From a virus (taxonomy: Duplodnaviria; Caudoviricetes), in the IMG/VR virus record IMGVR_UViG_3300010163_000002, positions 184,906 to 248,905 of that record: a stretch of DNA of 64,000 bases. The stretch is one strand, 5' to 3'. How positions within the stretch are numbered: position 1 is the first letter of the stretch; each line of letters starts with the position of its first letter. Below, one piece after another: positions 1 to 64,000 of this stretch. The position numbers and the translations under genes are program-made. The notes below the pieces were generated by a model. That model had not been told where the DNA came from, did no database searches, and worked only from the letters and a program-made list of their open reading frames with translations.

Positions 1-1272
1 TATGTAGCGGCGGATTATCTTTCCAACACTAACGTTACATATGATTTTTCATCTGAATTGACAATAGATGAAACTTATCCGGTATATTCTTCTACGATCA
101 CAAGTGCTGCTGTAGAAGAAGTAACCTCTGCAAACATTGCAGAGTATATTCCTGATATTCCTGTACCCGAGCAGTTAAGAGAATATGTTGTTACTACAAA
201 TGGTTCATATACTGTAAATCAAAATACTAAAAATATTCCATTAGTAGAAGTTGTTGATAGTGTATCAACAAATAATTCCAAATTGGATACTATACTCGGA
301 GAATTTCGTAGTAGATTTAATTTAAATAATACTACTGAGATTATACTTAAAAAGAGCGGAAGCAGTGTTCAATCATCAATTATTAACAATGAGAGTGCAT
401 TACCGTATAATAATCTGAGTTATAATGTGTATTCAGATGGAACTAATAGAATTGGTATTATTTATTTGGAACTTCCTAAAGCTGTAGCAACAAATACTAT
501 TTATAGCATTTCGTTTGTTACAGATGTGACAAGTGGAGGAAAAACTCTTAAACAATTAGAGGCTGAAGGGATTAAGTTCAATATAATTGGAAAAGACTCC
601 ACGTCTCAGACTAAATATAATAATTATATTTTAGCGTCCACAGCGGGCAGTATCAGCAATACAAAAATCTTTAGCATAGATTTAAGCACACTGATCTATA
701 CTGTTAAGAATACCACGTTTGATGAGCATACTAGCGCCCTTCAGGATCAGATTACGGCGTTAGCTGCAAGAAAAACTGCATTCATAGCCAGTGTAGATCT
801 TGTTATTCCAACAACAGGTTGGGTGGCTGATACCGATACGAATGAGGTATATGCTCTTTGTGTAGATATGGCTTCAGAAATAATCAAAGAAGACATGATT
901 CCTATATTAACAATACACCCATCTGGTGATGAGATTGCTAGAGAGTGTGATATGAGTACTGCAGCAAGAACTATTGATGGAGCTCTAAGAGTTTATGCGC
1001 AAAAAGCTCCCGCTGAAAATATTAATTGTAGTTTAACATTGCTTGCTGTTGGAGGATCTACTGGGGGGAATGGTGAAGGCGGAACCTATGTATTACCAAC
1101 TGCAACTGCGACACGGCTTGGTGGAGTAAAAATTGGAGATGGAATAGATGCAAATAGTGATGGAACTATATCTGTTGACAGTAATGCTGTAGCAGAAAAA
1201 GTAATAGCATCTCCAGAAGAAGTTAAAGCGATGTTGGAAGAAGTTCATAAAGATGAAACTGTTACAAGTTGA
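1..1272 (+). CDS. Tail fibre/baseplate-associated structural protein (5'-truncated by window)
   Basis: Frame is open from base 1. C-terminal 'IPTTGW' adaptor-like domain, 'YVLPTATATRLGGVKIG' fibre repeat and terminal 'EVKAMLEEV' motif. Confidence 0.65.
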   Translation, partial: YVAADYLSNTNVTYDFSSELTIDETYPVYSSTITSAAVEEVTSANIAEYIPDIPVPEQLREYVVTTNGSYTVNQNTKNIPLVEVVDSVSTNNSKLDTILGEFRSRFNLNNTTEIILKKSGSSVQSSIINNESALPYNNLSYNVYSDGTNRIGIIYLELPKAVATNTIYSISFVTDVTSGGKTLKQLEAEGIKFNIIGKDSTSQTKYNNYILASTAGSISNTKIFSIDLSTLIYTVKNTTFDEHTSALQDQITALAARKTAFIASVDLVIPTTGWVADTDTNEVYALCVDMASEIIKEDMIPILTIHPSGDEIARECDMSTAARTIDGALRVYAQKAPAENINCSLTLLAVGGSTGGNGEGGTYVLPTATATRLGGVKIGDGIDANSDGTISVDSNAVAEKVIASPEEVKAMLEEVHKDETVTS

Positions 1273-1330
1273 TTTTACCGAGTTAGCCGCTCGATAAAAT
1301 AAAAATTTTAAATCTAAGGAGGAAAAAATA

Positions 1331-2185
1331 ATGGCTGAAACTAGACTTACATTAGACGCGCTAAGAGAGATGGCGGAGGACGCCAAGAAGCGATATACTA
1401 CTAAAACTGAGCATAATGCGCTGAAAACACAGGTTGAAAATCTTGTAACTGCAGGCGGTGAACCGAATAAGCTGGAAGGCGTAAAGGTTAATGGAACTGC
1501 TCTTACCATTGCAGAAAAGATGGTTGATATCTTGATTGGTCAGGGTGCAGCAAACGGCGCAGTATCTGTAAATGGTGTAGACGTAATGGTTAAAGGCCTT
1601 GCTGCACTGGCATTCAAGGCAAATGTATCTGAATCTGATCTTGATGCTGCTCTTAAGGCAGTGCTTGACGGTAAGGCCGCAGGTACAGATGTTGAGGCTC
1701 TTTCCGGTAAAGTTACAACTCTTATTGGAACAGATGCAAACAAATCTGCTCGTACTATTGCAAATGAAGAACTTGCAAAACAGCTTATTCCGGATAACGC
1801 TAAGGAGAGTCTTGATACACTAGCTGAGATCGCAGCATGGATTCAGGATCATCCGGATGATGCTTCAGCAATGAATACTGCTATTACTTCACTGCAGAGT
1901 CTGGTTGGTAAACTGCCGGAAGGTGCAACAAGCACTACAATTGTAGACTACATTTCTGAAGCAATCACAAAGGCTGAATACAAGCATCCAACTCACACAG
2001 CTTATACAAGTGGTCTGTATAAGGTTACTGTAGATGGCAATGGCCATGTTACAGCAGCAGATGCTGTTAAGAAAGAAGATATTACTTCTCTTGGTATTCC
2101 TGCGCAGGATACAACCTATGAAGCAACTACACTAGCAGAAGTCAAGGCAATGCTGGCAGAAGTTTACGGTGAAACAACTGCGTAA
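1331..2185 (+). CDS. Virion fibre/decoration protein
   Basis: AGGAGG RBS. Motifs 'NKLEGVKVNG', 'DTLAEIAAWIQDH' and 'YKHPTH...GLYKVTVDGNGHVT' are typical of phage fibre proteins; partly paralogous to 8575..9450. Confidence 0.7.
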   Translation: MAETRLTLDALREMAEDAKKRYTTKTEHNALKTQVENLVTAGGEPNKLEGVKVNGTALTIAEKMVDILIGQGAANGAVSVNGVDVMVKGLAALAFKANVSESDLDAALKAVLDGKAAGTDVEALSGKVTTLIGTDANKSARTIANEELAKQLIPDNAKESLDTLAEIAAWIQDHPDDASAMNTAITSLQSLVGKLPEGATSTTIVDYISEAITKAEYKHPTHTAYTSGLYKVTVDGNGHVTAADAVKKEDITSLGIPAQDTTYEATTLAEVKAMLAEVYGETTA

Positions 2186-2200
2186 TTCCATATTCTGGTT

Positions 2201-2223
2201 AGCCGGGGATTATATCCCCGGCT
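2201..2223. terminator. GC-rich hairpin (terminator or processing site)
   Basis: AGCCGGGGAT-tat-ATCCCCGGCT, 10-bp stem, weak U-tract. Confidence 0.55.
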
Positions 2224-2247
2224 TACTGTTAAGGAGGTGACGCATAA

Positions 2248-3168
2248 TTGAGCGCGAAAAAGTTAGACATACTGGAGTTATTTAAAGAATGTGCCAATAA
2301 ATCCAAACAGTATTGTCTAGATAAGGTAGATGCTTTAACTCTAGCTACATATCAGAGTATTACAGAATTGACAGATCGAATTAAGGGCTATTTACCTTTA
2401 GCCGGAGGAACAGTAGATGGAAATACGATATTTAAAAAAGTCGTATACACGCATCACGCTGTAGGAACATCTGCCACAGCAGGCTATGTAAAAATAGCTC
2501 AAATCAAAATTACTAATAATTATCAAAATATTCCTCTTATCTTTGAAGTGGTGAACCGTAATAGCCGTTTTCCAATGCATCTATTTTTACAATTTAACTC
2601 AGAAAATAATGTTGATCCGGCCATCGGTTCATTTACATATTTTGGCGCTAATATTGGCGCATATATTATTAAATCTGCTGCAAGCACATGGGATTTATAT
2701 ATCAAGAAATCTGAAGCTTATGATAATATCGGTATAACAAGATATACGACAAATGCTAATTACATGGCTGGCGTTACAGTTACTTGGACAGATGTTCATG
2801 CTAATAGTTTACCATCCGGGTGCACTACGGCAACAGTTGCAGCTATGAATATTGCAGGAACATTATCAACAGCCGATAGAGATAAATTAGATAAACTTGC
2901 TGTACCATCCGGTGTGAATATAACCGTTCCAACTACAGGATGGGATAGTGATAGTTCAGCATATCCTAAATATTATGACATTGCTGTCAGTGGAGTAACG
3001 AATAAAGATCGTGCGGATATTATAGTTGCTCAAGCTAGTTTGGATACGATTGAAAAATGTGGATTGTATTCAATTACCGAAACACTTGCTGGTAAAATCA
3101 GAATACGTGCTACTAGTGTACCAACAGCAACAATATCTATGCAGTACTGGATTACTAAAGGACAGTAA
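2248..3168 (+). CDS. Tail fibre protein with C-terminal adaptor domain
   Basis: AAGGAGG RBS, TTG start. 'YLPLAGGTV' fibre motif and C-terminal 'ITVPTTGW' domain shared with 1..1272. Confidence 0.65.
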   Translation: MSAKKLDILELFKECANKSKQYCLDKVDALTLATYQSITELTDRIKGYLPLAGGTVDGNTIFKKVVYTHHAVGTSATAGYVKIAQIKITNNYQNIPLIFEVVNRNSRFPMHLFLQFNSENNVDPAIGSFTYFGANIGAYIIKSAASTWDLYIKKSEAYDNIGITRYTTNANYMAGVTVTWTDVHANSLPSGCTTATVAAMNIAGTLSTADRDKLDKLAVPSGVNITVPTTGWDSDSSAYPKYYDIAVSGVTNKDRADIIVAQASLDTIEKCGLYSITETLAGKIRIRATSVPTATISMQYWITKGQ

Positions 3169-3182
3169 GAAAGGAGTACAAT

Positions 3183-4736
3183 ATGGCATACGGAAATGTA
3201 AATATGCCAGGAGCTTCTGCTGCTGATGTTAAAGCGGCAGAGGCTGCGGCACAAAATGCATTAGATAAGATTGGAAATACATCAGATACTGGCGGAAGTC
3301 CTTCCGCCGGTACAGTTATGGGAAAGCTTAATAAAATTATTGAAAGCAGTAGTGGTTCGGCTAGCGCCGATACTCATCTTATTTGGTTAAATGACTATAA
3401 AACATTTGGCGAAGATTCATATGTATTTCAGAATAAAGATATTCTGCATGAATTATATGAAGATTTCAGTCTTGTTATTCACGATATGTTAATACGAGTT
3501 GAAGCATTAGAATATGCAGATAAAAATAATCTTGCTGGGCAGTATTTAGCTGCAGCATATGATATTTCCAATGCAGATTCTGTAAAGAATATACAAACCA
3601 CAAGTGCTCTTGTACAAAATTCTGCAGCTATGAATGTGGTACGACAATCTGATGTGGATATGAAAGCATTGCTTGATTATAATGCAAGTATGAACGCTTT
3701 AATTAAATCTACAACAGCTATGAATTCAGTTGCTGCGTCAATAATAGGTATGAAAGCTATTGCTGAGTCGGAAGAAGCTATGAATACTCTTCTTGCTTCT
3801 AATACTTTAAGTATTGTCGCTAGTTCTGCAACAGCTATGAACCAAGTTGCCGCATCCGAAGTTGCTGTAGACGCTATTGTAAAACAGAATAAAATGGATA
3901 GTTTTTTAAATGCAACATCAATGGCCGCAATTGCTGCTTCTGAGACTGCTATGCGAATTATATCGGAATCTGAGGAGGCTATGACTGCTATTTCTCAATC
4001 TGAAGTTGCTGTAGACGCTATTGCTAAGTCTAGCGTTGCATCAAATGTTGTATGCGCTTCTAATAATTCCATGGGTATTTTATGTAACTCAGAAATTGCT
4101 TTAAATAACTTATATACTGTTTTCTTTAATTCTACTCCAGCCATGAATTGTATTTGCAATAATGAGTCAAATATGGCAGCGGTTGCAGCATCTTATGATT
4201 GCATGCAAGCGGCAGTTGCCGATGCAGCTATTATGCAAACTTTTAGTGAATCCGATATATGTAAAGACGCTATTACTAAATCAGCCACCGCATTACAAAT
4301 TATAGCTAAAAACGCTGATAAATGGGAATCATTAAAACCATTTATAATTGCAATAAATAATAATGGGATTAAGTATGTACAAAACGCATATGACATACTT
4401 ACCAATACAAATTATTTTACTAGAAAAACAACATCTAGAATTACTCAATATGATACTTATATGGAGAAATTACACGAATACTGTACCAGCGAGTACGCTA
4501 ATAATGGGTTTATTATAGGTCATGCAGGCGTACCTTCAAATTCACAAACTGCTACCGATCCAACTACAATTAGAATAAATAATGAAATAGTTGTAGAAAG
4601 GGCAAAAAGTTTTAATGCTGATGGATGGTTAAAAGATATTTCCAAAGGTAATGTTAATATTTTATTAATACCAACAGCTACATTTACTACTTCAAATAAT
4701 TGTTACGCGACCATAGCTGTATTTATTTCGAAATAG
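3183..4736 (+). CDS. Putative receptor-binding/tail protein with Ala/Met-rich helical repeats
   Basis: Starts MAYGNVN; many 'AMN.VAAS..AM.AI' repeats; the 22-bp string GAAGTTGCTGTAGACGCTATTG occurs at 3858 and 4002. Confidence 0.6.
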   Translation: MAYGNVNMPGASAADVKAAEAAAQNALDKIGNTSDTGGSPSAGTVMGKLNKIIESSSGSASADTHLIWLNDYKTFGEDSYVFQNKDILHELYEDFSLVIHDMLIRVEALEYADKNNLAGQYLAAAYDISNADSVKNIQTTSALVQNSAAMNVVRQSDVDMKALLDYNASMNALIKSTTAMNSVAASIIGMKAIAESEEAMNTLLASNTLSIVASSATAMNQVAASEVAVDAIVKQNKMDSFLNATSMAAIAASETAMRIISESEEAMTAISQSEVAVDAIAKSSVASNVVCASNNSMGILCNSEIALNNLYTVFFNSTPAMNCICNNESNMAAVAASYDCMQAAVADAAIMQTFSESDICKDAITKSATALQIIAKNADKWESLKPFIIAINNNGIKYVQNAYDILTNTNYFTRKTTSRITQYDTYMEKLHEYCTSEYANNGFIIGHAGVPSNSQTATDPTTIRINNEIVVERAKSFNADGWLKDISKGNVNILLIPTATFTTSNNCYATIAVFISK

Positions 4737-4748
4737 GGGTGATTTATA

Positions 4749-5153
4749 TTGAATAGTTTATTACAACAGATTTTGTCTAATATAAAATGCGTAAAGAGCG
4801 TACAACGTGGAACAGGTAGATTATATGTTAAATTTAAATCTGACAATGTTAAAAATTACCATCCAGAGTTAAAAGTTCCATTAAACACTATCGATCCGAA
4901 TAAATGTGTTGTTATTTTGAATGGCGCGTGTTCTACATATTTTGCTAATGATATACCAGCATATAGTAGCGGAAATGCTGAAAGAATAAATCCGCCACAT
5001 TTATTTTCTCTGAATAGTAATGAATTAATAATTAAAGATAGCTTTCAAGTCAACCTAACCAGCTATAGTACTTCCGATCCAAAGGATGAGGAAGGCTATT
5101 TTACATATACTGGTGCTGCTATAATTAGTTGGCAAGTAATAGAATTCTATTAA
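4749..5153 (+). CDS. Tail-fibre-associated protein
   Basis: 'KSVQRG...ISWQVIEFY' pattern seen in small phage tail-module proteins; GGGGTG RBS, TTG start. Confidence 0.55.
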   Translation: MNSLLQQILSNIKCVKSVQRGTGRLYVKFKSDNVKNYHPELKVPLNTIDPNKCVVILNGACSTYFANDIPAYSSGNAERINPPHLFSLNSNELIIKDSFQVNLTSYSTSDPKDEEGYFTYTGAAIISWQVIEFY

Positions 5154-5167
5154 TAGGGGGTGTTTAA

Positions 5168-5476
5168 ATGTATAGATATGCTCAAATTATTCCTGGCAAT
5201 GGAGCTGTAGTAGGAGACAGCCATTTAAGTGGGCCGGTAAATCATCCAAATATGATTCCAATTCCGGAAAATTTTGATCTTACAAATAAGAGATACGTTA
5301 ATGGAGAGTGGCAGGTACACATTCCTCCGGAACCAGAGCCTGTTGAACCTGAACCGACAGAGCAGGATCTTATTAATGCGGAAATACTGTTAAAGCAGGC
5401 TAAGATTATAAGTACTCAGAATGAGACTAACGATACATTGAAACAGATTTTAGCAAATCAGCAGACAAAGGAGTGA
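5168..5476 (+). CDS. Tail fibre assembly/chaperone-like protein (XkdW-like position)
   Basis: 'KRYVNGEW...PEPEP.EPEPTEQD' then a coiled-coil; lies directly before the XkdX-like gene. Confidence 0.55.
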   Translation: MYRYAQIIPGNGAVVGDSHLSGPVNHPNMIPIPENFDLTNKRYVNGEWQVHIPPEPEPVEPEPTEQDLINAEILLKQAKIISTQNETNDTLKQILANQQTKE

Positions 5477-5485
5477 TAATAAGAT

Positions 5486-5629
5486 ATGAGTAAGAAGATA
5501 CTTGATATCATAAAGAATTATTACAAATTAAAGATTTATAAGAATGAAGACGTAGCAGCGTTTGTTAAATCAAACGATATTACTCCAGAAGAATACAAAG
5601 AAATTACTGGAGAAGAATACGTAAAATAA
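5486..5629 (+). CDS. xkdX: XkdX-family small phage protein (47 aa; absent from ORF track)
   Basis: Hand translation MSKKILDIIKNYYKLKIYKNEDVAAFVKSNDITPEEYKEITGEEYVK; 'ITPEEYKEITGEEY' is the XkdX signature; AAGGAG RBS upstream. Confidence 0.85.
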   Translation: MSKKILDIIKNYYKLKIYKNEDVAAFVKSNDITPEEYKEITGEEYVK

Positions 5630-5651
5630 GAGGTAAAGGAGGTTAAGTAGG

Positions 5652-6950
5652 ATGGCATATGGAATTGTAAATGGTCCTGCAGGAGCATCTAGATCATCTG
5701 GTGTTTCTGGATCTGGAATAAGTATTGTGCCATTTCAAACTGGCGGATTAACATATAACAGCAAAGAACAATCCCCTGTATGGAGTAATTATGATACCGA
5801 AAAGCTTACACTTGGTGGAGTGACTAAGAGTACTAATGCCGGTACATATATTGCTACATTCACTCCTAAGGAAGGTTATACATGGATGGACGGAACCACT
5901 GGAGCCAAAGAGGCTCCGTGGACCATCGCTAAAGCACCAGGAAATTTGACAGCAGGAAGAACAGATATGATTTTTGATGTTTTTAATTTATCAGAAACTA
6001 TAAATATTATATGTGATGGGGATGGAGCCATAAGTGTTAAGGTTATAAATGAAGATATTGCTACAGTTGAACTATTTGGTACAGAATTGACAATAACTGC
6101 TATAAAGAAGGGTTATACAGGTATTATTTTAAGATCGATGGAAGACGATAATCATACTGTTTCTGAATTTAAAGTAATACACGTGCATTGCGATATTCCA
6201 AGTAGCGTATTAGAAGAAAATGATATTAAATATATTGTAGATGCGGCAAAATCAGGAACGGCCAAAAATTTCTGGTCTGTGGGCGATACTATTCCTATAC
6301 AGTTAGAGTATGGCTACGATGTTGGTTTAGGCGCACATCCGATTATATATGCGTATATAATTGGTTTTAATCATAATCCAGATATTGAAGGAAATAATAC
6401 AATACATTTTCAATTAGGCAAAACTGAAGATGGTACTGATATAGCCATTACAACTACACACTATGGTAGTGGTAGCAGTTCTAGCTCTGGAACTTTCCAT
6501 ATGATTTTGCAAGGTAGCAATGCAGGGGGGTGGGAAGGAACTAGCTTGAGAAAAAATGATTTAAATAAAACATTTTTTAGCGCATTTCCAACCGAATGGC
6601 AAAATGCTATGAAAAATTGTCCTAAATATACCAATAATATAGGACAAAAATCTTCATCCGTTTCAGTTACCGAAGATAAATTATGGCTATTATCTGAATT
6701 TGAAGTTTTTGGAGAAATAACTAGATCAACTGAACTAGAACAAAATTTCCAAAAACAATATTCATATTATGCTAATGGTAATAGTAAAATAAAATACAGA
6801 AGTAAATCATTAGATACTACTGCTATTTGGTGGTTACGTTCTCCTGCTTTTGCAAGTAGCGGTTTTTGCTGCGTTTTAAATGATGGTTTGCCTGGCGTAG
6901 CACAACAGTACATGGCATATGGATTATCCGCGTGTTTTGCAGTAGGTTAA
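5652..6950 (+). CDS. Receptor-binding protein with Ig-like domains and C-terminal DUF6273/CLec-like (DGR-target-type) domain
   Basis: Starts MAYGIVN; Ig-like 'TYNSKEQSP...NAGTY' segment; C-terminal 'DKLWLLSEFEVFG...WWLRSP...FCCV...YGLSACFAV'. Confidence 0.7.
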   Translation: MAYGIVNGPAGASRSSGVSGSGISIVPFQTGGLTYNSKEQSPVWSNYDTEKLTLGGVTKSTNAGTYIATFTPKEGYTWMDGTTGAKEAPWTIAKAPGNLTAGRTDMIFDVFNLSETINIICDGDGAISVKVINEDIATVELFGTELTITAIKKGYTGIILRSMEDDNHTVSEFKVIHVHCDIPSSVLEENDIKYIVDAAKSGTAKNFWSVGDTIPIQLEYGYDVGLGAHPIIYAYIIGFNHNPDIEGNNTIHFQLGKTEDGTDIAITTTHYGSGSSSSSGTFHMILQGSNAGGWEGTSLRKNDLNKTFFSAFPTEWQNAMKNCPKYTNNIGQKSSSVSVTEDKLWLLSEFEVFGEITRSTELEQNFQKQYSYYANGNSKIKYRSKSLDTTAIWWLRSPAFASSGFCCVLNDGLPGVAQQYMAYGLSACFAVG

Positions 6951-6965
6951 GAGGAGGGATATAAT

Positions 6966-7373
6966 ATGAACTACATAGTTCATCATAGATTTAAAGATAA
7001 AGGGGCTTGCGGTAAATATTTTAATCTTCCGTACGGAACAAAACTTATTACGGTAGGAGAATTTATTGCAACTACAGATAAGAAAATAATCTGTTTTCCA
7101 ACAAGTGAAAACGGTCGTAAATATTTTGCAATCAATGAGGATGGTAAAGGATTAGAGCGCGGGGCTCTGACTTACGCTATTGCGTATCAGCAGAGAAATG
7201 CTGGAAACGGCTTCAGATTTTCAGATGATGAAGCTAAACTAATAAAGGAAAATTATTCTCATTTTCTTAGACAAGATGCTGATGTAATTCTGTTTAACGA
7301 CAGTTTCTTCGAAGCTGATGTTAAAGAATTGCAGGCTTTAGCAGATGCTCTTAATATAAAAATTAAGCAATAA
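6966..7373 (+). CDS. Conserved hypothetical protein of the type found beside DGR target genes in Bacillota phages
   Basis: 'MNYIVHHRFK...FNLPYGT...SENGRKYFAINEDGKGLERG...LFNDSFFEA'; GAGGAGG RBS. Family association is recalled, not searched. Confidence 0.5.
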   Translation: MNYIVHHRFKDKGACGKYFNLPYGTKLITVGEFIATTDKKIICFPTSENGRKYFAINEDGKGLERGALTYAIAYQQRNAGNGFRFSDDEAKLIKENYSHFLRQDADVILFNDSFFEADVKELQALADALNIKIKQ

Positions 7374-7383
7374 TAAAAAAATA

Positions 7384-7456
7384 CAGCCCCATATACATTT
7401 ATTTAAAGCAGCGAGGTTTAATATAAAGCGAAATAATAAATATATATGGGAGGCTG
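7384..7456 (+). promoter_or_regulatory. Imperfect inverted repeat; left arm overlaps a late promoter motif, right arm covers the recombinase RBS
   Basis: CAGCCCCATATACATTTATT (7384-7403) vs AATAAATATATATGGGAGGCTG (7435-7456); TACA-TTTATT-TAA at 7394-7406. Confidence 0.6.
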
Positions 7457-7462
7457 AATTTT

Positions 7463-8482
7463 ATGTACGAAAATTTTAAAGCTGAATTTACAGCAAATTT
7501 GAATAATTTGTGTTTTGATCTTGATAGCAATCAGATAGATAGAGTATTATTATCCATGGATAATACTGCAAAGAATTATGATATTTACGAAAAGCCAGAA
7601 TCAGAGCTGGAAGTAATGGCCAGAACCAATGGTATCCCTAAATTGGTTTACACGTACTTAGCATGTAAAGGTGCAGAAGGTTTATCAAAGGATACTATTT
7701 ACGGTTATAAAATCTTATTGGAGTTGTTCTTCAAAGATGTACCAAAGAATCCAGATCAGGTTAACGCAAATGATATAAGAGTATTCTTATTCAATTACCA
7801 AGCCCGTACTGGAATATCTAATAGAACATTAGATAAGTATAGGGAATATGTAATGAGATTCTTTACATGGTGCCATGAGAATGGTGAAATTCCTATAAAT
7901 ATTTCTCGTCAGGTTAAACCAATTCATTATGAGACACCACAGAGACAGGCGTTAACCCCATATGAATTGGAAGAGCTTAGATTGGCATGCCATTCAAGAA
8001 GAGATAAAGCCATTATAGAGTTTTTATACTCTACAGCATGTCGAGTATCAGAATTAACTAAAGTTAAGTTTACTGATATTGACTGGAATAACAATACTGT
8101 TCATATTATTGGTAAGGGAAGAAAACATCGTATTTCATTCTTAAATCCAAGAGCAAGAATTACTCTTGAACAGTACATCAAATATGAGCGTATGGGAGAT
8201 TCTGAATATGTATTCGTATCTCAGAAAGCCCCATACGATCATCTTTCAAAAGAAGCAATAGAGAAAGTAGTACGAACAATTGCCGTTAAAGCTGAAGGAA
8301 TCCATAAACATATAACTCCTCATGTTTTGAGACATACTACAGCAACGATAGGATTGCATAACGGAATGTCTATAAATGAATTATCAACTCTTCTTGGTCA
8401 TTCTAATATAGAAACTACAATGATTTATGCTAAAACATCTCTTGATGCTGTACAGTCTGCTCATAGTAAATACATTATCTAA
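7463..8482 (+). CDS. Tyrosine recombinase/integrase (XerC/D-like)
   Basis: N-terminal SAM-like core-binding region plus full catalytic set: TACRVSE (R), GKGRK (K), HVLRH, LLGHS, TMIYA (Y). Confidence 0.92.
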   Translation: MYENFKAEFTANLNNLCFDLDSNQIDRVLLSMDNTAKNYDIYEKPESELEVMARTNGIPKLVYTYLACKGAEGLSKDTIYGYKILLELFFKDVPKNPDQVNANDIRVFLFNYQARTGISNRTLDKYREYVMRFFTWCHENGEIPINISRQVKPIHYETPQRQALTPYELEELRLACHSRRDKAIIEFLYSTACRVSELTKVKFTDIDWNNNTVHIIGKGRKHRISFLNPRARITLEQYIKYERMGDSEYVFVSQKAPYDHLSKEAIEKVVRTIAVKAEGIHKHITPHVLRHTTATIGLHNGMSINELSTLLGHSNIETTMIYAKTSLDAVQSAHSKYII

Positions 8483-8574
8483 TTAATGCCATAAAGAATC
8501 AGACATTAATGTAAATTCAGTGATAGTGCTGAATTAACTCAAAAAATAATGTTTTATAGAGGAGGTAACTACAA

Positions 8575-9450
8575 ATGGCAATTAAGAAAGTATTGCTTAC
8601 CAAAAAGCTGAACAACACTATTTACGACATCTTCCCGAAGACATCTGCTGATGTTGTAACGTACGGCGACTCTACTGTTGCTGCGGCTCTTGCTGCATTT
8701 GCTACAGATCTTAACAATGTATACAGCAAAACAGATGCGGATGCAAAGACCAAGGCTGCTTGCGATGCTCTGTATAATAAAATCATGGGTATTACAGAGG
8801 AAGATGGCGCTACAGTAGATCAGGCATACGATACTCTTAAGGAAGTTGCTGCATGGATCGATGAGCATGGTGATGTTGCTGCTGCATTCACTACTGATAT
8901 TACAGCTCTTAAGACTGCTGTTGGCGAGGCTCCGGCTGAGGGTAAACCTGGTTCTGGTCTGTTGAAGGCTATGGCTGAGGTAACAGCTAAAGCAGATACT
9001 AATGCAACAGATATCGAGGCTCTTGAACAGGCAGTAACGGATTTGCAGACTGCTGTTGGAAATGCAAGTGCTGGTCTTGTAAAGACTGTTGCTGATCATA
9101 CTACAGATATTACAGCTCTTAAGACTGCTGTTGGTGAAGAGCCGAATGCCGCTGCTGGTAAGGCTGGTTCTGGTATTCTTAAGAGAGTTGCTGACCTTGA
9201 AGCCGCTGGAGCAACTAAGGTTGAGAAATCTGATACCAATGGTAACATCAAGGTTAACGGTGTTGAGGTTGAGGTATACAAGCTTCCGTCTACTCTTGAT
9301 GCTGCAATTATTAAGGAGAGCGAGGATCGTAAGTTCGTTACTGCGGATCAGCTTGGTATTATCAATAACGCTGCTGCGATCAAAGTTGTTGCCGACCAGA
9401 GCGCTGTAGATAATGAGAGAGACCTGTTCATGGTTGAGATTACTGCCTAA
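8575..9450 (+). CDS. Head/tail fibre-like virion protein
   Basis: GGAGG RBS; late motif GACA-TTAATG-TAA at 8502-8514; 'DTLKEVAAWIDEH' shared with 1331..2185; duplicated TTDITALKTAVGE coiled-coil unit. Confidence 0.65.
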   Translation: MAIKKVLLTKKLNNTIYDIFPKTSADVVTYGDSTVAAALAAFATDLNNVYSKTDADAKTKAACDALYNKIMGITEEDGATVDQAYDTLKEVAAWIDEHGDVAAAFTTDITALKTAVGEAPAEGKPGSGLLKAMAEVTAKADTNATDIEALEQAVTDLQTAVGNASAGLVKTVADHTTDITALKTAVGEEPNAAAGKAGSGILKRVADLEAAGATKVEKSDTNGNIKVNGVEVEVYKLPSTLDAAIIKESEDRKFVTADQLGIINNAAAIKVVADQSAVDNERDLFMVEITA

Positions 9451-9540
9451 TCCGGTCTACCACGAAATGATGTAAATAAATTATAGATGGGTGGAGCAAA
9501 ATCCGCCCATCGACTAATTAAAGATTGGAAGGTAGGATAT

Positions 9541-9786
9541 ATGGCAGTAAAAAAGATTGAATTAACAAAGAAAGTAGGTTCTAACAAACACAGTTATTAC
9601 CCGAGGTCAAGCGCTGACGTAATTGTATATGACGAAGTGCTTAATGTTAAGGATATTCTTGATGCTGTCATCGATTCCGTTGAACAAGTCGAAAATCGTT
9701 TACAGGGTAGAAGTGTCTACATGAAAGACAGCACTGGAAAAATAGTAACTGATGATGCAGGAACTGGGTTGGTAGAGATTCTATAA
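9541..9786 (+). CDS. Small virion protein, paralogue of the N-terminus of 8575..9450
   Basis: MAVKKIELTKK...YYPRSSADVIVY vs MAIKKVLLTKK...IFPKTSADVVTY. Start moved to 9541 (AGGTAGGA RBS; the upstream ATG lies in a hairpin at 9486-9511). Confidence 0.65.
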   Translation: MAVKKIELTKKVGSNKHSYYPRSSADVIVYDEVLNVKDILDAVIDSVEQVENRLQGRSVYMKDSTGKIVTDDAGTGLVEIL

Positions 9787-9810
9787 ATCATGTATAAACA
9801 GATAAATTAT

Positions 9811-9837
9811 ATCCGGAAGGGAATATCCCTTCCGGAT
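9811..9837. terminator. GC-rich hairpin
   Basis: ATCCGGAAGGGA-ata-TCCCTTCCGGAT, 12-bp perfect stem. Confidence 0.65.
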
Positions 9838-9921
9838 GTTCTTATCCATTTTAAGGCAACCTACATAAAGGTAATTATGTATTAATACATAATAAAATTT
9901 TTAAGAAGGAGGACTAAAATT

Positions 9922-10989
9922 ATGATTAGTAATTGTGGTCATGACGAAAATGGCAGATACCATGGTGGAGTTGCAGGTGATCAGACTGGTACAGAGTGGC
10001 AAATCAGATCTTGGTATAACAGACCGTGGAATTGTGTTCTCAGACATCCGGATGCTAATGTAAGAGCTGCCATTTGCAAACTTGCTAAAGATGCTGCCAA
10101 CAATAATCATATTGGATACGATCAGTATCAGCGTACTACATTCTGGACTCAGCTTCAGGCTGCTGGCTATGATGCTTCCAAGATTAAGGTAAACTGTGAG
10201 ACTGACTGTTCTGCTGGCGTTGCTGCAATTGTAAAGGCTGTAGGATATAAGCTTGATATTACTGCGCTTAAGAATGTAAGTAAAGATATCTATACCGGTA
10301 ATCAGAGACAGGCGCTTCAGGCTGCTGGATTTATGGTATTGACAGAATCCAAATATCTTACATCTGATGCGTATCTGCTTGAGGGGGATATTCTGCTTAA
10401 TACAGCAGCACATACGGCTATTAATGTTAGCAACGGCTCTAAGTCGGGAGCAGGATCTTCTAGCTCCGGTGGTTCGTCTGCTGGTAAACCGGCATCTTCC
10501 GGCACAAGCCTTAGTAAAGTAGTTAAATGGAAGGGTATTGTTAATGCATCTTCCCTTGCTGTTCGTACATGGGCCGGCACTGAGAATGCTAAACTCAGGG
10601 ATCTTAAATACGGAACCGAAATTGGTGTATGCGATACTGTAGAAGATAAAGACGGCGATGTATGGTATTATATATTAGAGGGCGGTAAATACGGATTCGT
10701 ATCTGCAGATTATGTAGTTAAGAAGACTGCTACGTCAAGCGTTGGTACTCCGGTAAACACATCTGGCACTCTTAATAAAACATGCAAATGGAAAGGCAAA
10801 GTTACAGCATCTTCCCTTGCTGTTCGTACATGGGCCGGCACTGAGAATAAGAAACTTAGGGATCTTGTCAAAGGGACCGAAGTTGAAGTATGCGATGCTA
10901 TCAAGGCAACTGACGGCTCTACATGGTATTATATCAAAGAGAGCGGAAAGTACGGATTTGTGCATTCTAAATACGTTACGGAAGCATAA
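9922..10989 (+). CDS. Endolysin: NlpC/P60/CHAP-like cysteine amidase domain plus two SH3b cell-wall-binding domains
   Basis: 'IGYDQ...TDCSAGV...GDILL...HTA' catalytic Cys/His; Ser/Gly linker; two SH3b repeats ('L.VR...G...WYY...GKYGFV'); late motif at 9862-9874. Confidence 0.85.
   Translation: MISNCGHDENGRYHGGVAGDQTGTEWQIRSWYNRPWNCVLRHPDANVRAAICKLAKDAANNNHIGYDQYQRTTFWTQLQAAGYDASKIKVNCETDCSAGVAAIVKAVGYKLDITALKNVSKDIYTGNQRQALQAAGFMVLTESKYLTSDAYLLEGDILLNTAAHTAINVSNGSKSGAGSSSSGGSSAGKPASSGTSLSKVVKWKGIVNASSLAVRTWAGTENAKLRDLKYGTEIGVCDTVEDKDGDVWYYILEGGKYGFVSADYVVKKTATSSVGTPVNTSGTLNKTCKWKGKVTASSLAVRTWAGTENKKLRDLVKGTEVEVCDAIKATDGSTWYYIKESGKYGFVHSKYVTEA
10546..10848 (+). repeat. 42-bp exact direct repeat within the duplicated SH3b domains
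   Basis: GCATCTTCCCTTGCTGTTCGTACATGGGCCGGCACTGAGAAT at 10546-10587 and 10807-10848. Confidence 0.9.
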
Positions 10990-11007
10990 AAAATTAATAC
11001 AGAGGTG

Positions 11008-11040
11008 TACGGAGGGGGATTCCCCCTCCGTATATTTTTT
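11008..11040 (+). terminator. Intrinsic terminator of the endolysin gene
   Basis: TACGGAGGGGG-att-CCCCCTCCGTA followed by TATTTTTT. Confidence 0.85.
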
Positions 11041-11172
11041 CGCCGAGGATAAAATCTATTATTACTTAATTTAAGTTTATCATTAGTGTAATAGCTAGTT
11101 TCATCCCCGACGTAGTAATGTACTCTATATTTTTATCTTATAAGTAATGTAAATGAGTTCACCTCCTTTACA
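11041..11172 (-). ncRNA. Candidate structured small RNA
   Basis: Early motif at 11177-11188 (minus); AAAGGAGGTGA with no canonical ORF; 14-bp stem CGUCGGGGAUGAAA/UUUUAUCCUCGGCG whose three G-U pairs work only on the minus strand. Confidence 0.45.
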
Positions 11173-11216
11173 GAAATATAATATACAATTTAAATAATTA
11201 TGCATTGCAAAATGTA

Positions 11217-11241
11217 TCCTCTAGGGAATTTCCCTAGAGGA
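11217..11241. terminator. Hairpin downstream of the M48-like gene
   Basis: TCCTCTAGGGA-att-TCCCTAGAGGA. Confidence 0.65.
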
Positions 11242-11248
11242 ATGATTA

Positions 11249-12622
11249 TTATTTTAATTTAACCTTATCAAAGATCTTATCATACTGATTAAATCTTGTA
11301 TTATCTCCCATTGATTTATCTCTTGCATTAGCAATGGAAGCTAATATATTAAAATTCTTTTGATTCATATTTTCTGCTAATAACACGTTCCATGCTTTAT
11401 TGGCAAAATCTTTATCTTTAATGCCTTCAGACTTATCAAGAAATTCATCGATTTCTTTTTCGATTCTATCTGCATCTTCTTTTATACGTTTTTTCATTGC
11501 TGGCTTAAGATCAGATTTATTAAGTTCCTCTCTAAGCATATCAAGCTGTCCTTTAAGTCTAAAATATTCGTATGGATGTTCGTCAAACATTCCAGCTACT
11601 ATTCTGGCTATATTATTATTCATTCTGTATATAGTACCTGTTACAGGTATACTAGATAATGCCTTAGATACAGTAAATGGATCTGATTTATATGATAATA
11701 ATTTTGGTATTGCAGATGCTAAAGCTGGGCCATAACCATACATAGATGCAAAGTTATCTGCGATTTGTTCATCCATGTATCTTTTACGTTTTATTGGCCC
11801 AATAACAATTATACCTAATGGGTTTCTTACAGCATCAAATACACTCAATCCGGCAGATATTGCTGAGCATGCTAAGCTTAATAAACCGAGTGATAATATA
11901 TCTACAATTTTGAAAGCCATATCGCCAATACCGTCAAAAATATCTCCTAATGCATTTAGAACACCAACAACTTCCATAAATACCGGAGTCTTTTTATTTA
12001 AGTATCTTGTAAATCTACCATCTAATCTCATAAATGTATTTGAAGTACTTAGTATATATTCTACTAAATCTAATGGCATCATTTTTCCGGTTAATACCAT
12101 TATCAATAATGATGGTACAATAAGAATTTTATTATATGTAGTCAATACACTACTATTGTCATTAATAGCCGACTGGAAATTATGACCTATTTCATGCAAA
12201 AGTATTGCTAATATTTCTTCGTCAGTAAATTCTGCATTAAATATACAGCCTGTGTAAATAGATATAACTGCTGCATATTTAGCTTCATTTTTGTACTTAA
12301 ATCCTTTACTGGTTGCTTCAACCATTTTTGATGGTTTTCTTATATCATATCTCATACTAATTGGCATTGTATATGCATTTACTACTGGCTTATTTTCTAC
12401 GGTTAAATCAAGTATATCAAATCCAAAATAATCTTCAATCATTTCCTCGAATTTTATTTTATCTGGATCTGATGATGCTTTTGGCGTATAATTATGCCCA
12501 ATATATTTTGATCTGAATTTGCCGAGTTGTTTTTCTATAGCAACTAATTCAGGAGTTTTACCAAAATATGCTTCATTTAGCGGTATTCTTTTTTGTATTA
12601 AATTCCCATTAAAGAAAATCAT
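11249..12622 (-). CDS. M48-like zinc metalloprotease with hydrophobic segments, probably virion-associated
   Basis: 'VVNAYT', 'LLHEIGH' (HExxH), 'EQIADNFA' third ligand, 'EHP'; N-terminal 'LNEA' putative maturation site; AAGGAG RBS. Confidence 0.75.
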   Translation of the reverse strand: MIFFNGNLIQKRIPLNEAYFGKTPELVAIEKQLGKFRSKYIGHNYTPKASSDPDKIKFEEMIEDYFGFDILDLTVENKPVVNAYTMPISMRYDIRKPSKMVEATSKGFKYKNEAKYAAVISIYTGCIFNAEFTDEEILAILLHEIGHNFQSAINDNSSVLTTYNKILIVPSLLIMVLTGKMMPLDLVEYILSTSNTFMRLDGRFTRYLNKKTPVFMEVVGVLNALGDIFDGIGDMAFKIVDILSLGLLSLACSAISAGLSVFDAVRNPLGIIVIGPIKRKRYMDEQIADNFASMYGYGPALASAIPKLLSYKSDPFTVSKALSSIPVTGTIYRMNNNIARIVAGMFDEHPYEYFRLKGQLDMLREELNKSDLKPAMKKRIKEDADRIEKEIDEFLDKSEGIKDKDFANKAWNVLLAENMNQKNFNILASIANARDKSMGDNTRFNQYDKIFDKVKLK

Positions 12623-12667
12623 TGTTTACGAGCTCCTTTGCCATAATATAAATTATTTTATTTAGCG

Positions 12668-13054
12668 CTATTTTATATTTAAAATTTCTTTTAGTATGAT
12701 TTCTTCGCTTTTTAATATTTTTAATTCTGTTTCTTTATACTTTTTATATCTACAATATTCTGACATTTCATAAAAATATTTAGCAAATGTTTTCCAGAAA
12801 TATATAGGGTCTGCAGATTTAAATGGTGAATGTTGCGGTAATTTTGTTGGATCTTGATTCCCATTTATTACATCTAATATATACTTTAATGCATCTTCGT
12901 TTCCATGTAAAAATATTGTAGTGCTTGAAACGTATTGTTCTAATTTTGGTAATGATGTATCTTTTTCTAATTTAGAAATTCTTTGTTGCACATTTTTAAG
13001 TTTTGCTAGATTTTTCTTTTCATTTTTATCTTTAAATAAGTTTAAAATATGCAT
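12668..13054 (-). CDS. Hypothetical protein
   Basis: ORF; start likely MHILN at 13054 after a GGAGA RBS. Confidence 0.55.
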   Translation of the reverse strand: MHILNLFKDKNEKKNLAKLKNVQQRISKLEKDTSLPKLEQYVSSTTIFLHGNEDALKYILDVINGNQDPTKLPQHSPFKSADPIYFWKTFAKYFYEMSEYCRYKKYKETELKILKSEEIILKEILNIK

Positions 13055-13115
13055 AATATATCTCCATAATATAAAATTTAGCCCATAAGCCATAAAGACT
13101 TATGGGCATCTGTTT

Positions 13116-16100
13116 TTATTGATTTTTCATATCTTCATCATATATTTCATGAAGAGTTGGCCATTTAACTCCCATGATATCACATACTTTACGCCATAGT
13201 TCAATCATAAGTTTATTTAATGCTCCTACCATTATAGGAGAACAAATCATACGACCGTCTATAGCAGAACAAGAGTTAACAGCATCTATTGGTTCATTTG
13301 GTCTAAAGTCAGTATATGGCGCATCTTCATCATCATACTGACTCATTAATACATTCTTATTAGCATTAAGGTTAACAATCTTATCACCAACACTAAGCTT
13401 ATCATGATATTCCATATAAATTTCAATCTTTACTCCATCTACATTTTTAAGTTTACCAATTGGAGGTAGCTTATCGGCTTCAGATAATTGTACATCATCT
13501 GAATTAATGCATGAGTTAGCTACCTTTTTAAGTCTATTTACATCTCTTTCATATGAAGTAACAATCTTTCTAAGACTTTCACTCATATTTTCATCTACAT
13601 CGCATGTGCGATATACTTTAATATCTGAAATTCTTCCCGTTACTTTAGATTTTATTACGTTACGGCCTATCTCTGTTATATCCCCATCTTCTGTATTAAG
13701 ATTCTTAAGAAGATTATTAGCATCCTTATCATCAAATGCGTTCTGGAATATCAGTATAGGCTCTCCTTCTACTACTTTCTGTCCTTTTTTAGCAATGAAT
13801 AGTACATTAGTTGATGCGTTTAATGTAACATCTTTCATTACTACAATATTAGATGCCATTGCTTCTGACAACCATTCAGAACAAATTCCTGAATCTTCAT
13901 AGCCATCTTCAGTAGTCATAATAGCAACCTTGGTAAGACATCCTAAATTGTATGCGATTTGTCCAGATCCAACTCTGCCTGAGAAGGATTTTTTGTCATA
14001 TGCTAAAATTTGCCCTGCTTTTACAGAGCTACCAACCTTAAGGTCGGTCTTTAATTGTAGAGTGATATAAAATCCTCCATCAGAATTCTTCATACTCTGC
14101 TCATCAAGATTTACGTATTCTTTAGTGTTATCATTGTATGATATAATCATATACTTATCAGTGATTTCTGTAACTTTACCTGACTTTTTGGCCTTATGGC
14201 AAAACATATCGGATGTTAAATACGGCATTGCTGCATCGGCTCCTGTAGTTACAAGAAGCGGAGTGCCATACTCGATAGGCGTTGAATGCTTTGACGTTTG
14301 TACGAACGTCATGTCATTTCTGAATGGGTCGTCAGATGTTACACAGTATGGAGATAATGCTTCTGTCATGCAGAATGTATTGGTTACACTAACATCTTTA
14401 AGATCTGATTTCTTAAATAATCCTCTACCGCCTTCAATATTTGGGTTAATAGTTGTTTGCCTGTTTACACCTACAGTGGATGCAAAACCAGTGGCCTGGG
14501 CAATGATATTTACCATACTATCATCGTACCCACGCTTATCAATCTTATATGCTCTTTCACTATTCATACCTGTTACACCTTTAGTGGAAATTGTATTCTT
14601 AGCTTCAATTTCCCATAAAGGTTGGAATACAGATAAATCTGAAGTATTATTCTGGGCAAGAATTAAATCAATTACAGCAGACTGTTTCATACTCATTGGG
14701 ACATTTCTTCCATGCTTATTCTGCAAAGCATAACTCTTATAAGAATCAGAAAGTGCTCTATAAAACTGGGCTGCTATAACCTCATTAGTTCTATACCGAT
14801 TTGTACTTAAATCTTTATGAATAGTGTGCTTATTATCTACAAGAAGATTAGATGAATAAACCAATGCTTCATGATAATCTTCTGGTAAATCATACATTTT
14901 ACAAACCTCTACAGTTACAGGATCAAACATAAGATCTTTGAAGTTATCAAGACCATCTGATTTAATCCTTCCTCCAAAGTTATCTAAAATATCAACCCAT
15001 GTCATCTTTGAGTTAATATCTTTAATCGAATAATTTTCCAATCCGCAATCTTTCAATCCATTCATTAGCATTAATGAATCATACGTAATTGCATAATGGA
15101 TATAACAATCATTCAATTTAATAGTATCATATCCTGGATCGGACTTTCTTTTTTCTGTAATATCATAATTGATTCCAGCAAGATCCATTGCTTTTGTAAG
15201 GCCAATGTCATGAGCAAGAATTACAATTACAGGGATATCAGTATTAAGAATTGATGCCCTAGAGTATGTAGATTTTTTGGATGGTTTCTGATCATATACA
15301 AGATTTATAAACTCTTGATCTTCAATCAGAGAAATAATAAACTGCCCCATTGTAATATTTCCGTTATTATAAGTATAATAACTTACATTACCACTATTGG
15401 ATACTGCAACTGGAATTCCCTTTTTTGGATCTACTCCATCTATTGCTCTAATTTCATCTTGATTGAAGTATATGGTTACATTATCTTTAAGATATTCTGA
15501 ATAGCATTCAATTTTAGAATATGAAGATGCCAAATCTACATAGTCTATCGGAAGCTCATATTTCTTACAAATTTTACTATTATCACCAGTAGTAATTTTT
15601 ACTTTCTTTCCAGTATATTTTGGAATTGCTTTCATAAGCATATCTGTATATGGATTAGTTTTACCCTTAGAGGTATAATAAGTTTCAATGAAAATCTTAT
15701 TGTAGAAGGAACAAATCTGGACTGTATCAGGATCTGTTTTCGATATAGGAATAAGAGGCATCTCAATGGAGAATACTTTTTCATTACCACGTAATCTCAT
15801 GAATCTATTTGATCTAAATTTAGGAATATCGAATCTAAGAGTAAATCTCTTACCATCGTATCCTTCACACTTTACTGTGTAAGTATATACGTAATCCTCT
15901 GCGGTAGAAGTATCTTCTTTTTGAATATCAAGAATACTTACAGGGAATTCTTTATCTGTTGATGATAATGAATTAAGACACTTTACAATATCTGCATCAA
16001 GATCGTATTCTTTTTCAAAGTTTACTGCTTTAAGATGTTTCCATTCGTCATTAATAGTTTTAATTGGCAATGATGTTTCTGGTAATTCTTTTGGCATATT

Positions 16101-17495
16101 GGACGAATTTACCATATCTTTAATAGACTTATTCTGAAATTGTTTATTCATAAGGCTATCTTGAGCTTTAATAATTCTACTAGCCCTTGCAGGAGTTATT
16201 CTTCTTGCTTCATCAGCATCATCCTGAAGATCCATAATAATTCTCTTAAGATCTTGATCGTCATTAAGTTTATCAAGAACTTCGTCCTCATCCTTAGCAT
16301 TTTCGGCAGCATCAGCAATTGTTTTTACTAATTTAGCCTTATCTGCTTCTTTATCTGTATCTGTAGCGGGTTTAGTCTCTGTTGGCTTAGAATCATCTTT
16401 TTTAACATCATCAGCTTTTCCTGTAAGACTATATACCGTAATACCCTTATTTTTTTCAAGCTTATCTATAATACTGGTTGTTATTCCATCTTTTGAATTA
16501 TCAGGAGTATCAGAATCATCAATAAGGTCTTGATTAACTAATTTAGTGATTAGTCTCATAAACACGCTATATGACTTTTCATTTATTTCTGATGTATTCA
16601 TTTTGAAGTATCCATTATAACCAAAGAATACAAAATCAATACCATTAAATACATCAAGATCTGTAATGGAGAATTTCATCTTTTTGTATAATACTGATAT
16701 AGGATTAAGATTTTTCAAATAATCATATACATAGCTACCATCTTTCGTAGACCATCCGTATACAGGTACAAATACTGTTTTCTTTGTATAACCAGCATTA
16801 TTAATTCTTCTATCATTAATAAATCTTCTAATGAATTCAAAATACATATCTATACTTCTCGTTATAGTAAATGTATTATTAGCAAGATAAGCCTGGTTGT
16901 AGAAATAGAGATCTATAAACAAATTAAGCCGGGCATATCTATCATAGTTAAGAAAAGTTTTCTTAATCCATGGATTATCTGCTTTAACCTGTCTATATAA
17001 TTTGATAACCTCTTTATTGTTTCTAATTCTATCGTTATAAAGAAGATTTTTATATTTTGTGTTATACATATTTACTTCATTATATACAGACTCGTCGTAT
17101 AACTCGTTAAAGAAAATAAGCTTATCTCCAAGCTTACAATAGAATTCGTTAATAGAATCCCCATTTATATCTGGCTCATAACATTTCACATCTGTAGTTT
17201 CAACAAATACACTTGGCTGCTCATTAATGATCTGGCTATAATCATTATGAGCCACTTCAAGATATCTTGACTCATGCTGAATTGTGTACATAATATCTTT
17301 TTCAATGTAATAAGATATGAATGCTTTATTAGAGTTATTAAAAAATGGATTATTCATAAGACGTTTTGAAATTTCATAGTTTGGAGTCAATAATAATATT
17401 GCCGATCCATGTTTTCTATCTTCCATATTTACTGGCATATATAAGTTACGTTTCTTATACAGCTTCATATATTTTAAATCGTTAAGATATAACAT
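13116..17495 (-). CDS. Phage multisubunit RNA polymerase beta-like subunit (probably virion RNAP) with long N-terminal extension
   Basis: RpoB-like motifs 'LRGNEK..IEMPLIP', 'DDPFRNDMTFVQ', 'GYEDSGICS', 'LSVGDKI', 'IDGRMI'; GAGGAGG RBS; late motif AACA-ATATAT-TAA at 17520-17532. Confidence 0.9.
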   Translation of the reverse strand: MLYLNDLKYMKLYKKRNLYMPVNMEDRKHGSAILLLTPNYEISKRLMNNPFFNNSNKAFISYYIEKDIMYTIQHESRYLEVAHNDYSQIINEQPSVFVETTDVKCYEPDINGDSINEFYCKLGDKLIFFNELYDESVYNEVNMYNTKYKNLLYNDRIRNNKEVIKLYRQVKADNPWIKKTFLNYDRYARLNLFIDLYFYNQAYLANNTFTITRSIDMYFEFIRRFINDRRINNAGYTKKTVFVPVYGWSTKDGSYVYDYLKNLNPISVLYKKMKFSITDLDVFNGIDFVFFGYNGYFKMNTSEINEKSYSVFMRLITKLVNQDLIDDSDTPDNSKDGITTSIIDKLEKNKGITVYSLTGKADDVKKDDSKPTETKPATDTDKEADKAKLVKTIADAAENAKDEDEVLDKLNDDQDLKRIIMDLQDDADEARRITPARASRIIKAQDSLMNKQFQNKSIKDMVNSSNMPKELPETSLPIKTINDEWKHLKAVNFEKEYDLDADIVKCLNSLSSTDKEFPVSILDIQKEDTSTAEDYVYTYTVKCEGYDGKRFTLRFDIPKFRSNRFMRLRGNEKVFSIEMPLIPISKTDPDTVQICSFYNKIFIETYYTSKGKTNPYTDMLMKAIPKYTGKKVKITTGDNSKICKKYELPIDYVDLASSYSKIECYSEYLKDNVTIYFNQDEIRAIDGVDPKKGIPVAVSNSGNVSYYTYNNGNITMGQFIISLIEDQEFINLVYDQKPSKKSTYSRASILNTDIPVIVILAHDIGLTKAMDLAGINYDITEKRKSDPGYDTIKLNDCYIHYAITYDSLMLMNGLKDCGLENYSIKDINSKMTWVDILDNFGGRIKSDGLDNFKDLMFDPVTVEVCKMYDLPEDYHEALVYSSNLLVDNKHTIHKDLSTNRYRTNEVIAAQFYRALSDSYKSYALQNKHGRNVPMSMKQSAVIDLILAQNNTSDLSVFQPLWEIEAKNTISTKGVTGMNSERAYKIDKRGYDDSMVNIIAQATGFASTVGVNRQTTINPNIEGGRGLFKKSDLKDVSVTNTFCMTEALSPYCVTSDDPFRNDMTFVQTSKHSTPIEYGTPLLVTTGADAAMPYLTSDMFCHKAKKSGKVTEITDKYMIISYNDNTKEYVNLDEQSMKNSDGGFYITLQLKTDLKVGSSVKAGQILAYDKKSFSGRVGSGQIAYNLGCLTKVAIMTTEDGYEDSGICSEWLSEAMASNIVVMKDVTLNASTNVLFIAKKGQKVVEGEPILIFQNAFDDKDANNLLKNLNTEDGDITEIGRNVIKSKVTGRISDIKVYRTCDVDENMSESLRKIVTSYERDVNRLKKVANSCINSDDVQLSEADKLPPIGKLKNVDGVKIEIYMEYHDKLSVGDKIVNLNANKNVLMSQYDDEDAPYTDFRPNEPIDAVNSCSAIDGRMICSPIMVGALNKLMIELWRKVCDIMGVKWPTLHEIYDEDMKNQ

Positions 17496-17617
17496 TTATT
17501 CCGACCTCCTCTTTTCATATTAATATATTGTTTTTCGGTAGCATAAATACGATATTATAATTTAAACCTCCATAATACAATAGAATAATGACTATAATAT
17601 ACAAGAGAGGTAGTAAT

Positions 17618-17905
17618 ATGAATAATTATTGTTTTTCATGGTATAATCCAATTGCTCAAGCAGAACAGGTTGATTTCATCCATGCAAAAGATATGCACGA
17701 AGCAAAACAGATTGCTGTTATGGTAATGAGATTCTTCGGAGGCAAAAAATTCGAACAGGACGATATTGATAGTATCATTGAGGTGGATGAAAGGTATTAC
17801 TATACATTAGATAATATCATTAATAGATATAAGAGAGCTGGAAAAGAAGTCGAGATTCCTATTATAACAGACGATGAGGAGGATGATGAAGATGAAGACT
17901 CATAA
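17618..17905 (+). CDS. Hypothetical protein with acidic tail
   Basis: GAGAGG RBS before ATG 17618; late motif at 17576-17588. Confidence 0.6.
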   Translation: MNNYCFSWYNPIAQAEQVDFIHAKDMHEAKQIAVMVMRFFGGKKFEQDDIDSIIEVDERYYYTLDNIINRYKRAGKEVEIPIITDDEEDDEDEDS

Positions 17906-18056
17906 TAATAAAAAAGACTTCATTCAGTTATTAAGCTCAATGTCTGATACTGAGATTAATGATTATATCAAAAAAAATGGCAAAGGCCCTAAACCTGTAG
18001 TGATGTGCAGAATAATTAGTAAGGAGGGAAGCTATGATTCAACAAAGGTTTCCTAA
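17892..18056 (+). CDS. Small hypothetical protein
   Basis: GAGGAGG upstream; short overlaps with both neighbours suggest translational coupling. Confidence 0.5.
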   Translation: MKTHNNKKDFIQLLSSMSDTEINDYIKKNGKGPKPVVMCRIISKEGSYDSTKVS

Positions 18057-18255
18057 AAAAGTCAAGGGCGCTAGAAAGAAGAGAAGAATAGATGAATTAG
18101 AAAGAATATCATCTATGTTTCCAACATGGCTAGACGATAAACCTCCTGAAATTCAGAATAAATTAATTTCCGCATGGCTAGCAAGCAAAATAGATGATTA
18201 TAATGAATTTCCATCATTTGTTATGAAATGGGAAACAGAAAACAATTATAGATGA
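18034..18255 (+). CDS. Hypothetical protein
   Basis: AAGGAGG RBS. Confidence 0.6.
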   Translation: MIQQRFPKKVKGARKKRRIDELERISSMFPTWLDDKPPEIQNKLISAWLASKIDDYNEFPSFVMKWETENNYR

Positions 18256-18295
18256 TATATTATATTCATATAATAAATCTAAGGAGGATTCAAAT

Positions 18296-18433
18296 ATGAA
18301 TAAGAAAAAATCATCATTATCAAAGAAACAGAATAAGAATGGATTCGCTCAGAATCCAAATAATCTTAAACCATGGAAGAATAATTCTATTATTCTTAAA
18401 GGCACAAAACAATATTCAAGAGTTAAACACTAA
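18296..18433 (+). CDS. Small basic protein (45 aa; absent from ORF track)
   Basis: Early motif at 18253-18264, AAGGAGG RBS; MNKKKSSLSKKQNKNGFAQNPNNLKPWKNNSIILKGTKQYSRVKH. Confidence 0.6.
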   Translation: MNKKKSSLSKKQNKNGFAQNPNNLKPWKNNSIILKGTKQYSRVKH

Positions 18434-18474
18434 TATTGCAGTTGATGCTGTAAATTTTAAGGAGATGATTATAG

Positions 18475-19383
18475 GTGAAATTTGAACTGGATAAATCAAT
18501 CAAAAGATTATGCTTTTTAGATGCAGAATACAATACATCTGAATATAAAGGACAATTTCCTAACGAATTAATTTCTATTGGTCTTGTTGTTTATGATATA
18601 GATAAGAAGGCCGAAATTGATTCTTATTATTCAACCGTGCGTCCAAAACATAGATTATCTAAATATGTAATAGGACTTACAGGGTTAACAGATGATGAAT
18701 TAGCATGGGCTCCAGATTATTGGAAAATTATAAAAGAAATAATGGAATTTATGAATAAATATGAAGTCAATAAACCGGAGCAAATTATTACTTGGGGAGA
18801 CGATGCTAAAAAGCTCAAAAAGGATTTATATACAAGAAAATACGCAAGCAGAACAATACCTAAAAAGATGTTGCATAGGTTGAAGAATTTCTTATTGGAA
18901 ATGACAGAAAATATAATAAGTGTTGATTCAACTATTTCATACCAGATATGCGATAACATAATATCATTGGATAATATGAGGTGGTTATGTAATTTAGATA
19001 AATTACTGCACCATAATGCATTAAAAGATGCAGAAGATTTAATGCATATTTTTATCAGCGTATTAAATGATGAAATACCGGCAGATCGTATTGAAATACT
19101 AAAGCGGTATTATATTTATAGAATATTGTACAATAGCACAAGAAGATTCCGTGGGGATATAAGTAATCTTAGGGACGCGTTTAATAAGGAAAATAATCAT
19201 GATATTATATCAGACAAAATAATGAGTTTATTATGCTATTTAGACTATACCAAAATTCCAGAACTTATGGCTCTTCGTGATGATATGATAAGTTTATTAC
19301 ATCCAGGCGCTCCTGACGTATTAACATTAGAAGAATTTGCAAATACTATAAGTAAAAAGGAGAAGATGAATGAAAAAGCTTGA
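18475..19383 (+). CDS. DEDDh 3'-5' exonuclease (DnaQ/KapD/ERI-1-like)
   Basis: ExoI 'FLDAEY', 'LTGLT', 'WGDD', ExoIII 'HNALKDA'. Confidence 0.85.
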   Translation: MKFELDKSIKRLCFLDAEYNTSEYKGQFPNELISIGLVVYDIDKKAEIDSYYSTVRPKHRLSKYVIGLTGLTDDELAWAPDYWKIIKEIMEFMNKYEVNKPEQIITWGDDAKKLKKDLYTRKYASRTIPKKMLHRLKNFLLEMTENIISVDSTISYQICDNIISLDNMRWLCNLDKLLHHNALKDAEDLMHIFISVLNDEIPADRIEILKRYYIYRILYNSTRRFRGDISNLRDAFNKENNHDIISDKIMSLLCYLDYTKIPELMALRDDMISLLHPGAPDVLTLEEFANTISKKEKMNEKA

Positions 19384-19936
19384 TATAAACAATGAAGATT
19401 GTTTAGTAGAATATACTACAAGTAATCCTAAATTAGTAGTGGTTACAATAGATTTTGAAAAATCTAACGATAAAGAAAAACTTAAAAATCTGTTAGAGAT
19501 GCTTAAATCATTCTGTGATAATGTGGTTATTATGCCTAAAGAAGTTAGACCTGAAATTGTGCATGATAAAGATGAAGCCATAGAAGCATTAGACGCAGCT
19601 ATAGGCGAATTAAATAAAATGAAACTCAAGTTAAATCCAAAAGCTGTCATCACAGATTTTAATAAATATTCAGAACAATGGCAAGAATTTAGAGATACCG
19701 GTTTATTGTGGTGGGTAAACATGATTTTACATACGTTCGGGTATGCTATATGCGCCATACCGGATGATGATGGTAAAGCAGTTTACGCTTTTCCGGAAAA
19801 AGTAGATTTCAGAGGATTTTCTGTAGATAGCAATTCCAAAGGATATGCTAAAGTAACTAAATATTTAGCCAATAATATGATTGATTTGCTTAAAGCTGTA
19901 GAAACAGAGGAGGATAATAATGATGGAACAGAATGA
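19370..19936 (+). CDS. Conserved phage hypothetical protein
   Basis: C-terminal 'WQEFRDTGLLWWVNMILHTFGYAI...FRGFS' block; AAGGAG RBS. Confidence 0.6.
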   Translation: MKKLDINNEDCLVEYTTSNPKLVVVTIDFEKSNDKEKLKNLLEMLKSFCDNVVIMPKEVRPEIVHDKDEAIEALDAAIGELNKMKLKLNPKAVITDFNKYSEQWQEFRDTGLLWWVNMILHTFGYAICAIPDDDGKAVYAFPEKVDFRGFSVDSNSKGYAKVTKYLANNMIDLLKAVETEEDNNDGTE

Positions 19937-20216
19937 AAACAAAAATGCAGTGAGCGTATCTATTTATAAAATAACAGGTTGTAAAGTAAAGAGTGATTAC
20001 ATATTTGATGGTTATGTTTTAAGAGTTAATGATGAAGATATAACCAAATCAATTCGCCGTAAACTTGACATGGGCGCATTATTATGCGAAATAACAAATG
20101 AAGGTTTCGAGTATAATATAGCATCGCTTTTCAGTGTACCAATTACAGAGCTTTCTATTGGTGAACTCTTGGTAATTTTCGGCAATGATCAACTTATTAA
20201 TTTAGCTCAGTTGTAA
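19920..20216 (+). CDS. Hypothetical protein
   Basis: GAGGAGG RBS, overlaps the upstream stop. Confidence 0.55.
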   Translation: MMEQNENKNAVSVSIYKITGCKVKSDYIFDGYVLRVNDEDITKSIRRKLDMGALLCEITNEGFEYNIASLFSVPITELSIGELLVIFGNDQLINLAQL

Positions 20217-20291
20217 ATTATAGCTAGAGATACATACTGGTAAATACCAAATACCAGTATTTATTAAAATCATTTTAAGGAGGATGCACAA

Positions 20292-20831
20292 ATGGCAAAC
20301 AGTGTAACAGAACTTGTACAGGAGATTAATGAAGCTAGAAAGAAGAAGACTTCTGCATCTAGCAAAGATGAAGTAAGAGTTATGAGAGCTATGGTTAATG
20401 ATCCGGAATTCGTTATTGATGTATACGGCGGCGATGGGGTAATTGGTCAGTTCTCCCCATGTGAGACAGCTCACAATATGGCGGCAAATATTATTAAAGG
20501 AGCGGCAAAAGTATCATCTAAGGAAGCAGAAGAGCTTGCAGCGAATTATGAATTCACAAAACAGGATGCGGAAGCACTTGTTTCTATCTCTAAAGAATTC
20601 ATTAATACGTATATCGAGACCGGTAGAAAGCTTCCGCTAGGCGGCAGAGAAACGTCAAACATTGCCATTGCCAAAAAGGTTAAAGAAGAAAGAAGTAATA
20701 GCTTTCCTAAGAAGGTTGGCGTTAACAGCGATGGATCTGATAAATACGAGTCTGTTAAAGATGGGGTTATTCCGTCTCATGGCAGTCTTAAGGTTTATTC
20801 ATCTTGCCCGTCTTGGGTAAAGAACAATTAA
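20292..20831 (+). CDS. Putative HU/IHF-like DNA-binding protein
   Basis: 'INTYIETGRKLPLGG...KKVKEER...IPSHGSLKV' resembles the HU helix/beta-arm layout; AAGGAGG RBS; late motif at 20231-20243. Confidence 0.5.
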   Translation: MANSVTELVQEINEARKKKTSASSKDEVRVMRAMVNDPEFVIDVYGGDGVIGQFSPCETAHNMAANIIKGAAKVSSKEAEELAANYEFTKQDAEALVSISKEFINTYIETGRKLPLGGRETSNIAIAKKVKEERSNSFPKKVGVNSDGSDKYESVKDGVIPSHGSLKVYSSCPSWVKNN

Positions 20832-20833
20832 GT

Positions 20834-20920
20834 AAAGATCTTGTTCATAAATTTCTCCTTTCATTAAAAAATGGGTGTGGGTGGTGATTAAGTTCACCAC
20901 CCATGCTTATTTGTTTTTTT
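20834..20920 (+). ncRNA. Candidate late antisense small RNA (anti-SD plus anti-AUG seed, terminator)
   Basis: AACA-ATTAAG-TAA at 20823-20835; GTTCATAAATTTCTCCTTTC tract; 17-bp hairpin at 20871-20910 followed by a U-tract. Confidence 0.5.
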
Positions 20921-20966
20921 ATCCATTTAACGTAGAATAGAACCTCACGTATATTTAAGCTCCTAA

Positions 20967-20979
20967 AACATAGTAGTAA
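20967..20979 (+). promoter_or_regulatory. Representative late promoter motif DACAW-N5-TAA (18 sites in window)
   Basis: Plus: 7394, 8502, 9862, 17576, 20231, 20823, 20967, 33653, 35541, 43247, 45796, 48261, 56752. Minus: 17520, 37630, 42707, 51977, 62320. Confidence 0.8.
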
Positions 20980-20999
20980 CTATAAAAATAGAAGGGAGG

Positions 21000-23900
21000 A
21001 TGAAGATAAAAATGAAACGTGTAAATAATTACATGAAAAATGTAATGAAATCTGTTACTTACGCTGCTGCCGATATTGCGTCGGATTATACACCTGGAAT
21101 GCAAGAACTGAAATCGTCCAATCAGGAATTTATTAAGAGCACATACGCTGCATTAAAAAATCCTAAAGCGGCTATTAAAAGATCAGTTGAAGCTATTCAG
21201 GAATCTAAAACATTTAAAGCTTTAGATTACGGTGCAAAGAACCTAGTTGAAGATCTTCGTACTGGTAATTTTTATAATAAAGAGCGTAAAGATCGTGATG
21301 AGTTAAGACTCTCGGGATTAGATTTCGACATGGACGACCTTTCACAATTCGGTATAGATGATGATTGGGAGTCAAAAGTAAATAATTCTTCGTCATCTTC
21401 TGATTCTGGCATTACTGCAGGGGATATGAGAATAGTTAACTCTATCGAAGGATCAAATGCAGCATTAGCCAGTGCAACAGTAAACGCAGTAATTAGAACA
21501 TCAAATAGTCAAATTAGAGCCGGTAGAGCTAATATGGGTATGATATACGTACAAAATGAAAAACTGTTTGGCGGACTTCATAATGATATTAGCATTTTAA
21601 ATAATACAATGAATGAAATGTATAAGATGCAAGCCGCATCTTTACAAAATATCGACAAAAACATGTCTAATTTTTTTACGTCTGAAGCTAAGCTTAGCGC
21701 CGAAAGAAATGCAATACTAAAAGAAATGCTTGAGATGCAAAGAAATCAGTATAAATCTGCAATTGATAAGGAAAGAGAATCAAAACTTAAAAAGACTAAT
21801 AAAGTACGTTGGAGCGATGTTAATGTCAACGGTATGGTTGATTTTGATGCTTACTTTAAAAATGTACAGAAAAATATATCAAACCAACTCTCTTCCATGA
21901 TTGGAATGGAGGGGTTTGGAGAAGACGGCAATTTATTGGCCACATTTATGACATCCCCTCTTGAGGGCGCTGTAAAGGCCGTTGTTAACGGAGTTATACC
22001 TGCAACTGTAAAAGCTGCAGCTAAAGAATTCGATGGTACCTTATCTGGTATATTTGGTACATTAATGGGTAAAATGGCAAACGCTAAATCAAATGACGAT
22101 GGAGGATTGCTAGGAATACTCTCTAAATTCCTGGGAATTAATACTGGTGTTAATAAATCTATTGATACTAGTAGGTATGAAAAAGGGCCTGTGCCATTTG
22201 ATGGAATTACTCGTAAGGCAATTATAGAAGTTATTCCTACATATTTAAGACGTATTGAAGCTGCTATATCTGGCAGACCAGAGCAGTTATTTGATTATAA
22301 ATCAGGCAAATGGACCAAGGGAGCAGATCTTAAAAAGCAATACGACGAAATTCATAAGAATGCTATTAAGTCTGGTACTTCTGAAGTAAGAGAAATGCTC
22401 AATCCTTCAATGGCAGCAATGAAGAATGGAGCTAAAAGTAGATCTGAAGCAGAAGCAATGGAAAAGGCATGGGATGAATTTTATCAGTTCCTTATGGACA
22501 ATAACGGTATATTCAATCCTAAAGTATCAGCCTTTAAGAATGGAGTTTCTTCCAGCACTTATCCTAATTTCTATAAATACTATAATGCTATAAGAAAAGC
22601 TTATGCCGAACAAGATGTTGTTGAACAGCGTGACAACACAGGTAAAGTTATTCGTTCTCGTAATACTAAGAATAGAGTAAGAATGCAATTAGCAGGAAAT
22701 GTTCTTAGTGCCAAAGAGAGAGAAGAACAGCAGTACAGGGATATAGAATTAGATCCTACAAGCCCATTTTATGCTCTGTTCAGCGGAATTAAGTTTGATG
22801 AGCATGGGAAATGGAAAGGTGATAATAAGAATTTTAAAGCATTCAATCGTTTATCAAACGAGAAAGATGAGCTTGGTAATAATATATTCAATTATCTTCA
22901 AAATATTAATAAAGAACTTACATGGGTGAGATTAAATTTGCCTAACATGACATTCAGCGCAGGAAGAGGTAGAAGAAAAGCTACTGATTCTGTTACAGGC
23001 ACAAGAGTTTCTTTTGATAGCATTAATCTTATGAATGCTTCATTGAAAAATGCTAACGATGCTGAATATAGAAATAAAAATAATGATGATGAAAAAATTA
23101 GAAGAGCTGCTCTTGAAAAAATTAAATCAGGTAAAGCTGTTGATTTAAGTGTATTCTCTGAAGATGAACAGGAATACTTGTTAGCTCTTGCTGAGTTAAT
23201 GAGGAATAGCTCTGCAGAAGAATACAAATCAGAACTTGAAGGATATAATGCTGGTGGCATATCCAGTTGGATGAATAAGAATGTATATAAAGCTAATATA
23301 AGAACTAGAAAAGATTTAGAAGAAGCTATAAGGAAAGCAAATAAAGAAGGAAAAAATATTGACGATGAAAAGATGGATCAGAAAGAAGAAAAATTCTTCC
23401 AGAAGATTATGAAAAGAGTCAATGCAGGAGGAGATATAATCGGAGGTGTAGTTGGAGCTGCAGCCGATTCATTCACGAATGTTCTTTATGCTGCTGATAA
23501 AGCTGTCTATGAAATGTTTTATAAAACAGAAATCCAAGACGAAGAAGATAAAACCAAATATAAAGGTTTTATGGATATGATGGCTCATAAAATGTCCGAT
23601 ACATTCAAAGATATTAAAGAAAAATTCAAGAAAGATATATTAGATCCATTTAAGGAACGTTTTGGAATCACAGAAGAAAATAAAAAACGTTTTAAAGAAG
23701 GCGCTATTAATACTCTTGGTAGTATATGGGGGGTATTTAAAGATTCTAATAAATCTATATATGGCCCTTTATTGGATAAAATGCGGGAAGGAGAATTCGA
23801 TTACGAGGAATATGGACGCCAGCAGTCCGAAGCTGCAAGAGCATTAACCAAAGAAGAGCGTGACCGCAGAAAAAATGTACGAAGAGGACTACATGTTTCT

Positions 23901-26900
23901 GATATAGCTACTTCAAAAATAACGAATAAAGATTTTGCTAGGGCTATATCTAATGGCACAAAGGAATGGGGAGCTATCACAACGAACTCTGTTGAAGCTA
24001 ATGATTCAAGACGAGTGAGAAACTTAGTTATTAGACGTGGCGGAGATGAACTTGAAGAATGGTGTAGAGCCAATGGTTTTACAGGAAGTCTTGATGAAAA
24101 GAAAGTACGACTTGGCAACGAATTTGGTTTACCTGCAACTGCATTAGCAAAAATTAAGACTGACGAGGATGCGAATTTAGTATTTGCTAAGCAGTATAGG
24201 CATAACGCTAAAGGTACATCTGGAAAACCATTTATGGGAATATCTGCACTTACTAAAGGCGAAGGCCTTCTTAGTAATCGTGGGTTTGGTGTGGTTCCTA
24301 AAACTGGTGTTTATAATGTAACAACTCCTACTCATATTATTAATACTGAAGATATGCATACATTATCCGGCGGTAAGGGCACTAGAGTATCTGTACAGCA
24401 GGCTCTTGGAAAAGAAAAGTTGGCTGCAAAGGCTGCTGGGTATAAGATTGCATCTCATGCTGGTGGTACTGGTATGAAAATCACTAATGATGGCGTTGAT
24501 ATAGATACCAATGCTATTATGAGCGAAGCTAAAAGATTTATACCTGAAGCTGCAGGTGGCGGCTTAGTTGGCGGTATTTTATCACTGGTATTAGGCTTAG
24601 CAGGAGGACCAATTCTTGGTGCTGCTGTAGGCGCAGCAGGCACTATCGTATCTAAATCTGATACATTGAAAGACATGTTATTCGGTAAAGCCGGAGAAGA
24701 TGGTAAAAGAGACGGCACTGGTATTGTTTCTAAAACTATCATGGATACAGTTAATAAATATGCTCCCGATGCTCTTAAATATGGTATGGCTGGAGTTATT
24801 CCTGGATTACTTACACCTCTTGGCCCTGTAGGAGGACTTCTCGTTGGTGGAGCAATTGGAGTATTAAAGAATAATGAAAAATTCACTAATAAATACTTTG
24901 GCGAAGAAGGAAAACTTACCATTGGTTCTAAGGAAAAGAAAATACTTGAGAAGATGTTTCCGGCTGCTGCTAAGGGAGCTGCGATTGGCACTATAGCAGG
25001 ATTCCTTTTACCAACACCGTTTGGATTCCTTGGTAACGCTATGTTTGGTAGCGCTATTGGGATGATGACTGCTACTGATGAATTTAAAGATCTTATACTT
25101 GGTAAAGAGATTAATGGTGAAAGATTTGGTGGTGTTCTTGGAGCGATTAAGGACGCACTAAATCCATTTACAAATTCATTAAAAAATGTTGGAGAAAAAT
25201 TATCTGACGCGTTTGAAGCAAATGTAATTAGCCCGTTGCAAAAATTCATTAAACCTGCAATACACGCCCTGCCAATAGCACTTGGAGCAGTACCAAGATT
25301 TCTTGGAAAGCAACTTGACAAACATACTCAGGGTATAAGACGTACTGTAGGTGGTAAAGTTAAAGACGTACTCGGAAGACCTGCTAAAATTGTTGCTGGT
25401 GGAATGGAAGCTGTAGCCGGTGGGGTAGGAAAAGTATTATCCGTACCTGGCAAAATTATAGGCGGGGCTGGTGATAAGTTAAGAGAATACGATATTAGAA
25501 ATGGCGATTTTGTAGATATGAATCAGGTTCAGGCTGTTGCTTGGATGGATTCTCACAAGAGAGGCGATAAAGTAAGTTCTACCCTTAGAGCATCATCAAA
25601 AGTTGGTTCCGGCGCAGATGACTCAATGACTGTTGAAGATGCTGAGGCAATGGCTAAATATCTTGATAGAATGAATGATTCAGAATCTACCGCACGTAAA
25701 AATCTGGATGCGAAAAATAAAGCATTAAATAATTTACTTGATAATTATACAACCAAAGATGGTACAAAACTTTCAAAGAAGCAGATTAATGGAATATTAG
25801 ATGCTGCTGACAGGAAAGAATTTGGAGACATATCTAGGATATTACAATCAGATGGAACGCTAACTAAAAGCGAATTTAACAAATTCATGGATGAAGGCGG
25901 CTTAAAGAAAGCCGTTATGGATGCTCATGATGCTAAATCTAGGCTTAAAAATATAACAGATATTGGAAGTACAGACGAAGCTGCAAAAGGCTTAAATGAA
26001 ATGCTAGAAAAATTTAATATTACTGATGACTTTGATTGGACTAATAAGAAAGAAAGAGCTAAGTTTTCAGCTCTTCTTAAAGATAGATTAGTTGAGCTTC
26101 AAGCTAATCCTGATGAAATTAAGGAAAAGCGAGAAGAAGAAGTAATGGAAGAAAATAATAAAAATATTATAACAATTACAGACAAAGTTTCTGCTATTGC
26201 TAAATTCTTTGAAGATATGACTAATATGAATAATGAAGCTACCAAAGATATTAATGAACAAACTCAAGCTAGCCTTGAAGCTGGGCAAAGGTTTATAAAT
26301 GGAAAGTACGATAAAAATATTGAAAGCGCTAAAAAAGATATGGGCAAAGATGAAGCTTCTAAACTTACTCCGGAAGGAGAAGATAGATTATCTTCTGAAA
26401 AAACATCTAACCGTGCATATAAATATACTGCTGATATCGTTAATAATGCTACTGGCGGTATGGGCAATTTCAATAAGGCTCAAGGGTTATTCAGAAAAGG
26501 AGCTACAGGAATACTTGGCGATCTAAGCAAAGCGTTTACTCCAGAAGGAGTTAAATATGTATCTAACTTATCCAAAACTAAACTTAAAACGTTTAATACT
26601 TGGGTAAATAAGAAATTTATCAAGAAAACTATTCTTAATGGTAAATTTAAAATAACTGATAAAACTGTTGAATTTATGACTAAAACTGTTAATAATAAAC
26701 AGCTATATGATAATTGTAGATTCCTTAGCCAGATTTATAATAAACCTACAGGTAAAGGCATTTATAGTAGATTCGAATCTCTTGAGGCTATAGGAATGCT
26801 TGATGACATAGCATTACAAGAATTGAGAGAGGAATTTGGGGTTAATGACTCTGATGCCACATCGTCATTTACAACAAATGCCGCTGGAGTAGCTGGTAGA

Positions 26901-29900
26901 ACTGCTAAGGGCGTTGCATGGGGAACCGGAGCTGTTGTAGGCGGTCTTGCAGGTGCGGGAAAAGAAATTGTATCAGGTACTGCGAAGACTGCTGGTAAAG
27001 GAGCAAGGTATGTTAGAGGAGCACGTTCTGATGAATGGTATTCTAAACATGCCCCTGCAGAAGAAGCTCAGCCTGAAGCAGAACAGAACGGCCTTGGTAC
27101 TTTACTTCTTAGCGGCGCAGGAAAACTAGCAAGTGGAACTCTCGGAAGCGTCGGTAACCTTGCTATGAACGGTATTGGAGCTGTTGGTAAGTTGGCCGGA
27201 GGACTACTAGGTGGTGTAGGAAAACTTGCTGGTGGTTTACTTGGATCTATATTCGGAAAGAATAAAAAAGATTCTGGAGACGAAAATTCATCTAAAGCAT
27301 TAGGAGCTATGGCAGGTTTACTTGGATTAAATAGCGCTAGTGCATCCTCACCAGTGTTGTCTAGCGGTGAAGGATTTGAAGAAACTGATAAAAAAGGTGA
27401 TGGTAAAGACGTAGTAAGTCTTGGCGATGGTATGTTTGGCCAGGTTAGACGAGATTCATCTGGCAATGTTGAGTTGGATGGATCAGATTCTGCTACTAAA
27501 AATGCCATGAACAAGATAGCACTAAAAGAAAAAGCTCAAGAAAAATTAAGAGATGCTCAATTAAAAGCATGCGAAATCATCAAGAGTAATTTTGATACAT
27601 CAGCTATCAAAGAATCTAAAGGTGGTAAAATAGGTTGGCTTGGATTGCTTCTTATGGGAGGATTACTTGCTAAAACTGGTGTGCTTAAGAAAATATATGA
27701 AGGAGTTATAGAACCTATATGGACTAATGGTATCAAACCTTGGGCCGAAAAAATATGGACTGAAAAACTCAAACCATTTTTAACAGAAGATGTGCCAAAC
27801 TGGATTATGAATACTGCTATTCCATGGCTTGGTAAAACTTTTGGTGGCATATTAAATACTGCAATACAAGGTTTACCTGCTATTTTAAGTGGCGGAGGGT
27901 CTGTAATTGGTGGTATTCTTGATTATGTAGTTGGAAATAAAAATAATGCTGGAGCAAGTACAAGCGGATCTATATCAAAAGATGCATATGATGGATCTTT
28001 GGTAGATGAAAATGGTAAAACTCTTAGTTATGACGATATAATTAATAAAAATTATAATACCGCTTATAATGAGCAAGGAGCTGAAGTGCAAATTGACGAG
28101 GACGGTAATTTTACTGTACAGGATGAATCTGTTAAGGGCAGTAATTATTTATCAGCACTTGGCAAGGGTGCAAGTAGAGCTTTTAACCTCGGAATGATGA
28201 GCGGCAAACAAAGTAAAATTATACAAGCCGCATCAAAAGTAACCGGATGGCTTGGTAAACATGGAACAACGCTTACGAAATTTGGTGGTAAAATAGGGAA
28301 TTTCTTCACCAAACCTCTTGAATTTGCTAATAAAAAAGGAGTTAATTTTAGTGAAAGATGGGGGAATTTTACAGATAGTATAATAGATAAGGCATTAGGA
28401 AAAAATACAGCAGAAGAAACAGCATTAGCTGTAATTGATAATGTCAGCGAACAGGCAGCAGATTCTGCTATAGGAAAAGCATTAAAAAATGGTGCTGAAG
28501 ATATAGCTCAGGAAGCTGTAGAAACAGCAACAAAGAAAGGTGTATTAGGCACTATCGGAGATTTCTTTAAGGGAGTCGGGTCAAAAATACAGCACGGCGC
28601 CGGTAAAGCACTCAATGCTCTGGTTGATGCTGTTAAAAAAGTAATTGATAAATTCTGCAATAGCTGGATAGTCAAAGATGCTTTAAGTAAAGTTGCTAAA
28701 ACTCTCAAAATCGACGACGTTACAGGTTATATTGCAAAATTCAGATCTAAAGCTAATGAAGTATTTGAAACTGCAGTAAAAAAAGCATGTGATAAACTAG
28801 GCGAAAATGCAGTAAAACAATTGGCAAAAACTGTTTTGGCTGCTGTAACTGCAGGTATTGATTTTACTGTAGCATTAGACCAGGCAGAATCAATTCTTGA
28901 AGTAAGAGAGACATCTTTTATGGAAGAATTAATTGCAGGTTTGATTAATACAGTTATAGGATTAATACCAGTGATAAACATGTTTTCAGATTGGATTATA
29001 AAACAATTATTCTCATTTTTCGGTGAAGACTATGATGTAAGACATGCTGAAGCCGAAGCATATGCGGAACAGTATAATGCAGAACATCAAACTACGTATT
29101 CTACAGCAGAAATTTTAAAATATCAGAATTCTGTTACTGGTAAAGTAGAAAAAGCTGTTGGAGACTTTGTTAAACCTATTGGAGATGCTGCAGTAGGAGC
29201 CGGTAAAGCAATATACAATGGTGGTAAAGCTGCTGTGGGGTGGATAGGTGATAGAGGAAAAGATATTGCCAACTTCTTTGGATGGGGCGGAGATGATGAA
29301 GTAGAGTCTAATGCCGAAGGTACAATGACCAAAGGATGGTTGAATACAACTACTATTTCTAAAAATCCAATACATAATTTATTTAATAAAGGATTAAAGG
29401 GATTGGCTAATATTATGGGAGATCCTATTAAAATCCTTGCAAACGCAAATGAATTTAAAACTTTAGATTCTATTATGGCTAAAGCTAAAGAAGGCAAGAT
29501 TTCAGTATTCTCTAAAGAATTCTGGAAAAATGATGACATCAAAGATAATTCCGTTGCAGGAATACTTAGAAATGTATTAAGTAAATTTACTAGATTTATG
29601 AGCGCTCCTATGCTTATGGTTAAGAGTTCTCTTGAATCATTGTATGATGATATTAATGTAGTTGGAAATGCTATGATTGGCAAAACTAATGCTGCTACAT
29701 CATCAAAATCAATTACATCTTCTAGCAAAGCTGTAACAACTTCACCATTAAAGAAATCTACTGGATTCTTATCTAAAGTTAAAACAACGTTTGGTAGCGC
29801 TGTTAGCAAGATCAAATCATTCTTTGGATTTGGTTCTGGTCCTGATTATCAGTATGGTACAGGAATGTATTCTAAACAGATTGATCCTGATGTTGCTGGT

Positions 29901-32900
29901 ATTAGATTCAATACATCATCTGATAGCGAGTATCAGACCATTGGTAATTCTGGTTGCGGCCCTGCGGCTGCTGTTAACGCATTAGAGTCTATATATGGGC
30001 GTGGTAATGCTGTTGCTGATGCCGCTAGATTCGCGCTTAACCATGGATATAAAGAAACAGACGGTGGTACAAAGCCTGGATTCTTTACTGATTACTTCAA
30101 TAGAAATGGTTTAGGAGCTCAGACTTCTTATAACAAGAGCCAAATTGAAAGAAATATTAATAGCGGTTTGCCTACAGTAATTATGGGTAGAAACGCTAAG
30201 GGCACGTCATCGGCATCTCCATTTGGAAGTACTCCTCATTATGTAACAGTAACTGGAACTGATGGTCATGGAAATGCTATTGTACAAGACCCTGAATCTA
30301 AATATGATAATCAGCTCTATCCTGTAAAGAGCCTTATGAAGAATACCTCATTAGGAGTTTCTGCATTTGGCAAACGGTATGGTATGGGTATGAGGCCTGA
30401 TAGATTTGCATACAAAAATAAACGTATAACTAGATGGGGTACAGGTAAGGGTACTATTATTTTTATAGGAGATTCTCGTACTGTTGGTATGAAGAGCGCC
30501 GTCGGTAACAATAGCCATATATGGTCTTGTAAGGTTGGTATGGGTCTTAACTGGATGAAATCTACTGGAGTTCCAGATGTAGAAAGTCAGATTGATTCTA
30601 ATAAGGCTGTAGTAATACTTATGGGAGTTAATGACTGTGATGGTAGCGCTTCTGCTAAGAGATATGCTGCTTATATAAATGATAAGGCCTCTGATTGGGT
30701 ATCTAAAGGGGCTGAGGTGTACTTTGTATCTATTAACCCTGTAGATGAAAGTAAATATCATGGTGCTGTAACAAATGCTAAGATAGACGAATTTAATAGT
30801 ACTATTAAGACTGCACTGTCTAGCAATGTAAAATATATTGATACAAATAGCCAAATTAAATCATCAATGTCTTCTTCTGACGGGCTGCATTATAATAATG
30901 CAACGTATAAGGAGATTTATAATATTATTACAAATGCTGTAGCTACAGGTGTATCAGCAAGCACCACTTTAACTTCGACAAGTAGTTCTACTTCTTCAAG
31001 CATCACTACATCTAATGCTAATGATAACTCCGCTCCTCAGACTCCAACTGTGGTAAGCATGTTTTCTGATATTCTTATGAATTCTAAAGCTGGTAAAGCT
31101 CTTGGATTATTTATAGGAACTTCAAATAATGATCAACAATCGTCTAATACTACTTCTAATAATACATCTTCAAGCTCTTCATCTTCCAGCACAAATAAAG
31201 GATCATTCCCTAAGTATGATCTTAATGATCAGCAGATTAAGGGTATTGCTAATATACTTCAGCATGAACAGCCAGGATTATCTGGTATGCTTGCGGAAGC
31301 TTCATTGATGGCCAATCTTACTGATATGGGTGGAGATGATAAAGCTACAACTGAAAATCTTGTTCGTAAAGCTACCTCAGGGTGGTTTGCTTACGGAAGT
31401 AGCAGATTTAATAATCCTGGCACTCCAAGTGCTGAAGCTATTAAAGCTGCAAAAGCCGTATTACTTAATGGTAAACGTACAGTACCTAGGTATGTAGATG
31501 AGCATGATTGCTTTAGCGATCTTTCTTCAGTTACAACCGATGGTAAATCAAATACTATATCTGATAGATCTGGTTATGTACAGCACAAAACCAAGATTAA
31601 TAACCGTTATGGTTCATCTTATACATTCTGGGGATTCCCGAATAGTGGAGCAGATCCATTTGGTTATACTAGCGATGCTAATCGTCAAAAATGGGGAGAT
31701 GATTGTTTCTCTGCAGAAGATGCGACATCCGGTCTTGGTAGATTTAAACGTAGAAAACATGGTAGAGGCAAATGGGGTAGAGGTACCGAAGATCAAATTT
31801 GGTATTACCTGAGACATACCGGTGGAATGACTGAAGAGGGCGCTGCTGGTCTTATGGGTAACCTTGAAGCAGAGTCTGGAATGAGACCAAACAATGCTGA
31901 AAATGGTTATGAGTATTTGACTGGTAACGATGAAGAATATACTAAAAAGATTGACTCTGGACAAGTATCAAGATTCCAGTTTGCACATCCTTGGGGAGAT
32001 AGCAGGCAGTGTGGTTATGGTCTTGCTCAATGGACTAGCGCTGGAAGAAAAGAAGGACTATATGATCTTGTTAAAGAACGTAATGTATCTATTGCCGATT
32101 TGAAAACTCAGCTTGATTGGCTTATGACGGAATTAAATAAATCATATGCCGGAGTATATTCAGTACTTAAATCAACAAATAGTTTACAAGCTGCATCGGA
32201 TAAAGTTCTTGGAGAATTTGAAATTCCTGCAAACTGGAGAAGCCAATCTGGAACTAGGGCAAGTATGGGGCAGAAATGGCTTAATAAGTTTAAAGGAACA
32301 GAAGGAGAGCAGTTAGGAGATTCTACTACCATGAACAATTCTTCTAGCGGCGATTCAGATTCTGAAACTACCCAACAGAATAGTAGTCCAACAATTATTG
32401 ATATGATGACCAATATCTTAGCAGAATCTAAAGTTGGTAAAGCGTTGCATGCATTTATCGGTGGAAATACTGGCGCTGCACCTTCAGGATCGGACAACAA
32501 TAGTTCAGGCTCTACAGCATCTGGGGACGCAGCGGAAGTAGTTAAGATAGCTAAGGAACAGGTTGGTATTAAGGAATCTCCTGTAAACGTATGTAAATAC
32601 AATGACTGGTATTATGGCCACCATGTAAATGGAGATGCATATCCATGGTGCGCAGCATTCACATCATGGGTAACAAATGAAGCTGGAGTACCTACAAGTA
32701 TTATGCCTAAAGACGCTTATACGGTAACAGCGTACCAGACTCTTGTTAATAGAGGAGGTAAAATATCTAACTCTGAAGCTAGACCTGGAGATATCATTTA
32801 CTTCACAAAGAATGGCGCTGCTAGTGGTATTTATCATACCGGTATTATTACAGACAATAGCAATGGCGTAATTAGTACTGTTGAAGGTAATAGTGGTAAT

Positions 32901-33605
32901 GCTGTAAAAGAGCATACATATAACGTTAGCAGTGGTAAAGTACTTTGTGCAAGGCCGCAATATAAAAATACAAGCAATAATACATCAACAACAACTTCTA
33001 CAACTACAAATAGTTCTGAAACCAAAACCGCCGGAGATGCTCCAGATGTATCTAATACCCGTGGCGGAAATGGTAATAAACCATTATCTAGATACGGCCA
33101 ATATAGAGATACTATCTATGGTAGAGGATCAGAAAGAAAAATTAAAAATAGAGGAGTTCCTAAACAGCATCTGTCTCGTGAAGGATACACTAAAGTTGAT
33201 GTATCTACATTTGATACCCAGCTTGGAAATGCACTTAAAACAGCAAACCGTCCTAAGGTGTATAAGTATGGTTCTGTTGGACTTGGTTCTGGCCCGGCAT
33301 ATGGTAAAGGAACTAGTCCGGATTATAGTAAACTAATTAATAGTATTATTAAAATCTTAATGACTATTGCAGATAATACTGATAAACTTAATATTATCGT
33401 ATCTATTCTCAATAATAAATTAGGGGCTAATATAACAGCATCTGATGTATCTGATCAAAATGCTAAACACGAAAGCTTAAAATCTAAATTAGCTAGTAGT
33501 TTAAATAACGTAGATTTATCTAAATTTAATAATGCAGCAGATCAAATTGGTGATAATTCGATTAATTCGATTATATCTGCCATGAATGCTATTGCATCTG
33601 AATAA
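21000..33605 (+). CDS. Giant tape-measure-like virion protein with C-terminal C39-like peptidase, SGNH hydrolase, SleB-like, phage tail lysozyme and CHAP domains
   Basis: 4201 aa, helical with Gly-rich hydrophobic blocks. 'GCGPAAA...HYV...DP' (about 29865-30365); 'FIGDS...GVND...DGLHY' (30455-30945); 'HEQ...AEASLMAN' (31205-31720); 'GNLEAESG...GYGLAQWT' (31790-32300); 'WCAAF...HTGI...EGN' (32535-32960). True start may be 21012; late motif at 20967-20979. Confidence 0.85.
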   Translation: MKIKMKRVNNYMKNVMKSVTYAAADIASDYTPGMQELKSSNQEFIKSTYAALKNPKAAIKRSVEAIQESKTFKALDYGAKNLVEDLRTGNFYNKERKDRDELRLSGLDFDMDDLSQFGIDDDWESKVNNSSSSSDSGITAGDMRIVNSIEGSNAALASATVNAVIRTSNSQIRAGRANMGMIYVQNEKLFGGLHNDISILNNTMNEMYKMQAASLQNIDKNMSNFFTSEAKLSAERNAILKEMLEMQRNQYKSAIDKERESKLKKTNKVRWSDVNVNGMVDFDAYFKNVQKNISNQLSSMIGMEGFGEDGNLLATFMTSPLEGAVKAVVNGVIPATVKAAAKEFDGTLSGIFGTLMGKMANAKSNDDGGLLGILSKFLGINTGVNKSIDTSRYEKGPVPFDGITRKAIIEVIPTYLRRIEAAISGRPEQLFDYKSGKWTKGADLKKQYDEIHKNAIKSGTSEVREMLNPSMAAMKNGAKSRSEAEAMEKAWDEFYQFLMDNNGIFNPKVSAFKNGVSSSTYPNFYKYYNAIRKAYAEQDVVEQRDNTGKVIRSRNTKNRVRMQLAGNVLSAKEREEQQYRDIELDPTSPFYALFSGIKFDEHGKWKGDNKNFKAFNRLSNEKDELGNNIFNYLQNINKELTWVRLNLPNMTFSAGRGRRKATDSVTGTRVSFDSINLMNASLKNANDAEYRNKNNDDEKIRRAALEKIKSGKAVDLSVFSEDEQEYLLALAELMRNSSAEEYKSELEGYNAGGISSWMNKNVYKANIRTRKDLEEAIRKANKEGKNIDDEKMDQKEEKFFQKIMKRVNAGGDIIGGVVGAAADSFTNVLYAADKAVYEMFYKTEIQDEEDKTKYKGFMDMMAHKMSDTFKDIKEKFKKDILDPFKERFGITEENKKRFKEGAINTLGSIWGVFKDSNKSIYGPLLDKMREGEFDYEEYGRQQSEAARALTKEERDRRKNVRRGLHVSDIATSKITNKDFARAISNGTKEWGAITTNSVEANDSRRVRNLVIRRGGDELEEWCRANGFTGSLDEKKVRLGNEFGLPATALAKIKTDEDANLVFAKQYRHNAKGTSGKPFMGISALTKGEGLLSNRGFGVVPKTGVYNVTTPTHIINTEDMHTLSGGKGTRVSVQQALGKEKLAAKAAGYKIASHAGGTGMKITNDGVDIDTNAIMSEAKRFIPEAAGGGLVGGILSLVLGLAGGPILGAAVGAAGTIVSKSDTLKDMLFGKAGEDGKRDGTGIVSKTIMDTVNKYAPDALKYGMAGVIPGLLTPLGPVGGLLVGGAIGVLKNNEKFTNKYFGEEGKLTIGSKEKKILEKMFPAAAKGAAIGTIAGFLLPTPFGFLGNAMFGSAIGMMTATDEFKDLILGKEINGERFGGVLGAIKDALNPFTNSLKNVGEKLSDAFEANVISPLQKFIKPAIHALPIALGAVPRFLGKQLDKHTQGIRRTVGGKVKDVLGRPAKIVAGGMEAVAGGVGKVLSVPGKIIGGAGDKLREYDIRNGDFVDMNQVQAVAWMDSHKRGDKVSSTLRASSKVGSGADDSMTVEDAEAMAKYLDRMNDSESTARKNLDAKNKALNNLLDNYTTKDGTKLSKKQINGILDAADRKEFGDISRILQSDGTLTKSEFNKFMDEGGLKKAVMDAHDAKSRLKNITDIGSTDEAAKGLNEMLEKFNITDDFDWTNKKERAKFSALLKDRLVELQANPDEIKEKREEEVMEENNKNIITITDKVSAIAKFFEDMTNMNNEATKDINEQTQASLEAGQRFINGKYDKNIESAKKDMGKDEASKLTPEGEDRLSSEKTSNRAYKYTADIVNNATGGMGNFNKAQGLFRKGATGILGDLSKAFTPEGVKYVSNLSKTKLKTFNTWVNKKFIKKTILNGKFKITDKTVEFMTKTVNNKQLYDNCRFLSQIYNKPTGKGIYSRFESLEAIGMLDDIALQELREEFGVNDSDATSSFTTNAAGVAGRTAKGVAWGTGAVVGGLAGAGKEIVSGTAKTAGKGARYVRGARSDEWYSKHAPAEEAQPEAEQNGLGTLLLSGAGKLASGTLGSVGNLAMNGIGAVGKLAGGLLGGVGKLAGGLLGSIFGKNKKDSGDENSSKALGAMAGLLGLNSASASSPVLSSGEGFEETDKKGDGKDVVSLGDGMFGQVRRDSSGNVELDGSDSATKNAMNKIALKEKAQEKLRDAQLKACEIIKSNFDTSAIKESKGGKIGWLGLLLMGGLLAKTGVLKKIYEGVIEPIWTNGIKPWAEKIWTEKLKPFLTEDVPNWIMNTAIPWLGKTFGGILNTAIQGLPAILSGGGSVIGGILDYVVGNKNNAGASTSGSISKDAYDGSLVDENGKTLSYDDIINKNYNTAYNEQGAEVQIDEDGNFTVQDESVKGSNYLSALGKGASRAFNLGMMSGKQSKIIQAASKVTGWLGKHGTTLTKFGGKIGNFFTKPLEFANKKGVNFSERWGNFTDSIIDKALGKNTAEETALAVIDNVSEQAADSAIGKALKNGAEDIAQEAVETATKKGVLGTIGDFFKGVGSKIQHGAGKALNALVDAVKKVIDKFCNSWIVKDALSKVAKTLKIDDVTGYIAKFRSKANEVFETAVKKACDKLGENAVKQLAKTVLAAVTAGIDFTVALDQAESILEVRETSFMEELIAGLINTVIGLIPVINMFSDWIIKQLFSFFGEDYDVRHAEAEAYAEQYNAEHQTTYSTAEILKYQNSVTGKVEKAVGDFVKPIGDAAVGAGKAIYNGGKAAVGWIGDRGKDIANFFGWGGDDEVESNAEGTMTKGWLNTTTISKNPIHNLFNKGLKGLANIMGDPIKILANANEFKTLDSIMAKAKEGKISVFSKEFWKNDDIKDNSVAGILRNVLSKFTRFMSAPMLMVKSSLESLYDDINVVGNAMIGKTNAATSSKSITSSSKAVTTSPLKKSTGFLSKVKTTFGSAVSKIKSFFGFGSGPDYQYGTGMYSKQIDPDVAGIRFNTSSDSEYQTIGNSGCGPAAAVNALESIYGRGNAVADAARFALNHGYKETDGGTKPGFFTDYFNRNGLGAQTSYNKSQIERNINSGLPTVIMGRNAKGTSSASPFGSTPHYVTVTGTDGHGNAIVQDPESKYDNQLYPVKSLMKNTSLGVSAFGKRYGMGMRPDRFAYKNKRITRWGTGKGTIIFIGDSRTVGMKSAVGNNSHIWSCKVGMGLNWMKSTGVPDVESQIDSNKAVVILMGVNDCDGSASAKRYAAYINDKASDWVSKGAEVYFVSINPVDESKYHGAVTNAKIDEFNSTIKTALSSNVKYIDTNSQIKSSMSSSDGLHYNNATYKEIYNIITNAVATGVSASTTLTSTSSSTSSSITTSNANDNSAPQTPTVVSMFSDILMNSKAGKALGLFIGTSNNDQQSSNTTSNNTSSSSSSSSTNKGSFPKYDLNDQQIKGIANILQHEQPGLSGMLAEASLMANLTDMGGDDKATTENLVRKATSGWFAYGSSRFNNPGTPSAEAIKAAKAVLLNGKRTVPRYVDEHDCFSDLSSVTTDGKSNTISDRSGYVQHKTKINNRYGSSYTFWGFPNSGADPFGYTSDANRQKWGDDCFSAEDATSGLGRFKRRKHGRGKWGRGTEDQIWYYLRHTGGMTEEGAAGLMGNLEAESGMRPNNAENGYEYLTGNDEEYTKKIDSGQVSRFQFAHPWGDSRQCGYGLAQWTSAGRKEGLYDLVKERNVSIADLKTQLDWLMTELNKSYAGVYSVLKSTNSLQAASDKVLGEFEIPANWRSQSGTRASMGQKWLNKFKGTEGEQLGDSTTMNNSSSGDSDSETTQQNSSPTIIDMMTNILAESKVGKALHAFIGGNTGAAPSGSDNNSSGSTASGDAAEVVKIAKEQVGIKESPVNVCKYNDWYYGHHVNGDAYPWCAAFTSWVTNEAGVPTSIMPKDAYTVTAYQTLVNRGGKISNSEARPGDIIYFTKNGAASGIYHTGIITDNSNGVISTVEGNSGNAVKEHTYNVSSGKVLCARPQYKNTSNNTSTTTSTTTNSSETKTAGDAPDVSNTRGGNGNKPLSRYGQYRDTIYGRGSERKIKNRGVPKQHLSREGYTKVDVSTFDTQLGNALKTANRPKVYKYGSVGLGSGPAYGKGTSPDYSKLINSIIKILMTIADNTDKLNIIVSILNNKLGANITASDVSDQNAKHESLKSKLASSLNNVDLSKFNNAADQIGDNSINSIISAMNAIASE

Positions 33606-33628
33606 ATATAATATATAAATATTTAACA

Positions 33629-33652
33629 GGGCAGGTCATTTTTGACCTGCCC
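33629..33652. terminator. Hairpin after the tape-measure gene, abutting a late promoter
   Basis: GGGCAGGTCA-tttt-TGACCTGCCC, then AACA-ATTAAG-TAA. Confidence 0.65.
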
Positions 33653-33683
33653 AACAATTAAGTAAATTTTAGGAGGTGGTTTA

Positions 33684-35528
33684 ATGGCTAATTGGACTGG
33701 CGATCTTAAAACTGCTAAAGAATATAAAACATCGGGCGGATTTACAGAATACTGTATGTATATTAATAAAGAATTTGTAACTGCTGGTAGATTAGAGTCT
33801 GGGACGGTTTTAGGATTATCATATGATTCTAAAAAAGATGCTATGAAAATCATTAGCTGTAGTGCCAAACCAGAAGCAGAAGGTAAATATATAAAATCAC
33901 CGCAAAATATTGCTGGTACAACTACAGTTAAAGCTACGAAAGATAAAAATGGAAAATCAATTAAAGCTTCCACAGAGGCCAAATCAACTAAAGATAAAAA
34001 AACTGGTAAAACTACGGCTCAAAATACAGATGAAGATGGTAATACATCGACAACAACTATTGTTGATGAAATTTCATATGTAGATGATGCATTCATAGAT
34101 AATGAGTATTATGAGTATATTGATTCTGATACTTATAATGCTAATCTTTCGCAGGGATTAAGGGTTGCTGATTTAAGAGGAGTACTTGGTATGCCTCATC
34201 AATTTACAGCATTAACAGATCCAAGAATTGAAAACAGTAATACTCCTGGAGATGAAGAATCATTCGGCAGACTTTATGCAGAAAGAATTGTTAAGCACAT
34301 ACCATTGCTTCTTATGACTCCTGGAGTACCAACGTTTATGTCTGGCTATTCTGAAAATCAGAAAAGTACAATAATAGATAAACTTATAGGAAATACAATA
34401 GCAGATATAGAATCGTTAGTAAATACAACTAAAGGTAAATATTATTCTCTTAAATATGCATATACTGAATATTTCCATTATGTGAATGCAATGCTGCGTT
34501 CAGCAGCAGTATTTCTAGAAATTGATGGGGAGAGTATTGATAGAAATAATAAAACTTTAGGAGATTTAGACTGGTTATATGAAACTGCTGGAGGAGAAAA
34601 ATTTGGACATAAGGGCCTTAAAAACTTTCTTGGTCCTTATGCAGGATGTATTGCATTTTATGCAGATGCTGGAACATCGGTGGATGAATCATTTGGAAAT
34701 GGTACAACCGAATCCCAGTTAGCATCTGCTTTAAATAATATAACTGATACAGGCAGGGAATTAAATTTCCTTGTAGGTAATGTTGGAGGCGCTGCAGGTG
34801 TAAATTTAAGTAAATATTTAGGCGCAGACGATATTAATGGAAAAATCGACGAGATTAAAGGAACTTTAGGCAGTATAGGTCTTGCTGAAGGTAATATCTT
34901 TAGTAATATTGTCGGAAAAGCAGTTACGCTACTTGCAGGCGGTAGAATGATATTTCCAGAAATATGGTCGGATTCTCAATTTTCTAGATCGTACTCTTGT
35001 AGTATGAAACTAGTTTCTCCATCTGGAGATAAACTAAGTATATATTTAAATATACTTGTCCCGTTTTATCATTTGTTAGGATTTGTATTGCCACGACAGG
35101 CAGACGGACAATCATATTTCTCCCCATTTCTTGTTAGAGCATTCTATAAAGGATTATTTAATATTGATATGGGAATAATTACAGGATTATCTGCATCTAA
35201 AGGAGCTGAAGGAGAATGGACTATTGATGGTTTACCTACAGTATTAAATGTAAGCTTTGACATAAAAGATATGTATGACTCATTATTTATGAGCAAACAA
35301 GAAAGTCTTACAGATAGTAATGGTCTTATGAGCAATATACAAGAATTAGATTATATCGCAAACTCATGCGGTATTAATGTAAACGATCAGGAAGTGTACA
35401 GAACACTCAAAATGTATAAAGTATTAGGGTTTGGGGCTTATAAAGATAAAGTCGGAGTTGATATTTTCGGCGGCATTGCTCAATACTTTAATCAGAAAAT
35501 GAATAATATATTCGGCGTATTTAAGTAA
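33684..35528 (+). CDS. Baseplate hub/tail-tube-fold structural protein
   Basis: Follows the tape measure; 'FPEIWSDSQFSRSYS...SPFLVRAF...GLPT..NVSFDIKD' typical of myophage hub/tube-initiator proteins; late motif at 33653-33665. Confidence 0.6.
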   Translation: MANWTGDLKTAKEYKTSGGFTEYCMYINKEFVTAGRLESGTVLGLSYDSKKDAMKIISCSAKPEAEGKYIKSPQNIAGTTTVKATKDKNGKSIKASTEAKSTKDKKTGKTTAQNTDEDGNTSTTTIVDEISYVDDAFIDNEYYEYIDSDTYNANLSQGLRVADLRGVLGMPHQFTALTDPRIENSNTPGDEESFGRLYAERIVKHIPLLLMTPGVPTFMSGYSENQKSTIIDKLIGNTIADIESLVNTTKGKYYSLKYAYTEYFHYVNAMLRSAAVFLEIDGESIDRNNKTLGDLDWLYETAGGEKFGHKGLKNFLGPYAGCIAFYADAGTSVDESFGNGTTESQLASALNNITDTGRELNFLVGNVGGAAGVNLSKYLGADDINGKIDEIKGTLGSIGLAEGNIFSNIVGKAVTLLAGGRMIFPEIWSDSQFSRSYSCSMKLVSPSGDKLSIYLNILVPFYHLLGFVLPRQADGQSYFSPFLVRAFYKGLFNIDMGIITGLSASKGAEGEWTIDGLPTVLNVSFDIKDMYDSLFMSKQESLTDSNGLMSNIQELDYIANSCGINVNDQEVYRTLKMYKVLGFGAYKDKVGVDIFGGIAQYFNQKMNNIFGVFK

Positions 35529-35582
35529 TACAGCATGAACTACATAAGGTTAAATATACTCTTATATGGAGGTGGCGCTTGT

Positions 35583-36293
35583 GTGTTATCACGTAAACAA
35601 AAAATGATATTATATGATGAAAAATATGGTCATATACCAAAAGATTATATACAAAGACTAGAATATCTTTATGATACTCTTAATATAGATGATAATAAAT
35701 CTGACGAAATATTAAGGGCAAGACAAGCATTTATTAATTCTACATATTATCAAACTTTAAAAATCATTTTATATGAAATACCAGAATATACTCCTAGACC
35801 AAGAGCTAGGATTATACATAAAAATGGTATTATAAATGCCGTTACTGGTGGAAATGATTTCATTCAGGTATATTCAATTACCGGAAGACAGAATAGAGAA
35901 TATATGAAGATGTTTACAAGGGAAAATATAAACGAATTGCAACAACTTCTTTGCACTCCATGCGATATAGAGTATAAAACATATTTCCCAACACCATCAT
36001 ATTATAACAAAACTCAAGTTTTTCTAGCCGAAATAGGATTGGATAGACCTATAAATAAACCAGACTTTGACAACATAGAAAAATCATATGCAGACTCATT
36101 TACAGGTAATATATGGATAGATGATATAGTTGTAATAGATGCAACGATAAGAAAATATTATTCTATATTACCTAGAGTGGAAATAGATCTCAAATATTCG
36201 AATCAATTATTTAACGCTCATCAATATAAAGCCATGCTTAAAAGGAAGGATTTTACTGACGATATGAATGTAAATTATTTCGGAGGTAAATAA
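35583..36293 (+). CDS. rusA: RusA-like Holliday junction resolvase
   Basis: 'PRPR', 'KPDFDNIEK...D...WIDD..V' RusA catalytic pattern. Start moved to GTG 35583 (GGAGG RBS, late motif at 35541-35553). Confidence 0.8.
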   Translation: MLSRKQKMILYDEKYGHIPKDYIQRLEYLYDTLNIDDNKSDEILRARQAFINSTYYQTLKIILYEIPEYTPRPRARIIHKNGIINAVTGGNDFIQVYSITGRQNREYMKMFTRENINELQQLLCTPCDIEYKTYFPTPSYYNKTQVFLAEIGLDRPINKPDFDNIEKSYADSFTGNIWIDDIVVIDATIRKYYSILPRVEIDLKYSNQLFNAHQYKAMLKRKDFTDDMNVNYFGGK

Positions 36294-36295
36294 AA

Positions 36296-36577
36296 ATGGA
36301 AAAATTAAGACAGGCTTATGATATGAAAAAAAATATTATCGAAAATGGGGATATGCTTGAATTAGAGAAAGCTCTCAAAAAATCTCCAAACATAGATAAT
36401 GTAAATGTAAATAGCGACGGCACAATGAGATTAGAATCTAATAGCGGAATGGATTCTTTAAATTGTGCTGTAGAAAATACAGTACTTAATTGGATAAAGC
36501 AGGAACTTAAATTTCCTGTTTCTATTATTTGTAATACTTTACCTATTAATCATAACGCGTGCATACTTAAAGTATAA
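36296..36577 (+). CDS. Hypothetical protein
   Basis: GGAGG RBS. Confidence 0.6.
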   Translation: MEKLRQAYDMKKNIIENGDMLELEKALKKSPNIDNVNVNSDGTMRLESNSGMDSLNCAVENTVLNWIKQELKFPVSIICNTLPINHNACILKV

Positions 36578-36587
36578 ACAAAAAACT

Positions 36588-36613
36588 ACCCCTAGGGATA
36601 ACTCCCTAGGGGT
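36588..36613. terminator. Hairpin between convergent genes
   Basis: ACCCCTAGGGA-taac-TCCCTAGGGGT with an A-tract on the left. Confidence 0.75.
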
Positions 36614-36623
36614 TATATGTTGA

Positions 36624-37598
36624 TTAAAGATTCTCAAGATAATTATTCAAGAAGTTTTCATCAATATTAATCATCTGCATGGTATTAACCATCTCAAGCA
36701 TGGTATAAATAAGCTGGGCTGATTCAACAATCATATTCATATCTACAGCAGCTTCATGAATATAAATAGCTCCAAGCTTACTGTCTTTAAGCACAGACTT
36801 AGTAAGAGATTCTACAATACATCCAAAGATGTTCTTATCCTGCATTGCTCTTCTCTCATCAATATCCAGCTTAGCCATATCAAGATAAGATTCTGCTAAT
36901 GCATCATTTCCCTTAACAAGAGCGGCTTTATCCTGAGCTTGCTTAATGATCTCTTCGTACTCAACCTTATTTGCAGCATTGGAATCTACAAAGTCTGTAA
37001 TAGCATCCGCAACTCTATCTTTAATCATCTTAGATGCATCCGTTACATCAACCTCTTCAAGCTCTCTGTAAAATTCATCAATTGTGTCTGGATCAACAAT
37101 CTGCTTAGCGTTGGAGAAATCATTTGTACTGCATGCTTCACAATCTTTAGCTTCAAGAATCTTATCATAGTATTTCGTACAAATTCTACTGAATTCTGCC
37201 AAAATAAAATTCTTCGAAGCGAATGAATGAATTAATTCTCCCGCACTGTTTTCAATGACAAACTTGTTTACAAGATTCTTTGCTACTGTTTTGTCTCTTG
37301 ATGTAAGCGGAGCTACAGATGATTCCTTATAAAGCTTATAAATGCATTCAGAAATAAGAGATTTCTTAATATTATCGATAAACTCTGCTCTGGATGCGTC
37401 GCTCTCAAGCATGGATTTGTTATACTCCATCATATTATTGATATATTCCTGCCTCTCAAGCTGAGCTGCTCTTGACTCCGCATATTCTTTATCATTATCA
37501 TTATTATAAATCTCTTCCTTCTGCTCCCTGAGCATTTTAGCTATATCAGTAAAACTAAGTTGCATGTTTTCTGATGGTTTATTCATATCATAAATCAT
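36624..37598 (-). CDS. Probable head core/scaffold-like virion protein
   Basis: Acidic and helical with many hydrophobic-X-E-[A/S] motifs (MLES, ILEA, LAES, IVES, IHEA); late motif at 37630-37642. Confidence 0.5.
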   Translation of the reverse strand: MIYDMNKPSENMQLSFTDIAKMLREQKEEIYNNDNDKEYAESRAAQLERQEYINNMMEYNKSMLESDASRAEFIDNIKKSLISECIYKLYKESSVAPLTSRDKTVAKNLVNKFVIENSAGELIHSFASKNFILAEFSRICTKYYDKILEAKDCEACSTNDFSNAKQIVDPDTIDEFYRELEEVDVTDASKMIKDRVADAITDFVDSNAANKVEYEEIIKQAQDKAALVKGNDALAESYLDMAKLDIDERRAMQDKNIFGCIVESLTKSVLKDSKLGAIYIHEAAVDMNMIVESAQLIYTMLEMVNTMQMINIDENFLNNYLENL

Positions 37599-37643
37599 TA
37601 TTACCGTGCCTCCTTATTGAATTCAATTTTTATTAAAATGTTT

Positions 37644-40600
37644 TTAGTATACCGTAATGCTTATATCTGGAACATTGTATCCCTCTACTGTAGTTGCCAC
37701 ATTAAGGAATTCCATTGGTATATCGGCATCAACTTTATCATCAAGATATAAATGTTGACATGCCGGGCCATATCCATTTACATCCAAAAATTCAAAGTAC
37801 ACTAACTGTTCCCTATAGTTATTTGTAATAAGAGTAATAACATTTGGAATATGGAGTTCGTTAATTACATTGATATCTTCCATGTAATCTTTAATATCAA
37901 GAATGATATCTTCTGTAACATATTTATCTGCAGATGTTTCTGCTTCAAGCTGGAATTTCATATCCAATGCTACGTTATTAATATAGGTGATAACCTTAAC
38001 AGTATCAGCAAGTTTAATCCATCCTTCATATGGATATTTAATATACCCCCATTGACCTCTTACCTTAGTGATATTAACTTGCATACCAAAGTTAAGCCAA
38101 CCAGCAATAGCGGATTCATCATCTTCGTCCTCTGTTCTGGTAAGAACTTTAAGCTTTTCAATAGCAACTTTAACACTATATTCCTCAGATTCTGGAATAT
38201 TATAGTAGAACCTTCTCGATGGTCCATATGTATTAAAGAATTTAACGTCAATACTAAAAGTATCTTCAAGAACACGAACACATTCTTCAGTATATTTTCG
38301 TCTTTCTTCAAGATCAAATATGAATTCTTGCATAAGAGCCTCTGTAGTAAGGTAATTGTTTCTAATCATTGGAACCCTTTTTACTTCATAATTGTAATGA
38401 TACGTTCCATCATCGTTAGTTTTAAATAATGGTATTAATTGGCTATAATCATGCCCAAGAGAATCTGTCCTTTTAATTTCTTTATACAAAGGATTACCAT
38501 CGCTATCAGTTTGAGGTATTTGTTTAACTACAATAGTACTTCTCATTATAGGTGAATAATCATGATAGAAGTCAATTCCTCCATCAATGCTCATTACATT
38601 ACACAATGTCCATCTAGATAAATCTACGTAATTATAAGAATCAATAACTTCAATTACATCTTCATCCTTAAGAAGAATATCTTGAACAAATTCTGAATCT
38701 TTATTATTACGAAGATATCTTAATATTGCTAATTCTGTTTCTTGTTCATTATTATTATATTGCTTAACTTCGTTCATGTATTTAGGGTTGGCCTTCATTA
38801 TGGTAACAACGTTAACTTGATTACCATTCTTTTCAAGGTAAATATCGTTTTTTAAGAAAGAATCTACTATATCGTCTCTTATTGGCAAAATATTTTCGAT
38901 TTCTGTTCTATTACCAATTCCATCTTCTCCATAAAGTATTACTTCTGCAGCTTCTTCAGTAACAGTTCCAGTTTCTGTTTCATCTCCAGGTTTTGTGCCG
39001 AAGTCTGCTAATATATAAATTTTAGCATAAGTATTTTTATTCATATAACCATGAGCATTTGGAAGATTATACTTATGCTGGAATTCTTCTGGTTTACAAT
39101 TATAAATGCCTGTGATATTAATACGATTATTTAAATCCATTAAATCGTCAGTATCCATGGTAAATCTAAATGTATAAGTATGCTGAATTCTTTCATATAT
39201 CATTAATTCAGCTTCAACGTATCTATATGGATTAGTTTCTGATTCATCAGAATACATAACCATTATCATTTTTACTCTAACATCATCGAATACCATATCC
39301 CCGTTATCATCAAAATGGTATAATACAAGATTATACTCACCAGAACTATTATTCTGAGTTATATCTACGTCCATAACGTATTTATAGTCGTATACAGCTT
39401 CATCGCCTTTTGAATCTGTATATATATAATTTCTAGTCCATTTCATATTTGTGGCAACAAACTGAAGATCTGATGCTGTATTAATTGAATCGAAAGCAAA
39501 TGTCTTATTTTCGTCCATTACTGTAAGAAGATATGATGACACTAAATCATCATCAATGCTAATCAAAAATGGAGTAATATATTCATAAACACGTACCATG
39601 TTATTATCTCCATTTATAGTCATTGGATATGGATATTCTTCAGGATCTAATCCTTCTACATATGTAGGCGGATGCAAATATGCAAATGCATTTTCCTGAT
39701 CTGTAATTCCATGGTCGTAGTAATAGAATTTAGTACCGGGAGATATAACTAAATTATTATTACCGGCAAATCCTTTAAAATCGGTTTGATCTAATTTTAT
39801 ATCAAGTGTATTAGTTGGATAAACAAATCCATCTTTTTTCATAAGAAGATAGGAATAATACATACGATCAAATGGATTATCTTTCTTCTTCTTAAAATAT
39901 AATTTACATTCATCATCATTAATGGAATTAAAGAAGTTCGTTAAATCTGTAGTGTTGATTACCGCTCCTCTAGATGATGCTTCTCTAGGAATAATTTTTC
40001 TTAATTTTCTTATTCCTTTTTTATCTTTACCATGATTAGAAATACCATTAAGCAATGGATAAACGAAAGCATACATGCCGTTATAGTTGTTATATTTTTC
40101 ACTCTTAAGACTTGTTCTAAATTTCTTATTATATGTGAAGTTACCATTAGAACCCTCACATGACTGTATATTAATTTTTACAATAGCATTTATAGATGGC
40201 ATATAAGAATCCTGAGAAAATAAAATTCTTATTGTATTGCTATTAATATAAGTATAGTAGCACCATAAGCCGTCCTGAACAGTATAATCAAGCAGACCGG
40301 AATAAATTGGAGTTAAATGTGTAGTCATACCATTTTCAATCACTTCAACATCAAATGCCGCTAATTGATCGTCAAACTCAAATGTAACAGACTTATTTTC
40401 TATTGGACTACTTGTAAGAATATTTTTTTCAATTACTGTTGTGCTAACCTGATGCAATCTTGCTGAAAATGCAAGATAATCTACTCTATCAAGAGTGCAC
40501 TGGATTAGTGTAGTAATATACGGGTTAGTTATATTTGATATTGGATTGCTCTGTTTAACATTTGTAGTTCCAGTCTCAAATAAATCATATATTGCGGTAT

Positions 40601-41087
40601 AAACATAATTTCCCTGGGGGTTTTTAATTCTACTAAAAATTATGTCATAATCAAAATGAAACTCAAATGTATCAACCATAATTGGACATTCTTTAGATAA
40701 TATAAATTTCGCTCTACCAGATGTTTTATCAAATTCTACAAAATTCTGTTCAATATATGAAATTGGTAAATAAAACATCATTGTCATTGTTGCTGGAACA
40801 GCACATATATCTGTTATGCCAAGATTCATAGCATGGTTTATTACATTCTTAGTAAATTTAGCTCTTGTTGGAATAACTTCATTGGTTGATTCTCCAATAA
40901 CAACAAGACTATTTTGCATGGTTTGAGAAAACATTTGGTTCATATACCCAAACATACCAACCATAGAAGAAGTTTCATCCAAGTCAGGTATATTTTCAGA
41001 TCTTACTGCATCCAAGAATTCTGATATTTCATATATATCAGTACTTAATATTTTATTATTTTCAGTATTGGTATTCGTAGAAGCCAT
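37644..41087 (-). CDS. Baseplate wedge-like protein with a C-terminal SH3-like insert
   Basis: 'TRAKFTKNVINHA...PATM', 'CEGSNGNF', 'RGAVINTTDL..FF' resemble baseplate J/wedge proteins; 'VRGQWGYIKYPYEGWIKL' is SH3b-like. Confidence 0.7.
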   Translation of the reverse strand: MASTNTNTENNKILSTDIYEISEFLDAVRSENIPDLDETSSMVGMFGYMNQMFSQTMQNSLVVIGESTNEVIPTRAKFTKNVINHAMNLGITDICAVPATMTMMFYLPISYIEQNFVEFDKTSGRAKFILSKECPIMVDTFEFHFDYDIIFSRIKNPQGNYVYTAIYDLFETGTTNVKQSNPISNITNPYITTLIQCTLDRVDYLAFSARLHQVSTTVIEKNILTSSPIENKSVTFEFDDQLAAFDVEVIENGMTTHLTPIYSGLLDYTVQDGLWCYYTYINSNTIRILFSQDSYMPSINAIVKINIQSCEGSNGNFTYNKKFRTSLKSEKYNNYNGMYAFVYPLLNGISNHGKDKKGIRKLRKIIPREASSRGAVINTTDLTNFFNSINDDECKLYFKKKKDNPFDRMYYSYLLMKKDGFVYPTNTLDIKLDQTDFKGFAGNNNLVISPGTKFYYYDHGITDQENAFAYLHPPTYVEGLDPEEYPYPMTINGDNNMVRVYEYITPFLISIDDDLVSSYLLTVMDENKTFAFDSINTASDLQFVATNMKWTRNYIYTDSKGDEAVYDYKYVMDVDITQNNSSGEYNLVLYHFDDNGDMVFDDVRVKMIMVMYSDESETNPYRYVEAELMIYERIQHTYTFRFTMDTDDLMDLNNRINITGIYNCKPEEFQHKYNLPNAHGYMNKNTYAKIYILADFGTKPGDETETGTVTEEAAEVILYGEDGIGNRTEIENILPIRDDIVDSFLKNDIYLEKNGNQVNVVTIMKANPKYMNEVKQYNNNEQETELAILRYLRNNKDSEFVQDILLKDEDVIEVIDSYNYVDLSRWTLCNVMSIDGGIDFYHDYSPIMRSTIVVKQIPQTDSDGNPLYKEIKRTDSLGHDYSQLIPLFKTNDDGTYHYNYEVKRVPMIRNNYLTTEALMQEFIFDLEERRKYTEECVRVLEDTFSIDVKFFNTYGPSRRFYYNIPESEEYSVKVAIEKLKVLTRTEDEDDESAIAGWLNFGMQVNITKVRGQWGYIKYPYEGWIKLADTVKVITYINNVALDMKFQLEAETSADKYVTEDIILDIKDYMEDINVINELHIPNVITLITNNYREQLVYFEFLDVNGYGPACQHLYLDDKVDADIPMEFLNVATTVEGYNVPDISITVY

Positions 41088-41107
41088 TATTTATATCCCT
41101 CCTTTAT

Positions 41108-42682
41108 TTAATACCATTTCATTCTATAATCATGATGTGTTCCTCTACGAGCAACCCTCTTATCGTCATTATTAACTCTAACAACTTTAGGAAATGTTGC
41201 CCATTGATTATCAACCATTCCTAATGAAAGATTATATACGTCTAGATAAGTTCCATTAATAACATTAGGAGATATTCTATTGAAATCTGTTAATATCATT
41301 GGATTATTATCTTCTACAAATTGAGCGTGAAATGATAATGAGAATTTAAATCCATCTTGAGACGGATCTCCGAAATCAGATCTTGGAACATCGGTAAAAT
41401 ATACCCCTGTAAGTTTTGCATAATATAATATAGTCTCACCATCTGATCCTATAAGAAATTTATATACGGAAAATTGTTCTGGCATTGCTCTAGAAAGTAT
41501 ATACGCTTTATGTTTATCATCAAATTTTGTTATTTCTCCCATTTTAAGCATTTTGAGATATTCATCATATACTTTTACCATGGTATATATCTCAAGCTGA
41601 GGAGTATCAGTAAAGCTTAAAGAAAAATCATAACTATTATCTGATTTAAAACTGTGGCCGCGATATTGAATATTCGTACCCATAATAGTTTGAGTGCTTT
41701 CCTGGGAATCTACCGATATCCCAGGCAAATCCAATTTGGAAGTAACAGAATTAGATAAAAGATACATAAATGGATTGCTATTGCCATTTTTATCTTTCAC
41801 CGAATATTGCAATTGTAGCAACGCTTCTTTATTTCTTTCTGCAGCATCTTTAAAAAATGGTATACCTGCTAACTCTGTGTTAAGTGTTACAGAATCTGAT
41901 TTTGGCCCATCAAATAAATATAGATCTGGTTTAGTAAAGAATAACCATTCTGTACAAACAGTGTCTGTATTAAATGGATCTATAAACCCATATCTATTGA
42001 ATTTATTATAATAATCAATATCAGACATTGGGAATAGCCCATTTGCAGCCATTGCTTTGGTAAGATTCTCTATCATAAATATTTTTTCTTTATTAGTAGC
42101 AGAGGCACCGTACTTCATAATATTTTTGCCAGTAAACGGACTCATATCGCTTAATTTAGATTTACTATAATTTGATGTATAACTAACTGTAGCGGTCCCC
42201 CTATCAGCTAGCATATTTTTCACGTTTTCTTCATGAGCGGCATTAGCTGCTTGTATGGCTTTTTTATTTTCTATGCTTTTAGTTAATGCAGATATATCTA
42301 AAACTACTTTAGACTTATCGGATTTGGCAGCTTTAAGTTTGGCTTTTTCATCTTTTATTTGTTCACTATATTCTTTAGCTTTTTTTGTTTTACCATCTTT
42401 TTTATATTTATTATATTTAGCAGTAAGATTATTGATTTTATTTTCTATAGAAGCTATATTGGTACTTATTTTAGTTTTTTCCTGCCTTTTCTTACTTAAT
42501 TCTTCCTGAAGTTGTTCTATTGTAGGATCTGAAGCTGATTTTGATTTAAGCTTAACAGAGCTATTTTGAATAACCATTGGATCAACGGTTTTAATATTAG
42601 CAGTAGCAGGTTTCTGCTGTTGAACGGCATTTTTTATTTCAGATACGCTTACTGGTTTTAGATTTATATCCTTCTCGGCCAT
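41108..42682 (-). CDS. Tail/baseplate structural protein (tube-like fold) with N-terminal coiled coil
   Basis: 'WLFFTKPDL', 'FSLSFTD', 'YYAKLTGVYFTDVP'; late motif at 42707-42719. Confidence 0.55.
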   Translation of the reverse strand: MAEKDINLKPVSVSEIKNAVQQQKPATANIKTVDPMVIQNSSVKLKSKSASDPTIEQLQEELSKKRQEKTKISTNIASIENKINNLTAKYNKYKKDGKTKKAKEYSEQIKDEKAKLKAAKSDKSKVVLDISALTKSIENKKAIQAANAAHEENVKNMLADRGTATVSYTSNYSKSKLSDMSPFTGKNIMKYGASATNKEKIFMIENLTKAMAANGLFPMSDIDYYNKFNRYGFIDPFNTDTVCTEWLFFTKPDLYLFDGPKSDSVTLNTELAGIPFFKDAAERNKEALLQLQYSVKDKNGNSNPFMYLLSNSVTSKLDLPGISVDSQESTQTIMGTNIQYRGHSFKSDNSYDFSLSFTDTPQLEIYTMVKVYDEYLKMLKMGEITKFDDKHKAYILSRAMPEQFSVYKFLIGSDGETILYYAKLTGVYFTDVPRSDFGDPSQDGFKFSLSFHAQFVEDNNPMILTDFNRISPNVINGTYLDVYNLSLGMVDNQWATFPKVVRVNNDDKRVARRGTHHDYRMKWY

Positions 42683-42762
42683 ATATACCCACCTCCGGAC
42701 TTTTAATTACATCTATGTTTCAGGGCCAGAAATATACCCATCCTGTATAAAACCAGTGATAA

Positions 42763-42774
42763 TTATATATTATA
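42763..42774 (+). promoter_or_regulatory. Representative early-type promoter motif TTRTATATYATA (7 sites)
   Basis: Plus: 18253, 42763. Minus: 11177, 33607, 52807, 55710, 56846. Confidence 0.6.
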
Positions 42775-42783
42775 AACGTAGTT

Positions 42784-43234
42784 AATAAAGAGATTGTAGG
42801 TAATATATACGTTATAAAATCCAAAATTCCCCCACGTAAAAGTGATTGATATATTTCAATTAAATTATAATAAGGGAATAGGTGATTTATATGGCGAACA
42901 AATATCTTAAAGGCGGAGCTATTAATCCAGCATGGGCTGATGAGCAGGAGGCTGACAGAATTACTGAAAACATACTTAATATGATCGAAAGCGGATGTGT
43001 AAGTAAATTATTATTTGAAGCAATAGGAGGTGTTGCAATAGAAATAGAAAATCCGGGAAGTAATTATGAACCAGAAAATAAAAGTAATGGTAATTCGTTA
43101 GAAGAAATCTTTCAGTTCATTAAAGATCATAGTGATAACGAAGAAGATCTGAAATTAGCAAGAGAAATTGCCGGTTTAGATTAAATATAATTCTTATAGT
43201 ATTGTAAAACGTACGAATTCGCAATCTCTTTATT
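42784..43234. repeat. Long-range inverted repeat enclosing the 42891..43184 gene
   Basis: AATAAAGAGATTG (42784-42796) / CAATCTCTTTATT (43222-43234), plus TACGTT (42808) / AACGTA (43208). Confidence 0.75.
42891..43184 (+). CDS. Small acidic hypothetical protein in a stand-alone early-type unit
   Basis: AGGTGA RBS; early motif at 42763-42774; flanked by a 13-bp inverted repeat. Confidence 0.6.
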   Translation: MANKYLKGGAINPAWADEQEADRITENILNMIESGCVSKLLFEAIGGVAIEIENPGSNYEPENKSNGNSLEEIFQFIKDHSDNEEDLKLAREIAGLD

Positions 43235-43282
43235 TTTTTGCCATAAAACATACTAATAAAATTCGAAAGGAGGCCGAATAAT

Positions 43283-44650
43283 ATGAATCAATGTCAATTG
43301 TTACACGAAACAATTATCAGGGATGTCTTAGATACCATTGATAGTGTAAAGGACTTTGATCAGGTCGAATGGATTAGAAATAGAAACAATATTGGCTCTA
43401 TTGCTAGGAGAGCGAGTAATTTAATTCTCGTATTTCCGGTAATTTGTTCTACTTCTATTAGCATTCAGACCGCGACACTTATCACAAAAGCCATTGAAAG
43501 AAAATGTGTATCATTACTGCAAATTTTGTTTAGCTCTATTCAGCTAACAAGTGCAGATAATATGTATGATTACATCCGTCAATTTCACACGAATCTTGAT
43601 CTTCGTAGTGGACTAACTCTCGATGACTTTATGTATGTAATGGACAAGATGGTCGATGAAGGAGCTGTAAATGTAACCGACGTAGAAGCATATCAGGCTG
43701 TCAAAGAAGACATGCATAATATTAATTATTATCTTAGCAGAGAGCTTAATCCTGTTTCGATCAATGATTATCGTATGCAGAAAAATGCATACGGAGAATC
43801 TCATGTTGTAAGAGAACATTACGTTCAAGAAGCTCCAAATACATTTTTCCAAATTAACAATAAAAAACAATTTGCTGCAGCAGTGGGCAACGAGATTCAT
43901 AAATCTGTAAATGACGCTATTAATAAGCGCAATAATGACATTGCAAATCAGAATAAAGATCTTAAAACTCAGATTGATTACTTCAGATTCCAGCTATCGC
44001 CAAATGAAGTTGAGAAGGCAAATCAGTTAACTCCAACCATTATGATGGTAAATTTCACTAATATTAAAGACGGTACAAAGCATACTACTACTGGAATGAT
44101 TGGTGTTAAAGCTAAGTTGTATCCGGTAGATTCTATGGATATTGTAAACAGAATTGCATCCAAATATAAAGATTCCAATGGATTATTCAATTTGGTAAGA
44201 GCGTCAACAAGAGAAATCTCTTTCATCAAAGATTTAGCATTTGCAATTGACAAAGCTAAATTCGACGCTATTAATATGGCCAAGGAATCTAATAATGCAA
44301 AAATGTTTAAGGTCCTTGAGCGTAGAGCAAACAGAGATATGATGCTTTCATTAATGAAGAAAAATGATGCTTCTCCGATTACTTCTCTTGTAATTTCTCA
44401 GGAGGAAGTGGAGTATCTTAAGAAATATAATTCTGTAGATATGGAAAAATCATATGTTACTAACAGTATCCTTAATAAGTATAATCTTATGGATATTGTA
44501 ATTGCCGATGAATCTCTTGAAGTTGCAAAGTTCTTATTTGATGATGGAGATCAAGTATTCGAAGTATTGTCATTCGACTCTCTTGAAAAAGAAGCAAAAG
44601 ACTCCTCATATAAGAAAGTTGTAAATCTTATGAGTAGATTAAATCGTTAA
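43283..44650 (+). CDS. Virion head structural protein
   Basis: First gene of a late operon (motif at 43247-43259); LHET/VQEA putative maturation sites. Confidence 0.55.
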   Translation: MNQCQLLHETIIRDVLDTIDSVKDFDQVEWIRNRNNIGSIARRASNLILVFPVICSTSISIQTATLITKAIERKCVSLLQILFSSIQLTSADNMYDYIRQFHTNLDLRSGLTLDDFMYVMDKMVDEGAVNVTDVEAYQAVKEDMHNINYYLSRELNPVSINDYRMQKNAYGESHVVREHYVQEAPNTFFQINNKKQFAAAVGNEIHKSVNDAINKRNNDIANQNKDLKTQIDYFRFQLSPNEVEKANQLTPTIMMVNFTNIKDGTKHTTTGMIGVKAKLYPVDSMDIVNRIASKYKDSNGLFNLVRASTREISFIKDLAFAIDKAKFDAINMAKESNNAKMFKVLERRANRDMMLSLMKKNDASPITSLVISQEEVEYLKKYNSVDMEKSYVTNSILNKYNLMDIVIADESLEVAKFLFDDGDQVFEVLSFDSLEKEAKDSSYKKVVNLMSRLNR

Positions 44651-44672
44651 TAGAAAGGAGGTAAAATAAGTC

Positions 44673-45788
44673 ATGTACACATATGAAAGACCTACACCGG
44701 CAGTTCAGCATGATTTTACCGGATGTATGATTGATGAAGCTGATACGATTAAAACATTTGATTATTCTTCAATTCATAGATCGAGAGAATTCAATGAAGC
44801 AATGGAATACTTCGATAAAGAAGACAAAATGACTCGTGCTGTACTTCTTTCTGTTAATGAGGCTGATCAGAATCTTGTGATGACATCGCTGGCCAATAAG
44901 CTTTATAAACATATAACAGATAAAGTAGATGATATTGATTTTGGCACAATTCCAAATTCTCGTGGTGACATCACTAAGATTGATAACTATGATGGGTTGG
45001 TGGATTGTACTAATATTATCGCTGAAGTGCTTCAGCAGTATCATCAGGATACAAAGAATGTCGAAATCGTTTCTGCGGCATTGCAGAATATGATTGATAG
45101 AAGAGATATGTTCGAGAAAGCATACAAACTCAATATTGAAATGCCAATTGTTATTTATAATACAATTGCATTATCTATTGTAAGTGGAGTTTCTCTTATA
45201 ATTGCCTCTACAATTGAATTCATTAAGATGCCGGATGATCAGGGATTTAATATTTCTGTAGATAGAGTTTCTGCGGTAAAAACTAAAGATGCTGTATTAT
45301 ACAGGGATCTTGAGAAATTCAACAGAATGTGTTCCGATGGTTCATTCGATAAAGCTATGGACTATGTAATGAAACAGAACGCAAATAACTTTGCTGGGGC
45401 TGGCTTTGTATTTGGAGTTAGCTCAACTGTAGTTATTCTTGGTATTCTGTTAAGTTTGATTCCTCTTATTAGAGAATTAATCTTTTTCTTCTATTATTCA
45501 AGATCTAAAGCATCTAACTACTTTGATGCTCAGTCTTCTCTCCTTTTGATTAATGCTGCAAATATTGAGAATAATCTTACAAGAGATGAAAAGAAGAAGA
45601 AAGAAATTGTTGCTAAACAGAAAAAGATTGCTGAGATCTTTAAGAAGATTTCAAATACTCTTAAAGTAGAAACAAAAACAGGTGAAAAGAAAGCAGAGTC
45701 TGAAATCAATAAACTTGATAGTCAGAAGCTCAAACAGGATGAAGTTCTTGATAGAATTCCTGATTCTTCAAACTCTGTACTATTCTAA
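44673..45788 (+). CDS. Virion protein with hydrophobic C-terminal segment (possible membrane-spanning ejection protein)
   Basis: IDEA/FNEA/VNEA motifs; hydrophobic 'GFVFGVSSTVVILGILLSLIPLIRELIFFFYY'. Confidence 0.5.
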   Translation: MYTYERPTPAVQHDFTGCMIDEADTIKTFDYSSIHRSREFNEAMEYFDKEDKMTRAVLLSVNEADQNLVMTSLANKLYKHITDKVDDIDFGTIPNSRGDITKIDNYDGLVDCTNIIAEVLQQYHQDTKNVEIVSAALQNMIDRRDMFEKAYKLNIEMPIVIYNTIALSIVSGVSLIIASTIEFIKMPDDQGFNISVDRVSAVKTKDAVLYRDLEKFNRMCSDGSFDKAMDYVMKQNANNFAGAGFVFGVSSTVVILGILLSLIPLIRELIFFFYYSRSKASNYFDAQSSLLLINAANIENNLTRDEKKKKEIVAKQKKIAEIFKKISNTLKVETKTGEKKAESEINKLDSQKLKQDEVLDRIPDSSNSVLF

Positions 45789-45900
45789 CAAAATAAACAT
45801 ATAATTAAATTATAAGAAGGTATACTCTTATATTACTTATAATGAATTTTTGCTTGAATGACCTAAAATCCTAAAATTAAAATAAGGAGGAAATAAAGAT

Positions 45901-47106
45901 ATGATTTTTAACAACAATGCGACATCTTTGGGAGCATATGATATTCCTATGGCTGAGGGATATGACTGCTCTTTCGGCGCAGCTCTCGCTCTTGTAGAGT
46001 CTGCAAGAAACGACTATGCTATGTTCCAGGCTATGATTGGAGCAGATTATAGAGAAATGCAGATCTGTAAGGAATCTGCCGGTTCTGTTATGGAAGGTGA
46101 AGTTGCTTCCCTTCATGAAGCTGTTGGCGGCGGTATCTGGGCAAAGATCAAAGAGCTCTTCTCCAAGCTTATCGCTAAGGTTAAGGGTATCTTCCACAAC
46201 TTCATCGCTAAAATCCGTGGTTTGTGGATGAAGGATAAGGATCTTGTTAAGAAGTATGGCCCTGAAGTTGCAAAGAAAACAAATATCGGCAATCTTGAGG
46301 TTAAATGGCGTAAGGTTAAAAAGGCGATTGACTGGAGCGATACAGCTACAAGTATTACTCTTGATGATCTTGCGGCAAATTGGAAAAATGAGCGCGATGA
46401 AATCTTTAAACATTATTCTGACGGCAAGTCTGAAACTGCATCAGAATATGCTAAAGCTCTTGAAGAAGAGTATCTTGAAGATGAAGATACTGTAAAATTG
46501 AGTGAGGCCGGCGGTATTCGTTCAATCATGTCCTTCCTTGAAGGCTATGGCAGCAAATCAAGGAAGATGGAAAGTAATATCAATAAATTCACCAATGCAC
46601 TTGCAAAAATGGTGAAGGATGCTGATACAAAAGCAAAGGATGTAGCTAAAGAAAAAGGTTATGATCCTGCTAATGCAGACGTACAGAAAGCTAACCACGC
46701 ATATGAATCTGCTGTGGTATTCCAGGATGTAAAGCTTACTCTTACAAGTACGCTTGCTAAGCTTTCTACAACAGAATATAAGCAGAATAAGGCTGCATTC
46801 ATGAAAGCTGTTACTGCTAATAACAGCAAGCTTGCTGAAGCTACATATCTTGATGCTGTTGCAGAGGCCGCTGAGCAGGAAGTAGAAGATGTTATCGGTT
46901 CTGCCCTGTCTGATGAAGAGCTCAGCGAGCTGTGTTCTGCATCTAAAAATGTTAAAGACGGCGATGTTACAGATGATCCTGATGCTTTAACATATGGCCC
47001 TAACCAGTACACAAAGAATGCATGCTTTGGTTCGTCTGATGGATCTATCGATACTCATATCGACAGCAAAAAGGAATCTGCATTCTTCGGTGAGCTGCTT
47101 TACTAA
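45901..47106 (+). CDS. Internal head protein, paralogue 1
   Basis: 'LHEA-VGGGIWAKIKELFSKLIAKVKGIFHNF...KDKDLVKKY'; late motif at 45796-45808. Confidence 0.65.
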   Translation: MIFNNNATSLGAYDIPMAEGYDCSFGAALALVESARNDYAMFQAMIGADYREMQICKESAGSVMEGEVASLHEAVGGGIWAKIKELFSKLIAKVKGIFHNFIAKIRGLWMKDKDLVKKYGPEVAKKTNIGNLEVKWRKVKKAIDWSDTATSITLDDLAANWKNERDEIFKHYSDGKSETASEYAKALEEEYLEDEDTVKLSEAGGIRSIMSFLEGYGSKSRKMESNINKFTNALAKMVKDADTKAKDVAKEKGYDPANADVQKANHAYESAVVFQDVKLTLTSTLAKLSTTEYKQNKAAFMKAVTANNSKLAEATYLDAVAEAAEQEVEDVIGSALSDEELSELCSASKNVKDGDVTDDPDALTYGPNQYTKNACFGSSDGSIDTHIDSKKESAFFGELLY

Positions 47107-47129
47107 TTAAAATAAGGAGGAAATAAGAT

Positions 47130-48179
47130 ATGATTTTCGCAGAAGCAACATCTGGACAGATGTCCTATGAAAACATCAATGAGAGCCCGTACGATCTTGG
47201 CATCGGCGGAGCTCTTATGCATGTATATGAGAACGAGTGCAACTACAACGCAATTATGAAGGCTGCAGCTATCAGCGAGATGCGCTATTACAACGAGACT
47301 GGCGGAGACCTGTTTGTTCAGGAAGCAGGAGCGCTCAGCGGATTCTTTGAGAAGGTTAAAGCATTCTTCAAGAAAGTTATCGAGAAGATTAAGTCCATCT
47401 TCAAGAAATTCGTTGCAAAGATCAACCAGTTTACCATGAAGGATAAGGACTTCGTTAAGAAGTATCGTGATCAGATCGCAAGAAAGAACCTTACTGATTT
47501 TGAATTTGATGGGTACAAGTTCGCTGGTAATCTTGCAGGTAAACTTAATCTGACTGTACCGGCAAATACTCTTATCGCTGGGGTAGACCATACAAAGGAT
47601 TCTGATGCTATCAACGATGTATGCGAAACTAATCGTGGTAAAATTATTGATGGCAAAGTAGCGCTTACAGAATCTGAATTTAGAGATGAGTTGCGTGAAG
47701 TTCTTTATGGTGATAAAGAAAGCTTCAAACCATCTATCAGGGACGAGTTTGATTTCATTGATAACACTCAGAAGGCGATCAAAGAAAATGAAAAAACCCA
47801 GAAAGATACGATTAAAATTATTGAAGATATCATCAAGGATATTGACAAAAATATTAAAACTCTGTCTAGCAAAAAGGCAGGTGACACAAAATTATCTACT
47901 CCAAATAAATATGGCGTAAGTTCGGGAGAACTTAGCTCCAAATATACTGATAATGAATCTGCAGATAATGCTACTAAAGCAGCAACAAACAGAGTAACTG
48001 TTTACAAATCCTTCTCTAATGACCTTACCGTAGCATTCGGCGCTGTATCTAAGGCTATTGTTGATCGTAACCGTCAGGCTAAGGCTATCTGTGTTAAGGC
48101 GCTGTCCTACAAGCATGAGAGTGCGACTGTATATGGCGGCGGAGCAGATGATATCTTTGCTAACGTTCAGATTGTTTAA
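47130..48179 (+). CDS. Internal head protein, paralogue 2
   Basis: 'VQEA-GALSGFFEKVKAFFKKVIEKIKSIFKKF...KDKDFVKKY'; leader AATTAAAATAAGGAGGAAATAA is identical to that of paralogue 1. Confidence 0.65.
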   Translation: MIFAEATSGQMSYENINESPYDLGIGGALMHVYENECNYNAIMKAAAISEMRYYNETGGDLFVQEAGALSGFFEKVKAFFKKVIEKIKSIFKKFVAKINQFTMKDKDFVKKYRDQIARKNLTDFEFDGYKFAGNLAGKLNLTVPANTLIAGVDHTKDSDAINDVCETNRGKIIDGKVALTESEFRDELREVLYGDKESFKPSIRDEFDFIDNTQKAIKENEKTQKDTIKIIEDIIKDIDKNIKTLSSKKAGDTKLSTPNKYGVSSGELSSKYTDNESADNATKAATNRVTVYKSFSNDLTVAFGAVSKAIVDRNRQAKAICVKALSYKHESATVYGGGADDIFANVQIV

Positions 48180-48209
48180 TTACTCTTAAATAATCCAGTA
48201 TAATTAATA

Positions 48210-48235
48210 TGGAGGGTGGTTGATTCCACCCTCCA
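48210..48235. terminator. Hairpin
   Basis: TGGAGGGTGG-ttgatt-CCACCCTCCA. Confidence 0.65.
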
Positions 48236-48306
48236 GTTATTAAGACTTTTTTAACCTTAAGACATTTAAGTAATTTACTATAATATAGAAAGGAGCATTC
48301 ATAATC

Positions 48307-49428
48307 ATGGGAGACGCATTTATTCCAACAAATTCATTGTCTTCTGTCAATTTTGATATATTAAAGATGGATGCTATTGAAGATCCATTGATTAATGTAA
48401 ATAAATTAGCAACAATGGATTTTGAAGAGTGCTATATGGCTCAGGCTGTTGAATTTATCAATGAGTGTAGAAGAGATATCACGGATAAGAAAATTACATT
48501 CTATAAACAGCTTAATGAGTCAACAACTGAAAGAATGGTATTGGAATCATTTTCTGATTTCTTCTCTGGGGTAAAAGATATCATTTCTAAATTCATTAAA
48601 TTCTTACGTAAATTAGTAGATAAATTTTTTATCGCTATGATGAAAATCGTAAAATCTGATAATTTTATTAAAAAGCATAAAGAGGATTTTAATAGAATTA
48701 CAGAGGAATTCGATTTCAGAGGATTCGAATATACATTTACTCCAAATATTCCGTCTGGAGATGCTGCACTTGCATTTAATAACTCATTATTTGATACATT
48801 ATATGGCGATGAGAAGAGAAACCTTACAGCGCAGTCTGTTAAAGATTCTGTAATTGCTATGGATCTTGAAAAAGATTACAACGAATTTAGAGCTAAAGTA
48901 ATTGGTAAAGATGGGGATACTATTTATGTATCAGAATTTTCTCAGGCTCTTTTTGAAGTATATCGCAACGGTCAGAGTGATCCAGAAACAATTACTGCAG
49001 ATTCTGCATATGTAAGAAGATGCTTAGATAGATTTCTTAATTATGAGAAGTCTAAAAAAGAAATAGAGCATAATCGTAAATCCATTGAAGATGCATATAA
49101 TAAAGTAGAAAAACAGGTATCTGAAATTGTAAAAAGAAATACTGACCTTGACAAAGAGGCATTTTTATCTCGTTTACCTCAGGATAATGGAATTATGAAT
49201 GTGCAAACCACTGGAAGCGGTACTCTTATGGCTGCAGAGTTAATGACTCAGATTGACGTATACGTTAAGGCTAAAATCGATCAGATTCAGGAATATTCTA
49301 ACATCCACCTCTTAGCATTCTCTGCTAAGCTTGACGCTATGAAGGAATGCTTTATTCAGGACAGGACTGTTTTGTATACTTCTTTGAGTAAAAATGGTCT
49401 TGACCATGATAAGAAGGGAGGTAAATAA
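48307..49428 (+). CDS. Internal head protein, paralogue 3
   Basis: 'VLES-FSDFFSGVKDIISKFIKFLRKLVDKF...SDNFIKKH'; late motif at 48261-48273. Confidence 0.6.
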   Translation: MGDAFIPTNSLSSVNFDILKMDAIEDPLINVNKLATMDFEECYMAQAVEFINECRRDITDKKITFYKQLNESTTERMVLESFSDFFSGVKDIISKFIKFLRKLVDKFFIAMMKIVKSDNFIKKHKEDFNRITEEFDFRGFEYTFTPNIPSGDAALAFNNSLFDTLYGDEKRNLTAQSVKDSVIAMDLEKDYNEFRAKVIGKDGDTIYVSEFSQALFEVYRNGQSDPETITADSAYVRRCLDRFLNYEKSKKEIEHNRKSIEDAYNKVEKQVSEIVKRNTDLDKEAFLSRLPQDNGIMNVQTTGSGTLMAAELMTQIDVYVKAKIDQIQEYSNIHLLAFSAKLDAMKECFIQDRTVLYTSLSKNGLDHDKKGGK

Positions 49429-49430
49429 TT

Positions 49431-50708
49431 ATGGCAGTAATTTCTAAAGAGTATGTGTACTGTGCTCCTACAAGCGGGAGTTATTATATGCACGAATCTG
49501 CATATGAATCATATATTCAGCAGAAAATTGATTCCGAGAACAAGCTTGCTTTAGCTATGAGAGAAGCAATGGTATTGTCAGAGGCAGATTACTCTAATAT
49601 CAGAGTTCTTCAGGAAGCTAAACTTGGAGATAAACTTAAAGCAAAATGGAAACAGTTTGTTGCGTTTATCAAAGGGCTTGCTGCAAAATTCATGGAATCT
49701 ATGACTAATATTCTTCTTAATGAAAAAGATTATCTTGAAAAATACAAGGATATTATTTTAAGGAAAAAGCCTAAAGAAAATCTTAATTATTCATATACCG
49801 GGAATTATACAAATGGTATTAATAGAATTATTAATACTGAATTAGAAGTATTCAACTATGAGACTTACAAAGCACAGCTTAATGCAGATGGTGTAGGACC
49901 TCTTGTTGAAAAACTTGTAAATAATTTTAAGTATGACTCTAGCGGTAAAGATACACTTGCAGAACAGCTTAAAAATTATTATCTTGATATTGACGACGGG
50001 CAGAAGGAAGGAAAATTCAGCGAATTAAATTTCACAGATATGTATAACTTCTGCTATAACTTCGCTAAGATTAAGAATGTCGTAGATAAAGATATTCAGC
50101 GTCTTGAAGCATCTACTAAAGCTATTGAACAAGAAATAACAAAAGCAATTAAAGATGCTGGAGCCAATCCAAATACTCAAGATGATTCTAATGATAGCAA
50201 TCAATCAAATGATACAACTCAAAATAACACCGAAAATAATAACAATTCTTCTGTTGGTAAGCAAGAATCTGGCGCAATAAGAGGTTATAGAAAAGCTATT
50301 TGGGAAGCTGAAGACAGCGACAAACCGCAAGGCCTTAAAATAACTTCTGCAGATGTATCTAGTAAAGTAAGAACGACTAATGATCGTGATACAGATACAG
50401 AAAAAGCTGCCGCAGCATCTGGAGTGACAGCAGCAAAAGATAGTAAAGATCCGACAAAAGCAATCAATGACGCAGCAAGTAAATGGATTTCTGTATGTAA
50501 TCCTATTATTAGCGCAAAATGGACAGCGTGTCAACAGATTGCTAAGGACTATATGGCTATTATCAGAGCTCATGTACGTTCTTATGGTGGTCAGGATAAG
50601 AATGATAAAACCGGCAATACTGCTCCTCAGCAAGGAACAGAATATGCAAAAGACAGTGAAAAAGCCAAAGCAGAAGCTGAAAAAGCAAAAGAAGAAGCTA
50701 ATAAATAA
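49431..50708 (+). CDS. Internal head protein, paralogue 4
   Basis: 'LQEA-KLGDKLKAKWKQFVAFIKGLAAKF...EKDYLEKY'. Confidence 0.6.
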   Translation: MAVISKEYVYCAPTSGSYYMHESAYESYIQQKIDSENKLALAMREAMVLSEADYSNIRVLQEAKLGDKLKAKWKQFVAFIKGLAAKFMESMTNILLNEKDYLEKYKDIILRKKPKENLNYSYTGNYTNGINRIINTELEVFNYETYKAQLNADGVGPLVEKLVNNFKYDSSGKDTLAEQLKNYYLDIDDGQKEGKFSELNFTDMYNFCYNFAKIKNVVDKDIQRLEASTKAIEQEITKAIKDAGANPNTQDDSNDSNQSNDTTQNNTENNNNSSVGKQESGAIRGYRKAIWEAEDSDKPQGLKITSADVSSKVRTTNDRDTDTEKAAAASGVTAAKDSKDPTKAINDAASKWISVCNPIISAKWTACQQIAKDYMAIIRAHVRSYGGQDKNDKTGNTAPQQGTEYAKDSEKAKAEAEKAKEEANK

Positions 50709-50717
50709 AAGTATTAT

Positions 50718-50751
50718 CCCTGAGGGATTACTCCCTCAGGGGTTTTATTTA
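50718..50751. terminator. Terminator between convergent operons
   Basis: CCCTGAGGGA-ttac-TCCCTCAGGG followed by GTTTTATTT. Confidence 0.8.
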
Positions 50752-51957
50752 CTTTTGTAATTCTTTAAAATCAATCATAGAATTCATTAGGAATGTATCA
50801 TCTTCCCTCAGATACATTTCTCTTTTTCTATACATAAGAAAGTCCCCATCATGCTCTCTATATCTATCTATAAAATGTATTGTTACTCGTTTATTAAGTG
50901 TAAATAGATCTGTATCAAGATCTACTTTCTGAATATATACAAAGAAGTTGCTAGAATCTTCAATTGCTTTAATATTATCTAGCATTCCTTCATTATCATT
51001 GTTTAATCTTATGGTTTGTTTTTTATCTTTAGAGTAAGAAGCAGTGTTTTTAAGCGATTTATCAGTAGCACCACTGGAAGACATGCCGACTAATGTAGTT
51101 CTGCTTTTATTAGAAAGTGTGTTGTCGTATATGCTCACATTAACGTAGTTCATGGGTACCTCATACGTCTTAGATGTTTTATTTATTATTGCGCCTATCT
51201 CATACGCTTCAACTTTATTGATTTCTTCTATATTTACTAAAATAGAAGTATATGTGTCTCCTGGTTTCTTTATAGCTCTACCAGATGATGAAATCAAATA
51301 AGTATGATTAAAGTCCTGATAATATCTATATGGAGTATCATAAAATACTCTAATATTATTTAATTCTCTAAGCATACTATTAACAGAATCTTTTGCCGGT
51401 ACAACTAAACTTTCTATCTTTGTAGGATCTCCAATCTTTTCCATAATAAGATTATCAAAATTTCCCATTACTGTATTTACAGGTTCAGATATAGATACTT
51501 TTTTCAAATTAAACTTAAATGTTTGCTTATTAAGATTGATATGATCTATACACATTAAACCTATTACTGCTTGACGAAAAGTATTATTAAGATGCTCTGA
51601 TTCGGTTTCTTCAGTATAATCTATAGTATCATTTTTATTTACATCGTTAGGAAGAAAGTATGTAAACTTCTTTCTTAGACATTCTATTTTTTGTTTTTCA
51701 TCTGTAAGATCATCATATTTATATATAACCATCATAATAAGATTGTTATTACAATTTTTGATCATATCGTCCATGAATTTTTTATCAAGTCTCAAATTTA
51801 CATAAACAATTGGCATACAATTTTTTTCATAATTATGATCTATAATAACAAATTTCACGCATTCATTTTTTATAGCAGTTGCTTTATTCTTTTTCTGATC
51901 TAGATACGTTAATTCTATAATATAACGAAATTTAGTATTACGAGCTTTAGTAGCCAT
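50749..51957 (-). CDS. Baseplate hub-like virion protein
   Basis: GGAGG RBS before ATG 51957; late motif at 51977-51989; beta-rich hub-like pattern. Confidence 0.45.
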   Translation of the reverse strand: MATKARNTKFRYIIELTYLDQKKNKATAIKNECVKFVIIDHNYEKNCMPIVYVNLRLDKKFMDDMIKNCNNNLIMMVIYKYDDLTDEKQKIECLRKKFTYFLPNDVNKNDTIDYTEETESEHLNNTFRQAVIGLMCIDHINLNKQTFKFNLKKVSISEPVNTVMGNFDNLIMEKIGDPTKIESLVVPAKDSVNSMLRELNNIRVFYDTPYRYYQDFNHTYLISSSGRAIKKPGDTYTSILVNIEEINKVEAYEIGAIINKTSKTYEVPMNYVNVSIYDNTLSNKSRTTLVGMSSSGATDKSLKNTASYSKDKKQTIRLNNDNEGMLDNIKAIEDSSNFFVYIQKVDLDTDLFTLNKRVTIHFIDRYREHDGDFLMYRKREMYLREDDTFLMNSMIDFKELQK

Positions 51958-52021
51958 ATGCGTCACCTCCAAGATATTACTTTGATGTCATAGGCTAAAA
52001 AATTTATACGTTAATCAATAA

Positions 52022-52054
52022 AAAATAAAAGCGCTTGTTAGGCGCTTTTATTTT
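52022..52054 (-). terminator. Intrinsic terminator
   Basis: AAAATAAAAGCGC...GCGCTTTTATTTT with A-tract on the left. Confidence 0.7.
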
Positions 52055-52331
52055 CAGTTGGCACATATTCATACGGGCATCTAGTGATCTTAACCAGTCT
52101 TGCATCCTCATATATTATATGCATAGCATCCTGTGCTGCTGGATGACACACATACACATGACCGTATGTATGATTAACAATTTCTTCCATACGTTTCCTT
52201 TCATAAGCCCATGGAACTCTGCATTGCTCCATAAGAAACTTATGGTAGCTTTTATCATTAGTAGATACAATTAATTCAAGTATCCCATCAGCGTAGGTTT
52301 CATCTAAACTTGTAATATTAATCATAGTCAT
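52038..52331 (-). CDS. Hypothetical protein
   Basis: AAAGGA RBS before MTMINI. Confidence 0.55.
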   Translation of the reverse strand: MTMINITSLDETYADGILELIVSTNDKSYHKFLMEQCRVPWAYERKRMEEIVNHTYGHVYVCHPAAQDAMHIIYEDARLVKITRCPYEYVPTENKSA

Positions 52332-52387
52332 TCCTTTCCATTGTTTCAGCATCTATTCAAGTAGTTATCAATTTTAGTGATGTACAA

Positions 52388-52735
52388 TCATACCAACGGA
52401 TATATTTCTCTTCCGTCAGCCATGTGTACAACTTTGATTTTGCCTCCATCAAATATGGCATCATCGTTGTACTTTTTAAGTTTCTCGGAAGTCGGAACTC
52501 CCCAAAGAACCCCGCCAATGCTCATTTGGCTAAGATGAAGTCTTTCATCATTATCATTCAAATAGATAGCATTAAGGCTATAATAGCGGGCATCAAGACA
52601 TGCAGCTAAGCCTTTACTCTGATTGTTAAATTCAACTAGGCCTACGATAGGCATTTCGCTACCATCGTGAGAATCTATAACAACATTGTTTGACCTCATA
52701 GAATTGATGATTGTTTTAAAATTATTATTAGTCAT
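52388..52735 (-). CDS. Hypothetical early protein
   Basis: AAGGA RBS before MTNNN; early motif at 52807-52818. Confidence 0.6.
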   Translation of the reverse strand: MTNNNFKTIINSMRSNNVVIDSHDGSEMPIVGLVEFNNQSKGLAACLDARYYSLNAIYLNDNDERLHLSQMSIGGVLWGVPTSEKLKKYNDDAIFDGGKIKVVHMADGREIYPLV

Positions 52736-52848
52736 ATTATCCTTCCTTCTCACTCATAACGGGTTTCGAGTGACTACCCATAATATTATTTTCTGTTATT
52801 CACTATTATAATATATAAATAAATATAAACGAATTTGCAAAAAATAAT

Positions 52849-52874
52849 AACCGGAGGGAATTAACCCTCCGGTT
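52849..52874 (-). terminator. Intrinsic terminator
   Basis: AACCGGAGGG-aattaa-CCCTCCGGTT with A-rich tract on the left. Confidence 0.75.
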
Positions 52875-52883
52875 TACTGGTGC

Positions 52884-53204
52884 TCATAATGGTTCCACTT
52901 CGAGTTTGTCGCATCTATTTTCTAATTCAGCGTATACTGTACCATTACTGCTTTCTGTAATGGTATGATACGAATTAAGAGCATCTACATCATTACGTGC
53001 TACTATAGCAATAGGTTTAGTATATGTGTTACTGCGATTGAGTTTACCGCTTAATTCGCAAACCATATATAATGAGCAATGTTTAAGATCATGAGCCAAA
53101 TCCTCCGGTAAATACCCTTCCAAGTAATTTCCATAAAAACCACTAATTGTTCCGTGAACTAACTGGATTAGATCATCCCTTAATGTATACTTAAATTTAA
53201 TCAT
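52884..53204 (-). CDS. Hypothetical protein
   Basis: GGAGG RBS. Confidence 0.6.
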   Translation of the reverse strand: MIKFKYTLRDDLIQLVHGTISGFYGNYLEGYLPEDLAHDLKHCSLYMVCELSGKLNRSNTYTKPIAIVARNDVDALNSYHTITESSNGTVYAELENRCDKLEVEPL

Positions 53205-53228
53205 AATTATACCTCCGCATATAACATC

Positions 53229-54299
53229 TTATAGAGAATTAAGATCCAATGGATTATCAAAGAAATATTTATCATTAATTTCTCTAACAGTTTCAGGATC
53301 TTTAAAGTTAACGTTCCATGAATAGTCTTTAGATTCAGGCATATTAGAGTATATCATATGCTGAAACATAAGATCTATAGCTTTAAATCTGAAACTAAAG
53401 CTAGTAGAATCTATATATCTAGACAATTCTGGCAATACTGAATATACATATTCTGGATCTGCATTATATCCATTAAGCAATCTATTATTTAATATTGCCT
53501 CTGATATTATTCTTATGGCTATAGTTGCATTGGTGACAGAATTTACGTTATATTCTTGTAGTCCTGTCATACTCATTAATGCACTAAGAAATTTTGGACT
53601 CATGCCATGCAGATATTCAATTGTTTTAGCATTAGACAACTTATTGTAATATTGAAATAATACAGATTGCCCGCATATTGCAATTGATCTATCTTCACCA
53701 TTATATTTCTTTGGTCTGAATAATATAGCATTATTAAACATTGCTGGTATTTGATAAGCATATTTAGATTTAGTTAATACCATTGATGGTATATTTGTAT
53801 TCTTCATGATATTGTCCGCTACAAACATCGAAAACATGGTAGATTTTTCTACAAAATATACATCCTGTATATATGCAGCAAGTATTCTTACCATATCTAA
53901 TTGGGAGCTTATAACAGATGAAATATTCTCAAAATCTAATGTAAGTTCTCTTTTACCATCACTAAATGTCTGATAGAATTTTGTATGATTGAATGTTTCA
54001 TTCCTACCATATACTAAATATACTACAGCCCACATACGATGTCTTGATCTGAAATATTCCCGAATATGAGCAACAAGATTTATTATTGCTGATACTATAG
54101 TATATTTCTTATTTGCATATACATATTTACCGTATAATGGTTTTAGCATATCATATACATCTACATAGACATGTATAATACTTGATGGGGCAAAATTAGC
54201 GAATGCTGTATTCACTAACTCTTGCATCCTGGTATATTTTATATAGTAACCATACAAAATAGCCTCAAGATTTTCCCTCCTATCATCCATATTGATCAA
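53229..54299 (-). CDS. Hypothetical protein, possibly degenerate PIN/5'-3' exonuclease fold
   Basis: 'IHVYVDVYDML...VVYLVY...SMVLTKS' loosely follows FEN/PIN topology; acidic catalytic residues appear incomplete. Confidence 0.35.
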   Translation of the reverse strand: MINMDDRRENLEAILYGYYIKYTRMQELVNTAFANFAPSSIIHVYVDVYDMLKPLYGKYVYANKKYTIVSAIINLVAHIREYFRSRHRMWAVVYLVYGRNETFNHTKFYQTFSDGKRELTLDFENISSVISSQLDMVRILAAYIQDVYFVEKSTMFSMFVADNIMKNTNIPSMVLTKSKYAYQIPAMFNNAILFRPKKYNGEDRSIAICGQSVLFQYYNKLSNAKTIEYLHGMSPKFLSALMSMTGLQEYNVNSVTNATIAIRIISEAILNNRLLNGYNADPEYVYSVLPELSRYIDSTSFSFRFKAIDLMFQHMIYSNMPESKDYSWNVNFKDPETVREINDKYFFDNPLDLNSL

Positions 54300-54308
54300 C
54301 TCCTCATA

Positions 54309-54668
54309 TTACCCTAAAAGCTCTGAAGGATCATAGTAATCCTCTGAGCCATCATCGTCATCAAAATCATTTACATCTGTATTAATTCCTACATCTTCCC
54401 CTCTAGTTTTAAGAGCTTTAGCCAAACGTTTTGTATCGCCGTACCCTTGTTCTACCAAAACTGCTGTTAATTCACTAGCCCCATTATCTGTAAGTGTAAT
54501 ACCTTTACCAGCTCTTTCTTCCCCATCTTGGTAATTCCATTTTCTTAAATCCAATTTGGCCGGTCTGCCATTCCAGCCAATTTTACGAAGATTTATACTT
54601 GTATTCTGTCCCTCTTCGATAATAAAGTCAAAATCTTTTTCAATCTGCATAGTAAATTCTTTTGCCAT
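54309..54668 (-). CDS. YdbC/PC4-like single-stranded DNA-binding protein
   Basis: 'LRKIGWNGRPAKLDLRKW...AGKGITLT' PC4/YdbC signature with SSB-like acidic C-tail. Confidence 0.85.
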   Translation of the reverse strand: MAKEFTMQIEKDFDFIIEEGQNTSINLRKIGWNGRPAKLDLRKWNYQDGEERAGKGITLTDNGASELTAVLVEQGYGDTKRLAKALKTRGEDVGINTDVNDFDDDDGSEDYYDPSELLG

Positions 54669-54707
54669 AATATCTTATTCCTCCATATTGTAAAAAATAA
54701 AAATCTA

Positions 54708-54732
54708 TGAGGGGTGGTAACCCCACCCCTCA
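54708..54732 (-). terminator. Hairpin/terminator
   Basis: TGAGGGGTGG-taacc-CCACCCCTCA with A-rich left flank. Confidence 0.65.
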
Positions 54733-54751
54733 CGATCTTATCAGCCTTAGA

Positions 54752-55636
54752 TTAATACATCTGGATTGAATTGAAGTACTGATTCAACTGCGGCGGGTTT
54801 TCCATACAAGCATACTGCTTAGCCGCTGCTTCATCAAACTGCTCGATATTCATAATGAATGTCCGATCAGGATTTGCCTTGATGAATCTTACTTCATATC
54901 TTGCTGTGCTCTTATAGTTCTTATCTCCATCCGGCTCATGTTCTGTTCTAGTAATAATGGTATTACCATACAGTGCTCTTACGATGGTTCTAAGATCAAG
55001 TCCTGTAACCTTGATGAAAGACTGCTCGATATTGTTGCCGGCAAACATCATACCTGCCGGAACAGATGTATGCCATTCAGATACGATAGCCATAGTATCT
55101 TTCTTGGTTTCCCATTTCTTGTTATCGGGTCTCATTGCATCTCTGCCCCCAAACATGAAGTTTCCAAGAAGAACTCTTGTTTCATATGAAAGACCATATG
55201 TGATACCGTCTTTCTTATTCTGAATAGCTCTGGACATGTAGTACAGATTGTTTCTGACATCCTTAGGCTGAACCGTAATCGGCACAAGATTCTTGATCTT
55301 GCCTTCCGGTACCGGGGCCGTATTATCCTGGAACCAGAATTCTACTCCAAACCGGTCTCCGCCCATGAATACGATATTCACGCCCTTAAGATCATGGAAT
55401 GTCTTAGAGAACGCCAGCCGAATATATTTTGACAATTCGCCAGAATTGATTCTCGCGATCTTACCAAATGCCGTAAATGGAATCGGCTGGAACTGCAGAT
55501 ACTCTGTTCCATCGAAACCTGCAGTTTTGTCAACTGTTGTCTTTCCTTCCGTTGTTGTCGTATTGTCAGTACTCTCTTCCTTTACTGCCAATACATTCTT
55601 AATGTTTGTTGGTACTACTTTCTTTTCGGTTGCCAT
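54752..55636 (-). CDS. Hypothetical early protein
   Basis: GGAGG RBS; early-motif variant at 55710-55721. Confidence 0.65.
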   Translation of the reverse strand: MATEKKVVPTNIKNVLAVKEESTDNTTTTEGKTTVDKTAGFDGTEYLQFQPIPFTAFGKIARINSGELSKYIRLAFSKTFHDLKGVNIVFMGGDRFGVEFWFQDNTAPVPEGKIKNLVPITVQPKDVRNNLYYMSRAIQNKKDGITYGLSYETRVLLGNFMFGGRDAMRPDNKKWETKKDTMAIVSEWHTSVPAGMMFAGNNIEQSFIKVTGLDLRTIVRALYGNTIITRTEHEPDGDKNYKSTARYEVRFIKANPDRTFIMNIEQFDEAAAKQYACMENPPQLNQYFNSIQMY

Positions 55637-55751
55637 AACGCAATTACCTCCGTTTTAATATTTATTTATATAATCGAATAAGAATTATTTCTTACTCGTT
55701 ATACACCTATATGATATACAATTACAATTAAGTTTGCACTATTGTAAAATA

Positions 55752-56684
55752 TTACCTAAGTGGCATCATTGATTTAATAATGTCGTCATTTCCATCAGAA
55801 ATATAACCCAATGTTTCATAGGCTATAAGAAAGATTTCATTATTACTATCTTTAACAACAACGTGCTGCAAAGAAACAATTTTTGAAATATCTATATCCT
55901 TATCATATTTGATAATTTTTACATTATCAATATATCTCATAAGAACATGCTGAAGTTTGTTCATTTGTTTGTTATTAAGAATTATATTCCCATCAGTGTC
56001 ATATGATTCTTTACCAAGAATAATTGGGAACTGTATATCACAGATATTAAAGATGCTCATAAGATTATACATGAACTCATTATCCGCTAATAGTTCTTCA
56101 ACTGTATTTGAAACTCCTTTTACCATGCTAGGTAGATATGATTTGATCATAGCAAGAGTCGCGTTAATGTCTTTCCTAAGCTTGTTAGGAATAAGTTTTA
56201 AAATATCATCAACAGAATCTGTTAAATATATTGCAATGGATTCCTGCTTCACAATCTTGGTAAATGACATCATTTCTTTTATATCATCTTTACTTGCTGT
56301 TGTTACAGTTAGGCAGTCGCCAATGTAAATTGAACTCATATCACCAAGCATATTCTTTCTTGTGCTATAGTAGTTCTGTCTGAGAATAAGCGCCGGCTCT
56401 TTAATCCCATTAGCTATATCTGACATTCTATTTACACAGAAGTATACATCCTCAACATCAATGTTGCTTGTAGGATCAGGTTCTTTGGTAATCATAATAT
56501 TAAGAAACGCATCAGGATCAATTCTTACATATTTATCAAGAAGATTCGATCCACTAATTATTTTATTAACATCAGAACCATCTTCCTTTAATACGTAGTG
56601 CTCGCCGTCTCTAATTCTGAAAATTCTTCTGATTTTAGATTCTCCATCTTCGTACGTTTGAAATTTTGTTCCTATGAATTGCAT
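55752..56684 (-). CDS. Hypothetical protein
   Basis: AAGGAGG RBS, 310-aa ORF. Confidence 0.65.
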   Translation of the reverse strand: MQFIGTKFQTYEDGESKIRRIFRIRDGEHYVLKEDGSDVNKIISGSNLLDKYVRIDPDAFLNIMITKEPDPTSNIDVEDVYFCVNRMSDIANGIKEPALILRQNYYSTRKNMLGDMSSIYIGDCLTVTTASKDDIKEMMSFTKIVKQESIAIYLTDSVDDILKLIPNKLRKDINATLAMIKSYLPSMVKGVSNTVEELLADNEFMYNLMSIFNICDIQFPIILGKESYDTDGNIILNNKQMNKLQHVLMRYIDNVKIIKYDKDIDISKIVSLQHVVVKDSNNEIFLIAYETLGYISDGNDDIIKSMMPLR

Positions 56685-56762
56685 ACCTTATCCTCCTTAA
56701 GTATTATAAATTACTATTTAGTTTAAGTATTTATTTAAATTAAAATAACATAACATATTTAT

Positions 56763-56845
56763 AAGAATCACCTAAGTTTATATGTTACTATGTCATACGA
56801 TGCCCGCATGGGGAAACCCATGCGGGTGTTGTATCGTTTCATGTT
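56763..56845 (+). ncRNA. Candidate late small RNA with GNRA-capped hairpin, antisense to flanking genes
   Basis: AACA-TATTTA-TAA at 56752-56764; 18-bp stem ATACGATGCCCGCATGGG-GAAA-CCCATGCGGGTGTTGTAT with three G-U pairs valid only on the + strand. Confidence 0.5.
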
Positions 56846-58638
56846 TATAATATATAATTAACAATATCTTTTAGCTTGAGGACTTCATCTTTTTTTATTG
56901 TAATGGTATGAGGATAGAATACTGTACTTTCATAATATTCAGCAAAATTAAAATCTGGTTCTTGCGAGATAATATAAGTAAGATACTTATTAAAGTCATT
57001 AAGTACTCTTGCTCTTGTCCTCATATTTTTCTCTTTATTCTTAAGATATCTATTATGATATAATTTACGCTCTAATACATGATTAATATAATAGAGCCTT
57101 GATAATTCGTATTTCATTCCTTCAAGATTATTAGATTTATGATATTGGAGTAATAGTTTATGAGAAGATGAATATTCTGCATCAAAATCTATAAACTTGT
57201 TAGTCAGTATAATATCACCATCTTTATTTAATCCTATCGGTAATTTAGCTTCCAGAGCTACTGGATAAATAAAATCGGCAATAAGATTAGACACTTCTGA
57301 TACTGTTTCGGTATATGGTCTAGCCTTAGATGCCATTCTAGCCATATATTTGGATACTTTCTTAGCATTAAAATCTTTAGTAATTCCATCAAATGCTTTA
57401 TATACTTTACTATTCTTTAATGAGAATCTATAAAAGTCATTTGGAGTGACTTTAGAAGAATCTTTATTTGATATATCTATATTTGCTAACTTAAGCATAG
57501 AATCTACAAATTGAGAGCAAATCATAGACGTGCTCATATTTATATTAATATGCTTAAATGGTATAGTTAATATATTCACAACGCTATAACTTGTATCCCT
57601 AATATTTTCGATTAAGAATTTAATGGCTTCGGATATTTTTTTATGAATTTCTGGCTTTACAAAAAATGTAAATACTGCCAGCCTATGATCCTTAGGGTAT
57701 TTTTCAACAGATTCAATTGAAAACCCTCCGGTAAAATTCATATTATTATCCATATTAAATGAATATAATTTGTTAAAGTCATTATCTATACATAATGCAG
57801 AATGAGAGAACGGCCCATTTGTTACTTTGCTAATTGTGCTTGATAATGGGCCATCACCATATACCAATACAACACTTATTGGCTTAAGTTTGGATTTGTT
57901 AGATTCTTCAATGATATCTATTTTAGTATCATCAAATGATTCTACTATAGAACTTATATCAAGAATAACATTATTATTTCCAGTAAGCATTTCCTGATAT
58001 ATAGATTCTAATCTATTTATTGCTTTTATCTGATTTTCCGCATTATATTCAACTTCCGGATTCCAACCTATATTTAGCATTTGTTGCTTAATATAATTAA
58101 TTTCATCTGGATCTTCTGTCAGTTTTAATCTATTTTGTAATTCTGTTATTTTTTTATACCAACCTCTTGGTTCAAACTTAATATCTGATGATTCGGAATA
58201 CAATTCATCATATTCTCCAGACCATTTATATTTATCAATCTCAGAATTAATTTTAGCAATTTCATCCGGATCGTTAGTACTTCTTAATTGATCAGATAAG
58301 TCATCCAATCTGCTTCTAATACTTCCAATGTCATAATTTGAAGCCTCTGTATAATACTCTCCAAATTCTAATACTTCTTCTGGAGTAAAGTATGGAGCCA
58401 CCGAATATGGCCACTTGAATACATTTTCTCTTTTAATTGATTCTTCTATGTATTTGACATTTCTTTTAATATAATATTTCACGCTTGCAGATTGAGCTAT
58501 ATTAGATTCTTCAAGCACAAAATTTTCAATATACGATAAGAACTGCAAAGAATCCATAATACTCTCTGGTCTATGGAGTTCTGTTTTGGGATGTGTTTGC
58601 ATAAATGATTCTATAAGAATTTTTTGATTATCATTCAT
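56845..58638 (-). CDS. Virion protein with permuted papain-like amidase (YiiX/YebB-type NlpC/P60) domain
   Basis: His before Cys: 'GPFSHSALCID...YSVVNI...MICSQFV...VTPNDF'; many X-X-E-[A/S] motifs in the N-terminal region. Confidence 0.75.
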   Translation of the reverse strand: MNDNQKILIESFMQTHPKTELHRPESIMDSLQFLSYIENFVLEESNIAQSASVKYYIKRNVKYIEESIKRENVFKWPYSVAPYFTPEEVLEFGEYYTEASNYDIGSIRSRLDDLSDQLRSTNDPDEIAKINSEIDKYKWSGEYDELYSESSDIKFEPRGWYKKITELQNRLKLTEDPDEINYIKQQMLNIGWNPEVEYNAENQIKAINRLESIYQEMLTGNNNVILDISSIVESFDDTKIDIIEESNKSKLKPISVVLVYGDGPLSSTISKVTNGPFSHSALCIDNDFNKLYSFNMDNNMNFTGGFSIESVEKYPKDHRLAVFTFFVKPEIHKKISEAIKFLIENIRDTSYSVVNILTIPFKHININMSTSMICSQFVDSMLKLANIDISNKDSSKVTPNDFYRFSLKNSKVYKAFDGITKDFNAKKVSKYMARMASKARPYTETVSEVSNLIADFIYPVALEAKLPIGLNKDGDIILTNKFIDFDAEYSSSHKLLLQYHKSNNLEGMKYELSRLYYINHVLERKLYHNRYLKNKEKNMRTRARVLNDFNKYLTYIISQEPDFNFAEYYESTVFYPHTITIKKDEVLKLKDIVNYIL

Positions 58639-58671
58639 TCTTATTTTAATCCTCCTTTACAAAAAATAAAA

Positions 58672-58697
58672 TAGAGGGTTGTTTGATCAACCCTCTA
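58672..58697 (-). terminator. Intrinsic terminator
   Basis: TAGAGGGTTG-tttgat-CAACCCTCTA with A-tract on the left. Confidence 0.7.
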
Positions 58698-58704
58698 CTA
58701 AATT

Positions 58705-61700
58705 TTAATTTAATTTGGTAGCTTCGTCTATAATAGATAATTGTTCATTAATACTTTCTGGATATTCTCCATTGTATTTTTTATCTATTATATACCTAAC
58801 ACGTTCTATTAATGATGTATATGGGGCATATGTAGAAGATATAAGCATTTTCTCAAGGAAAGTATTTCTTTCACCAATGAAATCTTTCCTTCTGAATAAT
58901 GGATCAAAATCAATTTGATCTTCGCTAAGCATTGGTTTGCCGCTTAATGCGGTATAAAAGAATGTATTATCTACAATCTTTCCATTCTTGTATGCTTCTT
59001 CTATTTTCTTAATATTTCTCTTATCTCCAATGAATTCATACTCTTCAACCAGCATATCTCTTAACTTAGAGTAATCAATTACTTCCAATTGAGCATTTTC
59101 ATTAATAACTAAATACTTATCACAGATAACATCTGGAGAAAATGCGTATGATACTGGAGAAAGCAATGAGGTGTTATTTCTTACCTTAAGAATAAATGGT
59201 TTACTAATACTTCTGATAGGATTGCACGAAGCCATAGACCATTCTTTTACAGATGTTTTAATCTTATTCTTAAGTTTATCTTTATCTATAACTAATGGAT
59301 ATTGAATAATCCATTGCCATGATTCATCCCTATATACATATACTTTGCCTAATGCTATAGGAACTAAATCATTATTTGCCGTAAATACATATCTTTCTAC
59401 ATGTGTATTAGATTCTTCAAAGTCTCTATCATGAATGCTATGACGAATAGAATCATTAAGAGTTTTATAATACAGTTCTTCGTCCGGTGTTCCAGGATCT
59501 GACTTTTCAGATGTATGATACCACGTGATCTGAGCTGTATCAATATAATCCAATACTCCATCTTTTACCACCGGAAGCATATTATTAGACTTCTCTAATA
59601 ATATGGATAGATTATTTGAAGTTATTGTATTGAATATCTTGATTGGGGTGCTTTGATCGAATAATTCCGCATTCATGCCAACTAATCTAGCAGCATCAAT
59701 ATTCTCCTGCTTATCATCAAAGAACATACATCTGCTAGCATCCAGATTAAATTTATCAAGAAATGTTTTATATATGCTAATAGATGGTTTTGTATTATGG
59801 CATTCGAATGAGAATAAACCACCATCAAATTTCTCTAGTAGCGGTTTAAAGAAATTCCACTCTAGCTCCATACTATATTTCTGCCAATTTGACAAATAAT
59901 ACAGTTTATAACCTTTTGATTTCAATGCATCCAATAAATCATCAACATAATCAAACTTATACATCGCCGGAAGATGCGAATCAAATACATCATCTGTATA
60001 TGGTTTAATATGATCAGGCGCTTTAGACTTGAAATATTCTTTAACCACATATAATGGCTCCCATTCTATAGACGGTCTATCCTTATGAAGCCATACATGA
60101 TTATACAAAATATCATAAATCTCTTCAATGTATTCTTCTGGTATTCCTTTGGTTTTTAGAGCGTCTATAAAATTAGATTCTACTAATACAGAACCCATAT
60201 CAAATACTATAGTATCAACAAGCTCTGGTATATCAATTTTACCAACTTTTACTGCAGATTCAACAAGATATTTAGCAACCTGTGTTGATTCTGGAATATC
60301 TATAGAATATTTATTGGCTGCAGATTTAATGCGTTTTGCCAACTCTCTTTTTTTAGATTCTTCTGCATGGCCAAATAGCTTAATTGCAGAATATACGTGC
60401 TTCTTAGAATCTAATGGGTATTTTCTATCTTCTGGAATTCCAAATACAGAATCTGGAAGATCTGATCTCTTAGCTTCTATAAATCCAGCTTCACCCATAT
60501 TGATCCAATTACTACGTTTATTATCTTTGGTAAGTTCCTCTACATGATTAAGAATGTATTCAAGTGTAACAGGCTTGTTATCGAAAAACATGGGATATAC
60601 ATTTATATTTCTTTTACCATCAGTGGTATTATATTCCCTCATATTATGCATATGACCGTGAATATTAAGCCATTCATTATTATAATGCTCCATATTTATT
60701 GGCCTGTGAGTAAATACAATGTTATTCCATATTAATTCCCCATTAAATACAAACTCGAATTTGCATTTTTCATTGTAATCACCTTTATCAATATCATGAT
60801 TACCAAGAACAATAATTTTATGCCCAGGAATTGATGCCATTATTTTATGGGCTTCTTCAGAATCTTCATCAGATGCATATCTGTATGAAATATCTCCAAG
60901 ATACATAAATACGTCATCTTCCTTGATATTCTGTCTACACCACGTAATAATATTCTTGGTATTGACTAGATTACGTTCTTTCTTAAATCTGTTCTTGAAT
61001 AAATGCCAATCAGATGTTAAGAATATTCTTGATGGATCAGTATTGTCAAGAAGTGTTTGAGCGTCTTCATATTTTACAGTATCATCATACCCTCCTGGTA
61101 GTTCTAGATCTGATTCCTTAACATGTGTAATATTTTTATCATTGCTATTATGCTCATTATAAATTTCCAAGGCATATAAAAATGCATCTACAGAATCTCT
61201 GCATTTTTCTTTCAATATTGTTGATTCGTCTTTTGGTCCATGATGGCCAATCAACCATTGTATCTGAGGAGATGCTTTATGATAACCAGCTATGTACTCT
61301 CTATACTCATTATTATCGACAACATCGTTAAAAAATCTAGCATGAAGTGTTTGCTTTACTTGAGTATGGTATTTAGATGGCACAGAATTCAATGGGAATA
61401 TAATATGCTCACTATCATTTTGATATCTATTATCGCCATGTAAATCATATACATCATTTAGATATTTACCAGTAGTATAATATATTTTAATTGGTTCTTT
61501 AGCCTTATATTTTACCGCAAGTATATTTGATAGAGTATTAAAATTTTTTTCATTTGCTTCTATACATTCTGATATAAAATCATTATTTTTGTAAAACCCA
61601 TCAAAATCGGATTTAGATTTTACCATTTTAGCTTCATATTTAGTGCGTGTTTCAGTTAATGCATAAGCATTGAGATTTTTAACCTTACGCTTCCAATTAA

Positions 61701-61869
61701 TAGTATTAATTTTTTCCCTAATTCTATTAATTATTCCGTATTCTGTCATTACAGTAATTACATTAAATTCCTGAATCGGATCTTCATACTCATCTTTCCA
61801 GTTAGTATTATCTTGATCTAATTTCTCTTTCAATGTAACATAAAACAAATCTAATTTTCTAGGTTCCAT
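58705..61869 (-). CDS. Multidomain protein: calcineurin-like metallophosphoesterase, DUF6582-like domain and HAD phosphatase
   Basis: 'TSDWHL','LGDIS','LGNHD','THRP','HGHMH'; 'RSDLPDSVFGIPEDRKYPLD..HV.SAIKLF'; HAD motifs 'VFDMGSVL','LSNW','KP','FFDD'. Confidence 0.85.
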   Translation of the reverse strand: MEPRKLDLFYVTLKEKLDQDNTNWKDEYEDPIQEFNVITVMTEYGIINRIREKINTINWKRKVKNLNAYALTETRTKYEAKMVKSKSDFDGFYKNNDFISECIEANEKNFNTLSNILAVKYKAKEPIKIYYTTGKYLNDVYDLHGDNRYQNDSEHIIFPLNSVPSKYHTQVKQTLHARFFNDVVDNNEYREYIAGYHKASPQIQWLIGHHGPKDESTILKEKCRDSVDAFLYALEIYNEHNSNDKNITHVKESDLELPGGYDDTVKYEDAQTLLDNTDPSRIFLTSDWHLFKNRFKKERNLVNTKNIITWCRQNIKEDDVFMYLGDISYRYASDEDSEEAHKIMASIPGHKIIVLGNHDIDKGDYNEKCKFEFVFNGELIWNNIVFTHRPINMEHYNNEWLNIHGHMHNMREYNTTDGKRNINVYPMFFDNKPVTLEYILNHVEELTKDNKRSNWINMGEAGFIEAKRSDLPDSVFGIPEDRKYPLDSKKHVYSAIKLFGHAEESKKRELAKRIKSAANKYSIDIPESTQVAKYLVESAVKVGKIDIPELVDTIVFDMGSVLVESNFIDALKTKGIPEEYIEEIYDILYNHVWLHKDRPSIEWEPLYVVKEYFKSKAPDHIKPYTDDVFDSHLPAMYKFDYVDDLLDALKSKGYKLYYLSNWQKYSMELEWNFFKPLLEKFDGGLFSFECHNTKPSISIYKTFLDKFNLDASRCMFFDDKQENIDAARLVGMNAELFDQSTPIKIFNTITSNNLSILLEKSNNMLPVVKDGVLDYIDTAQITWYHTSEKSDPGTPDEELYYKTLNDSIRHSIHDRDFEESNTHVERYVFTANNDLVPIALGKVYVYRDESWQWIIQYPLVIDKDKLKNKIKTSVKEWSMASCNPIRSISKPFILKVRNNTSLLSPVSYAFSPDVICDKYLVINENAQLEVIDYSKLRDMLVEEYEFIGDKRNIKKIEEAYKNGKIVDNTFFYTALSGKPMLSEDQIDFDPLFRRKDFIGERNTFLEKMLISSTYAPYTSLIERVRYIIDKKYNGEYPESINEQLSIIDEATKLN

Positions 61870-61899
61870 TTTAAACCTCCTTTAATACAATTTAATCAT

Positions 61900-62295
61900 T
61901 TATTTTTGAACTATATCATATGATATAATACGAGGCCCATCTTTAGATACAATAACTCTTGGGTTTAATGAAAATTCTGTGCCATTTGCCATTGCTTCAT
62001 TAATCAGTTTTGCATATTCATTCTTATCAAGCTGCAATGTTACGTTAGCCATACCATTTTCCATATCAATATCAGTAATATTTCCTGCCACATACTCTGG
62101 TTTAACAGTCATATATTCTACCATAGATGGTGATACATAAGGAACAGTTACCGGAACTCCCTTATCACCAAATCTTTCTTTAGCTTTGTCAAATGCTTTT
62201 TCAAGCGCTTCTTTAGAATATACTCTCATATTATGCTGTGGTTCATTATATTTAATATTAATTGCTACTTCCATTAATTTATTATCTTTTCCCAC
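61900..62295 (-). CDS. Degenerate prohead-protease-like (T4 gp21 fold) protein
   Basis: 'QHNMRVYSKEALEKA...SLNPRV...IISYDIV'; start moved to GTG 62295 (AAAGGAGG RBS; late motif at 62320-62332). Confidence 0.45.
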   Translation of the reverse strand: MGKDNKLMEVAINIKYNEPQHNMRVYSKEALEKAFDKAKERFGDKGVPVTVPYVSPSMVEYMTVKPEYVAGNITDIDMENGMANVTLQLDKNEYAKLINEAMANGTEFSLNPRVIVSKDGPRIISYDIVQK

Positions 62296-62356
62296 TATAA
62301 ATCCTCCTTTAGATACCATTTAATTATTTGTCCTGAATAACCTTTTAAACAAAAAA

Positions 62357-62382
62357 TATGGAGAGGCGCTAACCTCTCCATA
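62357..62382 (-). terminator. Intrinsic terminator
   Basis: TATGGAGAGG-cgctaa-CCTCTCCATA with A-tract on the left. Confidence 0.75.
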
Positions 62383-62415
62383 CTTTACTAATTATAAATC
62401 TTACTTGATATTTAA

Positions 62416-62700
62416 TTATGCGTGTATTGATACAACTTCAACCCTAGTTGCACTCTCAAATTCCCAAGCTTCGCCTCTTCCTTTTCTAATATAGGTATTT
62501 TTAATGGCGTATTCAGAGTTTGGTGTTGCAACATACACATATTTATGTGATCCTCTGGCTTTAATACTCTCAATAGTTTCATTAATACTAGCGGGTTGCC
62601 CAAAACACATATTATAATGATATGCTTCATTTATATTGAGAGCGCGTCCCTCTTCTATTTTAGTATAGATTATTAATCCCTGCTTGTACTCTACTGTCAT
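62416..62700 (-). CDS. Hypothetical protein
   Basis: AAGGAGG RBS. Confidence 0.6.
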   Translation of the reverse strand: MTVEYKQGLIIYTKIEEGRALNINEAYHYNMCFGQPASINETIESIKARGSHKYVYVATPNSEYAIKNTYIRKGRGEAWEFESATRVEVVSIHA

Positions 62701-62712
62701 ATTTATTCCTCC

Positions 62713-63183
62713 TTAATGTTTTGGTGGATCAATAATAATTGGCTCTTCATACTTGATAAAACTCTTCCTGCTGAAGAATTCAAAATCTAAATCATATTTA
62801 GCCATTATTAATGATTTAGCCATCTGTTCTAATAGCGCATGTTCTGATACATCAAGGTATCTCGCTTCATACGTATCAGCATACTCAAAATCATATTTAC
62901 AATGAAGCAATTCATGAACAAGTATCTTTTCTGCGCAATAACGCAAAATATAATTATCGCTATAATATTTCTTATCAATAATCCTTATGGCAGAACACTT
63001 ATTAACAATATCCACAGAGTTTTCTCCCATACTATCTGGATTCTTAAACTCTTCCGGCTTGCATATTTTTGCTTCGATAATCCAATCGTCAAGAAACAAT
63101 TTCTTCTGCCACCACTCAAGATATTTCATTAACTCCTTATCTGATTTGAATTCAATTTTGGGCATTTTACTCATTAATCTCAT
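62713..63183 (-). CDS. Small zincin-like (HExxH) protein
   Basis: 'ILVHELLHCK...EH' motif; GGAGG RBS nearby. Confidence 0.6.
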   Translation of the reverse strand: MRLMSKMPKIEFKSDKELMKYLEWWQKKLFLDDWIIEAKICKPEEFKNPDSMGENSVDIVNKCSAIRIIDKKYYSDNYILRYCAEKILVHELLHCKYDFEYADTYEARYLDVSEHALLEQMAKSLIMAKYDLDFEFFSRKSFIKYEEPIIIDPPKH

Positions 63184-63652
63184 CCTCCGTATTTACTATA
63201 AGTTGTATTTTTGACGGTTCTGCCTCGCTGGTTATCATTGATATAAACTCGTCATCATTACTAAATATAGCATGAGTTACATTGGCTAGAAAGCCTATAG
63301 TGTTCCTGGCCATTATATCATAAATAGTAAACTCGATATTACATAATACCCGCCCTGCATAATTACACATTATATATTTATGATTTAAAACTATTTCCTC
63401 TTCAAATATATATGGTAATAACGACATTGCGTACAAATGATGTTCAGTCATACTTGGTTTAATAATGATATAGTCGTCATGTACTTCTATAGCATCTCTT
63501 ACAATATAACCAATTGATGATTTTATATCATAAATAGCATTATTAACATAAGTTTCATCATATGGTACGAAACTATACTTATTTTGTATATACGTCAAAA
63601 TTTCTGGTATATCTTCAGGCTTGTTTATGGATTTATTATTATGCTGGTGCAT
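63167..63652 (-). CDS. Hypothetical protein
   Basis: AAGGAGG RBS; coupled to neighbours. Confidence 0.6.
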   Translation of the reverse strand: MHQHNNKSINKPEDIPEILTYIQNKYSFVPYDETYVNNAIYDIKSSIGYIVRDAIEVHDDYIIIKPSMTEHHLYAMSLLPYIFEEEIVLNHKYIMCNYAGRVLCNIEFTIYDIMARNTIGFLANVTHAIFSNDDEFISMITSEAEPSKIQLIVNTEDEINE

Positions 63653-64000
63653 TATTTATTCCTCCTTGTTTATCTAATACATAGTTTATGATTTCTTCAT
63701 ATGATTTGCCGCGTTTTCTATGATAACTAGTATACGCATCAAATTTACCTAATTTTCTAGATAAATCCGTATCATTTATCCACGTTATGCCCCTATACGT
63801 TTGGCTTATATTTTTAGCGTCCAATACAGCATCTATGATTTCTTCATATGATTCTCTATATTTTCTGTGTGCACGGACATAACCTTTAGCTTTACCTAAT
63901 TTTCTAGATAAATCCGTATCATTTATCCACGTTATGCCCCTATACGTTTGGCTTATATTTTTAGCGTCCAATACAGCATCTATGATTTCTTCATATGATT
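63639..64000 (-). CDS. Tandem-repeat (49-aa unit) putative DNA-binding protein, 5'-truncated by window
   Basis: Unit 'ISQTYRGITWINDTDLSRKLGK-x12-SYEEIIDAVLDAKN'; frame stays open to the window edge. Confidence 0.65.
   Translation of the reverse strand, partial: SYEEIIDAVLDAKNISQTYRGITWINDTDLSRKLGKAKGYVRAHRKYRESYEEIIDAVLDAKNISQTYRGITWINDTDLSRKLGKFDAYTSYHRKRGKSYEEIINYVLDKQGGINNAPA
63687..64000. repeat. 147-bp-period tandem repeat: 110-bp identical blocks separated by 37-bp variable segments
   Basis: 63744-63853 is identical to 63891-64000; a partial third copy ends at 63706; variable segments at 63707-63743 and 63854-63890. Confidence 0.9.

Follow-up and report, generated by a model that had tools for sequence, protein, structure and literature searches.

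The 3′ end of a gene for a 179-aa protein, in a giant uncultured phage that is kin to Bacillus phage AR9, carries an unpaired pyrimidine tract containing CUCCUUUC, which we take to be the 3′ tail of Firmicute 16S rRNA. We favor, tentatively, the reading that this tract belongs to a conserved anti-Shine-Dalgarno element, which is probably also made on its own as an 87-nt late RNA, and for which the ribosome site of the adjoining giant gene is the sole candidate partner. The original prediction for this DNA had been a bespoke guide, with an anti-Shine-Dalgarno and an anti-AUG segment directed together at one distant mRNA; the unit is very unlikely to be such a guide.

Little is known about regulatory RNAs in strictly lytic phages, and less still about those of jumbo phages that encode RNA polymerases of their own. 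If such RNAs are real and act on ribosome sites, they would constitute a phage-made layer of translational control beside the polymerase switch, and AR9 with Bacillus subtilis, both tractable, would offer a directly testable case if this is true. At the locus itself, the question is how the phage confines production of a wall-degrading virion protein of 4,197 aa to the right time and the right level.

The locus and its putative late RNA

The source record is 248,905 bp long, with direct terminal repeats and 33% G+C, and the stretch of DNA analyzed here (the window) is its final 64 kb. The genome contains two beta-like (PF00562 twice) and two beta′-like (PF00623 twice) RNA polymerase genes, which is the arrangement of AR9 and phiKZ. 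The features of the locus are as follows, in window coordinates.

20231..20242, + strand: TACA-N6-TA word TACATACTGGTA, 50 nt before the 179-aa gene and likely a variant promoter of that gene
20292..20831, + strand: 179-aa gene, function not assigned, not HU-like; TAA stop codon at 20829-20831
20823..20834, + strand: AR9-type late-promoter word AACAATTAAGTA, overlapping the stop codon; predicted start at the A at 20834
20834..20920, + strand: predicted 87-nt RNA, no ORF; 35 unpaired nt, then the terminator
20843..20848, + strand: GTTCAT, the proposed "anti-AUG"; not conserved except in lineage L014/L015
20852..20864, + strand: anti-Shine-Dalgarno tract UUUCUCCUUUCAU, which holds CUCCUUUC
20869..20920, + strand: intrinsic terminator, a 19-pair hairpin (20869-20912) followed by G and U7
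20967..20978, + strand: the giant gene's own late promoter AACATAGTAGTA, predicted start 20978; matrix rank 8th genome-wide
20991..21014, + strand: ribosome site of the giant gene, with GAAGGGAGGA at 20991-21000 and the start codon at 21012
21012..33605, + strand: gene for the 4,197-aa virion protein (the giant gene), with wall-degrading domains in the C-terminal half
33653..33666, + strand: second exact copy of the 14-mer AACAATTAAGTAAA, 18 nt before the virion structural gene at 33684

The upstream gene had been described as HU-like, a label that fails every test. Its 179-aa product matched no Pfam or PHROG family, and a profile search against the PDB returned no relative and no HU protein. 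A Foldseek search with a model of mean pLDDT 65 gave a best E value of 0.98, and the HU/IHF assignment was rejected, with HU/IHF chains appearing at E > 2 and TM < 0.15. Homologs of the gene are conserved on over 50 contigs of jumbo phages; a search of 50,697 deposited phage records found no relative of it, and a DNA search of deposited phages gave no match. A TACA-N6-TA word precedes the homologous gene by 43-83 nt in at least 8 related lineages, and the 179-aa gene, which appears to have such an AACA-like promoter of its own, is therefore unlikely to be early.

The word AACA-N6-TA occurs 175 times in the genome, with 126 copies inside genes and 49 in intergenic DNA, which makes up 8% of the total. 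Twenty-five copies lie 14-35 nt before start codons, including those of virion genes; the giant-gene copy at 20967 and the copy at 33653, which precedes the virion structural gene, both belong to this set. The mapped late consensus of AR9 is AACA-(6N)-TA/G, in which the final base is the transcription start (PMC5312081). Considering the intergenic and start-proximal enrichment, the two RNA polymerases and the identity to the mapped AR9 consensus, AACA-N6-TA behaves as a late promoter class of the AR9 type in the source phage.

How good is the particular copy at 20823? It does overlap the stop of the upstream gene, as had been noted, with the TAA at 20829-20831 closing the ORF that begins at 20292. 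The identity to the site before gene 33684 is also correct: the 14-mer is exact at 20823-20836 and 33653-33666 and occurs only twice. By itself, this identity is within chance (three matches at up to two mismatches, against 2.9 expected). When the 25 gene-proximal sites are turned into a promoter matrix, the copy at 20823 scores 8.9 and ranks 79th in the genome, and most matches around that rank are intragenic. The copy is without the context of the gene-proximal sites, which are C-rich from -5 to -2 and have an A before AACA, and it reads TAAAG-AACA; moreover, 9 of the 14 bases of its 14-mer are dictated by the codons AAC AAT TAA. Because of the rank, the missing C-rich context and the codon-set bases, a promoter at 20823 is plausible but not assured when judged from the source genome alone. 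Comparison with AR9 is more favorable. The 20823 word has AACA at -11 to -8, T at -1 and a purine (A/G) at +1, as in the AR9-type late consensus, and it shares 11 of 12 bases with the mapped late promoter of AR9 g213, AACAATTAAATA. Among the mapped AR9 promoters, GAACA contexts are common and a C-rich context is not needed, while 13 of the AR9 late promoters lie inside ORFs and 7 drive antisense RNA (PMC5312081).

Downstream of the stop codon, the stretch from 20832 to 20920 contains no credible ORF, in agreement with the original description of an ORF-less region. The hairpin and U-tract described there also exist, although the stem has 19 pairs rather than 17: the hairpin at 20869-20912 (7 of its pairs G-C) encloses a 6-nt loop and runs into GTTTTTTT. 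The hairpin has an energy of -29.5 kcal/mol (z = -5.4), a value that no shuffle out of 200 attains. The segment 20869-20920 is thus a G+C-containing stem-loop directly before a U run, as in an intrinsic terminator, and strong termination was observed at predicted terminators in the AR9 study (PMC5312081). A run of A6 before the hairpin makes it terminator-like on the minus strand as well. The UUAAUU loop was considered as a mark of a special RNA and rejected, being common to many terminators of the source genome. An Rfam search with the unit gave nothing above threshold; the match to the L20 leader (RF00558; 24.2 bits against a threshold of 58.7, with an alignment that skips 44 structured positions) was dismissed because it falls below threshold and rests on AU-rich sequence and the terminator.

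What sets this terminator apart is its distance from the gene. The 37-nt spacer between the stop codon and the hairpin is unusual, with other terminators of the source genome mostly beginning 0-16 nt past the stop (58 terminator predictions). The spacer consists of about 37 unpaired bases, which include GATCTTGTTCATAAATTTCTCCTTTCAT (20837-20864), and the proposed single-stranded 5′ half was borne out in that the first 35 nt of the RNA are unpaired in the predicted fold. Promoter, open 5′ half and terminator together have the build of a small RNA, and judging by these features an 87-nt late transcript is probably made.

Recurrence of the tract in relatives, and similar units in AR9

Intergenic DNA of the genome contains 27 orphan YCTCCYY heptamers, nearly all of which are hairpin arms or loops or else mirrored ribosome binding sites, the latter belonging to genes overlooked by the crude gene caller. 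The heptamer at 20857 is almost the sole unpaired case on the sense strand.

Relatives of the locus were gathered by using the 179-aa protein and the giant protein as queries. Among 14 lineages in which the giant gene follows, a pyrimidine tract with a CCUU core stands before the first hairpin in 9 (the window, L011, L013, L003, L014/L015, L016, L023, L034/L035 and L070/L071) and is absent from 5 (L030, at 73% protein identity, L033, L058, L019 and L006). The hairpin stems are wholly different between lineages, and neutral sequence has therefore turned over. Conservation in related phages had been proposed as a check on the prediction, and its outcome was divided: the tract, which forms the seed left unpaired in the predicted fold, is kept in these 9 of 14 lineages, but GTTCAT and its spacing are not conserved.

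An AACA-N6-TR word lies just upstream of the tract in four of the nine lineages (the window, L013, L014/L015 and L016), against 0.39 expected from the frequency of AACA-N6-TR in 462 kb of related DNA. The Poisson probability of this enrichment is 7e-4, or about 0.007 with L014 and L016 treated as one. In L014/L015 and L016, the gene is followed by a tract and hairpin 1, after which come the promoter word, a further tract, hairpin 2 with its U run and the giant-gene promoter, so that the second unit is set apart between two hairpins. The start of that second unit in L016, GAUAAAUUCUCUUUUCAUUG, resembles the piece CAUAAAUUUCUCCUUUCAUU from the 5′ half of the window's unit. In the other five lineages (L011, L003, L023, L034 and L070), no promoter word precedes the tract, which would therefore occur there only as a 3′ UTR.

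The two closest known transcripts in terms of build are late RNAs of AR9. Table S3 of Lavysh et al. 2017 (PMC5312081) lists late starts at 75478(-) and 115851(+) as "antisense", with step heights of 3757 (the largest among the rows examined) and 278, respectively. In the AR9 record, both starts fall in intergenic DNA without an ORF. The RNA from 75478(-) would begin A-AUG-UCCUCC-UG and extend for 84 nt, and that from 115851(+) would begin AAUAAAAUAAA-CCCCUC-AA and extend for 87 nt; in each, the anti-Shine-Dalgarno word is unpaired and is followed by a hairpin of 14-16 pairs and a U-rich tail. Where the paper lists these two RNAs, it assigns them no function (PMC5312081).

The window's unit thus has in common with the AR9 RNAs the AACA-N6-TA promoter word, the lack of an ORF, a predicted length of 84-87 nt, an unpaired anti-Shine-Dalgarno near the 5′ end and a hairpin with a U-rich tail, and both kinds of phage have two multisubunit RNA polymerases. 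There is no sequence homology, however, and while the AR9 RNAs have mapped starts, that of the window's unit is predicted. The AR9 units are also oriented against the strand of their neighbors and lie in other gene neighborhoods, whereas the window's unit is nested in the 3′ end of a gene, whose terminator it shares. This nesting, beside a giant lysin-bearing gene, is what is distinctive about the unit.

Bacterial 3′-UTR small RNAs with an internal promoter, such as DapZ and MicL, are Hfq-dependent products of the host RNA polymerase with defined targets. The window's unit resembles them in having a promoter inside the upstream ORF or at its end, a terminator in common with the mRNA and a single-stranded 5′ seed; it differs in that it would use a promoter of a phage polymerase and in that its seed is a generic anti-Shine-Dalgarno. 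The Firmicute small RNAs RsaE/RoxS and RNAIII mask Shine-Dalgarno sequences with C/U-rich seeds. The action proposed here is the same, namely an unpaired pyrimidine seed that would sit on the Shine-Dalgarno and block 30S binding, but there is no homology in sequence or structure, and the unit is a predicted late product of a phage rather than a member of a host regulon. In the literature searched, no paper describes anti-Shine-Dalgarno small RNAs in jumbo phages.

As for the original prediction of a late small RNA, the promoter class, the build of the unit, the recurrence of the tract and the look-alikes in AR9 all speak in favor of its outline, but the guide for a single mRNA is not supported.

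Candidate partners of the tract

Which mRNA might the tract act upon? In the guide reading, anti-Shine-Dalgarno, spacer and anti-AUG would jointly match one phage or host mRNA that begins GGAGAAATTTATGAACAAG. The minus strand of the element does look like a well-spaced start region, since it reads GGAG, 6 nt, and ATG AAC AAG ATC TTT ACT TAA; this part of the prediction is accurate as a description, but merely restates the RBS-like word that is present there. The complementary start region that the reading calls for was not found in the phage: within the 249-kb genome, nothing but the element matches without a mismatch, and the runner-up has 3 mismatches and is antisense to genes. No viral contig contained the exact 22-mer of the target word. 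Among 185,579 genomes, one exact match was found, spanning 23 nt where an ABC-2 permease gene begins in a Chloroflexi MAG of high GC content. This match was taken as chance, because a rough estimate expects about one, and that high-GC organism is an unlikely host for a phage of 33% GC with Firmicute-type ribosome binding sites. With an anti-AUG that is not conserved in relatives and with no target in the phage, a ready-made guide for one mRNA is improbable.

If the minus strand resembles a start region, perhaps that strand is itself the functional unit, encoding the micro-ORF MNKIFT or a 21-codon frame (MKGEIYEQ...). The Shine-Dalgarno and its spacing before the minus-strand ATG are indeed good. 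Nevertheless, as had been stated from the outset, the minus strand has no recognizable promoter, with no promoter-like site between 20865 and 21000; the minus-strand hairpin and UUUUUU would end transcripts just before the Shine-Dalgarno; and in relatives this place holds neither a start codon nor a conserved frame. For these reasons the micro-ORF was rejected, and we give it next to no credence.

Duplex energies of the unit against 257 phage ribosome sites had a best value of -25.1, a mean of -13.7 and a standard deviation of 3.5, with no outlier, and genes with late promoters did not differ from other genes in predicted pairing with the tract (P = 0.84). Predicted pairing singles out no phage gene or gene class. 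It had also been claimed that the window holds no matching target, and this needs some amendment: pairing over 10 + 5 bp is predicted between the unit and the ribosome site of the giant gene next to it, although as a target in trans that site ranks only 65th of the 257.

The giant gene is the only partner that position and partial co-variation suggest. The C-terminal half of its product contains C39-like peptidase, GDSL/SGNH, tail lysozyme and CHAP domains. In the predicted fold of the window, 20853-20862 pairs with 20991-21000 (10 bp) and 20838-20842 with 21003-21007 (5 bp), and in each of the six tract-holding regions that were folded (the window and five relatives), the minimum-energy structure of the intergenic region joins the tract to the giant-gene Shine-Dalgarno. 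Across the seven lineages tested, the cognate giant-gene ribosome site always comes within the best 26% of 220 sites for the tract, which pairs with that site better than shuffled tracts do. In L070, the terminator and promoter are flanked by an inverted repeat of 11 nt that is perfect (UUAUUCCUCCU / AGGAGGAAUAA), and in L003 there is a 29-nt repeat (76%) that covers the whole leader, including the giant-gene ribosome site. In a 9 x 9 cross-matching test of co-variation, P was 0.085 and the window's own pair came 5th of 9, so that co-variation between tract and giant gene is only a trend. The ribosome site of the 179-aa gene was rejected as a partner, falling among the weaker two-thirds of the 220 sites in all seven lineages; it never ranked above 85th of 220 and was below the median in six of the seven.

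The order of the elements at this locus is reminiscent of phage T4, in which genes e, soc, 49 and I-TevI provide precedents for sequestration of the ribosome binding site (PMC3014915). As in the arrangement of T4 gene e, the anti-Shine-Dalgarno arm (20853-20862), the late promoter (20967) and the Shine-Dalgarno (20991-21000) follow one another in that order, and the arms are predicted to pair. With the anti-Shine-Dalgarno upstream of the late promoter, only RNA started at that promoter would have a free ribosome site, and here too the gene encodes a wall-degrading protein. In T4, however, the arms form a local hairpin without a terminator, whereas in the window they lie about 130 nt apart around a strong one, and the window has an extra promoter word upstream of the anti-Shine-Dalgarno. 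In all tract-holding lineages, the giant-gene late promoter lies between the tract and the ribosome site. The predicted unpaired probability of the giant-gene Shine-Dalgarno is 0.87 in RNA started at its promoter and 0.10 in read-through RNA; with a shuffled tract, the latter value is 0.19, and masking is clearly tract-dependent only in L013.

Possible modes of action

In the reading that we favor, an unpaired pyrimidine tract would serve as a copy of the ribosome's anti-Shine-Dalgarno, with the strong intrinsic terminator after it, the whole lying where the 179-aa gene ends, a short way ahead of the presumed late promoter of the giant gene. All transcripts of the 179-aa gene would carry this element as a 3′ UTR. 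Most likely, the element would also be transcribed alone, late, by the non-virion RNA polymerase from the word at 20823, to give an RNA of about 87 nt that has its terminator in common with the 179-aa mRNA. The RNA would most likely pair with purine-rich Shine-Dalgarno regions and thereby block 30S binding; with the giant-gene ribosome site, such pairing could take place in cis (on read-through RNA), or in trans, or in both ways. What is observed are the sequence features, their recurrence in relatives and the precedent in AR9, and from these we infer transcription from 20834, pairing and an effect on translation.

Two rival explanations deserve to be weighed against this one. Perhaps the 20823 word is silent and the tract acts only in cis, as a fail-safe of the T4 gene e type: on read-through RNA it would mask the giant-gene Shine-Dalgarno, such that the lysin-bearing protein would be translated only from RNA started at 20978, at the promoter between the two arms. 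Silencing of read-through RNA is attractive because the giant protein carries wall-degrading domains, lysozyme and CHAP among them, and it has the T4 precedents behind it (genes e, soc, 49 and I-TevI; PMC3014915). It would account for the presence of the tract in nine lineages with a promoter word before it in only four, as well as for the constant position of the giant-gene late promoter between tract and ribosome site, the arms that pair in 6 of 6 folds, and the repeats around terminator and promoter in L070 (11 nt, perfect) and L003 (29 nt). We nevertheless consider an action solely in cis unlikely. The 19-pair terminator and its U7 run stand between the two arms; the shuffle control predicts that the giant-gene site is paired in the long RNA with or without the tract; and the 179-aa gene seems to have its own TACA promoter and is probably not early, which removes the logic of timing. 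Furthermore, the enriched promoter word and the stand-alone units of L014 and L016 would go unexplained.

The other explanation is that this is an ordinary 3′ UTR with a terminator, in which the tract has no function and both the promoter word and the minus-strand RBS-like word arose by chance from AT-rich DNA and from the codons AAC AAT TAA. The 126 intragenic copies of AACA-N6-TA, the rank of 79th for the 20823 site and a 14-mer match within chance are all as such an account would have it, as are the absence of the tract from L030, L033, L058, L019 and L006 and the target searches that found none. It fits poorly, however, with a tract that is present in nine lineages despite full turnover of the adjoining stems, with the unusual 37-nt spacer, with the enrichment of the promoter word (P = 7e-4) and with the mapped starts of AR9 on look-alike units, and we regard it as doubtful.

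A more general possibility, to which we attach little confidence, is that AR9-like jumbo phages have a system of several late short RNAs, transcribed by the phage polymerase, that expose copies of the 16S anti-Shine-Dalgarno tail and re-program translation, and that the window's unit is one of them. Acting together, these RNAs would mask the ribosome sites of host mRNAs or of outdated phage mRNAs. Outside the window, the source genome has a second unit of the same kind at genome position 47370(+), which consists of an unpaired CCUCC tract and a strong terminator.

Hairpin units and terminators elsewhere in the genome

The following features lie outside the window, in genome coordinates (positions in the whole record), with L028 and L029 denoting stretches of the same phage genome.

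47370-47478 (L029:1871-1978), plus strand: second gene-free unit, between two minus-strand genes
24633-24722 (L028:1626-1723), minus strand: terminator with a 74-nt spacer after the stop codon
About 47449, 91222, 100948, 101465, 139712 and 183610: repeated terminator hairpin

The second gene-free unit (97 nt, z = -6.0) carries AACATTGTTATA. Its 5' hairpin has 12 pairs, its CCUCCAAG tract is unpaired, and it closes with a terminator that has a GAAA loop and a U tail. At six or more sites in the genome there is a near-identical terminator hairpin with GTAGGGATTTCTCCCTAC (or the GAAATC mirror of this) at its core, which looks like a dispersed family of repeated hairpins.

Besides the terminator of the predicted small RNA element itself, the minus-strand terminator at 24633-24722 is the only one genome-wide that is separated from a stop codon by a long spacer. 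This stretch contains AACAGTTTTATA and AUCCUUCC, and it is flanked by genes for an HTH regulator and a DHH phosphoesterase. Because the Shine-Dalgarno sequence (SD) of the phosphoesterase gene lies directly 3' of the hairpin, this unit may serve as a structured leader 5' of that gene.

For the element's minus strand, a 23-nt exact match also exists in a Chloroflexi MAG contig (CAYZIQ010000009.1; L010:6273-6294), where an ABC-2 permease gene (MNKIKTII...) has its SD and start. This permease gene start was judged to match by chance.

The 179-aa gene and its upstream promoter word

The gene preceding the element (window 20292-20831) encodes a 179-aa protein whose family is represented in over 50 jumbo-phage contigs (150-285 kb) and shares an invariant block, SKEFINTY..TGRKL. 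No known domain or fold was found in this family, and the cultured phages that have been deposited yielded no relative. Upstream of the gene is a word that differs from the late consensus (AACA-N6-TA) by one base:

Window 20231-20242: TACA-N6-TA

The same word stands 43-83 nt 5' of the homologous gene in related lineages (L003, L011, L016, L023, L030, L033 and L034), and is kept in at least eight lineages. Phage promoters of a variant type, or of a separate temporal class, may be marked by this word.

Late promoter context and the giant gene start

Across the whole genome, AACA in the gene-proximal late promoters of this phage is preceded by a tract rich in C, at -5 to -2 (CCTGAAACA, CTCCTAAAACA), unlike the mapped promoters of Bacillus phage AR9, which lack it.

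Window, for example 20962-20966, 42708 and 43247: C-rich tract before AACA

This tract could act as part of the promoter, or as an anti-SD for the local gene.

The giant gene, which encodes a lysin-bearing virion protein, has two in-frame ATGs, at 21000 and 21012 (window 21000-21014). Comparison with relatives shows that the start codon is the second (21012), because in L011 a stop codon comes directly after the first ATG; the protein therefore has 4,197 aa rather than 4,201.

Follow-up and report, generated by a model that had tools for sequence, protein, structure and literature searches.

What would a late promoter with no gene behind it produce when it stands between two genes of the opposite strand and faces an early promoter? 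This question is raised by a plus-strand motif at 56752–56764 of the 64,000-nt stretch of DNA analysed here, which we refer to as the window. The window belongs to the 248.9-kb genome of an uncultured AR9-like jumbo phage, which our phage collection groups with AR9, PBS1, the Staphylococcus jumbo phages and phiR1-37, a placement based on the RNA polymerase β subunit only, at about 30% identity. DNA and protein searches of the collection gave no match to the locus or to either flanking protein, and the 597-aa protein encoded upstream had no match when used as a query against IMG/VR. The 310-aa protein encoded downstream has about 70 metagenomic homologues, and the gene order is conserved in most of the related loci, for which we compared loci from ENA and Logan. 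The features of the locus are collected in Table 1.

Table 1 Features of the locus, with positions in the window.
Feature	Position	Strand	Remarks
Downstream gene, 310 aa, no known family	55752..56684	-	Its long leader is the predicted cis target
Proximal promoter-like motif AACT-AAATAG-TAA, for gene 55752..56684	56711..56723	-	Predicted start 56712
Possible 12-codon mini-ORF MLCYFNLNKYLN	56718..56756	-	11 nt past the SD-like site
Late (non-virion RNA polymerase type) promoter AACA-TATTTA-TAA	56752..56764	+	Predicted start A at 56763
Predicted late non-coding RNA, about 78-88 nt	56763..56846	+	Folds; 3′ end placed a few bases past the hairpin
Anti-Shine-Dalgarno tract AAUCACCUA	56766..56774	+	Unpaired in the predicted fold; minus strand UAGGUGAUU
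Terminator hairpin, 18 bp including 3 G-U, GAAA tetraloop 56813-56816	56795..56834	+	Fold, scan and covariation
U-rich tail CGUUUCAUGUUUAUAA	56835..56850	+	Complement of the early transcript's A-rich start; weak here
Early (virion RNA polymerase type) promoter AATTA-TATATTAT-AAACAT-G	56840..56859	-	Predicted start G 56840
Upstream gene, 597 aa	56845..58638	-	Early promoter core lies within its final codons (INYIL-stop)

In AR9, late promoters obey the rule AACA-N6-T-A/G(+1), with AACA at −11 to −8 of the non-template strand and T at −1 (Lavysh et al. 2017, PMC5312081). The plus-strand motif conforms to this rule, which is borrowed from a phage whose enzyme requires deoxyuridine in the template, and predicts an RNA that would begin with AAGAAUCACCUA. 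Across the whole genome, AACA-N6-TAA occurs at 27 sites directly upstream of genes on the same strand, equivalent to 1.7 per kb as against 0.03–0.14 per kb elsewhere; it mostly lies 20–70 nt from the start codon and is depleted antisense to coding sequence, and controls with N5 or N7 spacing were flat. This density upstream of genes indicates that promoters of the present phage follow the AR9 rules. All sequence statements of the original prediction held, including that a late motif on the plus strand faces an early motif on the minus strand. Against position weight matrices built on the genome's own promoters, the two score well, at 11.8 and 18.9 bits, respectively. Bona fide late sites have a median of 13.2 bits, slightly above the score of the motif at 56752, and chance matches in coding sequence score 5.7.

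Judged within this genome alone, a single orphan late motif is not significant: the genome holds three intergenic orphans, and the spacing controls predict one to four. Such a count is what one would expect if the locus were an ordinary bidirectional intercistronic terminator of the 597-aa gene, with the plus-strand motif a chance match and no meaningful RNA produced, and giant phages often have bidirectional terminators (15 of 132 in 201phi2-1; PMC11512511). Conservation of the motif argues against chance. The antisense late motif is retained in 14 of 16 related intergenic regions, as against a chance expectation of 0.02–0.06 per region, and in a 13-sequence alignment with diverged flanks and a mean column identity of 54%, AACAT..T..TAA is invariant, as are its position and orientation. 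In AR9, the equivalent motif is an active start site. Across the regions that keep the antisense late motif, the neighbouring protein is merely 36–59% identical.

Host-type signals were also considered. A search of the spacer for sigma-70-type promoters found none, nor was there any regional excess. A −10 box on the gene strand (TATAAT or TACAAT) was rejected, as the relatives share no −35 box and what they do conserve falls into two parts, AACA and TAA.

On the opposite strand, positions 56854–56840 read TATATTAT-AAACAT-G and fit the AR9 early rule, TATATTAT-N6-G(+1). Compared with the AR9 early consensus AAATATATATTAT-N6-G(+1) (PMC5312081), the fuller match AATTATATATTAT-AAACAT-G has a single mismatch, located in the upstream AT block. 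Its score exceeds the leave-one-out median of 15.7 bits and puts it in the top 14 positions genome-wide. The promoter overlaps the stop codon (56847–56845) of the upstream gene, and part of the conservation of its core may be protein-driven because the core also encodes INYIL-stop; TATA[T/C]TAT-N6-G is retained in most relatives, with the G and the A-rich stretch sitting past the stop codon.

The predicted early start lies 5–15 nt ahead of the hairpin in all relatives, several of which have a U-run after it. This arrangement raises the possibility of a premature-termination unit, in which early promoter and hairpin would together yield an early RNA of about 45–50 nt or an attenuator gating the 310-aa gene; units of start followed by termination are indeed sources of small RNAs in the giant phage 201phi2-1 (PMC11512511). 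We consider this very improbable, given that the gene-strand hairpin of the present phage has no U-tract and that both the antisense promoter and the anti-Shine–Dalgarno (anti-SD) tract would go unaccounted for. Premature termination could coexist with the main explanation set out below.

The hairpin itself is strongly biased towards the plus strand. As originally predicted, an 18-bp stem with a GAAA loop has three G-U pairs on that strand only, which held when both strands were folded. The stem, with nine GC pairs, has an energy of −31.6 kcal/mol on the plus strand versus −19.7 on the minus strand, and a 91-nt fold gave −34.6 kcal/mol (z −5.6) versus −22.9 (z −2.8), respectively. The minus strand pairs only a 10-bp core (56803–56826) plus a few outer pairs and then continues into CAUCGUAUGACA, with no U-tract, and an independent terminator scan detected the hairpin on the plus strand alone. 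Among 77 co-directional intergenic hairpins, this one is the most antisense-biased (+11.9 kcal/mol), and the top three coincide with the genome's three orphan late motifs. Across relatives, compensatory changes were found at 7 of 11 hairpin pairs, with a covariation score reached by 0 of 500 shuffles, and the antisense strand presents a GNRA loop (GAAA, GUAA, GUGA or GCAA) in 7 of 13 versions.

The three G-U pairs are a peculiarity of the present phage; the relatives' stem is nearly symmetric and about equally stable on both strands, and several also have a gene-strand U-run after it. In relatives the hairpin looks like a bidirectional terminator and, given the near symmetry, it may also terminate the upstream gene's mRNA. 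These features of the relatives favour the plain-terminator reading introduced above, but in the present phage the stem is much weaker on the gene strand and no U-tract follows it there, and together with the invariance of the late motif this leaves it extremely improbable that the locus is no more than a terminator. The plus-strand tail of the present phage is itself interrupted (CGUUUCAUGUUU, with 4 U in its first 8 bases) and passes a loose terminator scan; relatives have better U-tracts on the antisense strand, for example UUUUGUUUUAU and UUUUUAUUUUAU.

Promoter and hairpin thus delimit a short transcription unit, from which this phage would make a late RNA starting at 56763 and ending just past the hairpin, as far as motif and fold can predict. 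No ORF in the predicted RNA is conserved across 13 versions, and the possibility that the spacer encodes a small protein on the plus strand was rejected, as these versions share no conserved ORF or reading frames. A search of Rfam identified no family for the RNA, the best hit, IsrM, scoring 26.7 bits where the gathering threshold is 376. The RNA had been proposed to start with an anti-SD-like tract; that sequence is present, and relatives have CACCUUUCUU or CUCCUUUCUU, unpaired in the predicted RNAs there too. It is the sole conserved sequence between the promoter and the terminator. Read on the minus strand, the same positions (UAGGUGAUU) form an SD-like site within the early leader. Tract and site occur in 14 of 16 related regions and are missing only in the two where the antisense promoter is missing, both of which still keep the early promoter and the hairpin. 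In distant relatives, the ORF-less plus-strand unit of about 80 nt keeps its promoter, anti-SD tract and hairpin, and AR9 has an experimentally mapped counterpart, described below.

We favour, with confidence that stands about midway between doubt and belief, the explanation that the locus is a small non-coding RNA gene on the plus strand, acting late in infection as a cis-antisense RNA to the early leader. Late in infection, the non-virion RNA polymerase would initiate at 56763 from AACA-N6-TAA, transcribe the unpaired anti-SD tract and stop at the GAAA-capped hairpin, releasing an RNA of about 80 nt. By the geometry of the locus, this RNA would be a perfect complement of the early leader over the initial 78 nt of the virion-polymerase transcript, which starts at 56840 on the minus strand; transcripts reading through from the 597-aa gene would be matched as well. 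The region of complementarity would span the leader's 5′ hairpin and the upstream SD-like site, such that a long duplex would hide this site and make the leader a substrate for nucleases that cut double strands; further interference may arise where polymerase runs into the early promoter. Production of the RNA is well supported, and silencing in cis is what the geometry suggests. Late in infection, the 310-aa gene would then depend on the proximal AACT-N6-TAA promoter, which gives a short leader beyond the reach of the small RNA. This proximal motif lies outside the antisense overlap and was found in 10 of 14 regions; upstream of genes, AACT-N6-TAA shows an enrichment of about five-fold, and it also precedes the homologues of another gene in two relatives.

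Pure antisense pairing does not need a conserved SD-like sequence, and the conservation of this one points to an additional or a different function. In the present phage, UAGGUGAU lies 66 nt from the predicted early start, with the ATG about 85 nt further on, and in relatives the site AGAAAGGAG is a near-perfect SD some 100 nt ahead of the ATG. In 11 of 14 regions, a start codon 4–11 nt past the site opens a frame of 6–18 codons. Among Gram-positive bacteria, the STAB-SD of cryIIIA and the ermC leader are known 5′ stabilizers of mRNA. The early leader appears to share the STAB-SD arrangement, with a strong SD-like sequence near the mRNA 5′ end and far upstream of the start codon. The conserved elements could accordingly be a gene-strand 5′ module that protects the early transcript through a stem-loop near its 5′ end and a ribosome held at an upstream SD or mini-ORF, with the antisense promoter being secondary or acting only by polymerase collision. 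Consistent with such a module, two other early-promoter matches (genome positions 32147 and 89636) run directly into hairpins, and the early promoter followed by the hairpin persists in three distant relatives that have no antisense motif (L017, L028 and L034). However, the SD-like site is missing precisely where the antisense promoter is missing too, in two regions that still have early promoter and hairpin, the minus-strand mini-ORF peptides are unconserved across regions, and three regions have no mini-ORF. The GNRA loop and the better U-tracts lie on the opposite strand, the same module recurs at window position 20823, where no gene-strand transcript is expected, and the invariant AACA-N6-TAA is left unexplained. 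We regard protection of the early transcript as quite improbable.

The closest parallel to the predicted RNA lies in AR9, whose g090–g091 spacer contains an antisense start at 75478(−) with a step height of 3757, the largest among the late-promoter rows listed from Table S3 of Lavysh et al. 2017 (PMC5312081). The entry for this start reads simply 'antisense', with neither a length nor a 3′ end nor a function stated. Hairpin, SD-like site and antisense AACA-N6-TA occur in this spacer in matching order. As at our locus, the AR9 unit is ORF-less, lies between two co-directional genes of the other strand and combines an AACA-N6-T-A(+1) promoter, an anti-SD tract within the first 15 nt (the RNA begins AAUGUCCUCCUGU), a long hairpin and a U-rich tail. 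It differs in having no sequence homology to our locus, in adjoining the non-virion RNA polymerase β gene, with different neighbours, and in having no early promoter opposite. A search for the AR9 unit beyond close kin found it in near-identical phages only.

Similar units also occur elsewhere in the present genome. One, at genome position 47370(+), has no early promoter opposite and is absent from four related genomes. Another, at window position 20823(+), lies between plus-strand genes with no cis target and is partly kept in relatives. Orphan late motifs were followed by a terminator and an anti-SD tract in 6 of 104 cases, compared with 13 of 629 control motifs, a modest excess. The interpretation originally offered is supported in part: the convergent layout of this locus is real, but a timing switch against an early leader cannot describe the general role of such units because neither the AR9 unit nor the second unit of this genome faces an early promoter.

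Units of the same build without cis targets (window 20823(+) and genome 47370(+)) are instead what would be expected if the small RNA acted in trans, its anti-SD tract pairing with other phage or host ribosome-binding sites late in infection and the antisense overlap being incidental. An unpaired tract that resembles the 3′ end of 16S rRNA, constitutes the only conserved part between promoter and terminator, and has counterparts at the start of the AR9 unit and in the relatives would fit this role. One such target had been named, the ribosome-binding site TAGGTGATT of the ATG at 42891. The complementarity is true as sequence, but TAGGTGATT occurs three times in the genome and the pairing was no better than in shuffled controls; any anti-SD tract pairs with any SD. 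A scan of all 256 initiation regions likewise failed to extend the proposal, with 24 sites at or below −10 kcal/mol not clearly beyond what shuffled seeds gave (mean 10, maximum 34). On inspection, early and late genes have similar SDs, so that no selectivity is apparent, and a general anti-SD RNA would strike the phage's own late mRNAs too. The other units of this genome are, moreover, poorly conserved in four related genomes. Overall, action in trans appears rather unlikely. We also consider decidedly unlikely a broader proposal, that AR9-like jumbo phages use their non-virion polymerase to make a family of late small RNAs with an exposed tract that mimics the 16S rRNA 3′ end and masks the SD of chosen early or host messages, with members including this locus, three to four look-alike units in this genome and the very abundant AR9 RNA antisense to g090. 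If true, such a family would be an RNA equivalent of the way in which RegB of T4 shuts off early translation.

AR9/PBS1-type jumbo phages depend on two self-encoded polymerases for their entire programme. If the cis-antisense explanation is true, the late enzyme would produce a conserved small RNA complementary to the 5′ end of a transcript from the early enzyme, which would amount to a simple post-transcriptional hand-over device. The idea is directly testable in AR9 because a start site has been published and the host, Bacillus subtilis, is culturable and genetically tractable. In addition, the combination of a late promoter, an anti-SD tract and a GNRA-capped terminator provides a search pattern for small RNAs in metagenomic jumbo-phage genomes.

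Among giant phages, ONT-cappable-seq of 201phi2-1 and phiKZ has revealed small RNAs with a termination site soon after the start, some of them intergenic and one positionally conserved across genera (PMC11512511). The predicted unit resembles these in being short and in terminating closely after its start, but the reported RNAs are mostly sense-direction and derived from 5′ UTRs, unlike the antisense unit here, and the word 'antisense' is absent from the main text of that study (PMC11512511). The promoters differ as well, with AACA-N6-TA in AR9-like phages and TATG for phiKZ late genes (PMC5312081). With bidirectional terminators the hairpin shares a GC-rich palindromic stem with an A-rich run at one end and a T-rich run at the opposite end. 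It departs from them in that, in this phage, the stem extension (three G-U pairs) and the sole usable U-run belong to the non-gene strand, and in that a conserved promoter is directed into the stem from 30–70 nt away.

The nearest functional parallels are OOP of phage lambda and sar of P22, phage RNAs of about 70–77 nt that have their own promoter and intrinsic terminator and pair in cis with a regulatory transcript, sar at a ribosome-binding site and OOP in a duplex cut by RNase III. As read from its sequence, the unit described here would be of the same kind, with its own promoter and terminator on the strand opposite its target and no ORF. OOP and sar are made by host RNA polymerase in temperate phages, whereas at this locus each of the convergent promoters belongs to a different multisubunit polymerase encoded by the phage, and the timing would follow from the switch between polymerases. 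The target differs, too: in place of the gene's own ribosome-binding site or 3′ end, the RNA would cover a 5′ leader that carries an extra SD-like site.

Re-examination of the sequence found all the predicted features in the spacer (56685–56844) between minus-strand genes 56845..58638 and 55752..56684: a + strand late promoter, an anti-Shine–Dalgarno (anti-SD) tract and a hairpin, facing a minus-strand early promoter. The arrangement is best explained as a conserved gene for a small RNA, with the late promoter driving it and the early one facing it; such an RNA is probably made. The window is the final 64 kb of a single virus record (248,905 bp, 32.7% GC) with ribosome-binding sites of the AAGGAGG type, which encodes a multisubunit RNA polymerase beta-like protein whose closest named relatives are in phages AR9, PBS1, Staphylococcus jumbo phages and phiR1-37 (about 30% identity). 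The first and last ~85 bases of the record (within genome 1–100 and 248806–248905) repeat one another; this assembly overlap fits either a circular or a terminally redundant assembly. DNA and protein searches of the phage collection gave no match to the locus or the two flanking proteins; the 310-aa downstream protein has about 70 metagenomic homologues, many on contigs of 165–265 kb.

The AR9 promoter rules come from dRNA-seq: AAATATATATTAT-N6-G(+1) for early promoters and AACA-N6-T-A/G(+1) for late ones (PMC5312081). Here, TATATTAT-N6-G extends to TATATTATAAtnnTGAAt, and the early site at 56854–56840 (minus strand) scores 18.9 bits against a leave-one-out median of 15.7, ranking among the genome's 14 best positions. 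Genome-wide, AACA-N6-TAA occurs at 27 intergenic sites no more than 150 nt upstream of a same-strand gene (1.7 per kb), at 3 intergenic orphans and, within coding sequence, at 24 sense and 8 antisense sites; controls with N5 or N7 spacing lacked this pattern. For the + strand late site the score is 11.8 bits, against a median of 13.2 for bona fide sites and 5.7 for chance matches in coding sequence; by within-genome statistics a single orphan late motif is not significant alone. Early transcription is inferred to start at 56840 on the minus strand and late transcription at 56763 on the + strand, and the two transcripts would share a 78-nt overlap. The 8 antisense sites are about four-fold fewer than those of the N5/N7 controls (25–33), a scarcity suggesting selection against stray antisense late promoters. 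AACT-N6-TAA differs from the AR9 late motif in having T as its fourth base; throughout the genome it is enriched about five-fold immediately upstream of genes, it is also kept upstream of homologous genes in relatives, and it may be a second, or weaker, late promoter class.

Folding favours the + strand. There, an 18-bp stem that includes three G-U pairs and is capped by a GAAA loop forms at 56795–56834 (91-nt fold, −34.6 kcal/mol, z −5.6), whereas on the minus strand pairing is limited to a 10-bp core with a few outer pairs (−22.9, z −2.8), and no U-run lies 3′ of the hairpin. An independent terminator scan likewise called the site on the + strand only. When 77 hairpins between co-directional genes were ranked by non-gene-strand folding bias, this one came first (+11.9 kcal/mol), and the positions of the top three coincided exactly with those of the three orphan late motifs. 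GNRA loops occur often on the transcribed strand of this phage's hairpins (7 of 24 with a tetraloop), and two of the four hairpins that have such a loop on the non-gene strand are part of orphan late-promoter units.

Homologous spacers were retrieved from 15 related contigs, giving 16 regions with the window (table). Fourteen of the 16 carry the antisense late motif, against a shuffling expectation of 0.02–0.06 per region, and the AACAT..T..TAA columns are invariant in a 13-sequence alignment with a mean column identity of 54%. The early promoter is partly coding sequence of the upstream gene (INYIL-stop); its N6-G and A-rich start lie past the stop codon and are kept, and in distant relatives (locus L017) the motif is wholly non-coding. 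Covariation, proposed as a check in the original prediction, was evident: compensatory changes preserve the hairpin at 7 of 11 pairs, and none of 500 shuffles reached its covariation score. The G-U asymmetry is special to this genome; the stem in relatives is nearly symmetric and A/T-flanked, so the hairpin may also terminate the upstream gene's mRNA. Of 13 versions, 7 have a GNRA loop when read on the antisense strand (GAAA, GUAA, GUGA, GAAA, GCAA, GUAA, GAAA). The predicted antisense RNAs are built alike, with an anti-SD tract left unpaired, a terminator and a U-run in that order, often preceded by a stem-loop at the 5′ end; they have no conserved ORF across the compared versions and match no Rfam family.

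Spacer parts (most related regions, in gene-strand order) and further late-type motifs and units
Feature	Location	Strand	Remark
Early promoter	Overlaps stop codon of ~590-aa gene	Gene	First part
GC-rich hairpin	After early promoter	Gene	Often built on CCCATGGG
Strong SD-like sequence	After hairpin	Gene	e.g. AGAAAGGAG
Conserved block CATTACnATAATGTTT	After SD-like sequence	Gene	Other strand, AAACATTATnGTAATG: late promoter aimed at hairpin
AACT-N6-TAA	~35 nt before start codon, in most of these regions	Gene
AACT-N6-TAA example	Window 56711–56723	Minus	Motif match
Second unit	Genome 47336–47475 (L030:2337–2476), outside window	+	Between two minus-strand genes
Late motif and ORF-less RNA, ~85 nt	Window 20823–20920	+	Overlaps stop codon of HU-like gene
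Orphan late-type motif	Genome 74289, outside window	+	Structured ORF-less stretch after
AACT-type orphan late-type motif	Genome 94563, outside window	Minus	Structured ORF-less stretch after

In 11 of 14 regions a start codon follows the SD-like site; the ensuing peptides are not conserved. The site could stabilise the early leader by holding a ribosome, or it could simply be the complement of the small RNA's seed. The two related loci L028 and L034, which retain early promoter and hairpin, are the only regions without the antisense promoter and the only ones without the SD-like tract, a joint absence that ties the tract to the antisense unit. Elsewhere, matches to the early promoter at genome 32147(−) and 89636(−), outside the window, have a GC-rich hairpin 1–5 nt past the inferred start, and a 5′-end stem-loop may recur in some early transcripts. 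Between the 597-aa gene and a 1054-aa gene with a phosphatase domain lies a canonical terminator (58670–58699; 12-bp stem and UUAUUUUUUG on the minus strand). From there to the next start codon no promoter motif occurs, and the 597-aa gene therefore seems dependent on read-through.

The main rival to silencing in cis is that the RNA acts in trans by way of its anti-SD tract. Similarly built units lie at genome 47370(+) and 94563(−) and window 20823(+); because some of these have no cis target, a trans role stays in play. Downstream of its late motif, the 47370 unit carries a 5′ stem-loop of 12 bp and a CCUCC that is left unpaired; its terminator, capped by GAAA, has UUUUAUUU only on the + strand, and no early promoter lies opposite. 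The 20823 RNA, between same-strand genes, contains UUUCUCCUUUC and ends at a 19-bp hairpin and U7; pyrimidine-rich tracts and a terminator follow the motif at 94563, and a transcript from 74289 would start exactly at a hairpin formed on the + strand only. Such units are, however, poorly conserved: the 47370 unit is not conserved in four related genomes, and at 20823 relatives keep the terminator, some the anti-SD tract, with no clear promoter. A trans-target scan did no better than shuffled controls. That the late small RNA would silence the early leader in cis is plausible, and we consider the full statement about evenly balanced.

AR9 has a counterpart. Table S3 of the AR9 study gives an antisense late start, 75478(−), beside g090, with a step height of 3757, the largest among the entries examined; the paper takes this RNA no further, and in AR9 as a whole seven late promoters drive antisense transcription (PMC5312081). 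Past the g090 stop we found a 16-bp hairpin, an SD-like site ACAGGAGGAC and the complement of AACATATTAATA; the predicted antisense RNA begins AAUGUCCUCCUGU, runs through the hairpin and reaches a U-rich stretch, a build matching that of the window unit. The predicted RNA would belong to a known kind of element, exemplified by the phage antisense RNAs OOP and sar and by AR9's listed antisense transcripts; new here are the predicted convergence of two phage polymerases on one hairpin, the recurring anti-SD design and deep conservation within an uncultured jumbo-phage family.

Follow-up and report, generated by a model that had tools for sequence, protein, structure and literature searches.

The window analysed here is a stretch of 64,000 nucleotides of phage DNA, which forms the last 64 kb of a 248,905-bp IMG/VR record flagged 'direct terminal repeats'. 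A tandem repeat lies at its 3′ end (63687-64000; period 147, 2.1 copies, 88% matches, score 488 by Tandem Repeats Finder on the window). The repeat is read by a minus-strand frame at 63639-63998, which has its stop at 63639-63641, is still open at the window end and encodes AKGYVRAHRKYRE and FDAYTSYHRKRGK, each placed between TYRGITWINDTDLSRKLGK and SYEEII. The features of this region are given below in window coordinates, and positions marked as contig refer to the whole record.

62713-63183, minus strand: 156-aa ORF whose translation includes a HELLH (HExxH-type) motif; neither Pfam nor PHROG gave it a family.
63167..63652, minus strand: 161-aa ORF, downstream of the helicase-repeat gene; its ATG (63650-63652) lies in a 14-nt overlap with the end of that gene (63639-63652).
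63639..64000, minus strand: final 119 codons and stop codon of the helicase-repeat gene (its 3′ end); the gene continues at contig 1-1787.
63642..63797, minus strand: unit 6, the last unit, with the C-terminal tail KQGGINNAPA (unit HMM match at contig 248702-248577, i-E 3e-22; AF2).
63705..63743, minus strand: variable block of unit 6 (FDAYTSYHRKRGK).
63798..63944, minus strand: unit 5, 49 aa (unit HMM match at contig 248849-248724, i-E 5e-22).
63852..63890, minus strand: variable block of unit 5 (AKGYVRAHRKYRE), turn and second helix, putative recognition helix.
63945..64000, minus strand: C-terminal part of unit 4 (SYEEIIDAVLDAKNISQT), helix 3 and linker, inside a duplicated stretch of 115 nt.

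Because of the 14-nt overlap, the helicase-repeat gene and the 161-aa ORF are probably co-transcribed, and the arrangement of the two reading frames suggests translational coupling. No Pfam or PHROG match was obtained for the 161-aa ORF and the next three ORFs downstream. The neighbours at window 58705-61869 (minus strand) and at L083:3293-4174 and 5384-8011 include a 1054-aa fusion of a phosphoesterase with a HAD hydrolase, along with SLOG (YAcAr) and NADAR domain proteins and a DEAH/HA2-type SF2 helicase of 875 aa. This last helicase matched only HrpA/HrpB-like genes in GenBank phages and is uninformative on lineage. Two RNA polymerase beta-like matches (PF00562) are also present in the genome.

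The two full units of the window have 127 of 147 bases in common, the flanks (20 and 90 bases) being identical and the 37-base core agreeing at 17 positions. The initial annotation had described a coding array of 110 identical bp with a 37-bp variable insert at a period of 147, and this is exact in both units; the peptides quoted there are read exactly from the minus-strand frame, and the count of about 2.3 visible units is right for the window, the array being resumed at the other end of the contig. The genome-wide (248.9 kb) table of tandem repeats has 13 rows, in which the array takes the top four (scores 403-680) and the next-best repeat scores 72, so the repeat is far beyond chance. Of the 15 unit pairs, 14 have their differences clustered in the core (Fisher p 6.5e-4 to 9.5e-11), the exception being the pair u1/u2, the cores of which are identical. 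Unit 5 follows the order beta-hairpin YRGITW, helix DLSRKLG, variable block, helix SYEEIIDAVLDA and linker, with the AF2 elements E5-7, E10-12, H15-21, H28-34 and H39-50. One contig of run X1 (depth 7), 95-99% like the window, carries two adjacent base changes at 63742-63743 which replace Phe by His as residue 1 of the unit 6 block; past the stop, behind 63655, this contig also carries an insertion of 3 nt.

The last 115 nt of the record (window 63886-64000) are the same as its first 115 nt (contig 1-115), and this overlap contains one constant repeat block and 5 nt of the unit 5 core. Since the coding repeat itself supplies the overlap, the 'direct terminal repeats' flag is unreliable, and the overlap marks an assembly break within the gene and no physical genome end. 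At the contig start, the minus-strand ORF P0001 (595 aa; contig 3-1787) begins at contig 1787 and leaves the record at position 1. When the overlap is removed the two halves fuse in frame to a protein of 677 aa, in which about 375 N-terminal residues are followed by six units starting at residues 384, 430, 479, 528, 577 and 626; one unit has 46 aa, four have 49 aa and the last one ends with a short tail. The reading frame is preserved through all six units, and six is the minimum count for the joined gene. A search with the unit HMM in the six-frame translation of the genome gave no further copies elsewhere. It had been suggested from the window that the sequence be extended beyond 64000 to count units and find an effector domain, and that the existence of only two units would speak for a simple duplication; the joined gene has at least six units and not two, and the effector domain is an N-terminal SF2 ATPase.

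The simplest reading of the record is a closed circular map that was opened by the assembler inside the helicase-repeat gene, and an array lying inside a gene explains the assembly breaks at the helicase-repeat gene in these phages. Four Logan contigs (depth 3-7) were compared with window 62400-64000 and none of them bridges the array; they are short and come from related strains, and the number and order of units at the junction are seen in the assembly only. CheckV reports a completeness of 79% for the record, a value that may be too low because the record ends are an assembly break inside a gene, and the closed circular map may be understated by it.

Judged from its sequence, the N-terminal part is an SF2 ATPase with intact catalytic motifs, of the ResIII / RadD / restriction-motor kind. 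Pfam assigned ResIII (PF04851, 2.9e-15; 57 bits at a cut-off of 22.5) and DEAD (PF00270, 1.7e-6; 28.3 bits at a cut-off of 26), and the PHROGs match was phrog_16, DNA helicase (7.4e-21). The SF2 motifs GLGKS, DEAHH, ATP and QxxGR do not vary among 15 aligned proteins, the window's own included, with the invariant residues G38 and K39 (motif I), D106, E107, H109 and H110 (motif II), A139, T140 and P141 (motif III) and Q309, G312 and R313 (motif VI). The closest solved sequence to the motor is the type I restriction R subunit 3h1t (9.4e-9). With the full-length AF2 model (pLDDT 77.3, pTM 0.54), Foldseek ranked RadD at the top (9.6e-15), followed by LlaBIII, EcoR124I HsdR, Chd1 and XPB. No nuclease domain was found by Pfam in the 595 aa scanned, and no methylase or specificity genes among the neighbours scanned by Pfam and PHROG. 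An identity as a type I/III/ISP restriction R subunit was rejected, as the sequence and neighbours scanned showed neither the nuclease domain nor the partner genes and the likeness is in the motor only.

The two-unit piece of the window was modelled by AF2 on an alignment of 29 sequences with a mean pLDDT of 90.2, giving two strands and three helices per unit in the order hairpin TYRGITW, helix 1 DLSRKLG, turn, helix 2 (variable) and helix 3 SYEEIIDAVLDA. The order of elements proposed beforehand from the letters (hairpin, helix, turn, variable basic helix, helix) agrees with this prediction. The pTM was 0.54 despite a local unit pLDDT of 75-95, so the units may be free in their relative orientation, and the model suggests an array of beads on a string instead of a rigid solenoid.

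Weak matches to HTH profiles are found among the 29 short members of the family, namely HTH_24 and KorB (five each), HTH_3 (four), and Sigma70_r4, CI repressor and NUMOD1 (three each); UBA_9 and Ubiq-assoc also stand in the Pfam tally, each in 2 of the 29. Summed scores pass the whole-protein cut-offs in P0039 (Phage_CI_repr 69 bits, I-TevI_DNA-bd 38, NUMOD1 28.6), P0032 (NUMOD1 30.7) and P0078 (HTH_3 37.3, NUMOD1 28.4), the NUMOD1 cut-off being passed in these three solely by adding weak stretches, none of which passes alone. The window's own protein has no HTH family at the Pfam cut-off; KorB reaches 27.1 bits in it without any single stretch passing, and NUMOD1 (PF07453) reaches 16.0 bits (E 0.015), under the gathering cut-off of 22.8 bits, on which ground its membership in NUMOD1 was rejected.

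The top PDB profile match of the units was the double-HTH protein TraN (E 0.004), with both units aligning to both HTHs. An independent 10-sequence alignment did not reproduce this, giving TraN only E 0.38 and rank 3, and the match is fragile. The beta wing of TraN stands at the place of helix 3, so the equivalence between unit and TraN is limited to an HTH core of about 20 residues. The designed toroid proteins 5byo and 4yxz, which also occurred in the PDB matches, were set aside as unrelated repeat proteins. Foldseek with the two-unit model gave 0 matches at E <= 0.001, its top rows being HTH proteins at E 0.36-5 with TraN in the lead; in VIA the best Z was 4.0, at which the IF2 N-domain, UBA, RHH, Par/MerR and HTH folds were tied and none was significant. 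Look-alikes from the ESM Atlas, NUMOD-like ones among them, scored 0.81-0.84, a range counted only as leads. The HTH-like character claimed in the initial annotation is thus favoured by recurrent weak sequence signals and found no significant structural match by Foldseek and VIA. Taking the sequence signals as the guide, HTH-like DNA binding by the units is likely.

Entropy was computed over 233 full units from 118 family proteins. Unit positions 1-4, 6, 12-13, 16-17, 22-23, 30, 32, 34, 36-38 and 41-42 have low entropy, and 11 positions exceed 3 bits (7, 10, 19-21, 24-26, 28-29 and 39), eight of them within 19-29. The variable block has 11-13 residues; it comprises the turn and those residues of helix 2 that are exposed, and it surrounds a conserved Tyr-Val. 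The variable positions hold 28% K/R/H, 32% S/T/N/Q and 7% D/E; the net charge of the block is positive in 177 of 233 units, with a mean of +1.5 per block and +1.1 per unit, and 230 of the 233 blocks are distinct. The TraN report (PMC6158623) gives R23, N24 and Q28 and E78, H82 and R86 as base-contacting residues. In the alignment these residues fall on unit positions 20, 21 and 25 and on 21, 25 and 29, and all of these unit positions are hypervariable, with an entropy of 3.2-4.0 bits against 0-1.5 at most scaffold positions. As to the earlier proposal that the variable part is the recognition helix, its placement on the turn and helix 2 stands, and the recognition role hangs on the weak HTH matches. 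Hypervariable exposed residues would fit a protein-binding surface or relaxed constraint too.

Within the window's own array the nucleotide identity is 0.90 for the scaffold against 0.51 for the core, and the same codon is used at 0.84 of the identical scaffold residues, in comparison to 0.56-0.59 with the arrays of a relative and 0.50 in the helicase domain. From these identity and codon figures the scaffold has been homogenised or recently duplicated, and the cores are old or selected to differ, so the initial proposal of a homogenised scaffold with a diverging core is supported at the DNA level. Two relatives from IMG/VR (L005 and L006) have three tandem helicase-repeat paralogues each, and the first paralogue, with a non-repeat/motor part that is 99% identical, holds 5 units in one of them but 9 in the other; the unit number, a point proposed for comparison across strains, thus differs between near-identical strains. 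Orthologues with 0.87-0.91 identical non-repeat parts have a residue identity of just 0.15-0.19 in the blocks, and over all orthologue pairs (non-repeat 0.87-0.95) the block identity extends from 0.15-0.19 up to 0.73-0.78. The low values may come partly from the gain and loss of units, by which non-orthologous units are paired. In the 259-kb relative (L006:5549-13409, G001 contig 8-525) the three paralogues have 823, 686 and more than 881 aa; a 140-aa ORF before them has units itself, and the array of the third paralogue is divided between the record ends, as in the genome of the window.

The array evolves in the manner of a coding minisatellite. Unequal crossing-over would alter the number of units, always in whole codon sets (147 or 138 nt), and gene conversion would hold the scaffold near-identical down to its synonymous sites. 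Across the turn and the outer helix face, 11-13 residues differ in nearly every unit and are replaced fast between related phages.

The family comprises about 95 protein clusters with 1-11 units, all from metagenomes or uncultured phage contigs. A word-indexed search with the repeat region gave 29 proteins, and an exhaustive phmmer search of the window piece against 1.84 billion representatives gave 98 clusters at E <= 0.001, of which at least three (P0083, P0095 and P0111) were unrelated repeat proteins and were dropped before unit counting. Arrays of 1-11 units lie within open frames in 118 of 118 retained proteins, drawn from several independent public collections, and several members are located on contigs of 217-270 kb. 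ResIII is present in 15 of 17 long relatives scanned. Other arrangements are three N-terminal units on a dUTPase (P0021), seven-unit proteins without other domain (P0017 and P0018), and five units followed by a C-terminal domain without assignment (P0022); P0003 has one extra unit at the N-terminus. As the unit also occurs on a dUTPase, alone and before another domain, it appears to be a mobile targeting module that is not helicase-specific.

By tblastn the window's protein had no match in 50,697 records of GenBank phages. In 185,579 species genomes the module was absent at the sensitivity used, with 5 loci matching the helicase core only, and in Pfam, at the sensitivity used, the module has no family of its own. 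A single-protein query of IMG/VR returned no relatives; a query with alignment A1 returned 2 true relatives among 78 loci, and a degenerate motif search gave the same two records. Two metagenome searches for relatives found none.

On balance, this protein is probably a jumbo-phage SF2 motor with a tail of at least six HTH-like modules which serves as a DNA-targeting minisatellite array. The gene structure, the unit anatomy, the family, the evolutionary pattern and the ATPase motifs, all observed in the present data, form the basis of this reading. The array would be the DNA-targeting part of the helicase-repeat protein, the second helix of each module would enter a major groove, and the string of modules would anchor the motor, either at a single long composite site or at more than one site. 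Once anchored, the motor would translocate on or unwind the adjacent duplex DNA, like the tethered motors of type I/ISP and Chd1/ISWI. DNA binding, the specificity of each unit and the tethered action of the motor are the steps that we infer. The genome yielded no candidate target site, the genome-wide tandem-repeat search for iterons shows no array besides the helicase-repeat gene, and the cumulative GC skew gave no usable origin signal.

The array might instead be a sequence-indifferent basic DNA tether that raises the affinity or processivity of the motor, with the variable residues as unconstrained surface and with gene conversion halting at the core merely since heterology blocks strand exchange. 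The net positive charge of units and blocks (means of +1.1 and +1.5) agrees with such a tether, conserved K15, K18 and G17 could contact the backbone, the genome showed no target motif or iteron array, and the identical blocks of u1 and u2 mean that diversity is not obligatory. However, frequent conversion without selection should homogenise the cores, yet nearly all blocks are distinct (230/233), and their partial conservation in some orthologues (0.73-0.78) suggests that every block counts; provided that the TraN alignment is right, the positions that vary here are those which contact bases in TraN. We regard the tether as unlikely. A still smaller chance is given to modules that are protein- (or RNA-) binding three-helix domains recruiting the motor, their hypervariability arising from an arms race with a protein target. 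The fast turnover of blocks among close relatives would be expected from this, the VIA rows for UBA/CUE and IF2 N-domain (Z 3.0-4.0) equal those of any DNA-binding fold, and UBA_9 and Ubiq-assoc occur in the Pfam tally (2/29 each). Against it, most of the weak matches are to HTH DNA-binding families, several over whole-protein cut-offs in multi-unit relatives, the blocks are basic and polar with only 7% acidic residues, and the module is fused to DNA/nucleotide enzymes, which are the SF2 motor in 15 of 17 long relatives and the dUTPase in P0021.

An assembly artefact, or a trivial recent duplication without function of its own, is very improbable. Both contig ends lie inside the repeat, and hence the assembler failed to resolve the array; the public contigs of related strains are short with none spanning it, and the third paralogue of the relative is likewise cut by record ends. 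But an artefact can concern no more than how many units stand at the junction and in which order, whereas units in open frames were counted in every retained protein (118/118) from independent public collections, the frame is intact through all units and AF2 folds the units confidently. Writing of the variable blocks by the phage's diversity-generating retroelement (DGR) has practically no probability. The genome does have one, with a reverse transcriptase (PF00078, 4e-15) beside a template/variable pair of 87 bp, all 14 mismatches of which fall on adenines of the template. Its template is unlike the array, all blastn matches of the array elsewhere in the genome are at E >= 0.07, the blocks vary at all four bases over their full length, and the element is about 110 kb from the array with its own target gene. 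An identification of the blocks as a DGR variable region was accordingly rejected, since the template does not match the array and the genome contains no second copy of the array. This DGR is complete-looking and lies outside the window at L090:53-2508 (contig 136945-139400), with the reverse transcriptase ORF at L090:1318-2508, the template at L090:1094-1180 and the variable copy at L090:53-139; the variable copy sits at the 3′ terminus of an open frame of 322 codons, and an ORF of 234 aa separates it from the template.

Under the preferred reading as a DNA-targeting array, a more specific form may be considered, which we offer as a tentative possibility and below even prospects: the protein could be the phage counterpart of the PRDM9/KRAB arrays, with modules that spell a strain-specific address at which the SF2 translocase is parked. 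The hypervariable helix of each module (about 49 aa) would then recognise a few base pairs; the target would be host, rival-element or own DNA, and recombination would rewrite the address in an arms race.

If a relation between unit and sequence exists, programmable DNA recognition would gain a new natural scaffold. If the array reads DNA, it would offer a tractable system for the retargeting of a motor by a phage and for an HTH-based modular code, and if it does not, it is still a new and rapidly evolving phage repeat domain. Motors tethered by a reading module, and module arrays with variable contact residues, are known separately; a literature search did not find the combination of an HTH-like module array with an SF2 ATPase in print. 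In this combination up to eleven HTH-like modules, with a scaffold homogenised at the DNA level and a fast-changing helix, are joined to one SF2 ATPase, and it is confined to uncultured giant phages.

Among known systems, NUMOD1, I-TevI_DNA-bd and the I-HmuI NUMOD-like family (PF07453, PF20987, PF22083) are likewise small strand-helix-turn-helix modules of phages, where they belong to homing endonucleases. They and the present units alike frequently occur in several copies and are attached to a DNA enzyme, of which they form the part that does the targeting. The present units exceed the NUMOD-type modules in length and have a third helix, SYEEIID, that is conserved; whereas NUMOD-type modules are fused to nucleases, these stand on an SF2 motor in up to 11 copies, the scaffold of which is homogenised and one helix hypervariable. 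TraN, the tra operon repressor of the Enterococcus plasmid pIP501 (PDB 6g1t, 4p0y), is built from two winged HTH domains as an internal dimer and shares with the units the core motif L-S-x-x-L-G-K-x-x-x-Y-[VLF]. Unlike them it has a beta wing after the recognition helix, where helix 3 lies here, and two fixed domains without motor or array dynamics.

The nearest neighbours of the motor in sequence and fold are of the tethered SF2 kind, to which the type I (HsdR, EcoR124I) and type ISP (LlaBIII) enzymes and Chd1/ISWI belong. In the type I/ISP restriction motors and in Chd1/ISWI (SANT-SLIDE) the motor is held on DNA by a separate reading part. The present reading part differs from that of these tethered SF2 translocases in being a repeat array on the same polypeptide, and there is no Pfam nuclease or methylase domain.

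TAL effector repeats resemble the array as tandem near-identical coding repeats with a localised variable segment. TALE units have about 34 aa with a code of two residues; each of them reads a single base, and together they build one continuous superhelix, whereas the present array has autonomous domains of 46-49 aa, a variable block of 11-13 residues and linkers that are probably flexible. The TALE-like modular reader of the initial annotation does not hold, the unit being 46-49 aa and not 34, the variable residues 11-13 and not two, with no sign of a rigid solenoid; a TAL effector-like repeat was rejected on unit size and extent of variation, and reading of one base per unit is unsupported.

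The C2H2 zinc-finger arrays of PRDM9 and the KRAB-ZNFs are coding minisatellites with polymorphism in unit number, a concerted scaffold, variable contacts and rapid turnover. The present array is alike in its minisatellite nature, its uniform scaffold, the variation at presumed DNA-contact positions and the fast turnover. It differs in an unrelated fold without zinc ligands, in a unit of 49 aa against 28, and in its occurrence in phages attached to a motor, and its DNA contacts are putative. The closest functional analogy is a polydactyl zinc-finger array such as PRDM9, placed on a motor.
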